Assembly: GCA_002686445.1 (NCBI GenBank) | Contig: NZCO01000007.1 | Coordinates: forward strand, 5,483-69,482 | DNA from: a bacterium | GTDB lineage: Bacteria; Patescibacteriota; Andersenbacteria; UBA10190 | Length of the DNA: 64,000 nt | Reading direction: 5' to 3' | Shown: piece by piece, positions 1 to 64,000 of the stretch | How the letters are laid out: each line of letters starts with the position of its first letter | Position numbering within the stretch: the first letter of the stretch is position 1 | Notes under the pieces: model-generated | Seen by the model: the letters and a program-made list of their open reading frames with translations, nothing else | Told to the model about the DNA's origin: nothing | The model's database searches: none | Position numbers and translations under genes: made by a program

Positions 1-276
1 ATTGTTAACGGCCAGGCTGGGGAGGCATATAACATAGGCAGCCCGGAACGGATGACCTTTGGCGATATGGTGGATGCGATAATTACCACCGTCGGTGCGG
101 GGGATAAGGAGTATCTCCCCTGGCCTGAGGATTACGAGAAGAACGAAACAGGTGATTACGTCGCCGACACCAGCAAAATCGAGCTAGACACCAACTGGCG
201 TCCGCGGGTGAAATTTGCTGATGGCATCGCCGAGATGGTGGCGTACTATAAAGAGAACAAGGAATTATATTGGTAA
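1..276 (+). CDS. NAD-dependent epimerase/dehydratase, C-terminal part (5' truncated by window edge)
   Basis: Frame is open from base 1 (IVNGQAGEAYNIGSPERMTFGDM...GDYVADTSKI...W). 'GEAYNIGS' and 'ADTSK' are typical of the C-terminus of extended SDR enzymes. Confidence 0.85.
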   Translation: MVNGQAGEAYNIGSPERMTFGDMVDAIITTVGAGDKEYLPWPEDYEKNETGDYVADTSKIELDTNWRPRVKFADGIAEMVAYYKENKELYW

Positions 277-301
277 TTGGTAAGTGATCTATTACACGCG
301 T

Positions 302-2947
302 ATGAGCACTGCTTTTAAAGTGGGAAGTATCCTATTCATCGTCGTCCTCTTCGGGGGCGTTGTTTTGGCGCAAGCCGTTTCAGTACAGATAGAAGGGGTT
401 AGACATGTTGCCTACACAACTAATGCCGAGGAGCTGACTGCCAATCGTCTGGTTGGACAGACGTTTGTTTCCCCAAAAAAGAATCTGTCGGGCATAGGTG
501 TGTTATTCGCCACCTATTCTGGTAGGACTAACACACAGCAAGTTGAGCTCCATGTGCGTGCTTCGATCACTGACACTACGGACCTGCGGGTAGTGACGGC
601 TGATCCACGAGACTTTGGCGACAATCAGACGTACCGATTTACCTTTGACCCAATTCCGGAGAGCGATGGCGTGACTTTCTTTTTCTACGTGGTTTCTCCT
701 GGCAGTTCACCAGGTGACGCAGTCACCGTTGATCTTGATACCAGGGATCCGTATCACCTCGGCACTGCATTCTTGGTGCGCGGGCCACCCGAACTATTAA
801 ATCAGCCAACGGCGCTTGAGTTTGGCGGTAAGCAGACAATTGATGTGGCCTTTAGTACCTACCACACCGTCCCCGTTCGCACGGCGATCTTAGCGAGAGC
901 AGAGGGCGCGGCCAAGACATTCGTAGGCACCTTCTCCGAGCGACAAGGGGAGTACGGCCTATGGCTGAAGCTGACTGGGCCGGTGCTGGTCATATTGTTG
1001 CTGATGTGGGGCTTGAGTCGAGCGAACATAGAAAGCCGCCTGACCAAACCGCGAATTCTTATGGTGCTGGCGGCTTTAGTGATAGCCGGGTTCATCTGGC
1101 GCCTGTTTTATGCGGTTGATCTACCATTGACCAACGACGAAGGTAATTACCTCTACGACGCCTTTGCCCTACGCCAGGGTGTCTTAGCCGGTGGCGATGG
1201 GTACGTAAAGGCGCCGCTAGTTATAGGCTGGGTTGCACTGTGGCAAATGCTACTGGGTAACAGCATTATAGCCGCGCGCGTCGCGTCGATTGTGGTGGCG
1301 GTCTTGACCGCTGTACCGCTGTACGGCCTAGGTAAAAGCTTCGCTAATAAGCGCGCGGGATTGATGGTTGCGGCGCTGTGGCTACTGGCGGGAGCACCAG
1401 CGGTGTTTGGCATCTACGTTCACACCCAGGCCCTAGCGGTGCTGCTGGGCACTAGTGGCATAGCCCTACTGTGGGCCACACTACGCCAAGACAAACCAGT
1501 GCCCTGGAAATTCGTCATAGCCGGTGTGCTACTGGGGTTGGGTGTTGCGTCACGTAAAAGTGTGCTGGCCTTAGGGCTCCTACCACTCGTCTTTATTCTG
1601 CTCGAGTCTCCGTCATGGCGCCTGCGCGGACAGCGATTGCTCTTTACCGGACTCGGATTCGTTGCCGTGCTATTCATTCTGCTGGGTTATGCGGGCGCGC
1701 TCTACGGCGGGGAAGGGTTGCGGGAAGTAATTGGTTTGAACTCTGCAGAAGACGGGATCACCGCGGTGAACCCAGACGAGATAGAGCAGACACGCGCCTA
1801 TTCAATTCGAGGAGTCACGCCGTTCTTCCGCGAGGCATTCTCCCTGCTGGCGCTGGCGCTCATGGGTTGGGGTTTGGTGCTCGAGCGCACGACGCGTCGC
1901 ATAGTTGGTCTATTCGTCGTGGCGAAGCCGTCCAGGTATGTGCTGTGGCTAGTTGATCATTTGTTGCCTAAAATTGCATGGGTCTTCCCCCTGATCAGTC
2001 TCTGGGTGGCTTGGCAGTTCTTCTTTGAATACGAAGGTGAGATATACCACCGCTTTGGTGGCATGACTGGCCTGTGGTACACGGCTCTCCTACTTATGTT
2101 AGTGGTGCTACTGTGGCCGCGTGGTTCACGAGACGCGTTGCGGTTTACGGAAGCACCTATGGTGCCGGCTAGCACACAGCCGGTCCCATCGCGACTAGGC
2201 AGTATCAAGCCTGGGCCAGGAGAGGCTCTGCTGCACACTGAGCCGGTAGGGAAATTGCTCGCAGCCAGTCTGCTCTTACCGCTGTGGTTTGGCGGACTGT
2301 ATCTCTTCTATACCAACTGGATAAAGTTTCACGCGAATTACATAGTTGAATTTCTGGTGCCGGCCGTCATCTTGGGCGGGGTAGGTGCTGTGTATGTAGC
2401 TGCTCGACTGACGGACATTACTGGCTTTGGAGATCGACTGATACTGCTGGGAGTGTGGTTGCGGCGAGTGAGCGTCATCCTACTGTCCGCGTGGCTATTC
2501 TGGGGACTATACCTTAATAGCTACATTACGCGGACGGTGCCACATACCGGCACCTTTGATCAGGGAGCAGTCCAAGAAGCAGCGGACTGGTTGAGCCAGA
2601 ATGTCCCTGAGGACGAGACGCTGTTTACCGGTGCCGCGGCTATCCCCTACGTCGCTGAACGTCGCATCGCGCTCGATATTGCGCATCCACGATGGTATGC
2701 CTATGAATTCACTCGCAAAAACACGCCTCGCCTGAACACCTTCCTGCCCCCGATCGAGGAAATGCTACATGCGTATCGGACTGCTAATTGGTTCTTGCTT
2801 GATAAGCAGACAGGGTTCTCGTTCCTGATGGAATATAGCGAAATAGAGGCGGGTCTGGAGACTGACTGGCAGAAAGTACACGCCATTGAGAATGGCTCAA
2901 ATACGCTAACCTTTTACCGACGAACGCAGCCGTCTATCGAATTATAG
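302..2947 (+). CDS. GT-C fold (ArnT/PMT-like) glycosyltransferase with N-terminal extracytoplasmic beta-rich domain
   Basis: N-terminal hydrophobic anchor, soluble domain, then many TM segments with a 'TNDEGNY' acidic loop and 'KAPL', and a C-terminal 'AADWL' domain. Start at ATG 302 or GTG 284. Confidence 0.8.
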   Translation: MSTAFKVGSILFIVVLFGGVVLAQAVSVQIEGVRHVAYTTNAEELTANRLVGQTFVSPKKNLSGIGVLFATYSGRTNTQQVELHVRASITDTTDLRVVTADPRDFGDNQTYRFTFDPIPESDGVTFFFYVVSPGSSPGDAVTVDLDTRDPYHLGTAFLVRGPPELLNQPTALEFGGKQTIDVAFSTYHTVPVRTAILARAEGAAKTFVGTFSERQGEYGLWLKLTGPVLVILLLMWGLSRANIESRLTKPRILMVLAALVIAGFIWRLFYAVDLPLTNDEGNYLYDAFALRQGVLAGGDGYVKAPLVIGWVALWQMLLGNSIIAARVASIVVAVLTAVPLYGLGKSFANKRAGLMVAALWLLAGAPAVFGIYVHTQALAVLLGTSGIALLWATLRQDKPVPWKFVIAGVLLGLGVASRKSVLALGLLPLVFILLESPSWRLRGQRLLFTGLGFVAVLFILLGYAGALYGGEGLREVIGLNSAEDGITAVNPDEIEQTRAYSIRGVTPFFREAFSLLALALMGWGLVLERTTRRIVGLFVVAKPSRYVLWLVDHLLPKIAWVFPLISLWVAWQFFFEYEGEIYHRFGGMTGLWYTALLLMLVVLLWPRGSRDALRFTEAPMVPASTQPVPSRLGSIKPGPGEALLHTEPVGKLLAASLLLPLWFGGLYLFYTNWIKFHANYIVEFLVPAVILGGVGAVYVAARLTDITGFGDRLILLGVWLRRVSVILLSAWLFWGLYLNSYITRTVPHTGTFDQGAVQEAADWLSQNVPEDETLFTGAAAIPYVAERRIALDIAHPRWYAYEFTRKNTPRLNTFLPPIEEMLHAYRTANWFLLDKQTGFSFLMEYSEIEAGLETDWQKVHAIENGSNTLTFYRRTQPSIEL

Positions 2948-2965
2948 GGGTTCAGCGTCGGTGAA

Positions 2966-2995
2966 TTGACAAAAGCACCTAATCATTGGCACTAT
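2966..2995 (+). promoter_or_regulatory. sigma70-type promoter of first Clp-N gene
   Basis: TTGACA (2966-2971), 18-nt spacer, TGn-CACTAT (2990-2995); AAGGAG SD before ATG 3069. Duplicated at 3659-3687. Confidence 0.65.
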
Positions 2996-3068
2996 AACAA
3001 CGCTTTAACGAGCGCAGTTAATAGGTACGTTACCAATTAAAAATAGACGTCTCGCAAGGAGCAATTAC

Positions 3069-3626
3069 ATGTATGAACGCTTTACTGACCGCGCTCGCAA
3101 AGTTATGCAGCTGGCCCATCAAGAAGCGCTGCGGATGAATTTTGAGTACATCGGCACAGAGCACGTCCTGCTCGGATTGATTAAAGAGGGTTCGGGTGTT
3201 GCAGCACATGTGCTCAAGAATTTCGACATGGGCCTGCTCAATGTTCGCCAACAGATTGAGAAGCTCCTTGGGGCCGCACCTGCTGACAGGGTCGTGATAG
3301 GCAAGCTGCCGATGACACCGCGCGCCAAGCGGCTTCTCACATTCGCCGCGGCGGAAGCCCGCAATCTAGGGCACAACTGCGTCGGCACCGAACACCTGCT
3401 CTTGGCTCTAACACGATTAGATCAGTCTGTTGCTTGTCACGTCTGGCTCAGCCTAGGACATCGAATTGAGGATGTGCGCAGTGAAGTGTTCCATATGCTT
3501 GACTGTGATGATACTGCAGTGCTACCGGTTGAAACGTATTCCACTACGCGCGTTATCTACGTTGTGGACACGCACACGGTTGTGTCAGGCTGGTGGAACT
3601 GGCTCTACAGAGTTGTTATTGGCTAA
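3069..3626 (+). CDS. Stand-alone ClpC-type N-terminal (Clp-N repeat) domain protein, no AAA+ module
   Basis: MYERFTDRARKVMQLA...YIGTEHVLLGL...TPRAK...VGTEHLLLAL gives two Clp-N repeats; ends at 185 aa with no Walker motifs. Confidence 0.9.
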   Translation: MYERFTDRARKVMQLAHQEALRMNFEYIGTEHVLLGLIKEGSGVAAHVLKNFDMGLLNVRQQIEKLLGAAPADRVVIGKLPMTPRAKRLLTFAAAEARNLGHNCVGTEHLLLALTRLDQSVACHVWLSLGHRIEDVRSEVFHMLDCDDTAVLPVETYSTTRVIYVVDTHTVVSGWWNWLYRVVIG

Positions 3627-3630
3627 TTAG

Positions 3631-3656
3631 AACCGTTCACGTTGTGGGCGGTTTTT
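3631..3656 (+). terminator. Intrinsic terminator
   Basis: AACCGTTCAC-gtt-GTGGGCGGTT stem (2 G-U) followed by a T run, just after stop 3626. Confidence 0.65.
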
Positions 3657-3658
3657 AA

Positions 3659-3687
3659 TTGACGAAACGCCCTAAAATTGGCACTAT
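3659..3687 (+). promoter_or_regulatory. sigma70-type promoter of second Clp-N gene
   Basis: TTGACG (3659-3664), 17-nt spacer, TGn-CACTAT (3682-3687); AAGGAG SD before ATG 3761. Confidence 0.65.
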
Positions 3688-3760
3688 AACAACGCTTTTG
3701 AAGCACCATTAATTCGTACGTTACCAACAAAACATATTCGTTTAGGCAAGGAGCACTGAC

Positions 3761-4870
3761 ATGTATGAACGCTTTACGGATCGAGCTCGCAAGACCATGC
3801 AGCTGGCCAATCAAGAAGCACAGCGGTATAACCATGAGTACATTGGCACTGAGCATATTTTGCTTGGCTTAGCCAAGGAAGCCTCAGGCGTCGCGGCTAA
3901 TGTGCTCAAGAATCTAGATGTTGACCCAAGGGTGATTGTGCGTGAGGTTGGAAAACTCCTGCTTTCTGGGCCCGACATGGGGGTCACTATGGGCAAGCTA
4001 CCTCAGACCCCCAGGGCCAAGAAAGTCGTTGAGTTTTCCATGGATGAAGCACGCAACCTTCGTCACCATTACGTGGGGACCGAGCATATCTTGCTTGGAT
4101 TACTTCGTGAACTGGAAGGCGTTGCCGCTCAGGTACTGATCAATTTGGGTCTGCAGCTTGAGGCTGTCAGGGAAGAAACACTGAGTCTTTTGGGTGAGGG
4201 CGACCGCGGCCAGTCGTTGCGCGAGCTAGCGGCGGAAGCAGATTTGCCGTCTACTGCGGAGCTGGTCTACGAGCACACTCGTGTCGTCTTCGCAGTGACT
4301 CCGGTTAAGATCGACTGGCTAAGTTGGCTGCGCTCGCGTCGGATAGGGATCAGCTTGCTCGGACTAACTCGGTACTTGTCGTTTTCAGCGGGCTCGACCG
4401 CTGCCAGTAACGAACCCACAGGTCCGCCCAAGGAGAGCGATCAGGTAACGGCTGTGTGGCGCGAGGCAAACACTTTTGCGAAGGCGCAAAGGCGAGAATA
4501 CTTGGCTCCAGCAGACCTTCTCTATGGTGTCGCGGTTTGGGCCACAGATCCGCTGAGAGTGGTGTTGCGCGAGTATAACATCAAGACCGGACCAGTCAGA
4601 GCGGCGGTTGAACTTGCTGTGGGTCTCGGAACTGCTGAGTTCACTATGACCACTCTGCCCAAAACGCCTAACGCCAGGGCGATTCGCAAGGCGATGTGTG
4701 ACAGGGCAGCTGCAGCCGGTAGCGCTGAGGTTACGCTCCTTCATCTGGTCGAAGCATTGCTCGAAGAGCATGATGACGATCTATATCGGGTGATGATTCA
4801 AATCGGATCCCTACCAGAGCACCTAGCCGCGGAGATCCACCAGCGAGTGAGATTGGCGCAGCCCGCCTAA
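3761..4870 (+). CDS. Double Clp-N domain protein (one conserved, one degenerate), no AAA+ module
   Basis: N-half: MYERFTDRAR...GTEHILLGL...QTPRAKKV...GTEHILLGLL. C-half shows degenerate repeats (A..FAK..RREYLAPADLLYG; LPKTPNARAI...EVTLLHLVEALL). Confidence 0.88.
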   Translation: MYERFTDRARKTMQLANQEAQRYNHEYIGTEHILLGLAKEASGVAANVLKNLDVDPRVIVREVGKLLLSGPDMGVTMGKLPQTPRAKKVVEFSMDEARNLRHHYVGTEHILLGLLRELEGVAAQVLINLGLQLEAVREETLSLLGEGDRGQSLRELAAEADLPSTAELVYEHTRVVFAVTPVKIDWLSWLRSRRIGISLLGLTRYLSFSAGSTAASNEPTGPPKESDQVTAVWREANTFAKAQRREYLAPADLLYGVAVWATDPLRVVLREYNIKTGPVRAAVELAVGLGTAEFTMTTLPKTPNARAIRKAMCDRAAAAGSAEVTLLHLVEALLEEHDDDLYRVMIQIGSLPEHLAAEIHQRVRLAQPA

Positions 4871-7102
4871 CTATATGCCGTTTGCTTTTGCAAGCGGTTT
4901 TTTTCTTACCACCAATGCGACGCAGGCCAGTGCGGAGATAGTGCTTACAACAATTCCGAGAGCGAGCGGCCGAGGGCGATAGTGCATCTGCACTAGATGT
5001 GTACCCGGGGGAACATCAATCGAACGGAAGAAAGGATCGACCTGGTTAATAGTTGCTGGCTGACCATCAATGGTGGCCTGCCAGCCTGGGTACCAGGTAT
5101 CACGAACCAGCAATTCGCCCGCGGTATCAGTAGTGACGTCGAGTCGCACGTGCGCCGGTGATACTTGTTTGTAGGTAACCGGGGTAATGACCTCCGGCGT
5201 AATAAGCTCGGCGCGAGGGTAGGTACCGTTTACGTAGATGGTCCCGGCTGCTAATTCGTTTGCCGAGCCGTAGTATGTGCGCATTGTCTCGTCTTCGACT
5301 ACGACGGCGGCGATGTTAAGTTCAGTGACCAAGGTGCCGAAGACTGGTGTGGTCAGACTACTACGCAGTGCTTCGAGCTGCTGACTATGCACAGTCATTG
5401 GCAGAGACGCCGGCCACTCAATGCCCGGCAGACCAAATTGGGCGTATGTAAGCGGGCCTAGTAGTTCTCGATTGCTCCTATCTGCTGCGGGTCGTCGTGA
5501 GGCAGGGTTAGTTAGCAGTAATCCCGTGTCACCACCCTCGCGTCGGAAGGTGGCGATGCGCGCGCGTCCGGCCCTAACTGAGTCCGGGACTTGCTCAAGC
5601 GCCGCGGGCGGCGCTAACAGCGTTTGCCATGAAACCGCTGGGCTGGTGAGCGAAGCAATGATGATGAGCTCGGCTACGGCAATTGCAGTAACGACCCGCC
5701 GTTGCCGATACAGGAGAGCGGCTAAGCCAAGCGTTACCAGGGGCAAGAACGTGAACGGTGAGCGCCAGCTAAGCGCGGAAGTCTGTAGGCTGATTACCAA
5801 CTGCTCAAGTTTATCGATGTAGTAGGCGGGAGACCTGCCAGAAACCAACTCTGGGGCTCGCTCCTGTATAGCCTGGTAGGCTAACGCAGCACCGTTGTCA
5901 GGAACTAACCACAGGCCAACATTGTAGAGCACGACCACCGCCAAGATAGCGACAAAGCCGACTCGCAAGTAGCGCCGCAGAAGCGCAGGCGTTCGTTGCA
6001 GATTATCAAACGCATGTGCGGCCAGTAGCGCACCAGCAAAGGTAGTAAACAATAGCCAGCGAGCGGGGGCGGAAAATAGCCACAGCGACGGCTCGAATCC
6101 CAGTAACCGGAACGGGGACAGATTTCCTAGGGCAAGCAAGAAGGATACGAGCAGCAGTACCCACCAGAATCGCAATTGTCGTCTAATTCTCCAGGCCGCG
6201 GCTGCAAGCAGCAGCGGCAAGGTGCCAATAAAGAAACCATATTCAATCTCGAGCCGTTTACCCCAATACGCTGCATCCGTATCAAAGAAGCGCGGGAATA
6301 CGGCAGTCGGTAGATGATATAGCGGCCAGCTATGTTGGTTCGCCTGCGTCAGATCGAAGTCACCGCCCCCGCGATCAGACAGCCGGGTCAGCTCTGCTGT
6401 CGGCAGGAGCTGTGCAGAGGCTAAGCCAACTGCAAGCACTACAGCCAATAAGAAAACAAGGAGCAAGCGATGCCAGGGGAGACGATTCACCCAGCGCTGG
6501 TGGAACAAATACAGGGCCGTGATACCAGCGGTCATTAGGGGGGTTTGGATGTGACCGGCGAGGAAGGGCAGACCGAAAACAAGAGCTAGTAAGGCAAGGT
6601 GACGCGCGCGTGGCCGCGAAGCGCGAGCGACCGACTGGGCAACCAGCAACTGCCACGGTAGCCAACTCAACACAATAATGATGTTGAAATGAGTGGCGTG
6701 TTGCCATACGAATTGACTCAAGGCAAAAGCGCAGGCGCCGAGTATGGCGGCGAGTGCACTTACGCGTTGGGCGCGCAGTAGCAGATAGGTACCGGCGGCG
6801 GCTGCAAAAATATGTAGGTAAAACAGCGCCGGTAGATACAGCCAGATCGGGAACAGGCGACCAATGAGTAGTAACGGATAAAAGAAGCCTAATTGCGCAG
6901 AGGCGAGCACGGGGAACCCCCAGGCAATGTCGGGATTCCAGGAGGGGAGTCGACCAGCCAGCTGTTCACTCTGGAAGAAGGTCTCCAGGGGAATATACAC
7001 GTCGGCGGTGTCACCCGTGCCGTAGTATTGGCCAGCAAAAATTGGCGCAGCCGCCAACCCAATTACTACTGCCAGGATTACCAGCACGGCGAGGCGTTTC
7101 AT
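4871..7102 (-). CDS. YfhO-family GT-C membrane protein
   Basis: 'LPSWNPDIAWGFP', 'FFYPL', 'AQLLPTAE', and C-terminal 'DTWYPGWQATIDG...VPPGTHLV.MHYRP'. Start probably ATG 7102 (ORF extends to 7126). Confidence 0.88.
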   Translation of the reverse strand: MKRLAVLVILAVVIGLAAAPIFAGQYYGTGDTADVYIPLETFFQSEQLAGRLPSWNPDIAWGFPVLASAQLGFFYPLLLIGRLFPIWLYLPALFYLHIFAAAAGTYLLLRAQRVSALAAILGACAFALSQFVWQHATHFNIIIVLSWLPWQLLVAQSVARASRPRARHLALLALVFGLPFLAGHIQTPLMTAGITALYLFHQRWVNRLPWHRLLLVFLLAVVLAVGLASAQLLPTAELTRLSDRGGGDFDLTQANQHSWPLYHLPTAVFPRFFDTDAAYWGKRLEIEYGFFIGTLPLLLAAAAWRIRRQLRFWWVLLLVSFLLALGNLSPFRLLGFEPSLWLFSAPARWLLFTTFAGALLAAHAFDNLQRTPALLRRYLRVGFVAILAVVVLYNVGLWLVPDNGAALAYQAIQERAPELVSGRSPAYYIDKLEQLVISLQTSALSWRSPFTFLPLVTLGLAALLYRQRRVVTAIAVAELIIIASLTSPAVSWQTLLAPPAALEQVPDSVRAGRARIATFRREGGDTGLLLTNPASRRPAADRSNRELLGPLTYAQFGLPGIEWPASLPMTVHSQQLEALRSSLTTPVFGTLVTELNIAAVVVEDETMRTYYGSANELAAGTIYVNGTYPRAELITPEVITPVTYKQVSPAHVRLDVTTDTAGELLVRDTWYPGWQATIDGQPATINQVDPFFRSIDVPPGTHLVQMHYRPRPLALGIVVSTISALACVALVVRKKPLAKANGI
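4877..4904 (+). terminator. Intrinsic terminator overlapping the 3' end of the convergent gene
   Basis: GCCGTTTGC-tttt-GCAAGCGGT followed by T run, 7 nt after stop 4870. Confidence 0.7.
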
Positions 7103-7178
7103 GCGATAATTGTAAGATGAAACCACATATGAAGCCCAGGCTTTACAGATGGGCTAACATCCGTACTGTAAGGAAAAT

Positions 7179-9203
7179 ATGACGGTATCGAAGCAAATTA
7201 TAGCCACCGTATTATTGGGTTTATTGGCTTTTAGCCTGCGTTTTCCCGGCGCAGGCTCATTTACGACAGTTGATGAGTTTAATTGGATGGGACGCAGTCA
7301 AACCTTTTGGCACGAGCTATTCTACGACCGGGACATAGGAGGCACGTTTGTCACCAGTCACCCTGGAGCTACGGCCACGTGGTTGGCCGGTGCAGGTATC
7401 TTTTGGCAAGAAAATCAGTTGGGCCAAGAGTTTAGTGCCAACAACGTGGCCCATTTCCGACGCTACGCCACCGCGCCAATTGTGCTGACTATCGCCGTTC
7501 TGATTGCTGTGGTTACAGCGCTGGCCATTAGCGTCTTTGGTTTAGTGCCGGGAATTATCACTGGGCTCATCTTGGCAACTGAACCGTATCTGATCGGGAT
7601 GGGACAAGTGGTGCATTTGGATATGTTGCAGGCCTTGTTCATGCTCACCGCGCTGCTGGGCGTCTTACGCATGCGCGTCGACAAACATCGCAAATGGATT
7701 TGGTTGGTGGGCGTTATGTTTGGTCTCGCACTGGCTACCAAGATGGTGTTGGCATTGTGGCTACTACCATTCATTGGCTGGCCCTTGGTTACTGCGTTGG
7801 CCCTTCGTCGAGGGCGAAACGCGATTATCGTAGAAGTTAAACGAGTATTCACTATTATCGTGCTGGGAGTAGTAGCGCTGGCTATACTTTGGCCAGCCTT
7901 GCTCGCGCAACCTGATTTCCAGCTGGGGTATATCTCACGGGATACCGGGAGCGTGATCACTCAAGAACATGTCGCCCTGTCAGCGGGTAGCGACCCGATC
8001 GCTCCTTGGACATTCTATGCGCGTACGTTCCTGGCTCGTAGTTCACTACTTGTCCTCGCTGGTACTCTGGCGGCTGTGCTCGTGCTCGCCTATCGTCGCC
8101 AAAAATCATGGCAGTGGCACGACATAGGCACAGTTTTACTCTATTTATTGGGCTATCTTATTGCGATTAGTTTTGCGGCCAAAAAGGCTGATCGCTATGC
8201 CCTGCCTGCCCTGGCTGCATTGCCGCTGCTCGTTGGCTGGGTAGTTGCCTTATTACTGCCGATAGCGACCGTTCGTATTAAGCAGTTACGTACTGCCAAG
8301 CAAACCACCGTAGTGGCGATTGGCGCTATTTTGGTTATTGGTCTGGCGAGCGCTTGGCTCTGGCTGCCACACGCAATTGCGTACAATAACCCGCTGTTCC
8401 CTGACCTGCGCTCACGGTCACAGCAGGGCTGGGGAGAAGGCCTTGAGGATGCGGCTGCTTGGCTCAATCAATTGCCGGATGCTGAACAGATTCGTGTCGC
8501 CTCCTGGTATCAGTCTGCCTTTCGCGCTCACTTCAATGGATTAACCACCTCGTTGTCCGCGCGTGATGATTATCGCGTTACCTACCTCGTGACGTATCGC
8601 AACATGGGCGGTCGCGCGGGGGATACGCTCGCCAGCGATGTGCTTGATGAGTTTAAGAACCAAACACCCGTTCATGTGGTGAGCATCCGGGGACTAGAAT
8701 ATGCCTGGATATATAAGCTGAATAATGTGGGTGAATATATCAAGACAGCAGGAGAATTAACTACCGGGGTGGAGCACGGTCAAACTATTACTGTTGAGGA
8801 CGACGGCTGGAGCTTCATGGAGATCGGCTTTGCTACCTATGGTGACCGGGCAAATACAGAAGATGTGCTGGTGCATATCAGACAGAGCATCGCTGATACC
8901 AGAGATATTCGAACCATACGGATACCGGTTGCGGATATCATCGATAATAAGTGGCACGAGATTGAGTTTGAGGAAATCCAAGATAGCGGTAACAAGACAT
9001 ACTACGTCGCTATTACCAGTCCTACAGCAACGGCGGGGAACGCGATCACCACTCGATACACCGATTCCGACATTCAGTCGGGCCAGCTGTTCATTCGTCG
9101 GCATGCTCGCCGGTTAGGAGAAGACCAAGCCCAGTATCTGCGTGCGGGAGACTTAGCTGTCCGCGTGCCGTACTGGCAGTTTATTACGCACGATACGCAA
9201 TGA
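7179..9203 (+). CDS. ArnT/PMT-like GT-C glycosyltransferase with C-terminal beta-rich domain
   Basis: 'TVDEFNW', 'HPG', 'HLD', 'LATK', 'KKADRYALP', 'GWGEGLEDAAAWL'; about 11 TM segments. Confidence 0.85.
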   Translation: MTVSKQIIATVLLGLLAFSLRFPGAGSFTTVDEFNWMGRSQTFWHELFYDRDIGGTFVTSHPGATATWLAGAGIFWQENQLGQEFSANNVAHFRRYATAPIVLTIAVLIAVVTALAISVFGLVPGIITGLILATEPYLIGMGQVVHLDMLQALFMLTALLGVLRMRVDKHRKWIWLVGVMFGLALATKMVLALWLLPFIGWPLVTALALRRGRNAIIVEVKRVFTIIVLGVVALAILWPALLAQPDFQLGYISRDTGSVITQEHVALSAGSDPIAPWTFYARTFLARSSLLVLAGTLAAVLVLAYRRQKSWQWHDIGTVLLYLLGYLIAISFAAKKADRYALPALAALPLLVGWVVALLLPIATVRIKQLRTAKQTTVVAIGAILVIGLASAWLWLPHAIAYNNPLFPDLRSRSQQGWGEGLEDAAAWLNQLPDAEQIRVASWYQSAFRAHFNGLTTSLSARDDYRVTYLVTYRNMGGRAGDTLASDVLDEFKNQTPVHVVSIRGLEYAWIYKLNNVGEYIKTAGELTTGVEHGQTITVEDDGWSFMEIGFATYGDRANTEDVLVHIRQSIADTRDIRTIRIPVADIIDNKWHEIEFEEIQDSGNKTYYVAITSPTATAGNAITTRYTDSDIQSGQLFIRRHARRLGEDQAQYLRAGDLAVRVPYWQFITHDTQ

Positions 9204-11170
9204 AGAGGTCGATCGGCGTTTTTATCGTCCTGGCGATCACGCTCGTAGCCCTGGTCGTTCGGTTGCCGGGGTTGGGAACGTTTATGACTGTCGACGAAGA
9301 ATCCTGGATGCTACGCAGCGGTGAGTTTTGGCACAAACTCGTACAACAAGGTGATCCAGGAGGGACGTTCTTGACTACGCATCCCGGAGCCACCACTATG
9401 TGGTTGGCGGGTGCGGGAATCGCGGCGCAGGAAGCGCGCCTAGGTTTTAACATCGATACGTCGAACTTACGACACTTCCGACTAGCGGCGACCTTGCCCA
9501 TTGCGATTGCCACCTCGCTGCTTATCGGGCTGATAACGCTGTGGCTCGTTCCTGTTATAGGTAAGCCGCAGGCGATAGGAGGCGGCGTGGTGCTGGCTAC
9601 AGCTCCCTTTTTGACGGGTCTGAGTCAAATTGTGCACCTTGATGCCTTGTTGGCTTTGTGTATGGTCGGCAGTCTGGTCTGTTGGTTAGGCTTTATGCAT
9701 GATGGACGATGGTCTCGCGCTATCGGCGCTAGCGTTTTAGCAGGCCTGGCGCTGGTTACGAAGTTCATAGTAGCGAGCTGGCTTGTTCCCGTGCTGGGAC
9801 TCATCGCGCTATGGCACGTACGTCGGGACCTTGCATCATTCTGGCCCTGGTTGGTTCGTGTGGTTGGTTTGGCGCTGGGCATCACGGTGTTGACTGCCTT
9901 CATAGCCTGGCCGGCACTATGGGAAAAAACTGACCTGACTGCATCGTTTGAACGAGACATCGCAAACGTGGTCACGCAGGAGCACACTGCATTAGAAATC
10001 AGTCGTGACCCGATTGCCCCAGCTAGTTTCTACCTGCGTACCGTGGCCGGGCGGGTACCGATCCACACGTTATTACTACTGGCCGCTGCAGTTGTTGTGT
10101 CAGTTCGAGCTTTGCGACAGCGCCAGGGAAAGAGCGCGCCACTTGTCTGGTTCCTGATATATGCAATTGGTTTCTTAGTCCTTCTCACATTTGCAGCAAA
10201 GAAGGCTGACCGCTATGCGCTGCCGGCGCTGGCTGCCTTCTCGGTGCTCGCCGGTTGGCTTGGGACCGCGGGCTGGTTACATCTTGCAGCCCGCTTTGGT
10301 TGGACAGCTCGCTGGCGCAGTATCAGCGCCGGAATACTCGTTCTCCTACTGGTGGCCGTCCCGCTGCTCATCTCTCCGCATGCCAGCGCCTATATGACAC
10401 CATTCGGGCGATCCGTACTGCCACTGCCGCAGCAAGGCTGGGGACAGGGTCTGGAACAGGCAGCTACTTGGCTCAATACGCACCCGCTGGCTGATCAAGT
10501 ACGCGTCGCGTCCTGGTATCCGTCAGTCATGCGTGCCTACTTTAACGGGGAAACGTTTAGCTTAAGCTCTCGCCATGATGATCGCGTTAGCTATATCGTT
10601 ACCTACCGCAACATGGAGGGTAGGGAGCAAGACGACATAGCCAGCAACGTATTGGACGAACTGGTAGAGCGCCTACCAGTGCATGTGGTGAACGTGAATA
10701 ACGTTCCCTACGCCTGGATTTATAAAACAGACAGTCTGGTACTGTATGACCGAAACATTGGAGAGCTGACTAATGACGTACTAGTAGGGCAAACGTTCAC
10801 ATCGCCAACAGCCTCACTGAGTGCAATCGATATAGGCTTTGCTACTTTTAGCAGCAGGGCTAATACACAGGACGTGATCGTAACTTTGTACAATGGTATT
10901 GGCGGAGAGACGCTGCGAACAGTGGTAACTTCGGCAACCGATATTGAGGATCGTTCTTGGCACCGCTTTAGCTTCGAGCCACTTACTGTGGAGGCGAGTA
11001 GGGAGCTATATATCACCGTGACTAGCCCGACGTCCACGCCGGGTGATGCGGTGACGGTATTGTATGCCAATGCGGATATTGCTTCAGGTTCGATGCAGCA
11101 GCAGCGTGCTGCAACGAGTGAACTAAAGACATCACTAGGCGCTGATATTGCCTACCGGCTGTACCCGTAA
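9200..11170 (+). CDS. ArnT/PMT-like GT-C glycosyltransferase, tandem paralog of 7179-9203
   Basis: Same motifs in same order (TVDEESW, HPGATTMWL, KKADRYALP, GWGQGLEQAATWL); ATGA overlap with upstream gene. Confidence 0.85.
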   Translation: MKRSIGVFIVLAITLVALVVRLPGLGTFMTVDEESWMLRSGEFWHKLVQQGDPGGTFLTTHPGATTMWLAGAGIAAQEARLGFNIDTSNLRHFRLAATLPIAIATSLLIGLITLWLVPVIGKPQAIGGGVVLATAPFLTGLSQIVHLDALLALCMVGSLVCWLGFMHDGRWSRAIGASVLAGLALVTKFIVASWLVPVLGLIALWHVRRDLASFWPWLVRVVGLALGITVLTAFIAWPALWEKTDLTASFERDIANVVTQEHTALEISRDPIAPASFYLRTVAGRVPIHTLLLLAAAVVVSVRALRQRQGKSAPLVWFLIYAIGFLVLLTFAAKKADRYALPALAAFSVLAGWLGTAGWLHLAARFGWTARWRSISAGILVLLLVAVPLLISPHASAYMTPFGRSVLPLPQQGWGQGLEQAATWLNTHPLADQVRVASWYPSVMRAYFNGETFSLSSRHDDRVSYIVTYRNMEGREQDDIASNVLDELVERLPVHVVNVNNVPYAWIYKTDSLVLYDRNIGELTNDVLVGQTFTSPTASLSAIDIGFATFSSRANTQDVIVTLYNGIGGETLRTVVTSATDIEDRSWHRFSFEPLTVEASRELYITVTSPTSTPGDAVTVLYANADIASGSMQQQRAATSELKTSLGADIAYRLYP

Positions 11171-11189
11171 ACTTTCCACAATAAAACCA

Positions 11190-11217
11190 TTGCGGCCAAT
11201 AATTGGCCTGGTAAACT
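11190..11217 (+). promoter_or_regulatory. Putative promoter with palindromic operator-like spacer
   Basis: TTGCGG (11190-11195), 16 nt, TGn-TAAACT (11212-11217); GGCCAAT-A-ATTGGCC at 11194-11208. Confidence 0.45.
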
Positions 11218-11281
11218 GCTAAACGGCCTTGAAGCAGGGTGCACATTTCACTTGGACATTCGTCCATAAGGAGAAGAGGCA

Positions 11282-12289
11282 ATGGATGTGACGCAGCTTT
11301 TAGAGCGACCGAGTCGTAGTACTTCCAGGGTGACCAGGAATCGTTGGTCTAGTCGGAGGCATACAGCGAAGGATCGCCGTCCGACGACGATTGGGTTTGG
11401 CGACATGCAGTTTGCCACCGTGCAAGGTGCCGTCGACGCGTTTGAGTATCCGCTGGTAGGGATCGCCCACCAGGACATCAGCGTGCCGAAGGCAAGCGCG
11501 ATGGCCACGCTGCGCGAAGCACTGCTGCAACGCTACACGGGACCAGAGTGTTGGCGTGGACTGTGGTGGTTAACGTGTCGTAACCAGCCCGCTTTGTTCG
11601 ACCAGTACACGGTGGTTACTATGCCCAAGCCAAGCAACGCGATCGTGGCTGGCAATCATGTGTTCCAGATGGAGTGGAACGCAACTGGAGTTGACGCTCG
11701 CGACATGCACAGTCTGCGTCCTGACCAGCGTGGTCAGGTGCATGGTGCTATCAATGATGGGAAGCTTCGTTTTCCGGTCAATGAGTTCGACCATGTCCTC
11801 ATGCGACCCGTCTTTGCCGAAAATAACGGTCGGCTGGGCGCGTTAATGAGTGTGGCTGCCGTGCAGCGCGAAGCGCAGCGAATGGAAAGCGCGTTGCACA
11901 ACTTCTGTTACTACCAAGGACCGTTTATCAGGATGGCCCGAGGTACTCGTTCCGCCTGGTCGTACTCGCGCAACTTAGTGGGTCGTCTGGGAGTGGAGTC
12001 GTTGGAAGCCGCCGAGTTTATTGGCATGACAGTTTCTGACATTAGCGAAGCACGTATTCAGAGACGCATGCGCATGTTGGCTCGCATGATGGACCCACGG
12101 GAATATCTCTGGGACCCAATCTGGGCCGTGAGCATCCCGCAGTGGCGACCAGCACAAGGTGGCAGGCGCTGTCCCCTTGTCTACGGCCGCCGCCGGATCG
12201 ACTACTTGTGCCGAGTCGTGCACTGGATAGACGACTGGTTCAACGTCGCGACCATCCGCACCGCAGACGAACTGGCGGGCGTCGCCTAA
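11282..12289 (+). CDS. Hypothetical soluble protein (335 aa)
   Basis: Long ORF with AAGGAG/GAGG SD upstream and a terminator downstream; no family recognised. Confidence 0.75.
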   Translation: MDVTQLLERPSRSTSRVTRNRWSSRRHTAKDRRPTTIGFGDMQFATVQGAVDAFEYPLVGIAHQDISVPKASAMATLREALLQRYTGPECWRGLWWLTCRNQPALFDQYTVVTMPKPSNAIVAGNHVFQMEWNATGVDARDMHSLRPDQRGQVHGAINDGKLRFPVNEFDHVLMRPVFAENNGRLGALMSVAAVQREAQRMESALHNFCYYQGPFIRMARGTRSAWSYSRNLVGRLGVESLEAAEFIGMTVSDISEARIQRRMRMLARMMDPREYLWDPIWAVSIPQWRPAQGGRRCPLVYGRRRIDYLCRVVHWIDDWFNVATIRTADELAGVA

Positions 12290-12295
12290 GCTCTT

Positions 12296-12332
12296 GCCCC
12301 CGTATCTCTACCGAGAAACGGGGTCTTTTTTT
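12296..12332 (+). terminator. Intrinsic terminator
   Basis: CCCCGT-A-TCTC-tacc-GAGA-A-ACGGGG followed by T7. Confidence 0.75.
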
Positions 12333-12341
12333 GCCACGTAG

Positions 12342-12368
12342 ACGGCTCGACCAACGACTGAGCCGTTT
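12342..12368 (+). repeat. ACGGCTC...GAGCCGT hairpin, copy 1
   Basis: ACGGCTCGACCAACGACTGAGCCGTTT; same stem as 23670-23700 and 58818-58845. Confidence 0.6.
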
Positions 12369-12386
12369 ATCGGCTATACTGACCGG

Positions 12387-13823
12387 GTGAAGCTGCAAGA
12401 GCTGCTTAAAGGCAAGAGTGTATTTCTGATAATGTTTATCGCGTTTCTTGTCGCGAATGGCGCGTACTTACATCGCGTGCCGGGCTTAATGGGAGACGAA
12501 GCATCGGAAGGTGAAAATGTGTTTGAGTTACTACAGAGCGAGACGATTACCCTAACCGGCGAGCGTTCATACATTGGCCCGGCCCCAGACTACCTGCGCG
12601 TACCCTTTATCGCGGCCTTTGGGTACTCAGCCCTTGCACTACGAATACCACTGTATCTAGCTAGCATAGCCACGTTTTTACTAACATGGAGTATTTTTCG
12701 GCGCCTATTATCCAAAGAAACGGCGCTGCTGGTTCTCGCAGTGGCCTTCTTCTCGCCCACCTACTTAAGCTACCAGCGACTAGGGTGGGCTATTACCCTC
12801 TTTCCCTTATTTGCTGTACTGATTATCTGGTTACTGATGAGCCACTGGCGGCACCGTGCCGTACTAGCGGGATTCGTCGCCGGTATCGGATTACACACAC
12901 ATATTATGTTCCTGCCGACGCTCGCGGCCATCGCGGCAGTCTGGGTTGTCGTTGAACTGGTGCGCTCCGGCGCGATTCGTGAACGTACAAAGCGGGTCTT
13001 AGCTTGGTGGCCAGCCATTATCGGTTTTTGGGCCGCCTTTGCTACCCAGTTCGTGATCCTGCTGCAATTTACTGATGACCAAGGTGATCCGGGCGCCGTG
13101 GGGGAGCTGATCAGCGATCGCTTTAAGGACTTGCCGGACATCTTACCACTTGTCATCTCAGGCTCATCGTACGTGGCGCGCTACACTGGCCTCGAATTCG
13201 CCCCGGGTATTTTGCTCACCGTGACTGGTATCGTTCTGGCCCTGAGTGTATTGGGGCTCGTTCTGGGTAAACACAGAAAAATCGCGTGGCTCTGGTTGTT
13301 GGGAATAGCTATGCACTTGGTAGTGCTGATGTACATGATAGACCGGTTTACCCTCCGCTATTTCGTGATCTTCGTGCTCGGACTGTGGTTGCTGGCTGCC
13401 ATTGGGCTGGGGGTTGCAATGGCCAAGCTACCAGATCGCTGGCGTCAGTTTACGCCGCTGGTCGTGGCGCTCGCACTCCTGCTGTGGTCAGCGGCAGCAA
13501 TGCTTGCGCCGTTTTTGCGCACTGGCGGCAGTGTGGCTGATTTCTCACTCGGCAATCGCACGAATAGTGCGGCTGCGCTCGTTGACACCAGGCCGCTGGT
13601 GACGTGTCTACGAGGGGCTGGTTCAGTTACCAGTGAAGGCGTTCATATCTTCAATCGACTGCAATACTTCAGTCACCAGTACAGCAACCTTGAAGTCTTA
13701 CCAGAAACCCAAAAAAATACCGCAGACTTTCTCGTGCACTATCGGCAGGAAGGTAGCCCCGAGGTTTCTGCGAAGCAGGAGTTGTGCCCCGACCTCAACC
13801 ACTTTATTGTCGAGCGCAGATAA
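12387..13823 (+). CDS. ArnT/PMT-like GT-C glycosyltransferase
   Basis: 'GLMGDEA' loop after TM1, 'YIGP', 'ALRIP', multiple TM segments, 'RY' motif, short soluble C-terminus. Confidence 0.8.
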   Translation: MKLQELLKGKSVFLIMFIAFLVANGAYLHRVPGLMGDEASEGENVFELLQSETITLTGERSYIGPAPDYLRVPFIAAFGYSALALRIPLYLASIATFLLTWSIFRRLLSKETALLVLAVAFFSPTYLSYQRLGWAITLFPLFAVLIIWLLMSHWRHRAVLAGFVAGIGLHTHIMFLPTLAAIAAVWVVVELVRSGAIRERTKRVLAWWPAIIGFWAAFATQFVILLQFTDDQGDPGAVGELISDRFKDLPDILPLVISGSSYVARYTGLEFAPGILLTVTGIVLALSVLGLVLGKHRKIAWLWLLGIAMHLVVLMYMIDRFTLRYFVIFVLGLWLLAAIGLGVAMAKLPDRWRQFTPLVVALALLLWSAAAMLAPFLRTGGSVADFSLGNRTNSAAALVDTRPLVTCLRGAGSVTSEGVHIFNRLQYFSHQYSNLEVLPETQKNTADFLVHYRQEGSPEVSAKQELCPDLNHFIVERR

Positions 13824-13827
13824 CTAA

Positions 13828-15678
13828 CTACTTCCCGAGGTTGCTAATTCGCGGGTAGATCAGGAGTCCCACCGCCAGCAGGAGGGCTAAGAGGGTGACC
13901 ATCTGCCCAAAGACAAAGCCGGGAGGCGCATAGGTAAAAGTGAGCGTGTGTGATCCGGCTGGGATGGTGATGGCCAGTTGATTTTTTATCTCGATAGCGG
14001 GATTCCCGTTTACTTCCCAGCCTCGAGCGTAATTCGCGTTTACCATAACGTCAGTCGACTCAACGGAGGCGACTTGTGCCACAATCTTATCTGGCTCCCA
14101 GCGCAGCAACGTGGCGGTGCCATCCGGCGACCGTGTGCGCACCAGAGCTTGTGGTTCCTCGGTCTGTTCGACAGTCGCGACGGATGGAGGTGCTCCCAAA
14201 ACCGTGCAGTATGCTTGTGTGCCGTAGTTGGCCAGAGTCGCTGCGTAGGCGCGGCTGTGGTCTACGCCATCCTCATCACGAATTTCGTATCGGGCAAAGG
14301 TGTGTTGCAGTGGTTCTTGCGCAGTAGTAGCACTGACCGTAGGCAGAACGGTAAACGCCTGTTCTGAAAGGGGCTGCGTCAGGCTGCCCAGGTCAGTAGC
14401 CACAACACCTAGGGCGATAACGGCGACGATGCTCGGGATCACTACGTTGAGCTTATACTTTGGTGAAATGACGCTAGCTAGTAGTTGGCGCAGCCTGTCT
14501 AAGCCAATACCGGCTAACAGCGCTAGTGGTAACACCGTGAACAACACTAGGCGAGACACGTTTGAACGGGGTAAGAAAGATGCCTGGTCGAAGAGCGGCT
14601 TTAAGAGCGGGCCCGATGAGGAAATAGCGATTGCGATCAGACCAGCCACGAGCAGCAGTTTGATTACACGTGACCGCTTTATTCGGGTGAGCGCTAAGGC
14701 CGCGAGCGCTAGTACAAGTGGCCCCACATACGCGCCGTACTCGTGCCAGCCACTTCCCTGATTGGGAATGACCTCACTGCCGTGCAAATACCGACCGAGG
14801 AATATTTCTGGCAGGGATGTGAGAGTGGACGCTGAGCTGGCGTAGGACTGGTCCTGAAATTGCGTTAGCCACAGCAGTACGGGAACAAGCTTGAGCGCCG
14901 CTAAGCTTAGGCCCCACACGCCGGCCGTCACCGTTACACGCAGTGCGTCCACTCGTCGCCGTACCACAGCCAGGAGGAAGATAAACGCTCCAGCCGTATA
15001 CATAAGCAAATAAATGCCACCTTGTAGGAACGTTGCGGCTAAGAGCACACCAGTTAGTAAAGACCAAAGCCGTGAGTGCCGTCTATTACCGTTACTGCTT
15101 TGATACGCAGCCAGCCAGCTCCAGAAAATCCACGGGATGTACATGACCGCGAATACATTGGGGTGGCCCTCCACCAGCTCGAGAATAGTGACGCTGCCGA
15201 AGCTAAAGGCGAGAGCGGCGAGTAATCCAGCTAGTGCCGATAACTTGAGCCGATGCGCGAGCGCCAGCATGCCTAAGGCCCCGATGGCCGTGGTCACCAT
15301 TGCGGCCAACCGCAGCCCAAACGGTACGCCGTAGAGGAGCTCAAGTAAGAACGTCGGTGTGAAGAACGGAAACTCGGGGTCGCCGACGGCGGTGGTGCCA
15401 CCACAGATGTATGGGTTCCAGGTGGGGACGGTGCCGTACGTTAGCGTCAGGTCACGTACGACCTCGTGGTAGGAGAAGTAATAATCCCAGTCGGAAATTC
15501 CCCACTGCCCGTTCGGTAAAAAACCGACCAACATGATGGGAGTAACAATAATGAGAAGTAGGCCGGCCACTACCCAGCGGTAGCGAGGCAATAGTGCTAC
15601 GAGCAGAGCGCCTAAGGCGACTACGACGCCAACAGTTAGTGCGAGCGGAGTTAGTAAGTCGATCCAGGGTGAAACCAT
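13828..15678 (-). CDS. YfhO-like GT-C membrane protein
   Basis: 'SDWD', 'PTWNPYICGG', 'LKLVP', 'WHEYGAYVG', C-terminal 'NYARGW...IPAGSHTLTFTY'. Confidence 0.8.
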   Translation of the reverse strand: MVSPWIDLLTPLALTVGVVVALGALLVALLPRYRWVVAGLLLIIVTPIMLVGFLPNGQWGISDWDYYFSYHEVVRDLTLTYGTVPTWNPYICGGTTAVGDPEFPFFTPTFLLELLYGVPFGLRLAAMVTTAIGALGMLALAHRLKLSALAGLLAALAFSFGSVTILELVEGHPNVFAVMYIPWIFWSWLAAYQSSNGNRRHSRLWSLLTGVLLAATFLQGGIYLLMYTAGAFIFLLAVVRRRVDALRVTVTAGVWGLSLAALKLVPVLLWLTQFQDQSYASSASTLTSLPEIFLGRYLHGSEVIPNQGSGWHEYGAYVGPLVLALAALALTRIKRSRVIKLLLVAGLIAIAISSSGPLLKPLFDQASFLPRSNVSRLVLFTVLPLALLAGIGLDRLRQLLASVISPKYKLNVVIPSIVAVIALGVVATDLGSLTQPLSEQAFTVLPTVSATTAQEPLQHTFARYEIRDEDGVDHSRAYAATLANYGTQAYCTVLGAPPSVATVEQTEEPQALVRTRSPDGTATLLRWEPDKIVAQVASVESTDVMVNANYARGWEVNGNPAIEIKNQLAITIPAGSHTLTFTYAPPGFVFGQMVTLLALLLAVGLLIYPRISNLGK

Positions 15679-15716
15679 AGGAACAGTATCGCACTAGGCT
15701 GATCGCCAATCAACAA

Positions 15717-18530
15717 CTAGCCCTTACGCTTTATTTTCCGAACCAGATGGTAGGGAAGCTGTAGCAAGAGGAGCAACACCAATCCCGCCAGCGTGGCTCG
15801 GGTAGCTTTTGTAATAGCAGGGGAGTCATAAAGCCACCGCACTTCGTGTTGCCCGCCTGGCACGAAGACGGTCTTAAAGAGCGTATTGGCCAGGTAATAA
15901 GGTTGCGGCTCTCCATCGACCGTTATTTGCCACTGTGGGGCGTTGGTATCGCTTACGACCAACCAACCCGGCTGCGTACTATCGACTGACACAACTACCT
16001 CAGTATCGGTATATTTCACCACTGTTACCTTCGACCTGCCGCGTTGGCTGGTGAGCTGTTGATCTGGCGGTGGGACGGGCCCAGAAACGTATATAGTTCC
16101 ATCTAATTTGAATTGTGGGTCAGACAGTGCGGCTCGGATATCGTCCGCCGCCGCAACATAAATGGCATTGGCGACGAGGAACGCCTTGGGGTAGACAGCT
16201 GGGTTCGTATACAGCCGATAGGCAGTTGTGTGTGCCACCGCTTCAGCCTCGAGATTGAACTTGCTGGCAGTCATGGTATCAGTAGCCCCCTGTGGAATGA
16301 GCTGTGCCAGATGGGTGACTCCTGAAAAATTAAATAGCTCTCGGTGCTTAGCCAGCACGTGCAGGTCATCGCCATCGACGGGTTCGCGGTCGTTGGCAAA
16401 GAAAAACTCTATGAATTCCCTATACGGCTTGGTGGTTAGCGCGCCAATCCAACGAGCACTGCTCGCGCCGGCCGCCACGTGAAGGTGACGCGCCATAAGG
16501 TAGGACTCTTCATCGGAAAATGGCTGGTCGTAGACCAGTACGTCTAGTCGGAGCTCTTTTTGCGAAGCCAGTACTTGCTCGCTGGTTGGTTCTGGAGCTC
16601 TGACCAAATACATTGATGCTTCTCCTGGCGTACTTTGAACCGATAAGGTCAAACCGCTGGGCTCTCCGCTAGTAATGGACAAGAAGTACGGTTCGTCTCG
16701 AGGGGCGACGTCACTAAAACAGACTGGCGGATGTTCGCCTTGCCGTACTTCATCCGTCCTGACACTCATCGTACTTAGCGGGGCTACGACAAGTGACTCA
16801 TGAAGCCCCACTACTACTTCGCCTCGAGTATCCTCCAGGCGACTTAGTGGCAAGCCGTAGCACGGATTGGTGACAAAGACTGGCACTGGTTGCCACACTT
16901 GTAGGTCGGGGCCCACCGCACGGGTGGCGACCAAGTCCCGAGTGTTGCGACTAGAGAGCAACAGTGGCCGAGAATACAGCCGGGCGGGGATATCAGCCTT
17001 AGGCCCAACGACGCTGTCTGCTAGGGGCGAGCGTACGACAAGTCCCGCGCGGTCAGTCAGCGGATTGTAGTCCCAGGCGAACGTAAGCAGCGTCAAGGCG
17101 GTAAAGACCGTCAGTATAAGCTCGCGAGGCAGCTGCTTTTTGATGATGATGCTAGCGGTGAAGGCACTAGCCCCCGCCACGAACATGATGAGGCTTAGGT
17201 GCCCCATTGTCAGATAGTAATGCGCTTGGTTCAGCCAGCGTGGCATCGAGTAAAAAGTGGCGGCGAAGGTGGCAAGGAAGAGTACGGGTAAGCCGATTGC
17301 TAATAGCAGCCTTGGCCAGTGTTTTTTTATGCTAGTTATGTGGACCAAGTCATCGAGACCGGCAATAGCTAGGAAGACGAGCCCGGTGACTGTGAAAAAG
17401 ACAAAGCGACCCGGGATAGTGAGCGACGTGATAATGTCGTTCTCAACCAAGTAGGTATACAGCGGGCTGTGTTTCCCGAGCGCAATGATTATGCCGATCA
17501 CCAGTAACAGCACGCCAGTCACGCGCAGGGCCAGGCGTTTACGCCAGTTGCCTAAAGCATATCCTGCTAGTAGCAGTGGGATGATACCGGTGAATGCAGC
17601 TAGCTCCTGAAACCCTTTGGCTCCCCAGTAATTATCGTGGTCACCGAAGAAATACGGCGCGATCAGTGTAATTGCATGGCTGGGTGGATAGCTGAACTCA
17701 TACAGCACCGTGCGCGGTAATCCATCCGCACGCTCTGTCAGCGGGAGGAACTCGAGGAGTGGAAAAATGGCGAATGAGGATAAGAGTAGCGTGAGTATTG
17801 CGGCTAGTACGAGCATGGCCACGGTCTTTATCACCCAGCGGTAATTCGCCAGGCGAGAGGCACCGCCTGACAGCAGTGACGCCACGCCGTAGATTGCAGC
17901 CACGGCCACACTGTAAGCGCCGACTTGTGGTTGACCGGAGAGTATCATCACCGCTATGGCCACAGCGATGAGGCCGGTGCGCTTCAGGGTCGGTTTTTGT
18001 AGGAAGTAGTGGACCGCGACCAGTAGCCACGGTAGTACCATGGTTGAGGTATAGAAATTGACGTGGTTTAAGTGCCCAATGTTAAAACCTGAGAATGCAT
18101 ACACTACAGCACCAAATGAAGCGATGACTGGCGTGAGTTGTTGCCGGCGCAAGAATACGTAGAGGCCTACGAGTCCAAACAAAAAATAGCTGACGACTGA
18201 TACCTGCAGTAGGTTGAGAGGATCAAGCACCAGGCGCAGTACGACATGCAGTGGGGTGAAGAAACCGAGCTGCCCCCACGCGATCAGCGGTTGCCCAAAT
18301 CCGAACAGGTTGCTCCAAACAGGCAGCTGCATCGCAGCCTGTGCCTGAGCGTATACAATCTCCATTGGGTAGTAGATGATTTTGAGGTCATCAAGCCAGT
18401 AGACGGAGTGGCCGAAAATGATGCGCGAAAAGAAAGTGACCCAGGTCGCGCCGATAATAATCAGTCCTAAGTATTCGGTCTTGGTTTGGCTCGCTATACG
18501 AATGCCAAGTTTGCGGAAATCGGGTTTCAT
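15717..18530 (-). CDS. YfhO-family GT-C membrane protein with large extracytoplasmic domain
   Basis: 'LDDLK..YYP', 'LPVWSNLFGFGQP', 'PGRF', C-terminal 'PQWQITVDG...VPGGQHEVRWLY'. Start probably ATG 18530. Confidence 0.85.
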   Translation of the reverse strand: MKPDFRKLGIRIASQTKTEYLGLIIIGATWVTFFSRIIFGHSVYWLDDLKIIYYPMEIVYAQAQAAMQLPVWSNLFGFGQPLIAWGQLGFFTPLHVVLRLVLDPLNLLQVSVVSYFLFGLVGLYVFLRRQQLTPVIASFGAVVYAFSGFNIGHLNHVNFYTSTMVLPWLLVAVHYFLQKPTLKRTGLIAVAIAVMILSGQPQVGAYSVAVAAIYGVASLLSGGASRLANYRWVIKTVAMLVLAAILTLLLSSFAIFPLLEFLPLTERADGLPRTVLYEFSYPPSHAITLIAPYFFGDHDNYWGAKGFQELAAFTGIIPLLLAGYALGNWRKRLALRVTGVLLLVIGIIIALGKHSPLYTYLVENDIITSLTIPGRFVFFTVTGLVFLAIAGLDDLVHITSIKKHWPRLLLAIGLPVLFLATFAATFYSMPRWLNQAHYYLTMGHLSLIMFVAGASAFTASIIIKKQLPRELILTVFTALTLLTFAWDYNPLTDRAGLVVRSPLADSVVGPKADIPARLYSRPLLLSSRNTRDLVATRAVGPDLQVWQPVPVFVTNPCYGLPLSRLEDTRGEVVVGLHESLVVAPLSTMSVRTDEVRQGEHPPVCFSDVAPRDEPYFLSITSGEPSGLTLSVQSTPGEASMYLVRAPEPTSEQVLASQKELRLDVLVYDQPFSDEESYLMARHLHVAAGASSARWIGALTTKPYREFIEFFFANDREPVDGDDLHVLAKHRELFNFSGVTHLAQLIPQGATDTMTASKFNLEAEAVAHTTAYRLYTNPAVYPKAFLVANAIYVAAADDIRAALSDPQFKLDGTIYVSGPVPPPDQQLTSQRGRSKVTVVKYTDTEVVVSVDSTQPGWLVVSDTNAPQWQITVDGEPQPYYLANTLFKTVFVPGGQHEVRWLYDSPAITKATRATLAGLVLLLLLQLPYHLVRKIKRKG

Positions 18531-18631
18531 ACGGTGATTCTGGTATGGTAGCACCTATACCACAGGAGTAAGAACCTATAGTATAGGGGGCTTGGGTACC
18601 TCCCAGGCCTTATCTACGACATACTACCTAT

Positions 18632-20512
18632 ATGTGCGGAATAGCAGGAATATGGCATCGCGATGGCAGCCTCCCTCGGGAAAGCGACCTGGAGCGTATG
18701 GGCGAGACACTAGCTCATCGTGGTCCGGACGACCACGGTACGGTCATTTTAGGATCGTGCGGGTTAGCCCATCGTCGATTATCAATCATTGACTTAACTA
18801 CAGCCGGACGGCAGCCAATGACCACGGCTGACGGACGATTTACGATTTCATACAACGGTGAGATATATAACTACAAGGAGCTGGCGAGTACGTATCTAGC
18901 GGATGTGCCACTTACGTCTTCTTCGGATACCGAGGTCCTACTCAATCTATTAGCCCTACGTGGGACCGAAGTGTTGTCTGAAATACGCGGCATGTTTGCG
19001 CTGGCCTTGTGGGATAATCAAAAGCACGAGCTGGTATTGGCCCGGGATCCCTTTGGGAAGAAGCCGCTGTTCTACCAGTTAAGCAATCAGCGTGTGCAGT
19101 TTGCGTCTGAGCCCAAGGCCCTGCTCTCGGTGACCAAGGCTACTCAGAACAAGCTCGACCGCGAGGCTGTGGCCAACTACTTCCTGCACGAATATCCACC
19201 TGCGCCAGGAAGCATGTGGGCAGAGATACGTCAGCTCGAACCTGGGTCGTGGTTACGCATCACAAAGAAAAACACGCACACCGACAGGTTTTGGACTCCG
19301 CATTTTTTGCCAAAATGGCAGACTGACGAAAAACAAGCCCTAGGCACACTAGACTTACTTTTGAGGCGGGCGGTGGAGCGTCGCTTAATTGCCGACGTGC
19401 CTGTAGGACTCTTTTTAAGCGGCGGATTAGACTCCGCAACTATCGGTTGGTATGTATCTGAGCTCACAAACGAACCAATGCATTCTTTTTCTGTTGGCTT
19501 CGCCGAACAGGACTTTGACGAGTCACCACACGCACGTCGCGTGGCGCAGCACCTTGGCCTACAGCACCACGAGACAACCTTCGGATTAAAAGAGTTCAAA
19601 GAGGGGATTGAACGATTAGTCCCGCTGGTGGACATGCCACTTGCTGATGCCAGCCTGCTACCCACGGCGCTAGTCAGCCAATTAGCTAGTAAGGAAGTTA
19701 CTGTGGTGTTGGATGGCGACGGTAGCGATGAACTGCTTGCCGGCTACGGCACATTTAAGGCGGCCGAGGCTGCGGAGCGGATCCCTGGTCGAGAAGCCAT
19801 CGCCCCCTTCTTTCAAGAGCTCACTAGCTTACTTCCCACTCGACTGGGACACTTCACCTGGGACTTTGTCTTAAGGTCGTTTGTCCGGGGCTTGCCATAC
19901 TCCCTACATCGCCGGAACGCGATCTGGCTAGGGTCGTTCACAGATGTTGACCTAAAATCGTTGCTCATGCCCGCTTGGCAGGCTCAGGTTGACATGCTGT
20001 TTGCGGGACCGGATGCTGTGGCTAAAGAGTTCACTGATGAAACAATTCTTGACCAAGTATCCGCACTTACCATTGATGGGTATTTAACGAACGATATCCT
20101 GGTCAAGCTCGACCGCGCCACGATGTATTCTAGCATTGAGGCCCGTACGCCATTTCTCGACACAGACCTAGCTGACTTTTTATTGCGGCTTCCCGATGCG
20201 CTCAAGCGCGAGAAGTATTTACTGAAGCGTCTGATGAGAGATCGTTTGCCCGCCGGCATTGTTGATCGACCCAAAAAGGGGTTTGGTATCCCGCTCGGCA
20301 GTTGGCTCCGTGGCCCCCTTCATGATTGGGCGACCGAGGTTCTCGATGCGACGAAGCTGCATAATCAGGGGATATTAAACGCCCGCTACGTGACCCGGCT
20401 GCTGCGCGAGCACAAGGCAGGGCGAGCTGACCATCGTAAGAAACTCTGGACGCTCCTCTCCTGGCAGCTGTGGTATGACTATTGGGTTGCTAATGAGAGA
20501 GGAGAGAGGTAA
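18632..20512 (+). CDS. asnB: Asparagine synthase (glutamine-hydrolysing) family amidotransferase, probably glycan amidation
   Basis: MCGIAG, HRGPD, HRRLSIID, NGEIYN, LSGGLDS, GDGSDE, R.KKGF. Confidence 0.93.
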   Translation: MCGIAGIWHRDGSLPRESDLERMGETLAHRGPDDHGTVILGSCGLAHRRLSIIDLTTAGRQPMTTADGRFTISYNGEIYNYKELASTYLADVPLTSSSDTEVLLNLLALRGTEVLSEIRGMFALALWDNQKHELVLARDPFGKKPLFYQLSNQRVQFASEPKALLSVTKATQNKLDREAVANYFLHEYPPAPGSMWAEIRQLEPGSWLRITKKNTHTDRFWTPHFLPKWQTDEKQALGTLDLLLRRAVERRLIADVPVGLFLSGGLDSATIGWYVSELTNEPMHSFSVGFAEQDFDESPHARRVAQHLGLQHHETTFGLKEFKEGIERLVPLVDMPLADASLLPTALVSQLASKEVTVVLDGDGSDELLAGYGTFKAAEAAERIPGREAIAPFFQELTSLLPTRLGHFTWDFVLRSFVRGLPYSLHRRNAIWLGSFTDVDLKSLLMPAWQAQVDMLFAGPDAVAKEFTDETILDQVSALTIDGYLTNDILVKLDRATMYSSIEARTPFLDTDLADFLLRLPDALKREKYLLKRLMRDRLPAGIVDRPKKGFGIPLGSWLRGPLHDWATEVLDATKLHNQGILNARYVTRLLREHKAGRADHRKKLWTLLSWQLWYDYWVANERGER

Positions 20513-20559
20513 CTCCTGCCTCATGACGTTCGCTACGCTCACTGCTCTCTCCTCACATG
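20493..20559. repeat. REP-like nested palindrome across the asnB stop
   Basis: GAGGAGAGAG pairs with CTCTCTCCTC around an inner 'TTCGCTACGCTC' segment. Confidence 0.45.
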
Positions 20560-20626
20560 GAGACGAAGAAGACAGGGGAACCCTGATTTTCTTCGCGACA
20601 TTTTAATTCTGCCGATACGACACACT

Positions 20627-21022
20627 TCACTTGAAGTAGTAAGTCAGCGCTAACATCGTCACGCTTCCCAAGAGGAAGGAGACCACCCCTTTTATCCAAG
20701 TATATTTGCCAAACGCCTCTTCTACAAAACCTGCCCAACTGATGAGCTTTCTTCCCTCTTTTGTCACCGTCAGCCGGTCTCGGCTACCGTCATTGTACCC
20801 AAGATATACGCCAATCGAGTCCTCTAGCGCCTCTCGCAGTCTATATTGAACGTCATTTGGTCTACGCAGATAGATTAATATGTAGTTGATTTGTGGCCAT
20901 CTCCACCAAACCCGAGGCGGGATAAATTCTAGAATTAGATCGAGCTCAGTGGGCGAAATGCCGTCCCTGTTTAGCCGCTGTACTTTTTTGACAAAGTATC
21001 GTTGTAAAGCTAAATGATCCAT
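20627..21022 (-). CDS. Hypothetical protein with C-terminal TM helix (possibly winged-helix-like)
   Basis: ORF with 'LTVTKEGRK' and hydrophobic tail; TATCCT-N6-ATG favours start 21022. Confidence 0.6.
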   Translation of the reverse strand: MDHLALQRYFVKKVQRLNRDGISPTELDLILEFIPPRVWWRWPQINYILIYLRRPNDVQYRLREALEDSIGVYLGYNDGSRDRLTVTKEGRKLISWAGFVEEAFGKYTWIKGVVSFLLGSVTMLALTYYFK

Positions 21023-21090
21023 AGGTGTAGGATACACTTTTTAGGCGCCCAATCCTTTTTCTTGCAAGTAGAGCTAGGCTGTCGAAAGAA

Positions 21091-22563
21091 TTATAGAGCT
21101 GATCGATTGTAGATCCAGGCCATCTCAATTCCAGACAGGCGGATTATGTGCTCAGGGGTAAATTGTTTGTAATACGTAACGAGGTCAGTCTCCCAGGCAT
21201 CGGGACCACGTGCCAGCATTGAACGGTAGATAATCACGTAATCGGCGCTGCCGTTGTCGTGCTGATGTGCGTTGATCGCCCGGCCGACGAACTTTGACTC
21301 GAATTCACTAGGCCAGACTGTGGCAACGGTAAGGGAATCGACGTTGGGCTTGCTGTTGAGATACTTAGCGGCGAGATCCAGTCCTTCCCCCCAGCCATGA
21401 CGACGCTCACCGAACAATGAGCGGGTCAGCGGGTTTACATAGGCGAGCTGGTGCTGATAATCAGTTACGATGATGCCGGCCTGCCAAATGATCGTGAGGG
21501 TGGCGAGCACTAGCGCAGCCGGCCGCCACAGTGCCTTCGTTTTCAAAGTGACCAGCCAGCCAAGAGTGATAGCCGCGCTGGCATCCAGAAAGAGAAACGA
21601 GGGCAAGACGTATCGGTCACCCTTCTTTAGTCCGATCATCATTTGGACTGTGAAGAGGACTGCGAACAGGAGGAATACAACGATGGCTGTTCTGTCCAAC
21701 TTACTGTCTTTAGCAACTCGCTGGTGCCAGGCAAGAGCACCTATAGCGATGACTAGCAACAACATCTGTGCAGGAGTTGAGAAGAATAGTAGTGAGCCAA
21801 GGTAATAGGTGGCCGGCGCCGCGTGGGCATCAAGATACTCGTCCGAGCGGAAGAGCTCTGCGAACTCTCCATATACACCCAGCGGCGCCACAGCGATTGA
21901 AGGCAGAAATATTATGAGTCCTATGGCAAAGGCGACTAGCCAGATCACGCTGGTGCGGGTGAGCAGTTTTGTGCCCCACTTATGGCGCCAAGCCCAGTAG
22001 ATAAGTACGAGTCCGGTGAACGGCACGATAATAACGCCGGGTAGCTTCGACAGGAGCGCGGCCGCCCCCGCTACGCCAGCCAGCACGAGGTAGCGAGTTT
22101 GTGTATCTTTTTGCCACAGCAGAAGCGCCGCTACCGAGAGCAATAAGAATAGAGCTAACAACGAATCCATGGCGTACACGCGCGTATGTGCGAACAGGAA
22201 TGGGTTCGTGGCCAGCAGCGCTATCGCCAGACCGCCTGTCCAAGCGCCCCAGCGTCGCCAAAAGATATAGCCGATCAGCAAAATTAGCAGTCCCTGCCCG
22301 ACAACCAGGGGTAGTTTCTTAATGGCCCAGTCATCAGCTCGTATGGTGAGCGCTCCTAACCACTGGGTGGTGATTCCTGGATGGGGTTGCTGCACCAACT
22401 GGTCAATTTGCCCGTGCGCGAACTTCGTCACGAACCCACTGGTGTTGGCTAGCCATCGCTTTTCATCAGGCGAGCGAACCGCATCTAAATCGAGCACACG
22501 TGGGACAAATACAGCCAGCATAAGTCCGGCAATCACTAATACTTTCACTACCCGCGTATCCAT
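21091..22563 (-). CDS. ArnT/PMT-like GT-C glycosyltransferase, third paralog of 7179/9200
   Basis: 'SPDEKRW', 'HPGITTQWL', 'KKGDRYVLP', 'GWGEGLDLAAKYL'; lacks the C-terminal beta domain. Confidence 0.85.
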   Translation of the reverse strand: MDTRVVKVLVIAGLMLAVFVPRVLDLDAVRSPDEKRWLANTSGFVTKFAHGQIDQLVQQPHPGITTQWLGALTIRADDWAIKKLPLVVGQGLLILLIGYIFWRRWGAWTGGLAIALLATNPFLFAHTRVYAMDSLLALFLLLSVAALLLWQKDTQTRYLVLAGVAGAAALLSKLPGVIIVPFTGLVLIYWAWRHKWGTKLLTRTSVIWLVAFAIGLIIFLPSIAVAPLGVYGEFAELFRSDEYLDAHAAPATYYLGSLLFFSTPAQMLLLVIAIGALAWHQRVAKDSKLDRTAIVVFLLFAVLFTVQMMIGLKKGDRYVLPSFLFLDASAAITLGWLVTLKTKALWRPAALVLATLTIIWQAGIIVTDYQHQLAYVNPLTRSLFGERRHGWGEGLDLAAKYLNSKPNVDSLTVATVWPSEFESKFVGRAINAHQHDNGSADYVIIYRSMLARGPDAWETDLVTYYKQFTPEHIIRLSGIEMAWIYNRSAL

Positions 22564-22587
22564 ACTGGTATACTATAGGTTGTTGAG

Positions 22588-22986
22588 ATGAATACACTAG
22601 CCAAAAAAGAAGCGTTCATTCTTGGATTGATTGTAGTGCTGTTTATCGCGCTGTTTATACCAGCACTGCTGCAGAGTCGAGCTGAGAAGCGCGACGGCAT
22701 TAGACGGGATGAGATTGCGGAGCGAAAGACAGACCTGGAGCTCTACTTCAACGATCATGAGGCCTACCCCCTCGAGTTTGATGCGTCGCCACATCAATAT
22801 GTGGTGACTGATCAGGATCAAGCTGGCGCGACGTATTGGTTTTTGCGGGCCGTACTAGAAAACCCCGCTGACACTGGGGCCTACTATGATGCGGAGTCGG
22901 GGCGAAACTATCACTACCGAATCCAACAGGTGGACGGGCAGACCGTATATGAAGTGTGTGGTGGCGGACCCGACTGTCCACTATAA
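22588..22986 (+). CDS. Pilin/pseudopilin-like protein (GspG-like) with degenerate leader
   Basis: Hydrophobic helix then 'SRAEKRDGIRRDEI....LELYFNDHEAYP', 'A.LEN' and a terminal Cys pair. Confidence 0.7.
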   Translation: MNTLAKKEAFILGLIVVLFIALFIPALLQSRAEKRDGIRRDEIAERKTDLELYFNDHEAYPLEFDASPHQYVVTDQDQAGATYWFLRAVLENPADTGAYYDAESGRNYHYRIQQVDGQTVYEVCGGGPDCPL

Positions 22987-23002
22987 ATAGGGAAAAGTTA
23001 CT

Positions 23003-23692
23003 ATGATACAAATATTGATTCGCAGCGCTATTTCGATAGTGCTGGTCGTGGGGCTTATCATTCTTGGGGTGCGGTATCTACAGGAACCAGTTATTCGGCC
23101 AACGGTCGAGATAGAAGCCAGCCAAGACACGCTGACGAATGTTGTCCCGGTATATGCCCAGTTCGTAGCGACGCAGAAACTAATCCTAGATTCCGCTGGC
23201 CCGGTTACATACATAGAGCTCCCGGTCTATGAAGCAGAGCTTGGTCAGCACTTCACTGTCATGTTGCGAGGCGCAGAAACGGTAGGGGAGTGGGACTTGA
23301 TGACAACAGCCGCGGGGGAAGTGGTGCCGGCAAGACTGACACTGACACCGGCGCGGGTGCTCACCGGTGACTTTGAACTGCAAATAGATGGTGACAGCAT
23401 CAGTCACGACGATAAGGATCTTGCACCACAACTCTTCATTCAGACAGCGGACGATTACTATCCAGACGGCAACTATCGCATTGCTGATAACGAAAAGCAG
23501 GGGGATATAGCTATGGTGCTCTATGAAGAGGTCTCGAACCTACAGGAGTATCAGGAAGATTGGCGCAATCGCCCGCTCAATGCCGTGAAGCTCGGGCTGC
23601 TCGTTGCACTTACGCTTTTGCTGGCTGCTAGCGTCGCGTGGCTCCGACTCACTCCCCTCTCTAGGCAAGAAAACGGCTCATCCGCTGGCTGA
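23003..23692 (+). CDS. Hypothetical membrane protein (TM - beta-rich domain - TM)
   Basis: Hydrophobic N- and C-terminal segments flanking an acidic domain ending 'DDYYPDG...GDIAM'. Confidence 0.75.
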   Translation: MIQILIRSAISIVLVVGLIILGVRYLQEPVIRPTVEIEASQDTLTNVVPVYAQFVATQKLILDSAGPVTYIELPVYEAELGQHFTVMLRGAETVGEWDLMTTAAGEVVPARLTLTPARVLTGDFELQIDGDSISHDDKDLAPQLFIQTADDYYPDGNYRIADNEKQGDIAMVLYEEVSNLQEYQEDWRNRPLNAVKLGLLVALTLLLAASVAWLRLTPLSRQENGSSAG

Positions 23693-23702
23693 GCCGTTTT
23701 TT
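23670..23702. terminator. Bidirectional terminator / hairpin repeat copy 2
   Basis: AAAACGGCTCA-tccgctggc-TGAGCCGTTTTTT between convergent genes. Confidence 0.7.
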
Positions 23703-23716
23703 GGATACTAAGGCTC

Positions 23717-24688
23717 CTATTTCCTAAAGTTTGGGAGGTACCAGTCCTGGTACCAGCTGACGAATTTCTTTACTCCTTCCTCAATGGAAGTCGTGGGTTT
23801 GTAACCAAGGCGCTCCTTAGCCTTACTGATGTCTGCCAGTGTCTGGGGGACGTCGCCAGGGGGCAGCGGCACATCTGTGATAGTCGCCTTTTTATCCAGT
23901 GCCGCTTCAATAGCCTTTATGAAACGAGGCAGCGGGACAGCATCCTGATTACCTAGGTTATATATTTCGTAGCCTGCAGGCGGATTGTCGATTGCGCCCA
24001 GAAGGCCTTGGACGATGTCATCAATAAACGTAAAGTCACGTTTGGTTTCGGAGCCACGCATCTCAATTGTGCGACCCTCTTCGATCGCTTCAGTAAATTT
24101 AAATAGTGCCATCTCGGGACGACCCCATGGGCCATAGACGGTGAAGAAGCGCACTGCGGAAATAGGGAGGTCATACAGGTAATTCCAGGTGGCGCAGAGC
24201 GCTTCGCCGGCCACCTTGGTGGCTGCGTACGGTGAAATTGGTTTTGACACGTCATCGGTCTCCGATAGTGGCATTTCTTCCCGGCCACCATACACGGATG
24301 AGCTTGAAGCGAAAACAAAGTTTTTCACATTATGCTTACGCGCTTCTTCAAGCATTACAATCGTCCCGTTAATGTTTGCGTTGCTATAGGTTAGTGGCTC
24401 GTCGATGCTGCGTTGGACAGCAGCCCAGGCTGCGAGATGCACAACCGCATCGAATTTATGGTTAGCAAATACCTTGGCCATAGCTTCAGCATCCGAGACA
24501 TCCTCGCGGATAAGCACATCCGTTGGGAAGTCTGGAAGCAGCTCTGATACTCGAGCTTCCTTTAGCTTTGGATCGTAGCGGTTGTTAAAATCATCGACTA
24601 TAACAACCTCATCGCCTCGGGCGAGTAGTTCTTTTACGAGGTGCGCTCCAATAAAGCCCGCACCGCCTGTTACGAGTATCTTACTCAT
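23717..24688 (-). CDS. UDP-glucuronate 4-epimerase-like SDR
   Basis: GGAGFIG, FASSSSVYG, SPYAATK, RFFTVYGPWGRP, PGDV..T.ADI. Confidence 0.9.
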   Translation of the reverse strand: MSKILVTGGAGFIGAHLVKELLARGDEVVIVDDFNNRYDPKLKEARVSELLPDFPTDVLIREDVSDAEAMAKVFANHKFDAVVHLAAWAAVQRSIDEPLTYSNANINGTIVMLEEARKHNVKNFVFASSSSVYGGREEMPLSETDDVSKPISPYAATKVAGEALCATWNYLYDLPISAVRFFTVYGPWGRPEMALFKFTEAIEEGRTIEMRGSETKRDFTFIDDIVQGLLGAIDNPPAGYEIYNLGNQDAVPLPRFIKAIEAALDKKATITDVPLPPGDVPQTLADISKAKERLGYKPTTSIEEGVKKFVSWYQDWYLPNFRK

Positions 24689-25010
24689 GCCGTAAGAGTA
24701 TAGCAGCTGTACCAATTGTCGCTAGTATACCCCATATACCCACTGACAGACCTAATTGGACCGCTGTCGGGACTGCGTCGGGCCACGGTATAGGCAGCCA
24801 AAATGCCAGCGCGATCAGGATCACTAAGCCCGCTGGCACAACGAAATCAGGCAACTTACGAGCAACACTCAACCAGACCAGGATGGTGCCGACTATACTT
24901 GCCCAAAAAGTCACAGATAGGGGAATTGGAGCCAGCACGCTTGCGGCGGCCACTAACAACAGCCAGCTACTGGCAGTTACCATGAACTGACGTACCTTAT
25001 CGGAGATCAT
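24681..25010 (-). CDS. Small hypothetical membrane protein (about 4 TM)
   Basis: Almost entirely hydrophobic ORF filling the gap and overlapping both co-directional neighbours. Confidence 0.6.
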   Translation of the reverse strand: MISDKVRQFMVTASSWLLLVAAASVLAPIPLSVTFWASIVGTILVWLSVARKLPDFVVPAGLVILIALAFWLPIPWPDAVPTAVQLGLSVGIWGILATIGTAAILLRHE

Positions 25011-26406
25011 AGATGGTTACCTTGCCGTCTTCGTACAGTGGATGATGTTGTGTTGCGAAGTTCGAACTTACCGGCTCGCGTCTGCCGAAGAAGATGACAG
25101 CGTCTGCTTCCAGCTCCTTCGCTGCTGTCCGAAGCGCCGCGTCCGTAGCATGAAATACCGCCTCGCCTTCACCAATCGCTTCCCAGGTATGGTGGCTCAA
25201 GACCGGGATCCACTCACTGTGCCGGTTCACGGATGTTGAGACTATGTGCCCGGCTGGTAAGTTAGCGTGCAGCCAGGAGATGGCGGCTAGCTCATCGTCG
25301 TGTACTCGAGAATACTGGCTTGGCGATTCGTACACGTTATAGACGACTGAAGCCTCTTGCCATAACCCGACTCCCGCAGTGCCAAACAGGATAACTATAA
25401 AGACGGCCCGCATGAGGGTATTTGGAAAGACTCGGCGGCTAACTGCACTGAGACCAATTGCGCCGAAGGCTACTATCGTGAGCAATAGATAGGGCTCAAA
25501 GCGGAAGGCGAAGAGATTGATACCGAGGAGTGTATTAAAACTGGTTAGTATCGAGACAATCCCCAGGGCAATCAGGAATAGGGTACCGAAACGGTTACGC
25601 CTGCGTTGTAACCAACTGAAGACTAAACCGATCGGCGCCAGCAAAACCAGCGGGCCGACCGGGCTTTTCAGATATTCCGCGAACGCAACACCTCTCTCCT
25701 CGGGCACGAAGTTGCCCACGGCAATATTGCTCAGGCTGGTTATCAGTCCTACGCCAACTATCATCACCAAGAAGAGTGTCAAGGCATGAAAAGTCTTACG
25801 TTTGGTTTTGCTAAGTCTGCGATACATAACCGCCACGGAAATAGCGACTAGCGTTATAAGTAGTCCGAGGAACAGGGCTGTCATAGGGTGCAGCACGGCT
25901 GCAATCAGGGTGAGAACAATAGCGACGATAGAGCGACCAGAACTCCAGCGCTCTAGTGCCAGCAACAAGAACGGCAAGCTAAGTAGCTGCGCTAGCGTAG
26001 CGTCTTCATAATGTCCGCTGAGCATAGTGGTGAGTCCCCAGCCCGCCAGCGCGATAACGCCGGCTGTCCAACCGTATTGACGATAGACGAGCCAGCCTAA
26101 AGCGAGGCCGGTAGCTAGGTACGCCAGCGTCATAACCCAAACGAAGACTGAGGGCCAGTTGGGGTCAGTTAGATCAATAATGGCGAGCCCAGCAGTTACC
26201 ACGGGATAATTAGAGTTTCGTGCCAGAGTTGTGATACTTGCAGCCAAACCCTGACTGGTTGCGTCTGAAACCTCTTGCGCGCGGTCAATATATCGGACCG
26301 CATCCCCTCCGATGGGAAATGTTGTCTGCAAGGGATATTGCAAAACGAGGGTGCCACAGAAAATAATTGCAGCAATTAGTGGCAGGGACTTTAGAGATTT
26401 ACGCAT
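24997..26406 (-). CDS. GT-C-like multi-pass membrane protein
   Basis: 'PIGGDA..Y', 'NYP', 'HP', 'RF', 'AAISWL..N' as in archaeal-type GT-C proteins; start probably 26406. Confidence 0.7.
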   Translation of the reverse strand: MRKSLKSLPLIAAIIFCGTLVLQYPLQTTFPIGGDAVRYIDRAQEVSDATSQGLAASITTLARNSNYPVVTAGLAIIDLTDPNWPSVFVWVMTLAYLATGLALGWLVYRQYGWTAGVIALAGWGLTTMLSGHYEDATLAQLLSLPFLLLALERWSSGRSIVAIVLTLIAAVLHPMTALFLGLLITLVAISVAVMYRRLSKTKRKTFHALTLFLVMIVGVGLITSLSNIAVGNFVPEERGVAFAEYLKSPVGPLVLLAPIGLVFSWLQRRRNRFGTLFLIALGIVSILTSFNTLLGINLFAFRFEPYLLLTIVAFGAIGLSAVSRRVFPNTLMRAVFIVILFGTAGVGLWQEASVVYNVYESPSQYSRVHDDELAAISWLHANLPAGHIVSTSVNRHSEWIPVLSHHTWEAIGEGEAVFHATDAALRTAAKELEADAVIFFGRREPVSSNFATQHHPLYEDGKVTIYDLR

Positions 26407-26459
26407 GGCCGAGTGTTTGGTTACTAGTGTACTACGTCCCGAGTCTCGTTTCAGAGCAC

Positions 26460-26486
26460 AAAAAAACCCTCTCACACGAGAGGGCT
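26460..26486 (-). terminator. Intrinsic terminator
   Basis: Minus strand GCCCTCTC-gtgt-GAGAGGGT followed by T run, downstream of stop 26508. Confidence 0.75.
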
Positions 26487-26507
26487 TTCCTCATTGCTGC
26501 CCTCGAA

Positions 26508-27095
26508 TTAGTCGCCGCGGCGACCCTCTTTAACAAGAATCAGGCGATCATTGCTGACATAGCTGGCTGTCAGCTTGTGAGAAGAAAAGACTTTCTCAAG
26601 CTTCTGTCGAGTGATACCCGACCAATCCTCCTGCGGTTTTTTCTTGGTACCAAAGAGCCTGACATCGTCAATAATGATCAGGTCTGCGTAGGGGCGTTTG
26701 GCAATAGCAGTAAGTTCCCCGTACAGCGGTATGTCTCGTCCCGCGGTGTACCCAGATGAGCAGTGCGCGTCGAGGAAGAACACAGCCGGCTCGGTAGTCC
26801 GCGCAGCAATTTTTGGCAATATTCTCGCGGAATCTCCGAAGCGGAATCGAATGCCTTGTCCGAATAACTTAAAACGAGCATAGACGTAGAATAGAGGTGA
26901 TAGCTCTATTGTGTGGCGGACAGAAAAGAGCGATCGCATATTCTTGATAGTTCTTCCCAGCTCAGTACCGGACTCTATGAAAACGCGGATCGAACTATAC
27001 TGAGGGTGCGCTGCAAGAATTTCTCCAACTTCTTGGGTAGTAAGTGGGCCGGCCATAGCTACGGGCGAACGTAATTTAATATCATATGGAGTCAC
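26508..27095 (-). CDS. Class I SAM-methyltransferase-like protein
   Basis: 'VFIESGT..G', 'TIELS', 'GDS', 'FFLDAH', 'IIIDD'. Confidence 0.7.
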   Translation of the reverse strand: MTPYDIKLRSPVAMAGPLTTQEVGEILAAHPQYSSIRVFIESGTELGRTIKNMRSLFSVRHTIELSPLFYVYARFKLFGQGIRFRFGDSARILPKIAARTTEPAVFFLDAHCSSGYTAGRDIPLYGELTAIAKRPYADLIIIDDVRLFGTKKKPQEDWSGITRQKLEKVFSSHKLTASYVSNDRLILVKEGRRGD

Positions 27096-27177
27096 GAATA
27101 GTTATCACAATATAGTACGCGCAATCAGCCTATATAAGGAAGTATCGCGCGCGCAGCCTGAGGGGCTTGTCTAGAAC

Positions 27178-28245
27178 CTACTTAGTGACCTTTTCTAGGT
27201 ATTCAACCCAGCGGACAGCGCTATGGCCTCGAAAAACGTCAGCGCGTCCTCGGTGACCCATTTCTTCGAGTAACGGCCAATTAACCAGTCCATCCACAAG
27301 GAATCGTTCAATACTAGCTACGATATCCTCGGGTGAGCTCGCCGAACTTAGATAGCCCGTCTCGCCACGACGCACGTACGAGGCAGCACCAGCGTCCTCA
27401 CTGACGATCACCGGCAGACCGGCAGCCATTGCTTCGACAACCGCATAGCCTAAGGGCTCGTGGCGTGCAGGCAATATAAAGAGGTGGGATGTTGCATAGA
27501 GTGCTGCCATGTCTTCATAGCCAACGTCAGCAATGATTTGAATACTGTCTCGTAGCTGAAGTGAGTCAACAAGCTGCTGGGCCAACTCGTATTCGCGTTT
27601 ACTTGTCGGGTGCGAAGTCTGATTCGCGATGATGGTGAGCTGGAGTTGGAGTTTGGGATATTTGTTCTTCAGCAGGCCTATCGCCTGAAGCAGCGTCGGT
27701 AGTTGTTTACGCGGTTGCCACTTGCCGACGGTCAGCACCCGCAAGGTCTCCTGCGGAGGAAACGCAGCCAGCTCAAACCGGGCCGCATCAATAGCTGCTG
27801 GAAGATAGGATATGCGGCGTATGCGCGGTTTTAGGTGTTGATAGCTTGGTGAGGTGACGCAGATAACATCAGCTCGCAGAACGTTTAGCCAGGTGATCAT
27901 CAGCTGCCACAACACGCGATAGCCTGGAAATGATCGGTGGCTGATGCGCTGCACGATTACAACCGGTCGATAGCCCAGTATCGGCGCGAACAACAAAGGG
28001 AGAATATTTAGCGGATTGTTGATGTGCTTAAGTACGACAACATCTGCACCCTTGAGCAACGACCACAGTGACCGGGGCTGGTACATGAAGGCTGGCCGAC
28101 CCCACATGAGGGGTGCTCGATTACTTATGCCCGGTATCAGTTTGCTAATTCGGTGGGATAAGAACTCGACATCGTTACCCTGAGCCAGGGCACGATACGT
28201 GTCGAGCATGTTGTTGTGGTATTGGTGGAGTATCTTGATTTTCAT
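27178..28245 (-). CDS. GT4 glycosyltransferase
   Basis: 'VGKWQPRK', 'EPLGYAVVEAMAAGLPV'. Confidence 0.88.
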   Translation of the reverse strand: MKIKILHQYHNNMLDTYRALAQGNDVEFLSHRISKLIPGISNRAPLMWGRPAFMYQPRSLWSLLKGADVVVLKHINNPLNILPLLFAPILGYRPVVIVQRISHRSFPGYRVLWQLMITWLNVLRADVICVTSPSYQHLKPRIRRISYLPAAIDAARFELAAFPPQETLRVLTVGKWQPRKQLPTLLQAIGLLKNKYPKLQLQLTIIANQTSHPTSKREYELAQQLVDSLQLRDSIQIIADVGYEDMAALYATSHLFILPARHEPLGYAVVEAMAAGLPVIVSEDAGAASYVRRGETGYLSSASSPEDIVASIERFLVDGLVNWPLLEEMGHRGRADVFRGHSAVRWVEYLEKVTK

Positions 28246-28348
28246 GCTATTTACTAGGAACGGCGGCATTTAAGCGATATAGCCGCCATAAAACATACTA
28301 CGAGTCTAGCACCTGCCGAAGAGTCGAGGATAGGGTAGGATGGTGGGT

Positions 28349-30208
28349 ATGACAAAATACAGCTATTTTGATCGCCTGGCACGAGCGCGAGAAGACATCA
28401 AACAAAAACGAATACTACTGCGAAAGCTCACTGGAGTGATGCATGTGCAGCCGCACCAAATTGTCATCGTGGTTGCATTTTCGGTGTTGGTGGCGGCGCT
28501 CGATGCGGTTGGTTTGGGTTTGCTTGTACCGCTGGCGGAAGGAGTGGTAGCCGGTGATTTCACGGCCACAGATCTTCCAATCGGGCTCGATCAAATCGTG
28601 ACGAGTTCGCTCAAGGCTCTGGAAGTTGCACCAACCGCGGCGGTAATGTTTGCGGCCATAGCAGCAGTCATCTTTGTTGTAAACCTTCTCGGCATTGTGA
28701 CGGGGTTTTTGAATGTCGTTTATGGCCAGTACTTGCAGGGGAAATATCAGTATCATCTCAATACGTTTGTATACAGCCGTTACTTCTCGTTTGGCAAAGC
28801 GTATTTTGACAGAACAAGCCAGGGAACAATTAAGAAAGTTCTCGAATATACGAATCAGATAGTACGGGTGATACGGGCCTTACAAGTCAACTTAGGGAAT
28901 TTCACACGGCTACTCGCATATATGGTGGTGATGTTTTGGTTGTCTTGGCAGTTGATGTTACTGGTGCTCCTGGTTGGTCCCCTTCTTTACATTATTTCAC
29001 GGTTTGTCATGAGACGGGTCAATGCACTATGGACCCAGGCGAAGGACATTACGCTCGCACTCGGACAGGAGTCATTCAACATGCTCTCAGCTTTGCCGTT
29101 GGTGTGGAGCTACTCGCGCGAGAAGCAAGCGAAGAAAAAGTACGGAGCTATGAATGAGAACTTTCGTAAAGTTCAACTTCGGGCTCAGATGTTTGGCGCC
29201 TTTACGGTAACAATTCCAACCCTTATGACGCTGGTTACTATGCTGGTGGTGGTGTCGTATATCACCTGGACTATGCAGCGGGGAGGAGCGATTGACTTAA
29301 CTCGCATGGTCATCTTTTTGTATGTAGCGTCTCGAACAGTGCCGCTGTTTAAGGTGTTTAACACAGCGTGGGTTGTGATATCTGAGATCACGCCTCCCAT
29401 ACAGGAGGTTCTGCGGCTGTTTGGCGATAAGAAGAAATATATGGTCGCCGGAGGTTCTGTGCAATTTGCAGGGCTACAAGAGCATATAGAGTTCAGGGAT
29501 CTGACGTATGCCTATGAGGGCCGCTCAGAAATTCTACAGCGGGTTAGTTTCCGCATCCCTAAGGGACAGCTTACGGCGCTGGTCGGACCGTCCGGCGGTG
29601 GGAAATCAACAATTATTAGCCTGTTGATGCGATTCTATGACTGCCCGCCGGGCACCGTATTTGTTGATGGCGCTGATATCAGAACGTTTACGCTGGCCTC
29701 GCTCAGGCATCAGATGGCTACTGTGGACCAAGAGCCCATACTACTGCACGATAGTTTACGAAACAATATTACGTATGGGCATGAAGAGGTGACACCTGAA
29801 CTTGTCCACGATGTCGCGGTTAAGACTCATTTGGACGAACTAATTAAGCGACTGCCTCAGGGGCTGGATACGCTGATTGGGGATCGTGGGGTCCAACTGT
29901 CAGGCGGCGAAAAGCAGCGAGTCGCAATTGCACGGGCGATGCTGAAAGGCTCAGAGATATTACTACTTGATGAGGCAACCAGCGCTCTGGACTCAAAGAC
30001 AGAACAAATTGTGCAGGAAGCGTTGGCGGAGGCCATCCAAGGTCGAACCGCATTGGTGATTGCTCATCGGCTTTCAACCATTCGTGGCGCTGACAACATA
30101 ATATACGTGGACGATGGAAAGGTTGTCGAACAGGGCACAATGACCGAGCTCATCGACAAGGGCGGCGCATTTGCTCGACAATGGGAAGCGCAAGCGGCGA
30201 ACGCCTAG
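28349..30208 (+). CDS. ABC exporter, fused TMD-NBD (MsbA/PglK-like; candidate lipid-linked glycan flippase)
   Basis: Walker A GPSGGGKS, signature LSGGEKQR, Walker B LLLDEATSALD, H-loop IAHRLST; N-terminal TMD. Confidence 0.92.
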   Translation: MTKYSYFDRLARAREDIKQKRILLRKLTGVMHVQPHQIVIVVAFSVLVAALDAVGLGLLVPLAEGVVAGDFTATDLPIGLDQIVTSSLKALEVAPTAAVMFAAIAAVIFVVNLLGIVTGFLNVVYGQYLQGKYQYHLNTFVYSRYFSFGKAYFDRTSQGTIKKVLEYTNQIVRVIRALQVNLGNFTRLLAYMVVMFWLSWQLMLLVLLVGPLLYIISRFVMRRVNALWTQAKDITLALGQESFNMLSALPLVWSYSREKQAKKKYGAMNENFRKVQLRAQMFGAFTVTIPTLMTLVTMLVVVSYITWTMQRGGAIDLTRMVIFLYVASRTVPLFKVFNTAWVVISEITPPIQEVLRLFGDKKKYMVAGGSVQFAGLQEHIEFRDLTYAYEGRSEILQRVSFRIPKGQLTALVGPSGGGKSTIISLLMRFYDCPPGTVFVDGADIRTFTLASLRHQMATVDQEPILLHDSLRNNITYGHEEVTPELVHDVAVKTHLDELIKRLPQGLDTLIGDRGVQLSGGEKQRVAIARAMLKGSEILLLDEATSALDSKTEQIVQEALAEAIQGRTALVIAHRLSTIRGADNIIYVDDGKVVEQGTMTELIDKGGAFARQWEAQAANA

Positions 30209-30221
30209 GTCTGACGAGTAG

Positions 30222-32216
<1,995 letters not shown>

Positions 32217-32220
<4 letters not shown>

Positions 32221-33137
32221 AGAAGCTAGTCGTATTTCAATCCCCAGCTCATCTGTATGAGGTAGTGCCTCCTTTTTACAAGGAGCTCAACAAGATGCAG
32301 TACTTCGATAAGTTCTATCTAGCGACTGACCAGAAGGATACGTGGGGAATTGGCGATAATGTTGATGTGCTTAAGCTCGAGGAAGATCTAGGCTGGGAAG
32401 GAAATTTAGACCTGTTACTACAGCGAGTGCCAGAGGATTTGTTTGTCATGATGTGTGACGATCACGTAACAGTAGAGCAGACCGACGTTAATCTCGATCC
32501 ATATTTCGATATCATGCTTCGTAATCCCGAAATAGGTCGGCTACAGCTATCACCGCCAAGTCTGAACTACTCTCGCTTCCTGGAAGCACATCATTTACCG
32601 ATTGAAGTTCCGGACGATAGCAAAGAGTGGTATCCATACGACAGGCGCTACCGCTTTCATTTGAATTTTCAACCATCAATTTGGCGTAAGGATTTTTTGC
32701 GGCACGTGATTGAAGGTGGCGGAAACCGTAGTCAGCTAGAGATTCGGGCAAGTGAGAGAGCGCGGCAAAGTGATCAATACGTTTCTGGATACATTGGCTG
32801 GCATGCGATCCGGTATCAGAATTTCTTGGCAAGCTGTCAGGTTCATCACATGGACCCCGATCACCACAAAAAAAAGAAAACTTCGCACTATAAGGAAGAC
32901 TTCGCTCGCTACGCAATGAGGCGCGGGATAAAACTAAAGTCGGACAAGCGGGTACACGTGCGCCGAGAGGAATATAGTGCCTCAGTGCCGATTGATTTTT
33001 ACATTACGCACTACCATGATCAGGAACAGTACCGGCAGTTTGCATTGAAGCGAAAGCCACTAGCTCATATGATGTTCTGGTTGGGGAAACGAGCGCGAGC
33101 GAAGGTAGCACCACGAATTAGCGTGTCGAGTCGATAA
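32217..33137 (+). CDS. GT-A-like glycosyltransferase (hypothetical)
   Basis: 'MMCDD' acidic motif and 'QPSIWRK..L'; ATGA overlap at 32217. Confidence 0.6.
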
Positions 33138-33159
33138 TTTACTAAGAACTTATTTTCAT

Positions 33160-33381
33160 ATGACACAGGTAGAGATGCCAGGTATGAGCAATCCTGATGG
33201 AACTGAGCCAACTCGTTACCCGGTGTGGCAACTAACCGACGGCACTATTGTCGTGCAGAGCTTGTCTGACGCAGATCAACAGGCTATTAATATGGGGTCT
33301 GTTCGCGCCAGTGATCGTAGCAAAAGTAGCATGATGAGGAAGGTACGGCATCGTGTGTTAAGCGTACTGGAGTCGCTTTAG
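33160..33381 (+). CDS. Small hypothetical protein / possible gene fragment
   Basis: 73-aa ORF fills the gap; weak similarity to the tail of 31249-32220. Confidence 0.45.
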   Translation: MTQVEMPGMSNPDGTEPTRYPVWQLTDGTIVVQSLSDADQQAINMGSVRASDRSKSSMMRKVRHRVLSVLESL

Positions 33382-33421
33382 GGTATTCGCCCAGGGCAGT
33401 GTCTTTCGTTGAATAGAGCAT

Positions 33422-34306
33422 ATGTTTGTTCACCAAGGACATTCCGGATGCCGGCTTGAACTCTTAACAGCGGACGGGCAGTCTGTAGTGCGGAAATCTA
33501 CTCAGAGCGTGAGCTACGGAACACGCCTGCGTCGACAGGCTGATAAGCAGGAAGCTTTTTCACACCAAACTAGACTATCCACCATCAGCGCCCCCCCTGT
33601 CCTGAGTATCGAAGATGGCAATGGAGGATTTAGTTTTGTAATGCCATTTGTGGCTGGGCTGGACGGCGTCACGTTCGTACAAAGGTCCTCCCGTGGCGAG
33701 ATTAATGCCCTGATGCGCCAATTGCTCGCATTAGTTGATGACTATCTCGATCAATGCGACTGGCAGGCATTTCCGCGGGAGACTTTTGAGCAGAAACTCA
33801 TTGATATTGGCGATAAGCTGAAAACTAACATGCTCCTGTCTAAGGGGCAGGCGCAAGGTGCGATGCGCGAAGTGCAGTCGGTGCTTGCTGCCCTGGCTTC
33901 AGATGAGAAGCTACCCGTCGGTCACTGCCATGGAGATTTAACATTGGCCAACATGCACACGCTGCTGATGGGAGACCAACTAGTACTGATCGACTTTCTT
34001 GATAGCTTTGTGGAGACCCCTCTGCAAGATATGGTGAAGCTTCGGCAGGACACAAGGTATATGTGGTCTTCCCTATTATACCGAGGACAACTGGACCGAG
34101 TGCGTCACACCATTACGATGCGATACATGGATGCTGCCCTCGACACCCATTTTCGGCAGCATAATTTTTATCGTAAATACTATCCAATCTTCCAACAAGT
34201 TAGCCTGCTGCGTGTGTTGAGTTATGCTACACGAGCTGATATCGTTCACCACATCTTGAACTGCTTGGAGCATAATTTTACTCACAGGACTGAATATGAA
34301 AGATAA
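33422..34306 (+). CDS. APH/choline-kinase-like phosphotransferase
   Basis: 'GHSG', 'VRK', 'CHGDLTLAN', 'LIDF'. Confidence 0.85.
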   Translation: MFVHQGHSGCRLELLTADGQSVVRKSTQSVSYGTRLRRQADKQEAFSHQTRLSTISAPPVLSIEDGNGGFSFVMPFVAGLDGVTFVQRSSRGEINALMRQLLALVDDYLDQCDWQAFPRETFEQKLIDIGDKLKTNMLLSKGQAQGAMREVQSVLAALASDEKLPVGHCHGDLTLANMHTLLMGDQLVLIDFLDSFVETPLQDMVKLRQDTRYMWSSLLYRGQLDRVRHTITMRYMDAALDTHFRQHNFYRKYYPIFQQVSLLRVLSYATRADIVHHILNCLEHNFTHRTEYER

Positions 34307-35441
34307 AGTCAATCTAATTATTCCAGCCGCCGGCAAATCTTCTCGTTTTCCTGGCGTGAAGCCGAAGTGGTTGCTTACCCATCCAACCGGTGAACTTATG
34401 GTCACGGCTGCATTGGCCGGACTTGATATGAGTGATGTTGAAGCTATCCATTTAGTGGTCCTGGCCGAACACATCCAAAAACATATCAGCCTGGACAGCA
34501 TACAAACCGCATTTCGTGTTGCCGGCATAGACACGTCCCTCAAAATTCTGGAGCTGTCTGAAAGCACTAGTAGCCAACCAGAGACAGTAGCCCGCGCAAT
34601 TGAGCACTTTGACTTGTCAGGTCCGATGTATATCAAGGACGTAGATAACTATTTCGTAAGCCCGGTGCGAGCGGAAGACTCAATCGCTGTCCGCAGCTTA
34701 AGCACTGCGGGTAAGGTCAATGCTGGAAACAAAAGCTATGTGCTGGTGGATGATCACGGCCTCGTGACCAACGTCGTCGAAAAGCAAGTCGTGAGTTCAG
34801 ACTATTCTGTTGGTGGGTACTCCTTTGCCCAAGCGGAGCTATTCCTCGAATATTTCAATAATCAGGAAAACACGAGCGACCTATATGTCTCCCACATTAT
34901 CTTTGCTATGGTTCTGGCTGGTGTCGGTTTTCACACGAGGCAAGTGTCTGCTTACGATGACTGGGGAACCCTTGAGGACTGGAACGAATATAAATCGACC
35001 TTTACGACGCTACTGCTTGATATAGATGGCGTGATCGTGAAGAACTCAGGGCAGTTTTTTGATCCGCAATGGGGTAAAACTGACGCTCTCGTTAAGAATG
35101 TCGCTCTCCTTAATCGATTGCATGACGCAGGTAGGACGAAAATAATATTGACCACGTCGCGAACGTCCGAATTTAGGGAGGCAACAGTCAAACAGCTAAA
35201 CAAACTTGGAATGCAGTATCACGAAATCGTGTTTAATCTCTTTCATGGCAAGCGGACCGTTGTTAATGATTATGCATCTTCTAACCCCTACAAAAGTTGT
35301 GAGGCGATAAATATTAAGCGAGATAGTGACACATTAGAAGAAATGCTTGAAGTTCAGTTGGGCAGCACAGTTGAAGCGTCTCCAGCAATATCGGTCACGG
35401 AATCGCCCACAGTGAGTAAAGAAACAAAAGAGCATGCGTAA
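34296..35441 (+). CDS. Nucleotidyltransferase fused to HAD-family phosphatase
   Basis: N-terminal 'IIPAAGKSSRF...PK' and 'DWGT'; C-terminal 'LDIDGV', 'TTSR', 'VND'. Confidence 0.85.
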   Translation: MKDKVNLIIPAAGKSSRFPGVKPKWLLTHPTGELMVTAALAGLDMSDVEAIHLVVLAEHIQKHISLDSIQTAFRVAGIDTSLKILELSESTSSQPETVARAIEHFDLSGPMYIKDVDNYFVSPVRAEDSIAVRSLSTAGKVNAGNKSYVLVDDHGLVTNVVEKQVVSSDYSVGGYSFAQAELFLEYFNNQENTSDLYVSHIIFAMVLAGVGFHTRQVSAYDDWGTLEDWNEYKSTFTTLLLDIDGVIVKNSGQFFDPQWGKTDALVKNVALLNRLHDAGRTKIILTTSRTSEFREATVKQLNKLGMQYHEIVFNLFHGKRTVVNDYASSNPYKSCEAINIKRDSDTLEEMLEVQLGSTVEASPAISVTESPTVSKETKEHA

Positions 35442-36129
35442 TCGAAGCTGGCGGCAAGTAGTGTGGCAGCGCCTTCGCTGGGGTAGTGAAGCTCAGATAC
35501 GCCAGCGCCTCCTGGGGACTAGGAGCGACTTAACGGAACCTGAGATCAATTGTATCCGTGAATGTCTTGATGAGTTTGAGGAGCCTACGTATGTTGAGGT
35601 GGGAGTGTTGTTTGGCGGGACCTTAGTTCGAGTACTGAAGCACCTGAGTGACAACAAGAGCCTATTTCATGTGATGGGGATAGATTTATTTGATGATCTA
35701 GCATTGGCGAATGAAGGCGAAGCGACGCAGACGCACGATAAATACAATAAGTGGCGAACTCTCAACGTGGCACTACGGGATGATCTTGATATTCGCCTGC
35801 GCCAAATGGGATTTTCGAACTTCGAGTTAATTAAGGGCAGCTCAGACGAAGTAATACGTGAGCTCGACTTGACGGGCGATGTGTTCTTTATCGATGGTAA
35901 TCACACCTACGAGCAAACCAGCCTAGACGCTCAGGCATGCTTAACGAAGGCGCGAGCTGGCTCGTACCTCATTTTTCATAACGCCACTAATACACAGCAA
36001 CCTGATAAACAGTACGTGGAGCGCGATGGTGGACCGCGAAAGGCTTGTCAGGACTTGGTTGATGCCAAGCAGGTTGAATACGTGGGACTATTTGATAGGG
36101 CGGCAGTGGTGCGGGTTGTAGGCGTATGA
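35434..36129 (+). CDS. Class I SAM methyltransferase (Methyltransf_24-like)
   Basis: 'YVEVGV..GG', 'GIDLF', 'FIDGNHTYE'. Confidence 0.82.
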   Translation: MRNRSWRQVVWQRLRWGSEAQIRQRLLGTRSDLTEPEINCIRECLDEFEEPTYVEVGVLFGGTLVRVLKHLSDNKSLFHVMGIDLFDDLALANEGEATQTHDKYNKWRTLNVALRDDLDIRLRQMGFSNFELIKGSSDEVIRELDLTGDVFFIDGNHTYEQTSLDAQACLTKARAGSYLIFHNATNTQQPDKQYVERDGGPRKACQDLVDAKQVEYVGLFDRAAVVRVVGV

Positions 36130-37073
36130 GTCAGGCACCTCTTATTTCGTACTACGTGGTGACCTGGAATCGAGTCCACTTGCTCAAAAACCTATTGCGA
36201 AGCTTTGTCGCATGTAATCTCTATGAAAACTATGAGTGGTTACTGATCGATCACGGATCGACTGATGGCACACTTGAGTTTTTAGAGCAGTTAGACCGTG
36301 ATCCTGAGTTTGCGTCACTACGCGGCAAGCTGCGAGTTGTTATTGATCATGAGCGAACGTATCGCGAGCACCTAGACAGCCGCGGCATAGAATTGGCCAC
36401 GCCTCGACGAGTACAAGAGGCGATGGTCGGACATTATCGTAATATGGCTCGGCGTTTGGCAAAGGGTGACTATATTATCGACATCGCGGACGATCACCAG
36501 TTTATTCGGCGCGCCAATTGGGTTGAAGAGATGCTAGGCGTCTATAATGATCGGCGCCAACTGTTTGGTAGTGACGACATTGCGTCACTGGTTTTTCGAA
36601 CGCGACGTCGATATCGCATCCTTAAGAAAAATAACGGGACAGGTCCAGAGGAGCAGACTACTGACGGAGTTCCATACTATGTCTGCTTGCACAAAGGATA
36701 TGACGACTACGGAATGATTTCACGAGAATCAGCTGAACGTATGGGTGATTACTTTGAGCCCGGGGAGATGCCAGAGGAGGAAATAGCTGCGTGGAATGAC
36801 CTGGATAATCAGCGCTACGATAGCGTTCACTACCAAGACTATCTACCGAGGGCAAAGGAGCTAGGGCTCAAGAAAATCATGATGAAGCATCCCTATACGC
36901 ACGACTTGCTGAACGGTCTACATAATCAGCCCCACCAAGCCCTCGTTATGCCCCTGCTAGAGGACGGTGCACTTGAGTCGACATTCGGAAAATTGCGCCG
37001 TGCGGTCTCTATCGAAGAAATGGATGATCTGCTCGCCGAGCAGACGCCGGAGCAAGTAAGCAGTCGCATTTAA
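36126..37073 (+). CDS. GT2 glycosyltransferase
   Basis: 'VTWNR', 'IDHGSTDGT', 'KGDYI..IADD'. Confidence 0.82.
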   Translation: MSQAPLISYYVVTWNRVHLLKNLLRSFVACNLYENYEWLLIDHGSTDGTLEFLEQLDRDPEFASLRGKLRVVIDHERTYREHLDSRGIELATPRRVQEAMVGHYRNMARRLAKGDYIIDIADDHQFIRRANWVEEMLGVYNDRRQLFGSDDIASLVFRTRRRYRILKKNNGTGPEEQTTDGVPYYVCLHKGYDDYGMISRESAERMGDYFEPGEMPEEEIAAWNDLDNQRYDSVHYQDYLPRAKELGLKKIMMKHPYTHDLLNGLHNQPHQALVMPLLEDGALESTFGKLRRAVSIEEMDDLLAEQTPEQVSSRI

Positions 37074-37103
37074 GCGCTGCAGCACTTAAAGAAAGTCAGA
37101 CAC

Positions 37104-37778
37104 ATGCCTGAAAACGAATCTCAACGATGCGTCATAGATGTGGGAGCGTGTGTTGGAAAATTTACCGACGATTGCCTAGGCCGGTATCCCAATATCGATC
37201 AGGTTTTCGCATTTGAGCCGCTGCCAGCTAATTTCACTTTTCTACAGGACAAATATGCGAAGGATTCGCGAGTAGAAGTCTTACCGCAAGCGGTAGCTAA
37301 TTTTTCTGGTCAGGCAAGGCTGTTCAATAAGCCGAACATTAGACGCTTCTATGGGCTTCCGTTTGGAATACGCTACAATTTCGCCGGTAATGAGGGAAGC
37401 AGTCTCAAGCAACGTAAAAGTAACGTGTCCAAGTCGCGCTGGGTCGAGACTGAGGTAGTCCGATTAAGCGACTTCATTGTGGAGCAGGACTTGAAGCAAG
37501 TGGATATTCTGAAAATTGATTGTGAGGGGAGCGAATACGATATATTACTCGACCTACTCGACGCGGACTTGATTGGCAGGGTGGGACAGATCTATTTCGA
37601 GGATCACGTGCGGAAGGTACCGGGCCTAACGGGAGACCGCGATCAGTTTATTGAGCGAATTCAACAGCTTGGAGTAGAAGATAAGTTTTTTGTGCAGGAC
37701 GTGGACACCCATGACGACTTACAGTACATCCCTCTGAAGCAAGCATATCAGCGCGCATTTTTCAGGCTCTCGGTTTAG
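37104..37778 (+). CDS. FkbM-family methyltransferase
   Basis: 'IDVGA.VG', 'AFEP', 'LKIDCEGSE'. Confidence 0.88.
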   Translation: MPENESQRCVIDVGACVGKFTDDCLGRYPNIDQVFAFEPLPANFTFLQDKYAKDSRVEVLPQAVANFSGQARLFNKPNIRRFYGLPFGIRYNFAGNEGSSLKQRKSNVSKSRWVETEVVRLSDFIVEQDLKQVDILKIDCEGSEYDILLDLLDADLIGRVGQIYFEDHVRKVPGLTGDRDQFIERIQQLGVEDKFFVQDVDTHDDLQYIPLKQAYQRAFFRLSV

Positions 37779-37817
37779 TCCAAGGCGATACGATTAATCG
37801 AGCTTACTATAGTGCGT

Positions 37818-38888
37818 ATGAAGGTCGCGATTCCTCTAAAAGGCACTACTTTCTTGCGAGCGGCAGCGCCGCTGATCGCGACCTCACTTAATTCAGGCAT
37901 AGAGCTCTATGTGTATATATTGGCTGAGCGAAGCGGCAAAGAGTACGACACAATAGACAAAACCGCCTTAGCGAAAGTTTTGCCTGAAGCTAATCTCAGG
38001 TCTTACGCAGACGAGGCAGACCTGCTGGGCCAATTAAAGAAGGAAGGGATCGGCCACGTGGTGGCAGCGGACGTGCCCCATCATTGGCAGGAGTTGTGTG
38101 ACGCTCCAGACCTGACGACCTATTCCATCTCCATCTTTATTGATTCACTACACTACGCGGGACGGGTTGCTCAAGGCGAAGAGCAGAAAAGAATTCCCGG
38201 GCTGACTTTTTTCCCGAATGACTATTTGGCTGACCGGTTCTTTGCCGTTGGAAGCTTTAGTCGGGAGGAAATGCCATACCGGATAGTCGGGTCACCGATA
38301 TTTGATCACGCGGCTTTTCTGCCAACTTCCGAAGACCAACAGCCAACATTATTACTGATAGCGCCGCCACCAACGCTCCTAACCTGGAGCTGGCGACGCC
38401 AGCTACGAGCCTTGTTTATTCACGCGCATAACCAGGGGATGCGAGTCGTCGTCAAAGATCGTGTCAAAACGCCCCTGCCAAAAAGCTTGCACCCAGTCGT
38501 TGATGAATTGCACACCAAAGAGGCGATACGGCCTTACGCCTCCCTGGCGCTGATCGCTAATTGCAGTATTCACGTCTGTGGCTACAGCACCTCGGTCCTT
38601 GAGGCTCGATACCTTAAAAAACCTACTCTAAATCTTGATCTGAATATCAAACGCGTTGCCGCGGGTGATCTCGTACACCGATTTGGCCTTGAGGATCTCT
38701 ACAACTCGCGTACGTGCATTACTGCCCGAAAGCATCTGCCGGCGGTCTTCGATAAGCTCATGGCAATAGATAGTGCTGACTATGCCGAAAACGATCGGTT
38801 CTTAAGCCCGCAAGTAGAAGTCAGCGACAGGCCAGTCGCTTCAATTGCTATTTGGCGGGAAGTTTTGTCGCACGCTTCTTCGCAATAA
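37818..38888 (+). CDS. Hypothetical GT-B-like protein (TagF/sialyltransferase-like)
   Basis: 'VGSP.FD' and 'ST..LEA..L.KP' are typical of this GT-B group. Confidence 0.55.
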   Translation: MKVAIPLKGTTFLRAAAPLIATSLNSGIELYVYILAERSGKEYDTIDKTALAKVLPEANLRSYADEADLLGQLKKEGIGHVVAADVPHHWQELCDAPDLTTYSISIFIDSLHYAGRVAQGEEQKRIPGLTFFPNDYLADRFFAVGSFSREEMPYRIVGSPIFDHAAFLPTSEDQQPTLLLIAPPPTLLTWSWRRQLRALFIHAHNQGMRVVVKDRVKTPLPKSLHPVVDELHTKEAIRPYASLALIANCSIHVCGYSTSVLEARYLKKPTLNLDLNIKRVAAGDLVHRFGLEDLYNSRTCITARKHLPAVFDKLMAIDSADYAENDRFLSPQVEVSDRPVASIAIWREVLSHASSQ

Positions 38889-39825
38889 CGGTGCCAACAG
38901 AGGAGCCGTCGAGTGGGAGCGAGCCTTCTATTACTTCAAAATGATCGGCAATAAACTGCAAAACGTCAGGGCGATCTTTTAAGGCGCTGGCGGTGTCTAA
39001 CCCGTCGCCTTGAGATGTAATGTAGTTAAAGACCAAATACCCTCCCGGTTTGAGGTGGGCATACAGGTGATGAGCAGTAGCCAGAGGCCTCGGTAGATGC
39101 TCGAACACTGTGAGGCAGTTTATGAGGTCATATGAAGCAGTCAGTTGTTCATCGTTATCCGGATCTAGCTCGTGGACCGCTATGTAGGGCCGGTCCCGAA
39201 ACTTCCAGCGCGCGAAGTGAAGCATGTATGAGGGAATATCAAAGCAGTCGATCCTCCACTTCTTGTTGCGATAAAACCTATCAAGACTAGTAGCGACAGG
39301 AGCTACGCCACAGCCAAACTCACAGATACGGGCGCCCCGTTTAAGGTAGCGAGCCACGCGATAGCCGGCCAAGGGATTTAACGCTCGCTTATATTGGTAC
39401 GAAAACAGCAGATAGATATTGGCTGGCTTCTGCCAGGCGGCTAGGAACGCAGGGCCACCTTGCGCTTCATCCACCTCCAGCTCCTGAAAACGCTGGCGGT
39501 ATATCCCGCGCAGGAAGAAGAAGTCGGGCAGATGGATCGGTCGCAGTCCTAACTCCGCTACCCAGTACTGCCGGAACTCGTTGAACCAATCGAGAGAGAG
39601 ATTGGCATACACCAAGCGTCTTAGTAACCCGGAACGGAATAAAAAACCCATCCAATAGAGCTCTAGGTTACTCAATAGCGAGGCGCTAAACGTCAAATCA
39701 TCGCTACTGTCGCCCCGGCTGGCCAGAGTCGGTAACCGTTGCGCCTGGGCATCCAGAAGGTCGCGCACGTTCAGTTGTATATCGTCATACTTATTGCTGG
39801 GCATAGCGTATATATTTACCACCAA
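38848..39825 (-). CDS. Class I SAM methyltransferase
   Basis: 'EFGCG', 'VFEHLP.P', 'LKPGG'. Confidence 0.85.
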   Translation of the reverse strand: MVVNIYAMPSNKYDDIQLNVRDLLDAQAQRLPTLASRGDSSDDLTFSASLLSNLELYWMGFLFRSGLLRRLVYANLSLDWFNEFRQYWVAELGLRPIHLPDFFFLRGIYRQRFQELEVDEAQGGPAFLAAWQKPANIYLLFSYQYKRALNPLAGYRVARYLKRGARICEFGCGVAPVATSLDRFYRNKKWRIDCFDIPSYMLHFARWKFRDRPYIAVHELDPDNDEQLTASYDLINCLTVFEHLPRPLATAHHLYAHLKPGGYLVFNYITSQGDGLDTASALKDRPDVLQFIADHFEVIEGSLPLDGSSVGTVIAKKRATKLPAK

Positions 39826-40825
39826 GCTTACCTAATTGATAGCCTCGATAAGCAGCGCCCAACGCCACAGCCTGTAATCGATGTGAGCTAGTAGTGCTTG
39901 AGCGATGGTCGCTCTTTTGCACCTGGGTCGCAAACTCTAGATACTCCTGAGCTACGGCAGACAAGGAGCGCGCGGGTGGTGCCACTGGGCGTGTCATAAA
40001 CAAATTAGCAGCGGCATCAATGGCAGCCAGCACGTCGTTCCGGCTATCGAAGCGGACAGCAGTTGGAGCCAATTCGGGGTGCCCACCACTGTTGCGTATA
40101 ACCGGCAGCAAGCCGCAAGCAAGTGCTTCCAAGAGTGCATTTGAGCACGGATCATGTTGTGAACCGGTGATGAATATGTCGTGAGCGCGCAGGATCTTTG
40201 CCAGGGCTGGCGAGTCAACGGGCGCTATCGTATCAATATGTTCAAACTGTTCCGTTGTGTTACCGACGAAGGTCATCTCATACCGTGACCAGTCGAGATG
40301 GGTATCGAGGCACTGATAAATGTCGAACCCCTTACGAGGGCTCGGCGACCAGGAAACGGCCACCAATTTAATCTTCCTGTGCCTGGTAGGTTGCGATTGC
40401 CGCTGCGGATAAAAAATGCGACCGTCGGGTACATTGTGAACGACGCGGCTGAGACTCGGCGAAAAACCCAGCTTAAGGTTGGCCTCTCGGGACCATTGTG
40501 ACTGCCAAATAATACCATCGACATAGCGCCGTGCTATTTGTTTCAGAAGCTGGTCTATAAAGTGATCCTTGCCTCGAACGAGGCCGATCGGACCGTCAAT
40601 TCGGAGAATGATTGCGGGCGCAGGTGACTGCGCCCTGAACCCCGGAAGCCGCTGTAACAGTGTAGGTATCATGTTTGGATTTGCGTTCGCGATTATTACA
40701 CCAGCTAGGCTTGGATCGGCGGTACTTACTTCCTGCCGTTCAAACTCGGAACGCAAAGCCTTGAGGAATTGGTTTCCTCCACCCCAGGGACCCTCCTTAA
40801 AGTCGTATAGAATGTGTATTTTCAT
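39791..40825 (-). CDS. GT4 glycosyltransferase
   Basis: 'GPWGGGNQF', 'RKGF', 'DPCSNALLEALACG'. Confidence 0.87.
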   Translation of the reverse strand: MKIHILYDFKEGPWGGGNQFLKALRSEFERQEVSTADPSLAGVIIANANPNMIPTLLQRLPGFRAQSPAPAIILRIDGPIGLVRGKDHFIDQLLKQIARRYVDGIIWQSQWSREANLKLGFSPSLSRVVHNVPDGRIFYPQRQSQPTRHRKIKLVAVSWSPSPRKGFDIYQCLDTHLDWSRYEMTFVGNTTEQFEHIDTIAPVDSPALAKILRAHDIFITGSQHDPCSNALLEALACGLLPVIRNSGGHPELAPTAVRFDSRNDVLAAIDAAANLFMTRPVAPPARSLSAVAQEYLEFATQVQKSDHRSSTTSSHRLQAVALGAAYRGYQLGKLGGKYIRYAQQ

Positions 40826-41898
40826 AGCGTGGGATCAAGGGGTCGATATAGCTGATCGTAGTACTGGCCTGCGATGCGCGGCCATGCGTGTGCTTGTACG
40901 ACCACTCGACCGAAACTGGCAAGTCGCTGTGCCAGGCTCGGGTTGCGCGCCAAAGTGACCAGTGACTCAGCGAGTGTTTCTGGGTCGATTTCCTGACTGA
41001 CCAAGGCACTTCGCCCATGTTCAGCCAGATCGGGAACCATGCCTACATTAGTTGTCACGACTGGTATGCCGCTGGCCCAGGATTCCAAGAGTGCTTTTGG
41101 TCCGCCCTCAATCCGGCTGCTTATAAGATAGGCATCAAGAGCGTGATAATACTGTGCCACCATGTCAGCAGTTGATACATGCCCAATAGCAGTGTAGGGG
41201 ATATCGCATCGCTCTAGCTCATTCATCACATATCCGCGAGCAGGGCCAACAAGAAGAACGTGGATTGGTAGATGCTTGGCTGCCTCAACAATTGTCGCTA
41301 CGAGCACATCTGGACCCTTCTCGGGCTTAGGCGCCATGCCCGCTTCCCAACCGATGCCATCCTTTTGGAATGAACCGACTACAAATGCGTCGGGCGGAAT
41401 ACCTGATTGCTCACGAAGACTATCTCTTTGTGCGTCGCTCGCCGGCGAATACACGGCAGGGTCCACCCCTAGAGGGATCACCCGAATGCTTTCTCCTGCC
41501 ATCCCGCTTTCAATGAGCGCTCTCTTGGTTAGTGTGCACGCCGTGTGGACTAATTGCAGACTGTCCATTAGGGCGGGGAGGTGCTGGTTACGAGCAGCGC
41601 CTGGAATGAGGTGAAAAATGGTTCCGATTGCTCGGTTTGAGCTGTGCACTTGGCGGATTCCCTGCTGCCACAACATCGTGTGAAGAGAGCCAAAATGGAT
41701 AACGCTATTACGTATCCCCCACGTTGCTGCACTAATTCGCATTTTTGGCCCGCCAGCCGAGCTAAGGCCCCCTGCAAGGGCGCGTCCCGTCTCGCGGATT
41801 ACCCAGTCAGCAGGTTCCGTAAGGTAGACCAGTTGAGTGCGGTTGAGCGCATTAACAGCTGTGTTGTGTAATAACAGGGAAGGTGTTTTCCATGACAT
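40822..41898 (-). CDS. GT4 glycosyltransferase
   Basis: 'KGPD', 'SRIEGGPKALLES.ASG.PVV'; start uncertain (ORF extends to 41934). Confidence 0.85.
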   Translation of the reverse strand: MSWKTPSLLLHNTAVNALNRTQLVYLTEPADWVIRETGRALAGGLSSAGGPKMRISAATWGIRNSVIHFGSLHTMLWQQGIRQVHSSNRAIGTIFHLIPGAARNQHLPALMDSLQLVHTACTLTKRALIESGMAGESIRVIPLGVDPAVYSPASDAQRDSLREQSGIPPDAFVVGSFQKDGIGWEAGMAPKPEKGPDVLVATIVEAAKHLPIHVLLVGPARGYVMNELERCDIPYTAIGHVSTADMVAQYYHALDAYLISSRIEGGPKALLESWASGIPVVTTNVGMVPDLAEHGRSALVSQEIDPETLAESLVTLARNPSLAQRLASFGRVVVQAHAWPRIAGQYYDQLYRPLDPTL

Positions 41899-41944
41899 AG
41901 GACAAGTGTTACTCAACTGCGATGCACACGGCAAGCAGCACCGC

Positions 41945-42997
41945 CTATTTCAACGAATGAGTGGCGAAATATCTAGCGGTACGTAAGAAACTGATGGGGT
42001 GACGGAGCATGAGGGCTATATTGTTACGCAGGAATAGTAAAACCCGGTTAGCATCACTTGTTTGCAGGAAGCTGAGCGTTGTCTGGTAGTGGCCTGAGAC
42101 GTCTGGGAGAGGAATAGACTTGCTGCTTTTCTTGAATACAGCCTTTATCTCATCAGTGCCGGCCACCATGGTGAAGCCCGCCTTAGCGAACAAATATTGC
42201 AATAGGAGCAGGTCCCAATAGTAGAGATGTGCGAGCTGTAGTTCGCGGATGAGCTCCGGATATGGCCGCTCGGCCATGTGCCTTAGTCCAGGAACCTTCA
42301 CGTACACATGTCCGCCTGGCTCAAGTAACCTGTGAGCTTTGCTGAGCAGCACCAGTGGATCGCGCACGTGTTCGAGTGCGTCCGTGATAATCACGAGTGA
42401 AAAGCGCTGGCTGTCAAACGCAGTACCAGTAATTGGGTGGGGAATCACGGGTATTCCCCGTCCGTTGGCATAGGCAGCCAATTCGCTATCTATCTCGGAG
42501 CCCATCACCTGCCAACCATGCTCTTTGAATTTTTGCAGCACCCCTCCTGCGCCACAACCGACATCGAGCACAGAGCCAGGCGAGAAGTCATGGACGACTT
42601 CGGCTAATCGGGCGTATACGATGACACCGTGCTCCATTTGTGCGGCGAATAGTTTCTCAGGCGTATCATTTGCTGGAGAGGAATAGAGAGCACGGTAATC
42701 AGAGTTATAGAAGGTCTCCAGGCTGGCAGCAGTAAAGCGGGGCGTCTGCACTAAGAGGCCACAACTTGTACAGATGGCAGTACTGACCGGCAAAGCATGA
42801 CGGTCGCGACTCGCGATCGGCACAAAGGACGTAGAGTCGCATATACAGGCTGTAAGGCTGTCGATCGCATACTCCTGCCCTGTCATTGCCTTCAATACAC
42901 GCTCGCGAGCCTGAAGCTGGTCAGGGGTCATTTCTTTAGCTGCGGGCCCCTCCCGGCGCATCAACCTTTGGCCTATTAAAGCAGGCGTTGGGGTCAT
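41945..42997 (-). CDS. Class I SAM methyltransferase with N-terminal Cys (Zn-ribbon-like) motif
   Basis: 'CIC...CTSCGL', 'VLDVGCGAG', 'LEHV.DP', 'L.PGG'. Confidence 0.88.
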   Translation of the reverse strand: MTPTPALIGQRLMRREGPAAKEMTPDQLQARERVLKAMTGQEYAIDSLTACICDSTSFVPIASRDRHALPVSTAICTSCGLLVQTPRFTAASLETFYNSDYRALYSSPANDTPEKLFAAQMEHGVIVYARLAEVVHDFSPGSVLDVGCGAGGVLQKFKEHGWQVMGSEIDSELAAYANGRGIPVIPHPITGTAFDSQRFSLVIITDALEHVRDPLVLLSKAHRLLEPGGHVYVKVPGLRHMAERPYPELIRELQLAHLYYWDLLLLQYLFAKAGFTMVAGTDEIKAVFKKSSKSIPLPDVSGHYQTTLSFLQTSDANRVLLFLRNNIALMLRHPISFLRTARYFATHSLK

Positions 42998-43007
42998 GGT
43001 TCTTGGT

Positions 43008-43997
43008 CTAAGAGGAGGTCAGTGCCCGAGTGTACTCGCGCGTCATGTGTGGCAGGGTAAAGCGCCTTGGTAAGAGAGGACGTGGAATTCGAGTCAGGGT
43101 GATGCAGCTGGCCATAGCGTGAGCAAATGATTCTGTATTAAACGACTTGGCACCTTCGCCTCGAGTTCGGACTGGCAGCAGTACCCCTGCGTCTGCTGCG
43201 ACCAGTTCAGACATGGCGCCATCGGCTAGGCCGCAGATCGGCAGTCCACAAGCCATCGCCTCAATGACGTTGTTGGGGCAGGGCGGATTACGATGAGTCA
43301 GTGCGAACACATCAGCGCCGCGCGCATAGCGCGGAATATCTGAATTCGGAACAATCCCTCGGAATTCGATGGCGTCGTGCTTATGTTTCTGGGGCCGATC
43401 AGCAACCGCACCTACAAAGTTGCCGAGTATGACTAACTTCGCGTTAGCTTCAATCTGTCGACGGTACTCGTGGAACGATGCTACTAGTGGGTCGATCTGG
43501 TCAGGCCTGCGGAAGCGAGACCAAGTAATGAAAACATGTTGATCGGGATTATCGCGTAACTCCTCGACTGGCCCGTCAGTGGAGAAGAGTTCAGTATCGA
43601 CGCCGTTATATATGACAGTCGATGGAGTCTCGGTTGCTTCATTTGACCACAAAAACTTGTCACACTGCGCTTGAGAGAACTCGCTCTGATAAATAAAAGA
43701 ATCCGCGAAGTATTTCCTAATGATCGACAGCGGCAGGTTGTGCAACCGCCACCAGACGCCTGCGCTGGAACCCGGGTAGAACACACCGTCGAGACGCTGA
43801 ACTATACGACGACGGCGAAATCTAGCATGCAGCAGAGCAGAATATGGCGCGCGCGGGCTGGCTAGAAGTACATCATAATGAGCTGGCTTCTTGAAATATA
43901 CTTGATGACCTAAGTGCTCCATCCCAGCGCGCAGCTTTAGAGCAAAGGAGGAAGTGCCACCGGTTGGCTTGATGCGTTTCGGTAACCAAATTTTCAC
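43008..43997 (-). CDS. GT4 glycosyltransferase
   Basis: 'IYNGVD', 'CPNNVIEAMACGLP'. Confidence 0.87.
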   Translation of the reverse strand: MKIWLPKRIKPTGGTSSFALKLRAGMEHLGHQVYFKKPAHYDVLLASPRAPYSALLHARFRRRRIVQRLDGVFYPGSSAGVWWRLHNLPLSIIRKYFADSFIYQSEFSQAQCDKFLWSNEATETPSTVIYNGVDTELFSTDGPVEELRDNPDQHVFITWSRFRRPDQIDPLVASFHEYRRQIEANAKLVILGNFVGAVADRPQKHKHDAIEFRGIVPNSDIPRYARGADVFALTHRNPPCPNNVIEAMACGLPICGLADGAMSELVAADAGVLLPVRTRGEGAKSFNTESFAHAMASCITLTRIPRPLLPRRFTLPHMTREYTRALTSS

Positions 43998-44788
43998 AGG
44001 AACTTCCTGACCAATGTCTTTACTGGCTGTGGTATCGCGAGCATCGCCACTGGCTCAAGCAAGCTTAGATAGTGAACAGGGGACGGTCGATACAGGCGCA
44101 GATACTTCTGAGTCAGTTGAATACTCTGGCGTATTTGTGCCCTTCGCTTGGCCTGGGAGCGAGGCAAGTCAACGCGTCGGGCACACAGAACTTCTGGAAG
44201 GTTCGCAAACTTCGTGTGCGGTAACAACCGGTACCACAAGTCGCGGTCTTGTGCGTAGCGCAATTTATTGTCATACCCGTCTACCGAATCAAGCACTGAT
44301 CGGCGCATGAGAACAGTGCTATGTCCAAGGGGATTGCGCTGCCACATGTTCGCGCGTATCTCTGCATCAGTAGTGGCAGGTCGTATTATAGTCTCGCCAC
44401 GCTCGCGCACGTTCTGATACCAGGTGCCGACTACACCTACTTCAATGTGGGCGGCAAGAAATGATGCTTGCTTGTGCAGCTTTCCCTCGAACCATTCGTC
44501 GTCATCGTCGAGCCGCGCGACATATTCTCCCCGGGCCGCATTTAAGCCTTGGTTTAAGGCCTTGGTCAGTCCGATATCCTCCGTGTTCGTTAGGACGCGT
44601 ACGGACAATCCACGCTGCGCCCGCTGCCACGAATGCATCAGTTCTGCCGTTGTGTCTGTTGACCCGTTATCGATAAGGATTACCTCACCGTCGTGGTACT
44701 GCTGTGCGCTGATACTAGCCAGCGCCGCCTCGATGGTGCCCGCACCGTTGTGACTCACTAATATGGTACTGATCGTGGGAAAACTCAT
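43994..44788 (-). CDS. GT2 glycosyltransferase
   Basis: 'IDNGSTD', 'ALN.GL..ARGEYVARLDDDD', 'AQD.DLW'. Confidence 0.88.
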   Translation of the reverse strand: MSFPTISTILVSHNGAGTIEAALASISAQQYHDGEVILIDNGSTDTTAELMHSWQRAQRGLSVRVLTNTEDIGLTKALNQGLNAARGEYVARLDDDDEWFEGKLHKQASFLAAHIEVGVVGTWYQNVRERGETIIRPATTDAEIRANMWQRNPLGHSTVLMRRSVLDSVDGYDNKLRYAQDRDLWYRLLPHTKFANLPEVLCARRVDLPRSQAKRRAQIRQSIQLTQKYLRLYRPSPVHYLSLLEPVAMLAIPQPVKTLVRKFL

Positions 44789-45858
44789 GGTGTCGTGACT
44801 CGCTCCAGGACTGCTTCCCACTTGCTCGCAATGACAGCAGGCGCGTGGTGCTCTCTCACGTGCGCCTCAGCGGCGTGTGCGAGCGTAGCCCTCGTGTCGG
44901 CGCTCGTTAGTACCCGCACTAGTTGCTTGGCGAAGTCTGCTGGATCACCAGCGGTCGCCAGTAATCCATTTTGATCGTGAGAAATGACAGCCTTGTTGGC
45001 GGGTATGTCAGAAGCAACCACGGGTAAACCAGCGGCGAGTGATTCTAATAACGCATTGCTCATGCCCTCAGCCAGAGAGGGGAACACAAAAACGTCGCTA
45101 CCAGCCAATATGTGCGGCACATCACGACGTCGCCCTAGTAAGCGAACGCGTTGCGATAGTCCGAGCTTGATGATCTGCTGCTCGATTCTAGCTTGCTCCG
45201 GGCCCTCACCGATCAGAAAGCAGTTCCATGAGACGTGAGTCGGCAGTAGGGCAAGCGCTTGTAGCAAAGTGTTGTGTCCTTTACCTGCTCGTAAATTACT
45301 GACACAGGTGATAGCGATGTCCTCAGGCCCCAGACGTAGAAGAGCGCGCGCCTCATCTCGCTCTTGGGCAACATCTAGGCCAACCGCATTAGGAATGACT
45401 GTTGTCTCACCCGAGGGGAATCTTTGTTTGGCCACTCCCGTTTGCACTACATACTCAGTGACCAGCGGCCGCGTCAGTCGGTCCGGTAAGCGAAGATATG
45501 GTCGGCGATGATAGCTACTGCGCTGGGCGGAGACCACCGGAGTACCTGTTCGACGAGCAGCCAGGCGTCCGATCATGTCCGCTTGGGGTAGATAGGTGAC
45601 TATCGCTTTCGCCTTGGTCGTAAGTAACAGCAGCTGAACCCGGCGAATCAGCCGCAGGTCAAAGCGATTACTGCTACCCAGCGTGTGCACAATAATGCCC
45701 GCATCCTCAAGGTCCTTGTGCAGCGGCCCAACTTGGCCCAGGCAGCACACTTGATTATCAAAATTGTTTTGCATGTGCGGCAGCAGCGTTACGAGACTCA
45801 GCTCTGTACCGCCTAATTCAAGCTGGTTGATCAAATGTATTACTACTGGCTTAGCCAT
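44785..45858 (-). CDS. GT4 glycosyltransferase
   Basis: 'LGGTE', 'KGH', 'EGMSNALLESLAAGLPVV'. Confidence 0.9.
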   Translation of the reverse strand: MAKPVVIHLINQLELGGTELSLVTLLPHMQNNFDNQVCCLGQVGPLHKDLEDAGIIVHTLGSSNRFDLRLIRRVQLLLLTTKAKAIVTYLPQADMIGRLAARRTGTPVVSAQRSSYHRRPYLRLPDRLTRPLVTEYVVQTGVAKQRFPSGETTVIPNAVGLDVAQERDEARALLRLGPEDIAITCVSNLRAGKGHNTLLQALALLPTHVSWNCFLIGEGPEQARIEQQIIKLGLSQRVRLLGRRRDVPHILAGSDVFVFPSLAEGMSNALLESLAAGLPVVASDIPANKAVISHDQNGLLATAGDPADFAKQLVRVLTSADTRATLAHAAEAHVREHHAPAVIASKWEAVLERVTTP

Positions 45859-45867
45859 ACTCTAATG

Positions 45868-47010
45868 CTAGGGCTTAACGACAGTCAGGAGCAATGCGTC
45901 ATACTTCTTTGTGGCCGCCGCCCACGAAAAACGCTCCTCGAGCTTTGAGATCGAGTCACGGCCTGGCGTCGCACTAGTTTTAACCCCAGCGCCGATAGCG
46001 TCTGCCAAGGCTTCGATACTACGAGGTGGAACAAGCGTGACATCCTGGATTTCGCTCGTACCGCCTACATCTGTCGCGATCGTATAAGAACCGGCCAGTT
46101 GAGCTTCGATGACTGCCGATGGAAGACCCTCTGTGTAGCTAGGGTTAACGAAGATATTGGAAGCTTTGAGAATTCCAAGGACTTGCGGCCTGTCCCTCTC
46201 CCCAGCGAAGTGTATGCGAGCATTGTCACCTGCTTGGTGCTTGAGCTGTTCTGCCTCCGGCCCATCTCCAATTATCAGCAAGTGAGCGCTCGGGTCATCC
46301 AAGCGAGCAAAGGCCGTCAGCAGATCGCTCACGCCTTTGCCTGCAATGAGCCGCCCGGCATACACAATCACGGGCGCTCCAACCGGGATCCCATGCTCAC
46401 CAACCAGGTCCGCGGGCTCCGCGGCGGTGATAGAGGCAGCATCAATGCCACGATAGATGACCGTAGCGGGCCGTCCAGTCAGCTGCTCGACAAAGTCAGC
46501 GCTCGCCTGAGAGTTAGCCACTACGGCCCCGGCCCGCCTAAGTACAGCTCGACCCAGTGTTATATCGTACCAATGCGCCATTAGGCCCGTTAGTGAGCGC
46601 CCAAATTGGGGATAGTCTGATCCGTGCTCAATATGCAGCCAGGGAGTCTGCCAGCGGTAGCTCGCTAACCAGGCTAGAAGTGACGTGCTAAAGAACCGCG
46701 TTCGAGAAATGACCACTTCGGGGTCCCAACCGCGTGCTTTCCTCCACATGCACCAGAACAATGGCCGCCAGATATGCGGAATTGGGTAGTTCGGTATGAT
46801 CTCACTTGCTGGAAAGCGTAGGATGTGCAGATTGTCCTCTACGGTCTCACTGGCTTTTGTTTGAGCGTCCAAACGAGGGGTAAAGACGAGAATTTTATGT
46901 CCCGCCTTGACCATCTCATGATTAAATTGCTCCGCATGGTTCTGTAAGCCCCCAATACTAGGTGGATAGAGAGGGGAAAATACTAGTAGTTTCTTTCCTG
47001 GTGGTGTCAT
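45868..47010 (-). CDS. GT4 glycosyltransferase
   Basis: 'YPPSIGG', 'GRLIAGKG', 'EGLPSAVIEA'. Confidence 0.9.
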   Translation of the reverse strand: MTPPGKKLLVFSPLYPPSIGGLQNHAEQFNHEMVKAGHKILVFTPRLDAQTKASETVEDNLHILRFPASEIIPNYPIPHIWRPLFWCMWRKARGWDPEVVISRTRFFSTSLLAWLASYRWQTPWLHIEHGSDYPQFGRSLTGLMAHWYDITLGRAVLRRAGAVVANSQASADFVEQLTGRPATVIYRGIDAASITAAEPADLVGEHGIPVGAPVIVYAGRLIAGKGVSDLLTAFARLDDPSAHLLIIGDGPEAEQLKHQAGDNARIHFAGERDRPQVLGILKASNIFVNPSYTEGLPSAVIEAQLAGSYTIATDVGGTSEIQDVTLVPPRSIEALADAIGAGVKTSATPGRDSISKLEERFSWAAATKKYDALLLTVVKP

Positions 47011-47019
47011 ACTGATTTT

Positions 47020-47751
47020 ATGAGTGCTAAACAGCGTATCTGCGTCATTATTCCAGCCTACAACGAAGCTGAGACATTACCAGCAGTGATAGAATCCGTT
47101 CGCAGGGAGTTGCCGGAGGCTGACATGGTTGTCATGAACGACGGCTCCGTGGATGCCACTAGTGATATTGCCCACGGCTTGGGCGTAACGGTGCTCGACT
47201 TGCCAATTAATTTAGGTATTGGCGGCGCCGTGCAGACTGGAATCAAGTACGCCTGGCGCAATGACTATGATGTTGCCGTTGAGCTTGATGGCGACGGTCA
47301 ACATAATCCGAGCTACGCACGTACTCTGGTCGACGGGCTGGAGGAAGACGGTGGATCCGACCTGGTTATTGGTAGCCGGTTTGTGGCCAGCAGTGATTAT
47401 CGCTCGTCTCCCATGCGACAGTTTGGTATCCACTTGTTCTCGTGGCTGATAAAGCTGATGACCGGAAAACGCGTATACGATTCAACCTCTGGTTTTCGAA
47501 CCTACAACCGACGGGCCATGAAGTACCTCAGCCACGACTACCCGGCTGATTTTCCAGAGCCGGAGTCAATTGTCATGCTGCTATCACGAGGTTTTCGCAT
47601 TAAGGAACTACCAGTTGAGATGCGTGAGCGCCAGGGCGGAGTGTCAGTGGTAGCCAGTGATGTCAGCTGGAAGGCAATATATTTCGTAGCCTCAAACGCC
47701 ATCGCCATTGTGCTAACGGGAGTAACAACACGCTATGTCACTTCTCGCTGA
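47020..47751 (+). CDS. DPM1-like GT2 (polyprenyl-phosphate sugar synthase)
   Basis: 'IPAYNE', 'NDGS.D', 'N.G.GGA', 'DGDGQH', 'GSRF', 'D.TSGFR'. Confidence 0.88.
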   Translation: MSAKQRICVIIPAYNEAETLPAVIESVRRELPEADMVVMNDGSVDATSDIAHGLGVTVLDLPINLGIGGAVQTGIKYAWRNDYDVAVELDGDGQHNPSYARTLVDGLEEDGGSDLVIGSRFVASSDYRSSPMRQFGIHLFSWLIKLMTGKRVYDSTSGFRTYNRRAMKYLSHDYPADFPEPESIVMLLSRGFRIKELPVEMRERQGGVSVVASDVSWKAIYFVASNAIAIVLTGVTTRYVTSR

Positions 47752-48178
47752 ACTATTTGCACCGACAATACCCGGACGAGTTCAAGCAGTGGCTGTCGCC
47801 AGCAGTGTAGTGCTATTGGGCGCGGTCATACATTTCATCCGGCGCGGGCAGTTGAAGGCTGGGTATTCGATCATCTGGTTTGTCATCGGACTAGCGCTCG
47901 TTGTTTTGTCTTTAGCGACTCGATTACTCGACAGCTTCGCCCGACTCGTAGGGATCAACTATTCGCCAGCAGCGCTCGTGCTAGTGCTCGGTGGTGGATT
48001 ATTCATCTTGGCACTACACTACTCAGTTATGGTTACCAAGCACGATCGACGCATTCGCGAGCTCGCTCAGGAACACGCGCTGCTCAAGGCGCAGCTGCGA
48101 CTGGAAAAACAATCACCCGTTACCGGTGTGAGCGTTGCTGCCTCCGAGCCGCTGCCCCTTAAGGAAAAGGTGCAATGA
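47735..48178 (+). CDS. DUF2304-family membrane protein
   Basis: 3 TM segments, 'YS..W', 'A.LVGI', 'I.ELAQE.ALL'; directly follows a DPM1-like GT2. Confidence 0.8.
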   Translation: MSLLAELFAPTIPGRVQAVAVASSVVLLGAVIHFIRRGQLKAGYSIIWFVIGLALVVLSLATRLLDSFARLVGINYSPAALVLVLGGGLFILALHYSVMVTKHDRRIRELAQEHALLKAQLRLEKQSPVTGVSVAASEPLPLKEKVQ

Positions 48179-49155
48179 AAATCTTAGTTACCGGCGGGGC
48201 TGGCTTTATTGGCTCGCACTTGGTTGAGTTCCTCTTGAAGCATGGTGATGAGGTGATCGTTCTTGATGATTTATCTACTGGACGACTTGAAAATTTAGCC
48301 GACGTGGCGGAGCATCCCGCGTTACAGGTGACGGAAGGCAATGTTACTGACGAGAAGCTAGTTGATGAGCTCGTGCCCAACGTGGATGTCGTGTATCACC
48401 TAGCCGCTTCTGTCGGAGTGAAGAATATCGTCGATAATCTAGTCGAGTCGATTGAAAACAATGTGCGTGGCACGGAAGTAATCTTACGAGCGGCATCAGA
48501 TAATATGAAGCGCATACTACTAACGTCAACCTCTGAAGTGTACGGCCGGACGAACGACGAACCATTTCGCGAGGACGATGATCTACGTATAGGGCCGACG
48601 CGCAAAACGCGCTGGTCGTATGCCTGTTCCAAAGCACTCGATGAGTACCTAGGTTTCGCCTACTACCACGAACGCCAGCTACCGGTGACCGCAGTCCGGC
48701 TCTTTAACACCGTGGGCGAGCGACAGACAGATCAGTACGGCATGGTGCTGCCCACGTTTGTACGGCAAGCCGTTGCCAATGAGCCCATCACCATTTACGG
48801 CGACGGCTCGCAGTCCCGCTGCTTTTGTCACGTAAGCGATGTAGTAACCGCCATACATGGATTAATGAGCAGCCCGGAGACAGCTGGCGAGGTTTATAAC
48901 ATCGGGAGCACAGAAGAGCTTTCGATGAACGACCTGGCCGAGCGAGTACGCACTGTGCTTGGTAGTACCAGTGAAATTACGTATGTGCCGTATGCGGAGG
49001 CGTATAAGGTGGGGTTTGATGACATCTCGCGACGAGTGCCAGATATCAGCAAATTGCTGTCGACTATGGCGTGGAAGCCAACCATCGGCCTTGATGAAAT
49101 CATCACCAGAGTCGCGGCAGCCCAGCAGGAACAGCGAGTGGCAGAAAACGCGTAA
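48175..49155 (+). CDS. NAD-dependent epimerase/dehydratase
   Basis: GGAGFIGSH, TSEVYG, Y..SK, GDG.QSRCF. Confidence 0.9.
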   Translation: MKILVTGGAGFIGSHLVEFLLKHGDEVIVLDDLSTGRLENLADVAEHPALQVTEGNVTDEKLVDELVPNVDVVYHLAASVGVKNIVDNLVESIENNVRGTEVILRAASDNMKRILLTSTSEVYGRTNDEPFREDDDLRIGPTRKTRWSYACSKALDEYLGFAYYHERQLPVTAVRLFNTVGERQTDQYGMVLPTFVRQAVANEPITIYGDGSQSRCFCHVSDVVTAIHGLMSSPETAGEVYNIGSTEELSMNDLAERVRTVLGSTSEITYVPYAEAYKVGFDDISRRVPDISKLLSTMAWKPTIGLDEIITRVAAAQQEQRVAENA

Positions 49156-49226
49156 AAGCGTCTTGAAACGGCGTTGACACCAAAAGCTCGTGTGCCATGG
49201 TGTGTGATATCGTAGCCTAAGTCACA

Positions 49227-49391
49227 GTCCACAAATAACTTAGTTATCTCTCGCCCACTATGCACCAATCTACAACTTTTACTTCGTCACGAAACACTCA
49301 CCGTAAGTTGATTACGCCTCATGTTTCGCTCGGTCGTAAAAGTCGTATCTCGGCACATATTGAACGAGATATGCCCAAGTTATTTGCGGAC
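49227..49391 (-). ncRNA. Putative 165-nt rod-like structured RNA (or hairpin element)
   Basis: Nested inverted repeats over the whole length; seven G-U pairs and no A-C pairs in the stems on the minus strand; candidate promoter immediately upstream. Confidence 0.55.
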
Positions 49392-49398
49392 GGCGCCT

Positions 49399-49426
49399 AA
49401 GATACATGAGACAGTTATATCGACAA
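49399..49426 (-). promoter_or_regulatory. Candidate promoter for the rod-like RNA
   Basis: Minus strand TTGTCG (49426-49421), 16 nt, TATCTT (49404-49399), 7 nt, then the first base of the hairpin (49391). Confidence 0.4.
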
Positions 49427-51520
49427 TTACTGATAGTGTTGTTTTTTGCCCTAATTACGGTCGCTATGAGCGCTCCGGCGATAGGCAATATGACCTCGCA
49501 TATTATCGGTCAGGGCGGTGACCCTTGGCAGACCTTATGGCGCTTTGAGCACAAGTATGAAGCCTTAGTCACGGCGCTCGACAGCGGCGGTATTGGTGAA
49601 TTCACAGCCTCTGAATTTTTTGGTCGGGGAGGAGAGCGACTCGTTAACCTATCCGTATGGCCGTGGATGCCAGTGTACGCATTATTCGGACAGCCTCAGG
49701 CGTACAACTTAGTGTGGCTACTCTCGTTCGCCCTCAGCGGTTACGCTATGTATCTGCTCGCTCGATGGTGTATACGTGAATACGCCGTGCCAAGTGAGTC
49801 GATAGCGATCGAGACAGGGGCGATACTAGCAGGGCTGACCTATCAGCTGCTCCCCTTTCACGTGGCACACAGCTACGGACACTTTGGCGCCATGCAGTTG
49901 CAGTGGCTACCACTGTTGTTTTTGGTGCTCTTTTTGTGGCTGAAGCGGCCGACGACTTGGCGGACCATTGGTCTCGCTGCACTCATCACCGTTCAGACTT
50001 GGACAGAGCATCACTATGCACTGTGGTTCGCCATCGCGACTGCGATAATATTCTGGCTGCAGCGTGCGCAGATCAAGCGGCTGCGACATGTTGTGGCCAC
50101 GCGCAAACAATTTCTGTTGCTGGTAGTACTACTCATATTCATTACGCTGCCCTCCATCACGCCCACCGTGCAGTTGGCGACTAGCGACACGACACTTACT
50201 TTAGGGGCCGAGCAGACAGTGCGCTTCTCGGCGGATGCGTTTGCCTACCTGGTGCCAGCGTCATTTCACTCACTCTGGGGTGGTTTCTTCAACACATTTT
50301 TTACCCATCGCTTCACCGGCAACGTAACGGAATCAACAGCCTACCTAGGGATCATCCCGCTGCTGTTGATAATCTTCTTTCACCACAAAGTGCCCGGGTC
50401 ACAACTGAAGCTGTGGCTAACACTAGGTGTTACGTTCTGGCTGCTTAGTTTGGGTCCCCGCCTACACTTGCTCGGACTCGTTACACCGCTGCCGTTGCCA
50501 TACGCGATAATCGACGGCTGGCCCATCTTCTCTGCGATTCGAGCAGTTGGTCGAGCTGGTATAGTCGTCGGTATGAGTCTCGCAGTACTGCTTGGCTGGG
50601 TTGTGGCTACGCAGGTCAAACGACAGAAGTTTGCTTACCTACTTGGTGTCTTATTGCTCGTTGAGTTCTTATTTCTGCCCATGCCACTCATTCCGGCAGT
50701 GCTCTCACCAGCGTACAGCGCCACGCGATCGCTCAGCGGCACCTCCGTTATCGAATTGCCAGCCGCCACCAACTACACCGCCGGCTCACGTGCACTGTAT
50801 GCCACGCTAACGCACGGCAAAGCTGTCGTCGGTAATATTGCCCTGGAGCGCGCCTTGAGTGGTACAGCGCTCACTGAAGCACAATCATTGCCCTCCTTAC
50901 GTCAACTACTGCACTTGCGCACGACACACATTAGACAAGATCGCAACGATTTCTTTGAGCAAGATCCAGTCGAAACCCTGCCGGATACGTTACGTTGGTT
51001 AGATGCTGGTGGCATTTTGGTACACACCGACTCGTTGTCTGTATTACAGCTGGCTACCGTACGAGATTTTCTTGAGGACGACCTTGGCCTCACGCCAGTC
51101 ATGTACGATGATGCGTTGCTCTATGACACAGCGTCACTACTAGAGGGTGCGGTCACTGATGGCGTCTTCATGTCACGCGATGGTCGCTGGGAGAACGTCG
51201 GTTACGATGAGGAACGCGACAGTGTGTTTGCTGAACTAACTAGCGAGGCTAGTACGACACTGTATAACGTAACGACCAGACCACAGGCGGTGCGCCTCAC
51301 CTTCACCATCCCTGATGAGTCACAAGGCAACATGTTAGTTACCGCAGCTAACGGAGCTACAGTCGCCGACGTGGCCGCCACCGCTGGCGAAACCGTCACT
51401 GTTACCTATCAACTACTACCGGGAAGTACCGAATTAACGTGGCGCAACAAGCTGACGCAAAAGGTTATTTTACAGAACCCAGTCCTGTCGGTTTCGAGCA
51501 ATGAGGTCTCAGCGCGCTAA
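49406..51520 (+). CDS. GT-C/YfhO-like multi-pass membrane protein
   Basis: 'GGDP...LW', 'AYNL', 'GH', 'FSAD', 'E.TAYLG', 'R.VGR', 'HGK..VG'. Confidence 0.75.
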   Translation: MRQLYRQLLIVLFFALITVAMSAPAIGNMTSHIIGQGGDPWQTLWRFEHKYEALVTALDSGGIGEFTASEFFGRGGERLVNLSVWPWMPVYALFGQPQAYNLVWLLSFALSGYAMYLLARWCIREYAVPSESIAIETGAILAGLTYQLLPFHVAHSYGHFGAMQLQWLPLLFLVLFLWLKRPTTWRTIGLAALITVQTWTEHHYALWFAIATAIIFWLQRAQIKRLRHVVATRKQFLLLVVLLIFITLPSITPTVQLATSDTTLTLGAEQTVRFSADAFAYLVPASFHSLWGGFFNTFFTHRFTGNVTESTAYLGIIPLLLIIFFHHKVPGSQLKLWLTLGVTFWLLSLGPRLHLLGLVTPLPLPYAIIDGWPIFSAIRAVGRAGIVVGMSLAVLLGWVVATQVKRQKFAYLLGVLLLVEFLFLPMPLIPAVLSPAYSATRSLSGTSVIELPAATNYTAGSRALYATLTHGKAVVGNIALERALSGTALTEAQSLPSLRQLLHLRTTHIRQDRNDFFEQDPVETLPDTLRWLDAGGILVHTDSLSVLQLATVRDFLEDDLGLTPVMYDDALLYDTASLLEGAVTDGVFMSRDGRWENVGYDEERDSVFAELTSEASTTLYNVTTRPQAVRLTFTIPDESQGNMLVTAANGATVADVAATAGETVTVTYQLLPGSTELTWRNKLTQKVILQNPVLSVSSNEVSAR

Positions 51521-51529
51521 TTACGAACC

Positions 51530-52699
51530 ATGCGCATTCTGATATTTAATTTTGAGTATCCGCCACTTGGTGGGGGGGGAGGAGTAGCCACCAAGGACTT
51601 GGCGCAAGAGTTAGCCAAGGACAATGAGGTGCACGTGATTACCACGGCCCCCTCGAGGCAGCTAAAGGAGAGTCTGGGGGATGTGCCCATCGAAGAAGTC
51701 AGCGGCAACCTACATGTCCACCGCGTACCCGTGATTGGCCGTACCCAAGTGGCGGTCAGTAGCCTTATTTCGATGCTCACGTTCGTGCCAACGGCAGGGT
51801 GGTATGGCTGGCGTCTAACGACTCGCGTGCAGTTTGATGTCATAAACGCCCAGTTTGCGGTGCCATCAGGGCTGCCAGCTGCACTAGTAGCCCGCTTACG
51901 CAGTATTCCGTTTGTGCTCAGTTTTATTGGCGGTGACCTCTATGACCCAAGTAAGGGCGTCTCCCCACACCGACATCCAATTTTGCGTTGGCTTATTCGC
52001 CGCATAGCTGCGCAAGCGACCGTGGCTACCGCCATCTCGGAAGACACCAAACGACGCGCTAGAGAGTTGCATAGCGTTACTCTACCGATTGAAGTAACCC
52101 ACATTGGACTGGTGCCACGAAAGTTCGGGACAGCATCGCGCGCGCAGCTCAAGCTACCAGAAGCCGCGCAACTGGCGGTCACGGTCGGGCGACTGATTCC
52201 GCGTAAGGGGTACCGCGAGCTGCTCGCAGCCTGGGCAGACGTACCGGAAGCTCACCTGGCCATTATAGGTGACGGCCCACTGCGCGATGAGCTGACCAGC
52301 TTGGCCGAGAGCCTGGGTATAACAGATCGAGTGCGGTTACTGGGGTATCAGTCAGAGGAGATCAAAGCGCAGGTGCTACGCGCTGCCGACTACTACGTAT
52401 CAGCCGCTCAACACGAAGGTTTCGGTATTGTGTTCCTCGAGGCTATGGCGGCTGGCTTACCAATCGTAGCCACCAACAATGGTGGCCACACCGACTTCCT
52501 TACTACCCAACGCAACGCGCTATTAGTCCCACCGGGCAATAAAGAAGAGTTGGTGAAAGCGCTGGCTCGACTGACTGCCGATACCAATCTGCAGACGAGT
52601 ATGGCGGCTGCAAATAAGGAAGATGTACGTGAGTTCTACGTGGACAAGACTTCTGCCCGATTTATGAATGTACTACGCGGCGCCATTGAACGCGGCTAA
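51530..52699 (+). CDS. GT4 glycosyltransferase
   Basis: 'EYPPLGGGGG', 'GRLIPRKG', 'EGFGIVFLEAMAAG'. Confidence 0.92.
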   Translation: MRILIFNFEYPPLGGGGGVATKDLAQELAKDNEVHVITTAPSRQLKESLGDVPIEEVSGNLHVHRVPVIGRTQVAVSSLISMLTFVPTAGWYGWRLTTRVQFDVINAQFAVPSGLPAALVARLRSIPFVLSFIGGDLYDPSKGVSPHRHPILRWLIRRIAAQATVATAISEDTKRRARELHSVTLPIEVTHIGLVPRKFGTASRAQLKLPEAAQLAVTVGRLIPRKGYRELLAAWADVPEAHLAIIGDGPLRDELTSLAESLGITDRVRLLGYQSEEIKAQVLRAADYYVSAAQHEGFGIVFLEAMAAGLPIVATNNGGHTDFLTTQRNALLVPPGNKEELVKALARLTADTNLQTSMAAANKEDVREFYVDKTSARFMNVLRGAIERG

Positions 52700-52709
52700 T
52701 CCAAACGAT

Positions 52710-53771
52710 ATGCGTGTTGTAATCGAAGCTCGAGCCCTGGCACTACCTACTGGAGGTATCCGCAACTACGTGCGCGAGCTCGTGGCTGCACTTGAACGCT
52801 CAGCGCAGCAGGATGAGTTCGTGACCGTTGGTACAGATCGAAAACCGGGAATACTGCTGTCGTATTGGCTGAATGGTTCGCTACCCAAAGAAATCTCAGC
52901 TCTCAAACCCGATGTAGTGCATTTTACGAAGGCAGCGGTTCCAAAACACACGAGCTGGCCGACAGTGGTAACTATCTATGACGTTATCCCGCTGCTGTTC
53001 CCGCAGTCGCAGAAATTCGGCCGCGCTGGCTATTGGCACAAGGCACTGCGGCACGCAGCGTCGCGGAGCGATCACGTCATCACTATTTCCGAGGCCAGCA
53101 AACGAGATATTATTAGACATCTACAAGTCGACGCCGGCAAAGTCTCCGTGACTCCCTTGGCCGCTGATTCTACCCGCTTTAAGCCCCAAAGCGAGCCTGC
53201 GGCGAGTCCATACATACTGTTTGTCGGTACTCGCGAACCCCGCAAGAATATTTCTAGTCTACTGCGAGCATTTGCAACGATACAGGATGAAGTAACGCAT
53301 GATCTCATTATCGCTGGACGTGTCCACTCAAACCCCCGGGATGAGCAGAAATTAGCCACCGATCTCGGCATTGCTGATCGCGTTGAGTGGCGAACTGATG
53401 TTTCAGACGGAGAGTTGCCTTCGCTGTACGCCCAGGCCAGCCTGTTTGTCCTACCCTCGATCTATGAAGGGTGGGGCTTTCCCGCCCAAGAGGCGATGAC
53501 GTCGGGGACACCAGTGATTGTCAGTGATGGTGGGTCACTACCTGAGGTTGTTGGGGACGCAGGGATTGTCGTCAAGTTCAGCACTGCTGATCTCACCGAG
53601 CGCATGCGAGACGACTTGTTTGAACGAGAGCTTGGCTTACAAATGGTCCGTGTGCTGAGTGACGAGCAGCTGGCAAACGATCTGCGAATTAAGGGACTCG
53701 CGCAGGCAGCATCTTCTAGTTGGGACACCGTAGCGGCAGCAACAAAGCAGATATATAATTCGGTGCGGTAA
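52710..53771 (+). CDS. GT4 glycosyltransferase (mannosyltransferase-like)
   Basis: 'VG..EPRKN', 'PSIYEGWGFP..EAM'; start probably MRVVIEAR. Confidence 0.9.
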   Translation: MRVVIEARALALPTGGIRNYVRELVAALERSAQQDEFVTVGTDRKPGILLSYWLNGSLPKEISALKPDVVHFTKAAVPKHTSWPTVVTIYDVIPLLFPQSQKFGRAGYWHKALRHAASRSDHVITISEASKRDIIRHLQVDAGKVSVTPLAADSTRFKPQSEPAASPYILFVGTREPRKNISSLLRAFATIQDEVTHDLIIAGRVHSNPRDEQKLATDLGIADRVEWRTDVSDGELPSLYAQASLFVLPSIYEGWGFPAQEAMTSGTPVIVSDGGSLPEVVGDAGIVVKFSTADLTERMRDDLFERELGLQMVRVLSDEQLANDLRIKGLAQAASSSWDTVAAATKQIYNSVR

Positions 53772-53817
53772 TACATCGCGACGAAATTTGCCCAACTGAA
53801 CGTATAGTAATAACAGC

Positions 53818-54945
53818 ATGCTAAAAGTCGCCTACATCACCAATAGTGGACCGAAATCAGGAGTGGGTGTTCGAGCTCTAGAGATCTTGAAACAGCTGAG
53901 AGCACTCGACGATGTAGCAGTAACAGTATTCCATCTGGACGGTGAGCGTGGTGTCGCCTTCCGCGGCGGCGAGGAGATTTTCCGCGTCGGTTCAATGCCC
54001 GGAATACTTGGCTCAAAAACTATTAATTGGATTCGGCTCGGTCGTAGGTTGAGCCGTTTTGTAGACGATTTCGACGTAGTACATGCTACGAATCAAACCT
54101 TAAGCTTCATCTCGACTAGCAAACCGCTGGTCGTAACAGTGCACGACATCATTGAGTTGCTTGAGCCACAGAGTGGCCTGAGCGGCTGGGCTGCCCGCTA
54201 CTTATATTCCGGACTAGTTGGCGCCTCCCAACTGATCGCCGTGTCCCAATACACGGCCGATACAGTGACGCAGAAGCTAGGTGTACCAGTTGAGCGCATT
54301 GCTCTTTCCCCAAACGCGACTGGCACAGCGTTTGCGCCCATCCCCGAGTTTACAACGAGTTTGGGCTATCAAACGCTGCGTCAGGAATTACGACTCAAAC
54401 CGGACGATCAGGTGGTTCTGTACGTTGGGTCAGATCATCCCCGCAAGAACGTGGTGACAGCGCTGAGCACGTTTGCTGCCGTGCAGCATGACATACCAAA
54501 CACCGTGTTCGTAAAGGTTGGTCGGGCCGGATTGCTGGCGGGCCGGGAGGAAACACTGGCGGAAATTGATCGTCTTGGCATTCGCGATGCTGCGCGCGTG
54601 CTTGATGCCGTATCCACACAGCGACTCAATGAGCTCTACAATCTGGCAGACGTATTGCTCTACCCCTCCTTGTTCGAGGGTTTTGGATTACCCCCGCTGC
54701 AGGCAATGGCGGCAGGGACCGCCGTGGTGACCTCAAACGCAACGTCCCTGCCCGAAGTGGTCGGCGAGGCAGCGCGGGTCTGTGCACCAACGGACACGGA
54801 CTGTCTCACCAAAGCTGTCGCAGAAATATTGGGTAACCCCCAGTTGCGATCTGACATGGCGCAGGCGGGCATTAAGCAGGCCGGGGGGTTTAGCTGGGAA
54901 ACGTCAGCTAATATGGTACGCGCAGCATACGATCAAGTGCTATGA
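53818..54945 (+). CDS. GT4 glycosyltransferase (mannosyltransferase-like)
   Basis: 'TVHD', 'PRKN', 'PSLFEGFGLPPL.AMA.G'. Confidence 0.9.
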   Translation: MLKVAYITNSGPKSGVGVRALEILKQLRALDDVAVTVFHLDGERGVAFRGGEEIFRVGSMPGILGSKTINWIRLGRRLSRFVDDFDVVHATNQTLSFISTSKPLVVTVHDIIELLEPQSGLSGWAARYLYSGLVGASQLIAVSQYTADTVTQKLGVPVERIALSPNATGTAFAPIPEFTTSLGYQTLRQELRLKPDDQVVLYVGSDHPRKNVVTALSTFAAVQHDIPNTVFVKVGRAGLLAGREETLAEIDRLGIRDAARVLDAVSTQRLNELYNLADVLLYPSLFEGFGLPPLQAMAAGTAVVTSNATSLPEVVGEAARVCAPTDTDCLTKAVAEILGNPQLRSDMAQAGIKQAGGFSWETSANMVRAAYDQVL

Positions 54946-56204
54946 AACTTTTGTTCTTAAGTTCGTTATATCCGCCACATAGTAAGGGTGGCGGTGAAAT
55001 TTCAACTCACTTAGTAGCTCGCGGACTCGTACAGCGCGGACATAGTGTCACGGTGATCACGGGTGCCGCCGGTAGCGAGCGTGGTGCGCGAACTCGCGAG
55101 CTCGATGGTGTGCATATCAAGGAAGTGTCCCTGCCGCTGACGGCCAAGCCGCTCTTTGAACGCCAGCATGCGCGGCGTATCGCCACCAGCTTAGCTGAGT
55201 TCATACCCGGCCTGGCGAAGTTCGATGTGGTTCATGCCCACGACTTCCGATCCGCCCTGGTACTCCACGAGCTCGTTCGGGCCGGCATCGTACCGCGAGC
55301 GAGCGCGACTGTTACAGCCCGCGACTATGCGCAAATATGTGGCTCCCCCAACAACTTGATGGCGGATGGACAGTCGTGCACTGACTGTGCCCGTCTGTCA
55401 TGTATTGTCCGAAACCAGGCCGTGGTGGAAGCTTCCCTGCTGCGACGCCCTTTTCGTATCTGGCAGTACTGGTACAACATCGGCTATCGCCGCAAGGCAT
55501 TTCTGTCATTTGCCTCACAGATATTTATTTCTAATGCGCAGCAACAGGAAATAGCTGCGATTCAAGATCTGAGCGCGCAGACTACAGACGTTATATATAA
55601 TCCAGTTGCGCCAAACTATTTGAGTAAAAAAACGAACTCGGGATTCGGGCAGACCATTTTGTATACGGGTCGCGTTCAGCACTACAAGGGAGTGGGCCTG
55701 CTACTTGAGGCATTTCGCAAGCTACTGACAACGCACCCCGACATGCAATTGCGAATCGTGGGGGATGGCGACCAAAGGCAAGAGTATGAGGCGCTGGTAG
55801 CGCGGTGGGGGCTGCAGTATAAAATCAGGTTCACTAATCACGTAGCGTATGAACGATTAGTTGACCTGTATGACGAGGCCGCGATTGTGGTTGCTCCACA
55901 CGTGTGGGTGGAGCCCTTCGGACGCACTGTGGTCGAGGCAATGGCTCGAGCACGCATCGTCGTCGTAGCTGATACGGGCGGGCCTGCTGAAGTGGTGACA
56001 AACGGCCAGACCGGGTATACGTTTCGGGCAGGCGATAGTGCCGACCTAGCCCACACTATGGGCCACGCCCTCGCATCCGGCGAACTTCGTCGCCGGGCGC
56101 TGCAACGTCAAGCGCGCACCTGGGTGACTGACAACATTTCTATGGACATGATCGCCTCACGCTACGAGGATTTTTACCGCCGAGCCGTTATTGGGAGCCG
56201 ATGA
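54942..56204 (+). CDS. GT4 glycosyltransferase with Cys-rich insertion
   Basis: 'GGGE', 'KGV', 'EPFGRTVVEAMA'. Confidence 0.9.
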   Translation: MKLLFLSSLYPPHSKGGGEISTHLVARGLVQRGHSVTVITGAAGSERGARTRELDGVHIKEVSLPLTAKPLFERQHARRIATSLAEFIPGLAKFDVVHAHDFRSALVLHELVRAGIVPRASATVTARDYAQICGSPNNLMADGQSCTDCARLSCIVRNQAVVEASLLRRPFRIWQYWYNIGYRRKAFLSFASQIFISNAQQQEIAAIQDLSAQTTDVIYNPVAPNYLSKKTNSGFGQTILYTGRVQHYKGVGLLLEAFRKLLTTHPDMQLRIVGDGDQRQEYEALVARWGLQYKIRFTNHVAYERLVDLYDEAAIVVAPHVWVEPFGRTVVEAMARARIVVVADTGGPAEVVTNGQTGYTFRAGDSADLAHTMGHALASGELRRRALQRQARTWVTDNISMDMIASRYEDFYRRAVIGSR

Positions 56205-56213
56205 TATCCCCGG

Positions 56214-56390
56214 TCCGCCTCCGCCAGCAGGCGGGTGGCGGAGTCGCGGGAGTGGGAGGCTTTCGTAAATGTTGCGGCGGCGGCCGCCTCTCTGCCAACA
56301 AAACGACCCTGGTTCCATTCGCCTCGCAAATACCCCGTGGCAATATGCCTGCTGGCAGGCAGGGCCACGGGGTGGCGAATGGATCGTTTT
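56214..56390. repeat. Cluster of GC-rich nested palindromes (REP/IS200-IS605-end-like)
   Basis: TCCGCC.CCGCC-agca-GGCGG..GGCGGA, and a long interrupted stem at 56300-56390 containing ACCCCGTGGC/GCCACGGGGT and TGCCTGC/GCAGGCA. Confidence 0.65.
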
Positions 56391-57444
56391 ATAAGTACGT
56401 AAGCGCTGCCTGCTCTACTTGCACGGTCGTGAGACCAAGCAGCGACTCATGTGTAGTTTGACCCAGATCTTGCTGCAGCTCGGTCGTATAGACAGCGCTA
56501 CTACCCTCCGCTCGCAAGCTGACAGCCTCCTGACCTCTCGGGCCAGTTAACTGCTCATCAGTTGGCCCGAATAAACCAATTGTCGGCGTGCCGGTGGCTG
56601 CCGCTAAATGCATTAATCCTGAGTCATTCGCCACTACCGCAGCACACTGTTGCATAACGCCAGCGGTCGCCAACAACGACCCAGACACAGCTGATGCATG
56701 TCTGCCGATGCCTGCAACCAACCTATTTTTTAAATCACCTTCATCTGGTCCACCGAAAACCGCTACATGGGCGTTGTGTTTAGTCGTTAGGGTACGGCCC
56801 AGCTCAATAAACCGCTCGCGCGGCCAGCGCTTCCAGGCAAAATCGGGTGCTGAGCCAGCGTGGAGCCCTACCAAGCGACGGGAGGCGTCAATGCGCATGC
56901 CCGCAATCAGTTTTTCAGCCGCAGCCTTGTCTGCTGGCTCCAGTGGGGGAATCGAATACGGGCTATTGTGGTACGGCGAATCATCGATACCCAGCTCGCT
57001 CAGCAGCCGTAGGTTCTGCTCGATGTCATGCATGCCCTCTACTTCGGGAATCGCCCTTGTTAGCAAAAAAGAACTTTTGGGATTGCCTAGGTATGCATAG
57101 TGATGGCCAATGCGTTCATGTATGCCGGCCAAGAACATCTGGGCGGCGCCTTTCCACAACTGCCCGGGAGATAGCATGATGGCGAGATCAAAACGCCGCG
57201 AGATCAGGTTCCAAGTGTGTAGTCCCGTCAGCAGCACTGACCGTCGGATCGGGGCTTCAATAACCTTATCGACGTTCGGATCAGCTAAGGCGAGCGCCTT
57301 CGTGCCGCGCGGTGCCACCCACACTGTAATCTTCGCGCTGGGCCACTCCTCCTTGAGCGCCGCAATCGTCGGCGCCTGCATTAGGTAGTTACCAATGCCC
57401 GACAACGACAGAAATAGTATTTTTTGCGATTGGTCTGAATCCAT
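56389..57444 (-). CDS. GT9 (heptosyltransferase-like) glycosyltransferase
   Basis: 'SGIGN', 'KRWP..RF', 'NDSGLMHLAAA.GTPT.GLFGPT'. Confidence 0.9.
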   Translation of the reverse strand: MDSDQSQKILFLSLSGIGNYLMQAPTIAALKEEWPSAKITVWVAPRGTKALALADPNVDKVIEAPIRRSVLLTGLHTWNLISRRFDLAIMLSPGQLWKGAAQMFLAGIHERIGHHYAYLGNPKSSFLLTRAIPEVEGMHDIEQNLRLLSELGIDDSPYHNSPYSIPPLEPADKAAAEKLIAGMRIDASRRLVGLHAGSAPDFAWKRWPRERFIELGRTLTTKHNAHVAVFGGPDEGDLKNRLVAGIGRHASAVSGSLLATAGVMQQCAAVVANDSGLMHLAAATGTPTIGLFGPTDEQLTGPRGQEAVSLRAEGSSAVYTTELQQDLGQTTHESLLGLTTVQVEQAALTYL

Positions 57445-57482
57445 ACGAGATGTGCTCCTTAGCAGTATATCAGGAGTATCAC

Positions 57483-58646
57483 TTAACCTAGCAGCTCATC
57501 GTAGAGCGATGTGATCTTGTCGATGCTCCCTTCCCAGCTAAAGTTCTCGCGCACACGTCGCTGCCCGGCCTGACCGAAGCGCTCGCGCAAGGAGCGGTCC
57601 TGAAGCAGCGTGATTAATTTGTCTGCTAGCTCCTTATTTTCTTCGAACAACAAGCCTACTTCTTGGTCCGGTGCCACATAAGGTACGGCTGACACGTTGC
57701 GAGCCACCACGGGTGTGCCGGCCGCCAGGCTTTCAGCTAGCACGATCCCAAATGCTTCGTATTGTGTAGGATGCACAAGGAGCGCGGCGTGCTGATAAGC
57801 TCCGACTAAGGCCATGTCGCTTAGTCTTCCGGCAAAGTGGACATGAGCAGTGACGCCTAGTGTCTCCGCGGCTGCCTCTAAATCGGACTGTATGCCAAAG
57901 TCCTCACCAACTAATACGAACTGCGCATCGGGCACGGCCTTAAGCACTTCAGGTAAAGCTCTGAACACCGCCTTAAGGCCCTTTCCCAGACTCAAACGAC
58001 TAACGGACAGCATTACTGGTCCACGCCGGCTGATTTCCGCAAATGGATTGGGTTGAGCTGTTGTCAGCACGGCTTCGTCGACCCCGGGTGAAATGAGCTC
58101 AAATCGCTTAACCGGCAGACCAGAGCGCTCAATAAGCTCCTGCTCAAAGGGAGAAATCACAGCCACGACATCCGCGGCCGCGAAGGTGGCCCGGCCGATA
58201 GTATGTTTATACAGTTGCCACTGCCATTTACGGCGCAGCGCATTCTCATAGTAAATAGGATGGAAAATGAACGGGATGTCGTGCGATCGAGCGTAGCGCG
58301 CCGCAGCGTCCGCCGGTTGGTACCAAAAGCTGTGCCCGTGAACGACGTCGGGCTGATGGTGCCCGAGGTAATGGCTTAGGCCCTGCAGGCGTGGATATGA
58401 AATAAGTGGCGTGTCCTTGGCGCGCAGCCGCTGAACGTATGGTGGATCGTCCTGTAGGGCTTCCCGAGCGAGTTCTGAGATTGGTCGATGCGTGCGCATG
58501 GTGCTAGTCAGCACCCTAACATCTCGAAGAGACTGGTCCGTGGCATCAGGCGAGACACGACGGGTGCGCTGAGCTATCTCCTGAACATAACGCTCAACCC
58601 CGCCAGTGGCGGGCGGATAGCGTAAACACGTATGTACGATTCGCAT
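57483..58646 (-). CDS. GT4 glycosyltransferase
   Basis: 'YPPATGGVE', 'KG', 'EAFGIVLAESLAAGTPVV'. Confidence 0.9.
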   Translation of the reverse strand: MRIVHTCLRYPPATGGVERYVQEIAQRTRRVSPDATDQSLRDVRVLTSTMRTHRPISELAREALQDDPPYVQRLRAKDTPLISYPRLQGLSHYLGHHQPDVVHGHSFWYQPADAAARYARSHDIPFIFHPIYYENALRRKWQWQLYKHTIGRATFAAADVVAVISPFEQELIERSGLPVKRFELISPGVDEAVLTTAQPNPFAEISRRGPVMLSVSRLSLGKGLKAVFRALPEVLKAVPDAQFVLVGEDFGIQSDLEAAAETLGVTAHVHFAGRLSDMALVGAYQHAALLVHPTQYEAFGIVLAESLAAGTPVVARNVSAVPYVAPDQEVGLLFEENKELADKLITLLQDRSLRERFGQAGQRRVRENFSWEGSIDKITSLYDELLG

Positions 58647-58678
58647 GTTTTGATCCTAACGTATCGAAATGATAATGA

Positions 58679-58812
58679 CACCTCGGTCTGCTGCCCGAGC
58701 CGGTGCGCTGACACTCTCACCCAACTTCGCCCTGCGGGCTTCGCAGGGTTATCCGTTTGCTCGATCTTCGTCGCTCCAGTACCTGGAGCAGACTCATATC
58801 GGCAAACGAAAT
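58679..58812. repeat. Structured intergenic palindrome cluster
   Basis: CACCTCGG/CCGAG..GGTG; CCCTGCG/CGCAGGG; nested CGTTTGC..CGAT..GCTCCAG/CTGGAGC..ATCG.GCAAACG. Confidence 0.55.
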
Positions 58813-58845
58813 AAAAAAACGGCTCATTTTTTTGGTTGAGCCGTT
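58813..58845 (-). terminator. Intrinsic terminator / hairpin repeat copy 3
   Basis: Minus strand AACGGCTCA-accaaaaaaa-TGAGCCGTT followed by T run, immediately after stop 58849. Confidence 0.72.
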
Positions 58846-58848
58846 GTG

Positions 58849-59256
58849 CTACCGTGCGCTATAGCCAATCCACCAAGCCATGAATCCAAGTGCGCCGCCT
58901 ACGCCTGCGGACATTGGCCAGCTCCACCAAGCGAGTAAATCCCCATGATTGTGCTCGTACAGGAAGTGGACCGCGCCAAAAATGGCGCCGAAGCCTACAA
59001 TCGGAATCAATATCATGGCCAGGTTCCATACCATCGACTTGAGCAATGGCATCACCATGGGTGTAATACCTACGAGGAAGCCAGTGACCGTAGTTCCGAC
59101 CGTGCAGTAGAGAACGTAATCGGGTTGCAAGTAAAGCCCCAGTGCGATTCCTACGGGTATGCCAATTATTCCAAGTAGCAGTGGCGTAAGAAGAGGTCTT
59201 AGAGCTCTTCTTTTTGCCTTGCGAACCCTCTTCGGTTCCAGTGTGGCATCGCTCAT
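58849..59256 (-). CDS. Hypothetical membrane protein (about 4 TM, basic N-terminus)
   Basis: Hydrophobic ORF with AAGGGAG SD, own promoter and terminator. Confidence 0.72.
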   Translation of the reverse strand: MSDATLEPKRVRKAKRRALRPLLTPLLLGIIGIPVGIALGLYLQPDYVLYCTVGTTVTGFLVGITPMVMPLLKSMVWNLAMILIPIVGFGAIFGAVHFLYEHNHGDLLAWWSWPMSAGVGGALGFMAWWIGYSAR

Positions 59257-59305
59257 TTTTTGACTCCCTTCGAGGGGAACGAAATAGTTAAGGTACAGCC
59301 TGCAC

Positions 59306-59333
59306 AGTATGCGACCTTAGGCTTAATTGTCAA
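59306..59333 (-). promoter_or_regulatory. sigma70-type promoter
   Basis: Minus strand TTGACA (59333-59328), 16 nt, CATACT (59311-59306). Confidence 0.55.
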
Positions 59334-60109
59334 TAGTCAATTTTTGCGAGGTACTTACGTCCCATCTCAAACTCGTAGTAGCCAGAAAGGACACACCAGA
59401 GCCATCCCGCGGGCCCGTCAAGCAGGCCACGGCGGTAAATAAACAACTTCAGAAATTGCCGAACCGCCAACCAGAGCGGCATCAGGTACCCGGGGCGAAT
59501 ATGACGGCCAGAACGATGGTGGCCGGTGCGCGCTATTTCCTCTGCATCCAGGGTCGTATAACGGTGCATTTTGTCTAAATACGAGCGTATGGTCGGATGA
59601 GAGTGGTGCATCAGGGGCGCCTTTAGAACTGCTGAGTGCGTATCGCCCAAAGCAATCCGCTCTCCCATGTTGGTTTCAACTTGCTCGTGGACTTTGGCGT
59701 CGTTCCATTGCCCTGAGGCCCGCCGCATCAGCCGAGGGTTATGGCCGTACAGGTGCCACAGGGGGCGCCGCAGAAACACCGTTACGATGCGTAGCCAATA
59801 GAAGTCCTTATCTGGATTCGTCATGGCTTCAACAATCAGCTGCTGTAGCTCATCGGTCACTTCCTCATCCGCATCAATGAAGAGTAGCCACTCACCCTTA
59901 GCTTGCGCTCGCCCGAAGTTCTTCTGGGGGCCATAGCCCGGCCAGGGCCGAACAAACACGGTCGCGCCGGCATCACGTGCCAGCTGTGCTGTCTTGTCGG
60001 TACTCTCGGCATCAACCACTATTCGCTCATCAGCAAAGGCGACGCTGGTTAGGCAGCGTTCAATGTTATCCTCCTCGTTTCTGGTAATGACGATTGCTGA
60101 GAGCTGCAT
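59330..60109 (-). CDS. GT2 glycosyltransferase (WaaE/KdtX-like)
   Basis: 'IT.NEE.NI..CL', 'S.D.T', 'IDADE', 'VHE', 'G.LDG..G'. Confidence 0.9.
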   Translation of the reverse strand: MQLSAIVITRNEEDNIERCLTSVAFADERIVVDAESTDKTAQLARDAGATVFVRPWPGYGPQKNFGRAQAKGEWLLFIDADEEVTDELQQLIVEAMTNPDKDFYWLRIVTVFLRRPLWHLYGHNPRLMRRASGQWNDAKVHEQVETNMGERIALGDTHSAVLKAPLMHHSHPTIRSYLDKMHRYTTLDAEEIARTGHHRSGRHIRPGYLMPLWLAVRQFLKLFIYRRGLLDGPAGWLWCVLSGYYEFEMGRKYLAKIDY

Positions 60110-60114
60110 AAGAC

Positions 60115-60756
60115 TTATGATATGACAGACTTGATAGTACGAACTGAAATGCCCACGCGCTTAATGAATCCGAGGTGTTTAACAAAATCGGTATAGGGTA
60201 CGGCGTACGTTCCCTCAGACGTGTCGTCGATGACATGGTACGTCTCGATCAGCCAACGACCTCTAAGCTGTGCCCACAATACTCGTAGGTTTGCCTTAAA
60301 CAGAGACCAATTACGGTTGGTGTAGTTTACCGTCTTAAGCCGCATCGCGTCCCTTGGGGGCACCGTCTCCATCCCAAAGTCTGTGGTGCGGCCAGCTTGA
60401 TATATGGCCATAGCCGCGGTCACGACCGAATCATTGTACCCGCCTCCAGGGTATGCCAGCGTTGTGGCGGCCAGCTCTTGCGCAGGGCGAGCGAGCTCGT
60501 CGGCCAACTGGTCCGGAGATAGTGACCGCAGGTTGGCGTGTGAAATGCTGTGCGCGGCGAGCTCATGCCCTTGCTGCACGATCGATAACCAGTCTTGCGA
60601 TGGCGTCACCGGCATGTTCTCGCTCGCTGCAACCCTCTCTGTATCAAGTGGAATCGCGAACACTCCCACCATGCCCATACTGTCCAACAGGGGCACGATT
60701 TTCTTGTAGACGTGGCGATACCCATCATCAAATGTCAGCGTCAGTATTCCGGGCAT
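60115..60756 (-). CDS. Polysaccharide deacetylase (NodB/CE4)
   Basis: 'LTFDDG', 'H.L..HS.SH', 'AYP.G', 'YH'. Confidence 0.88.
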   Translation of the reverse strand: MPGILTLTFDDGYRHVYKKIVPLLDSMGMVGVFAIPLDTERVAASENMPVTPSQDWLSIVQQGHELAAHSISHANLRSLSPDQLADELARPAQELAATTLAYPGGGYNDSVVTAAMAIYQAGRTTDFGMETVPPRDAMRLKTVNYTNRNWSLFKANLRVLWAQLRGRWLIETYHVIDDTSEGTYAVPYTDFVKHLGFIKRVGISVRTIKSVIS

Positions 60757-60765
60757 AGCCGATGT

Positions 60766-61977
60766 TTAAACGATCGCGCGTATCACGTCAAGTAGTCTCG
60801 TGCCGCAACTGCCGTCCGTATGCGTGATCATCTTCTGTAGCGTTCGCATACGCTCTGCCTTGTGCAGGGCTGGGTCGTCCAAGTACGCATTCACTGCCGT
60901 CACCAGCTCACGTGTGCTTTTAACGATACTGGTGCCACCCTCGTCGGTTATATACAGATAGTGCTGCTGGAAATCCCGATAGACCATTGAGCGACGCCAT
61001 CCTAGCCAATCCCACGGCTTTCCATATTTGACGTTGATGACTGGCACATCAGCTGCCATAGACTCGATCGCCACTGTAGACGATTGGTTTACCAACACGC
61101 TGGTGTGCGTAAACAGAGCAATGAGCATATACGTCTCTTCGTCTGTCGGGACGTATTTAAAGTCAGGGTGCAGAGCTGTGTCCCGCCGCCCAAAGGAGTA
61201 GCGCACGCGTGCACCGAAAGATTCATAGACTCGATGCTTCGCAATATCCCCACCCGGATGTACGGATGCATAGAGTTCAACGGGGCCAGACAATTTGTTG
61301 CCATCGCGCGCCTGGGCCAGGGCCTCAATGACGTAGGTAAATGGATAGAGTTCGGTGGTGGCACAGTGAATGAGGCAGGACTCCTTGCCGTCTAGTTCAA
61401 GATACTTCCCTAAGTCGTTGCGAGACGGGATGCGATCGTGGTGGGCGAAGTAATCAAAACGAGGCGGGCCCGTTATGGTAATCATCTCATCGGTAACTCC
61501 AGGAACTACTGCCAGCAAGTGTTCCTTGTTCATGGTATTCCAAACCGCATAGTGGTCTGGCAGCTCATAGTCACCGCCTCCCGCCTTGCTGCTGCCACTG
61601 TGTCCCTTGCTAAACAATCGCTCCATCTTAAAGACGTTATCCCAGCTGGCGACGAACGTAAGAGTCGGGATATCGAGCTGCTTGGCAGCACGTAAGATGC
61701 GCGTATCGAGCACGTCCAAGCCTACGGTGGGCGTAACGACAACGTCGGGCTTTAGCTGCTCAAGTAACGCTCGGTGGCCAGATTCATCTTGCGGATTAGT
61801 ATGCCAGGAGAACTTGTCGCCAAAGGACGGAAACAGTTCCTTGTGCCAGGGAGCGGCTGGCGTCACGACCTGGACTGCATCAATATCGGTCGCAGCTTCA
61901 AGCTGTTCGCGTAGCGGCAGCAATATCTCCCGGGCGTTATACCCGGATGGTGTTGAAATAAGTACGCGAAAGGCCAT
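60766..61977 (-). CDS. GT-B protein, TagF/CDP-glycerol glycerophosphotransferase- or sialyltransferase-like
   Basis: 'SWDN', 'TG.PRFD', 'HP', 'SSTVAIE....D.PVIN', 'DG'; start probably 61977. Confidence 0.65.
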   Translation of the reverse strand: MAFRVLISTPSGYNAREILLPLREQLEAATDIDAVQVVTPAAPWHKELFPSFGDKFSWHTNPQDESGHRALLEQLKPDVVVTPTVGLDVLDTRILRAAKQLDIPTLTFVASWDNVFKMERLFSKGHSGSSKAGGGDYELPDHYAVWNTMNKEHLLAVVPGVTDEMITITGPPRFDYFAHHDRIPSRNDLGKYLELDGKESCLIHCATTELYPFTYVIEALAQARDGNKLSGPVELYASVHPGGDIAKHRVYESFGARVRYSFGRRDTALHPDFKYVPTDEETYMLIALFTHTSVLVNQSSTVAIESMAADVPVINVKYGKPWDWLGWRRSMVYRDFQQHYLYITDEGGTSIVKSTRELVTAVNAYLDDPALHKAERMRTLQKMITHTDGSCGTRLLDVIRAIV

Positions 61978-62006
61978 ATAGGGCATAATGCGGCATAATC
62001 GAGCTA

Positions 62007-62035
62007 TTGACAAATGCCAGCCAAGACTCCATAAT
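62007..62035 (+). promoter_or_regulatory. sigma70-type promoter
   Basis: TTGACA (62007-62012), 17 nt, CATAAT (62030-62035); AGGAGG SD at 62091-62096. Confidence 0.7.
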
Positions 62036-62104
62036 TCTGCCAGTTCAGTTTGTTCGTTTCAGTAACAACTATGATGGCAAGAAACTGTTTTAGGAGGACA
62101 GGAC

Positions 62105-62923
62105 ATGAAGACGGGGATAGATTGGCTCGAAGAGCTACTGCAGCGAGTTGGCGATGTGACCACTGTCACATGAGAGGAGCCCTTTAGGGCGATGAATGCA
62201 GAAAGTGGCGAAGTCATGTTAGGAACGCTTACGCCCGATATGTGCGCTCTACATGAGGCGGGAAATAGTCTACGCAAGGCTCACAATGACTTGGTCGACC
62301 AGTTACCAGGTCGCGACGGCGAACCAGTGGGACGTGCTAGCGTCGTTCCGGTAACCCGACAGCAGCTTGACCAGCTGAAGCGTCGTCACGCAATTGTCGG
62401 TGACTTGTTCTGGGATGCCGTGCGAAGCGAGTACAGTCCCGACAACGACGCTGTGTCGATCGAGCTCCGAGCAGGCGGTGTGGTTGTCTCTGTTCCCAAA
62501 CCAGAGCAAGAGGGATGCGGCGACCCAAGCTGTCTGGCCTGTAGACTTGGTGCGAGCAGGGGTGCGATGGACGTCGGCACGATTATGAGAAGGCTCATGC
62601 TGCGACAGATGCTAGGTGGCGGCGGTGGCATGGGCTTTCCATCCGCGATGTTCGGCGGCGCAGGTCCCCGGGGCTTCGGTGTCGACGAATTTCCGGTGGA
62701 CGGGGTTGACGAACTCGATGGGGGTATGTTGGTTATTGAAATAGGACCAGGACCATCACCCTTCGGCGATCTCTCGCCCGCCGATTTGATGAGGCTCGAT
62801 ATGAGCGAGTCTGGTGGCGACGATGAATTGCCCTTCGACCGACTTCGCCGAGAATTGAACGCCGATGCAACCGGTGCGCCCTCCGAGGGCCCCACTAGTG
62901 ACGGCGACTCAGCCGCTCCTTAG
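62105..62923 (+). CDS. Hypothetical protein with in-frame TGA at codon 23 (ORF 62192-62923 intact downstream)
   Basis: AGGAGG-led ATG 62105 is in frame with 62192; single TGA at 62171-62173; CxxxxCxxC motif and Gly/acidic low-complexity tail. Confidence 0.6.
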
Positions 62924-62940
62924 TTCCAACAAAATCATAC

Positions 62941-62969
62941 ACTCTGCACAACGTGTGCAGAGTTTTTTT
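62941..62969 (+). terminator. Intrinsic terminator
   Basis: ACTCTGCACA-acg-TGTGCAGAGT perfect stem followed by T run. Confidence 0.8.
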
Positions 62970-63711
62970 ATTTACCCATTAGGCGTAGTCGCCAAACGAG
63001 CACAATTGCCTCTTTAATTATTTTAGTCGTCATCTTTGATTGCCCTTCGCGACGCTCCGTAAATACGATTGGTATTTCCTTCACCTGATAGCCTTGCTTC
63101 CAGGCCCGATAGTTATTCACTATTTGAAAACCGTATCCATCAGCATCGCTCGTTTCTATGTGTATACCTCGCAGCGTGTCGGCGCGCCAAGCCTTAAAGC
63201 CGCCGGTCGAGTCAGAAAGGGGTAAGCCGGTGATGATTCTGGCGTACAGGTTACCGCCAATGCTGATTAACAACCGCTTCAATGGCCAGTTCACTACGCT
63301 GATGCCTTGGCTGTACCGAGAGCCAACGACAAGATCGTTTTCTTGAAGCTCGCCTAGTAGGCGCGAGACATCCTTAGGGCTGTGTGAGAAATCAGCATCC
63401 ATTTGCACTATCGCATCAGCACCGTGCTCCAAGGCGTAGGTAAACCCGTGCACGTACGCTTTGCCTAAGCCCGCCTTGTTGTCTCTAACCACCAGCTGCA
63501 CGGAAGGGAACTGTGACTCCAGGCCGCGGACAGCGTCGGCAGTCCCATCGGGAGAATTATCGTCGACTATAAGCACGGTCAGGTTGTCTATGCCTAATCC
63601 ATACAGCTGTGTAATCAGTTGTGCGATGTTTTCTATCTCGTTATAGGTAGGCACCACTACCCATGGGCTATGGCTGGTGAACGGTTCTGCCGGCTTTCGG
63701 GCTGTCTTCAT
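62968..63711 (-). CDS. Polyprenol-monophosphomannose synthase-like GT2 (Ppm1/DPM1)
   Basis: 'PTYNE.ENI', 'DDNSPDGT', 'K.GLG.AY', 'MDADFSH.P', 'GY.FQI', 'F.ER..G.SKM'. Confidence 0.9.
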   Translation of the reverse strand: MKTARKPAEPFTSHSPWVVVPTYNEIENIAQLITQLYGLGIDNLTVLIVDDNSPDGTADAVRGLESQFPSVQLVVRDNKAGLGKAYVHGFTYALEHGADAIVQMDADFSHSPKDVSRLLGELQENDLVVGSRYSQGISVVNWPLKRLLISIGGNLYARIITGLPLSDSTGGFKAWRADTLRGIHIETSDADGYGFQIVNNYRAWKQGYQVKEIPIVFTERREGQSKMTTKIIKEAIVLVWRLRLMGK

Positions 63712-63748
63712 ATGAGGTTTACAGTATTAGTGATACGAGCAGTGTAAA

Positions 63749-64000
63749 TTAAGTTGTCGGCATCATGTCAGCTACGACCGACATGATTTCATCAACCGTC
63801 AGCACAGCGAGACCACCCTTCTTGGACTGGTCGCCAGGTGCGGTCCAGTTTTCGTAGCCTTGCTCTCGTGTCTCTGCAGCAGTCAGCACAGTCGGCGGCT
63901 CTGGGCTTTTAAGCATCGTTTGCGGCGTCGCAGGCGGGCCGATGATTGTACGGTGACGCTTCACAGGATCATCAATATATTCGTTTAAGAAATATGCTGG
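63749..64000 (-). CDS. C-terminal fragment of an unidentified protein (truncated by window edge)
   Basis: Minus frame is open to the window end (PAYFLNEYIDDPVKRHRT...MPTT*). Confidence 0.5.
   Translation of the reverse strand, partial: PAYFLNEYIDDPVKRHRTIIGPPATPQTMLKSPEPPTVLTAAETREQGYENWTAPGDQSKKGGLAVLTVDEIMSVVADMMPTT

What the first reader, a model, noticed from the sequence alone, without database searches (positions are those of the whole stretch)
49227..49391. Unannotated 165-nt rod-like RNA candidate with strand-specific G-U pairing and its own promoter
Seen: the largest intergenic gap folds end to end. Stems are 49227-41/49377-91 (15 bp), 49245-50/49366-71, 49253-68/49350-65, 49271-82/49336-47, 49290-96/49322-28 and 49302-06/49312-16. 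On the minus strand all seven transition mismatches inside these stems are G-U pairs, and the internal loops are purine-rich (GA/GA, GACCGAG/UGACGAA, UGAGG/GUGAG). On the plus strand the same positions are A-C. A TTGTCG-N16-TATCTT promoter sits 7 nt before the first paired base on the minus strand. Inference: random decay of a DNA palindrome should give G-T and A-C equally per strand, so this bias points to selection on a folded single strand, probably a small RNA transcribed opposite to both neighbouring genes. I recognise no family: no SRP domain IV, tRNA, tmRNA or RNase P motif, and no large 6S-type bubble on that strand.
Basis: partly seen in the sequence, partly recalled or inferred. Interest (0 to 1): 0.78.

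Follow-up and report, generated by a model that had tools for sequence, protein, structure and literature searches.

The report
Replication-oriented hairpin mini-transposon (ISAzo13 MITE)
The hairpin is real, but it is one of many scattered copies of a 177-base gene-less jumping element with ISAzo13-type ends, not a stand-alone RNA gene; one strand folds far better than the other and nearly always lies on the chromosome's C-rich strand whichever way the neighbouring genes point, so the fold likely matters as single-stranded DNA during replication.

Summary
The rod is real (minus strand z -14.5, plus -7.5; no Rfam hit), but it is not a single-copy small RNA. It is a 177-bp MITE at 49221-49397 with 21-bp terminal inverted repeats like those of autonomous ISAzo13 elements and a 3-bp TWA duplication, shown by empty sites. 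There are 8 copies in this genome and about 22, 28 and 1 in three relatives. The proposed promoter is flanking DNA that other copies lack. The fold is unusually well kept: 40 of 67 pairs change on both sides, new G-U outnumber new A-C 31 to 11, and the A's of tandem G-A loops are nearly invariant. The better-folding strand lies on the C-rich strand in 53 of 57 copies (48 of 49 in relatives), also where both neighbours are sense to it, so orientation follows replication, not transcription. Best reading: a transposase-moved MITE whose fold likely acts as single-stranded DNA at the fork, like integron attC sites; a fold with no function, kept by template switching, remains a close rival. The scan noted this element family, and one-strand rod MITEs, before on other DNA; the replichore link was in none of the notes I saw.

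The parts
49221..49397 (-). 177-bp non-autonomous element (MITE); the minus strand folds end to end as a bulge-free rod (position i pairs with 178-i)
49377..49397 (-). 5' terminal inverted repeat, 21 bp, pattern GGCGCC-N6-AAATAACTT, of ISAzo13 type
49221..49241 (-). 3' terminal inverted repeat, 21 bp; ends GTGAC, giving the family's G-A and G-T end asymmetry
49398..49400 (-). target-site duplication, copy 1 (TTA on minus)
49218..49220 (-). target-site duplication, copy 2 (TTA on minus)
49348..49349 (-). tandem G-A internal loop (partner 49269-49270)
49330..49336 (-). central 7x7 loop (partner 49282-49288); family consensus has two tandem G-A flanking two T-T; hotspot for nested short hairpin insertions in relatives
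49298..49320 (-). tip: tandem G-A (49319-49320 with 49298-49299) closing the apical stem-loop 49302-49316; similar tips in other rod families
48175..49155 (+). neighbour: NAD-dependent epimerase/dehydratase (PF16363, PF01370), context only
49406..51520 (+). neighbour: 704-aa ORF without Pfam match, context only

Best explanation
It is a 177-bp gene-less transposon (MITE) with ISAzo13-type ends that duplicates a TWA target, is likely moved by an ISAzo13 DDE transposase supplied in trans, and carries a one-strand fold-back rod that likely acts as single-stranded DNA at the replication fork rather than as an RNA gene. Shown: dispersed copies with unrelated flanks, 21-bp inverted repeats, 3-bp duplication at C-TWA-G, covarying rod, and the better-folding strand on the C-rich strand. 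Inferred: the C-rich strand is the leading-strand template (standard GC-skew convention, recalled). Model: when the strong strand is the lagging-strand template it snaps into a rod that brings the two ends together, so such copies are copied or excised and seldom persist; copies whose weak strand (A-C, T-C mismatches) is exposed stay put. G-T and tandem G-A pairs give one strand a stable fold and the other a weak one, as in integron attC sites. Template switching between the arms likely supplies the many double changes. About 0.95 for MITE, 0.85 for ISAzo13 as mover, about 0.55 for a functional DNA-level fold.
For: 8 copies in G000, about 22 in G013, 28 in G021, 1 in G010. Identical 3-bp flanks in 44 of 57 copies, 6 of them TAA/TAA; 10 of 10 empty copies of a host repeat have one TTA where the filled copy has two. 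A 1319-bp element with near-identical ends encodes an ISAzo13 transposase (NF033519, 588 bits); G021 holds an intact ISAzo13 with TAA/TAA flanks whose end matches the MITE end at 15 of 21 bases. 96.3% of cells paired, 40 of 67 pairs changed on both sides against 20 in shuffles and 9-13 in slid controls. Interior on a tree: WC to G-U 31, WC to A-C 11, p 0.003; loops show G>A 31 vs A>G 9 and C>T 4 vs T>C 8, so deamination of the rod strand does not explain it. Tandem G-A adenines change 0.8 times per column against 3.8 for other unpaired columns (p 2e-4). Same strand folds better with DNA parameters in 29 of 29. Rod strand on C-rich strand in 53 of 57, including all 5 relatives' loci called sense on both sides; genes confirmed on both sides at L027, L032 and L042. 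The element itself is G-rich on that strand (+0.27), against its flanks. attC precedent: PMC5371416.
Against: No ISAzo13 transposase in G000 (80% complete), G013 or G010. The orientation could come from the transposase inserting with a fork-linked polarity, with no role for the fold: the one autonomous copy in G021 also has its sense strand on the C-rich strand. Not every MITE with these ends is a rod (L115, L079, L109, L152 have inner z of -1 to 0.3 on the best strand; L211 is branched), so the fold is not required for movement. The strand gap is smaller with DNA than RNA parameters (10 vs 33 kcal/mol). In G000 itself the skew is weak and only 5 of 8 copies fit; two G021 copies (L021, L275) break the rule. 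No SbcD was found in the four genomes, which removes one route for counter-selecting the other orientation. Other rod families gave no usable skew signal. Copies are related by descent, so counts are not independent.
Confidence: 0.55

Rival explanations
1. ISAzo13-type MITE whose rod has no function: template switching keeps the arms complementary, the G-T and G-A asymmetry is inherited from a founder, and the orientation bias comes from fork-coupled insertion by the transposase.
For: 134 double differences against 40 expected on a minimum spanning tree, 39 of them transversions, and a CAA/TTG loop inversion point to arm-to-arm copying (mechanism in PMC8794818 abstract). Many IS families show replication-linked orientation (PMC3971601 passages). 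Non-rod MITEs with the same ends exist.
Against: Copying should erase wobbles and loops, yet tandem G-A adenines are as conserved as paired adenines (0.8 vs 1.3 steps), new G-U exceed new A-C, and tandem G-A rods recur in families with unalignable interiors.
Confidence: 0.25
2. MITE whose rod is selected as RNA, in antisense or read-through transcripts (for example a processing or stability element, as described for ERIC, Correia and bcr1 repeats).
For: G-U and sheared G-A pairs are typical RNA features; the strand gap is larger with RNA energies; MITE transcripts often fold and are cut by RNases (PMC10969869, PMC3184786 passages).
Against: Orientation follows the C-rich strand in sense, antisense, convergent and divergent gene settings alike; no shared promoter; mostly the weak strand would be in mRNA.
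Confidence: 0.13
3. A stand-alone small RNA gene with its own sigma-70 promoter.
For: Strong one-strand fold and a promoter-like pair of hexamers at this copy.
Against: Dispersed copies, target duplication, empty orthologous sites, patchy presence (4 of 101 genomes), promoter outside the element and not shared (3 of 55 copies have a similar arrangement).
Confidence: 0.03
4. A REPIN-like or IS200/IS605-like hairpin moved as single-stranded DNA by a HUH (Y1) transposase.
For: All 4 carrier genomes have Y1 transposase matches; one-strand folding and replication-linked orientation are typical of such elements (PMC3971601 passages).
Against: True 3-bp duplication that covaries (TAA/TAA), ends matching ISAzo13, and no copy of the element in the six Y1 loci searched (one weak partial hit E 0.015).
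Confidence: 0.04

Closest known systems
ISAzo13 family insertion sequences (NCBIfam NF033519, Pfam PF07592; e.g. ISNpu10, ISNsp4)
   Same: Terminal inverted repeat pattern GG-x-x-CC-N6-AA(A/T)TAACTT and TWA flanks, seen in autonomous elements L100, L184, L218.
   Different: No transposase gene; the interior is a fold-back rod that shows no similarity to the autonomous elements beyond the ends.
Bacterial MITEs with hairpin folds (ERIC, Correia/nemis, Nezha, bcr1)
   Same: Short, intergenic, multi-copy, inverted ends, target duplication, stable predicted fold; compensatory changes are reported for bcr1 (PMC3184786, PMC10969869 passages).
   Different: Other transposase family; bulge-free rod with conserved tandem G-A loops; polarity tied to the replication strand, which I did not find described for a MITE in my searches.
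Integron attC sites (works like, not a member)
   Same: Imperfect palindrome with a G-rich, better-folding strand that in sedentary integrons mostly lies on the leading-strand template (25 of 30; PMC5371416 passages).
   Different: Dispersed single copies with a target duplication, no cassette array, no R/L boxes or extrahelical bases seen, DDE-type ends rather than tyrosine-recombinase sites.
REPINs and IS200/IS605 ends
   Same: Gene-less hairpins with strand-specific folding.
   Different: 3-bp duplication and ISAzo13 ends; short REP-like hairpins here are passengers inserted into the rod.

Membership tests
MITE (non-autonomous class II element) | short, no transposase gene | tested here: met
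   177 bp, intergenic
MITE (non-autonomous class II element) | terminal inverted repeats | tested here: met
   21-bp repeats in all copies
MITE (non-autonomous class II element) | target-site duplication shown by empty sites | tested here: met
   44 of 57 identical flanks; 10 of 10 empty host repeats with one TTA
MITE (non-autonomous class II element) | multiple dispersed copies with unrelated flanks | tested here: met
ISAzo13-derived MITE | ends like those of autonomous ISAzo13 | tested here: met
   L100, L218, L184 15 of 21
ISAzo13-derived MITE | same 3-bp AT-rich duplication as autonomous elements | tested here: met
   L184 TAA/TAA; L100 and L218 TTA/TAA flanks; the 3-bp family rule is recalled, not from a call
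ISAzo13-derived MITE | cognate transposase in the same genome | tested here: inconclusive
   present in G021, not found in G000 (80% complete), G013, G010
ISAzo13-derived MITE | movement by that transposase | not testable with these tools
   needs a transposition assay
Known Rfam RNA family (6S, SRP, others) | match at gathering score | tested here: not met
   one search gives only generic plant-miRNA hairpin hits far below cut-off for one related element
Independent small RNA gene | own conserved promoter and single syntenic locus | tested here: not met
Independent small RNA gene | discrete transcript | not testable with these tools
   no RNA run could be listed
Integron attC | array of cassettes with RYYYAAC/GTTRRRY boxes and extrahelical bases | tested here: not met
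   single dispersed copies, symmetric bulge-free register; box consensus recalled
REPIN / IS200-IS605 derivative | no target duplication; association with a Y1 transposase | tested here: not met
   duplication present; no element in six Y1 loci
PIF/Harbinger-ISL2 (IS5) MITE | DDE_Tnp_4 transposase with matching ends | tested here: not met
   PF13359 in 0 of 4 carrier genomes; matching ends flank PF07592 instead

The most novel reading that the evidence does not exclude
A cross-phylum class of rod MITEs presents its two ends to a DDE transposase as a folded single DNA strand at the replication fork, using G-T and tandem G-A pairs and a shared tip to choose the strand, so that orientation to the fork switches a copy between mobile and stored states; this would be an attC-like single-strand step in a transposase family assumed to work on double-stranded DNA.
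Probability: 0.2. Interest if true: 0.8.

Novelty: new variant of a known kind. Interest (0 to 1): 0.42.

Why it matters
As a MITE it is ordinary. What is not ordinary is a gene-less DDE-type element that keeps a strand-specific fold with non-canonical pairs across genera and phyla and sits with near-fixed polarity to the replication strand. ISAzo13 has almost no mechanistic literature in the library searched (13 papers mention it), and its orientation could not be assessed in a genome-wide survey for lack of copies (PMC3971601). This family gives a small, testable substrate for asking whether folded single-stranded DNA takes part in DDE transposition. It is also a caution: covariation plus G-U bias does not prove an RNA gene.

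Tried and rejected
Rfam at gathering and E-value thresholds: nothing relevant. Promoter/terminator scan: none at the element. Expression: no RNA holder listed; this is no evidence either way. PIF/ISL2-type transposase PF13359: 0 of 4. First gene-orientation count (32 antisense-antisense vs 2 sense-sense) was biased by a codon model trained on leading-strand genes and was replaced. Deamination of the rod strand as source of G-U: rejected by the loop spectrum. A widespread exact tip motif: 1 of 301 genomes of another phylum against 2 control hits; in viral contigs only 2 of 44 distinct hits sit in long rods. Plasmids: no DNA match. Viral hits to the end motif were single ends with no partner seen, several at gene starts. 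Origin of the interior from ISAzo13 ends: no similarity in four autonomous loci. Reverse transcriptase: 2 of 4 carrier genomes, absent from G013 with about 22 copies, so no support for an RNA intermediate. MutS and SbcD: 0 of 4 each. GC skew around rods of other phyla: uninformative. One review with the family description was not held.

Full report
Observation. The minus strand folds at -89.2 kcal/mol (z -14.5), the plus strand at -53.1 (z -7.5). Rfam has no match. The neighbours are an epimerase/dehydratase and a 704-aa ORF without a Pfam match, both on plus, in a glycosyltransferase cluster.

It is a repeat. The own genome (G000, 921 kb, 80% complete) holds 8 copies. Of 101 genomes searched by DNA only G000, G010, G013 and G021 have strong matches; G013 has about 22 loci, G021 about 28 (two cut by contig ends) and G010 one. 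Titled records carrying the same family are labelled mostly Candidatus Andersenbacteria. A covariance model found it in 2 of 150 genomes of the phylum, G000 included. Alignment with flanks sets the unit at 177 bp, window 49221-49397, with 21-bp inverted ends and unrelated flanks. The three bases on either side are identical in 44 of 57 copies, 38 TTA/TTA and 6 TAA/TAA, in a C-TWA-G context (two overlapping partial calls and one mis-registered copy left out). The G010 copy sits inside another repeat; 10 of 10 empty copies of that repeat in G021 have one TTA where the filled one has two. An orthologous locus in G010 lacks a G021 copy.

The mover. A scan of genome contigs with the end motif gave 114 stretches from many phyla. 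One, L100, is a 1319-bp element with both ends of this type around a 407-aa ISAzo13 transposase (NF033519 588 bits, PF07592). PF07592 was found in 1 of 35 genomes of the family, G021, as an intact element with TAA/TAA flanks whose end matches the common MITE end at 15 of 21 bases (my count), and in 6 of 401 of the phylum, one with an end very close to the MITE's (L218). It was not found in G000, G013 or G010. PF13359 was in 0 of 4. So the element is a MITE with ISAzo13-type ends; movement by that enzyme is inferred.

The fold is preserved. In 28 aligned copies 96.3% of cells pair (86.5% shuffled) and 40 of 67 pairs change on both sides (20 shuffled; 9-13 slid). In 30 distinct 174-180-nt copies the helices hold 1662 Watson-Crick, 268 G-U, 23 A-C and 55 other cells; longer copies with insertions were left out of this count. 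On a tree, interior pairs go WC to WC 43 times, WC to G-U 31 and WC to A-C 11 (p 0.003). Loops show G>A 31 vs A>G 9 and C>T 4 vs T>C 8, so deamination of the rod strand is not the cause. The adenines of the tandem G-A loops change 0.8 times per column against 3.8 for other unpaired columns (p 2e-4) and 1.3 for paired adenines (p 0.22), and G-A is replaced mainly by A-A, as expected of sheared pairs (recalled). Double differences (134 vs 40 expected, 39 transversions) and a CAA/TTG loop inversion suggest arm-to-arm template switching, which can by itself create covariation (PMC8794818, abstract and outline seen). The same strand is stronger with DNA parameters in 29 of 29 copies, by a smaller margin. 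Other 156-181-nt elements with these ends, in Patescibacteria, Proteobacteria and metagenomes, are also rods with tandem G-A loops and mostly the same end polarity though their interiors do not align by BLAST. Several elements with these ends are not rods (L115, L079, L109, L152, L211), so the fold is not obligatory.

Orientation. The rod strand lies on the C-rich strand in 53 of 57 copies, 48 of 49 outside G000 and 5 of 8 in G000, where skew is weak (two partial calls and two same-locus duplicates dropped). Six further copies add five that fit and one that does not. My first gene count suggested a purely antisense rule but missed genes with the minority codon skew. With longest ORFs the relatives show 19 antisense-antisense, 5 sense-sense, 9 convergent, 9 divergent and 7 partly uncalled settings, all C-rich but one; family matches confirm sense genes on both sides at L027, L032 and L042. 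Orientation therefore follows the replication strand, not transcription. By the usual convention (recalled) the C-rich strand is the leading-strand template, so the weakly folding strand is the one exposed at the fork. The element is G-rich on its rod strand (+0.27) against its flanks. [quoted passage not shown] Fork-linked insertion bias is known for several IS families and could not be judged for ISAzo13 (PMC3971601, passages); the single autonomous copy in G021 also has its sense strand on the C-rich strand, which fits that rival. MutS and SbcD were not found in the four genomes.

Mechanism. Shown: dispersed MITE, TWA duplication, ISAzo13-type ends, conserved one-strand rod, polarity to the C-rich strand. 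Inferred: movement by ISAzo13 transposase in trans; homogenisation of arms by template switching; a role of the rod as folded single-stranded DNA, with copies persisting mainly in the orientation that exposes the weak strand. I put 0.55 on this, 0.25 on a functionless fold with insertion bias, 0.13 on an RNA-level role, 0.04 on HUH mobilisation and 0.03 on an independent small RNA.

Literature and earlier notes. Searches for ISAzo13 gave 13 papers, one also naming MITEs, whose passages do not describe such an element; searches on folded MITEs and on MITE orientation showed none either in their listings. The library lacks most subscription journals, and no supplements were read. Reviews (PMC10969869, PMC3184786; passages) state that MITEs commonly fold and that bcr1 shows compensatory changes. 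PMC8604942 was seen only as a listing. The scan's own notes had already filed this family as an ISAzo13-type MITE in other genomes and had noted one-strand rods in MITEs of several IS families; they are unchecked AI notes, and I reached the ISAzo13 assignment before reading them. Verdict: a new variant of a known kind, interest about 0.42.

Noticed in passing
G000 C5 copy (L232:2001-2199) and 23 long copies in G013/G021: Short REP-like hairpins of 18-80 nt are inserted into the rod, clustered at positions 62-66, 95, 113 and 131-133 (in or beside internal loops); the same insertions recur at many loci, so enlarged copies kept moving. Y1 transposases, possible movers of these passengers, occur in 4 of 4 carrier genomes.
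   Followed up: partly
L265-L274 (G021), L132:2444-2730: A second dispersed repeat of about 115 bp with C-rich/G-rich inverted ends and TTTAC at both sides, at least 10 copies in G021; it hosts the G010 copy of the MITE.
   Followed up: partly
L304:183-342 and L278:231-392 (viral contigs): Two rods with the same tip and, in L304, the same tandem G-A loops, but different ends (L304 may have a 4-bp TTTA duplication), hinting that the rod module travels with other end types.
   Followed up: partly
G000, G010, G013, G021: No MutS and no SbcD match in any of the four carrier genomes, which may help long imperfect palindromes persist.
   Followed up: no
7 of 55 copies, e.g. L227, L060, L101: The duplicated TAA is the stop codon of an abutting ORF of at least 100 codons.
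   Followed up: no
L051, L050, L277, L049, L193: Internal deletion derivatives of 68, 118, 134, 150 and 153 nt keep both ends.
   Followed up: no
L181 (G102): A longer ISAzo13 form with an extra upstream region and an apparent frameshift at an A-run; an unrelated inverted repeat lies just beyond its end.
   Followed up: no
window 56201-56461: A short ORF contains a PAGRQ peptide, which may come from the same short palindromic repeat that is nested in the C5 copy; that repeat has several matches in G000.
   Followed up: no
L021 and L275 (G021 C9, 3.8 kb apart): The two clear exceptions to the orientation rule in G021 are neighbours; L021 sits at the base of a near-identical clade, so it could be a source copy.
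   Followed up: no
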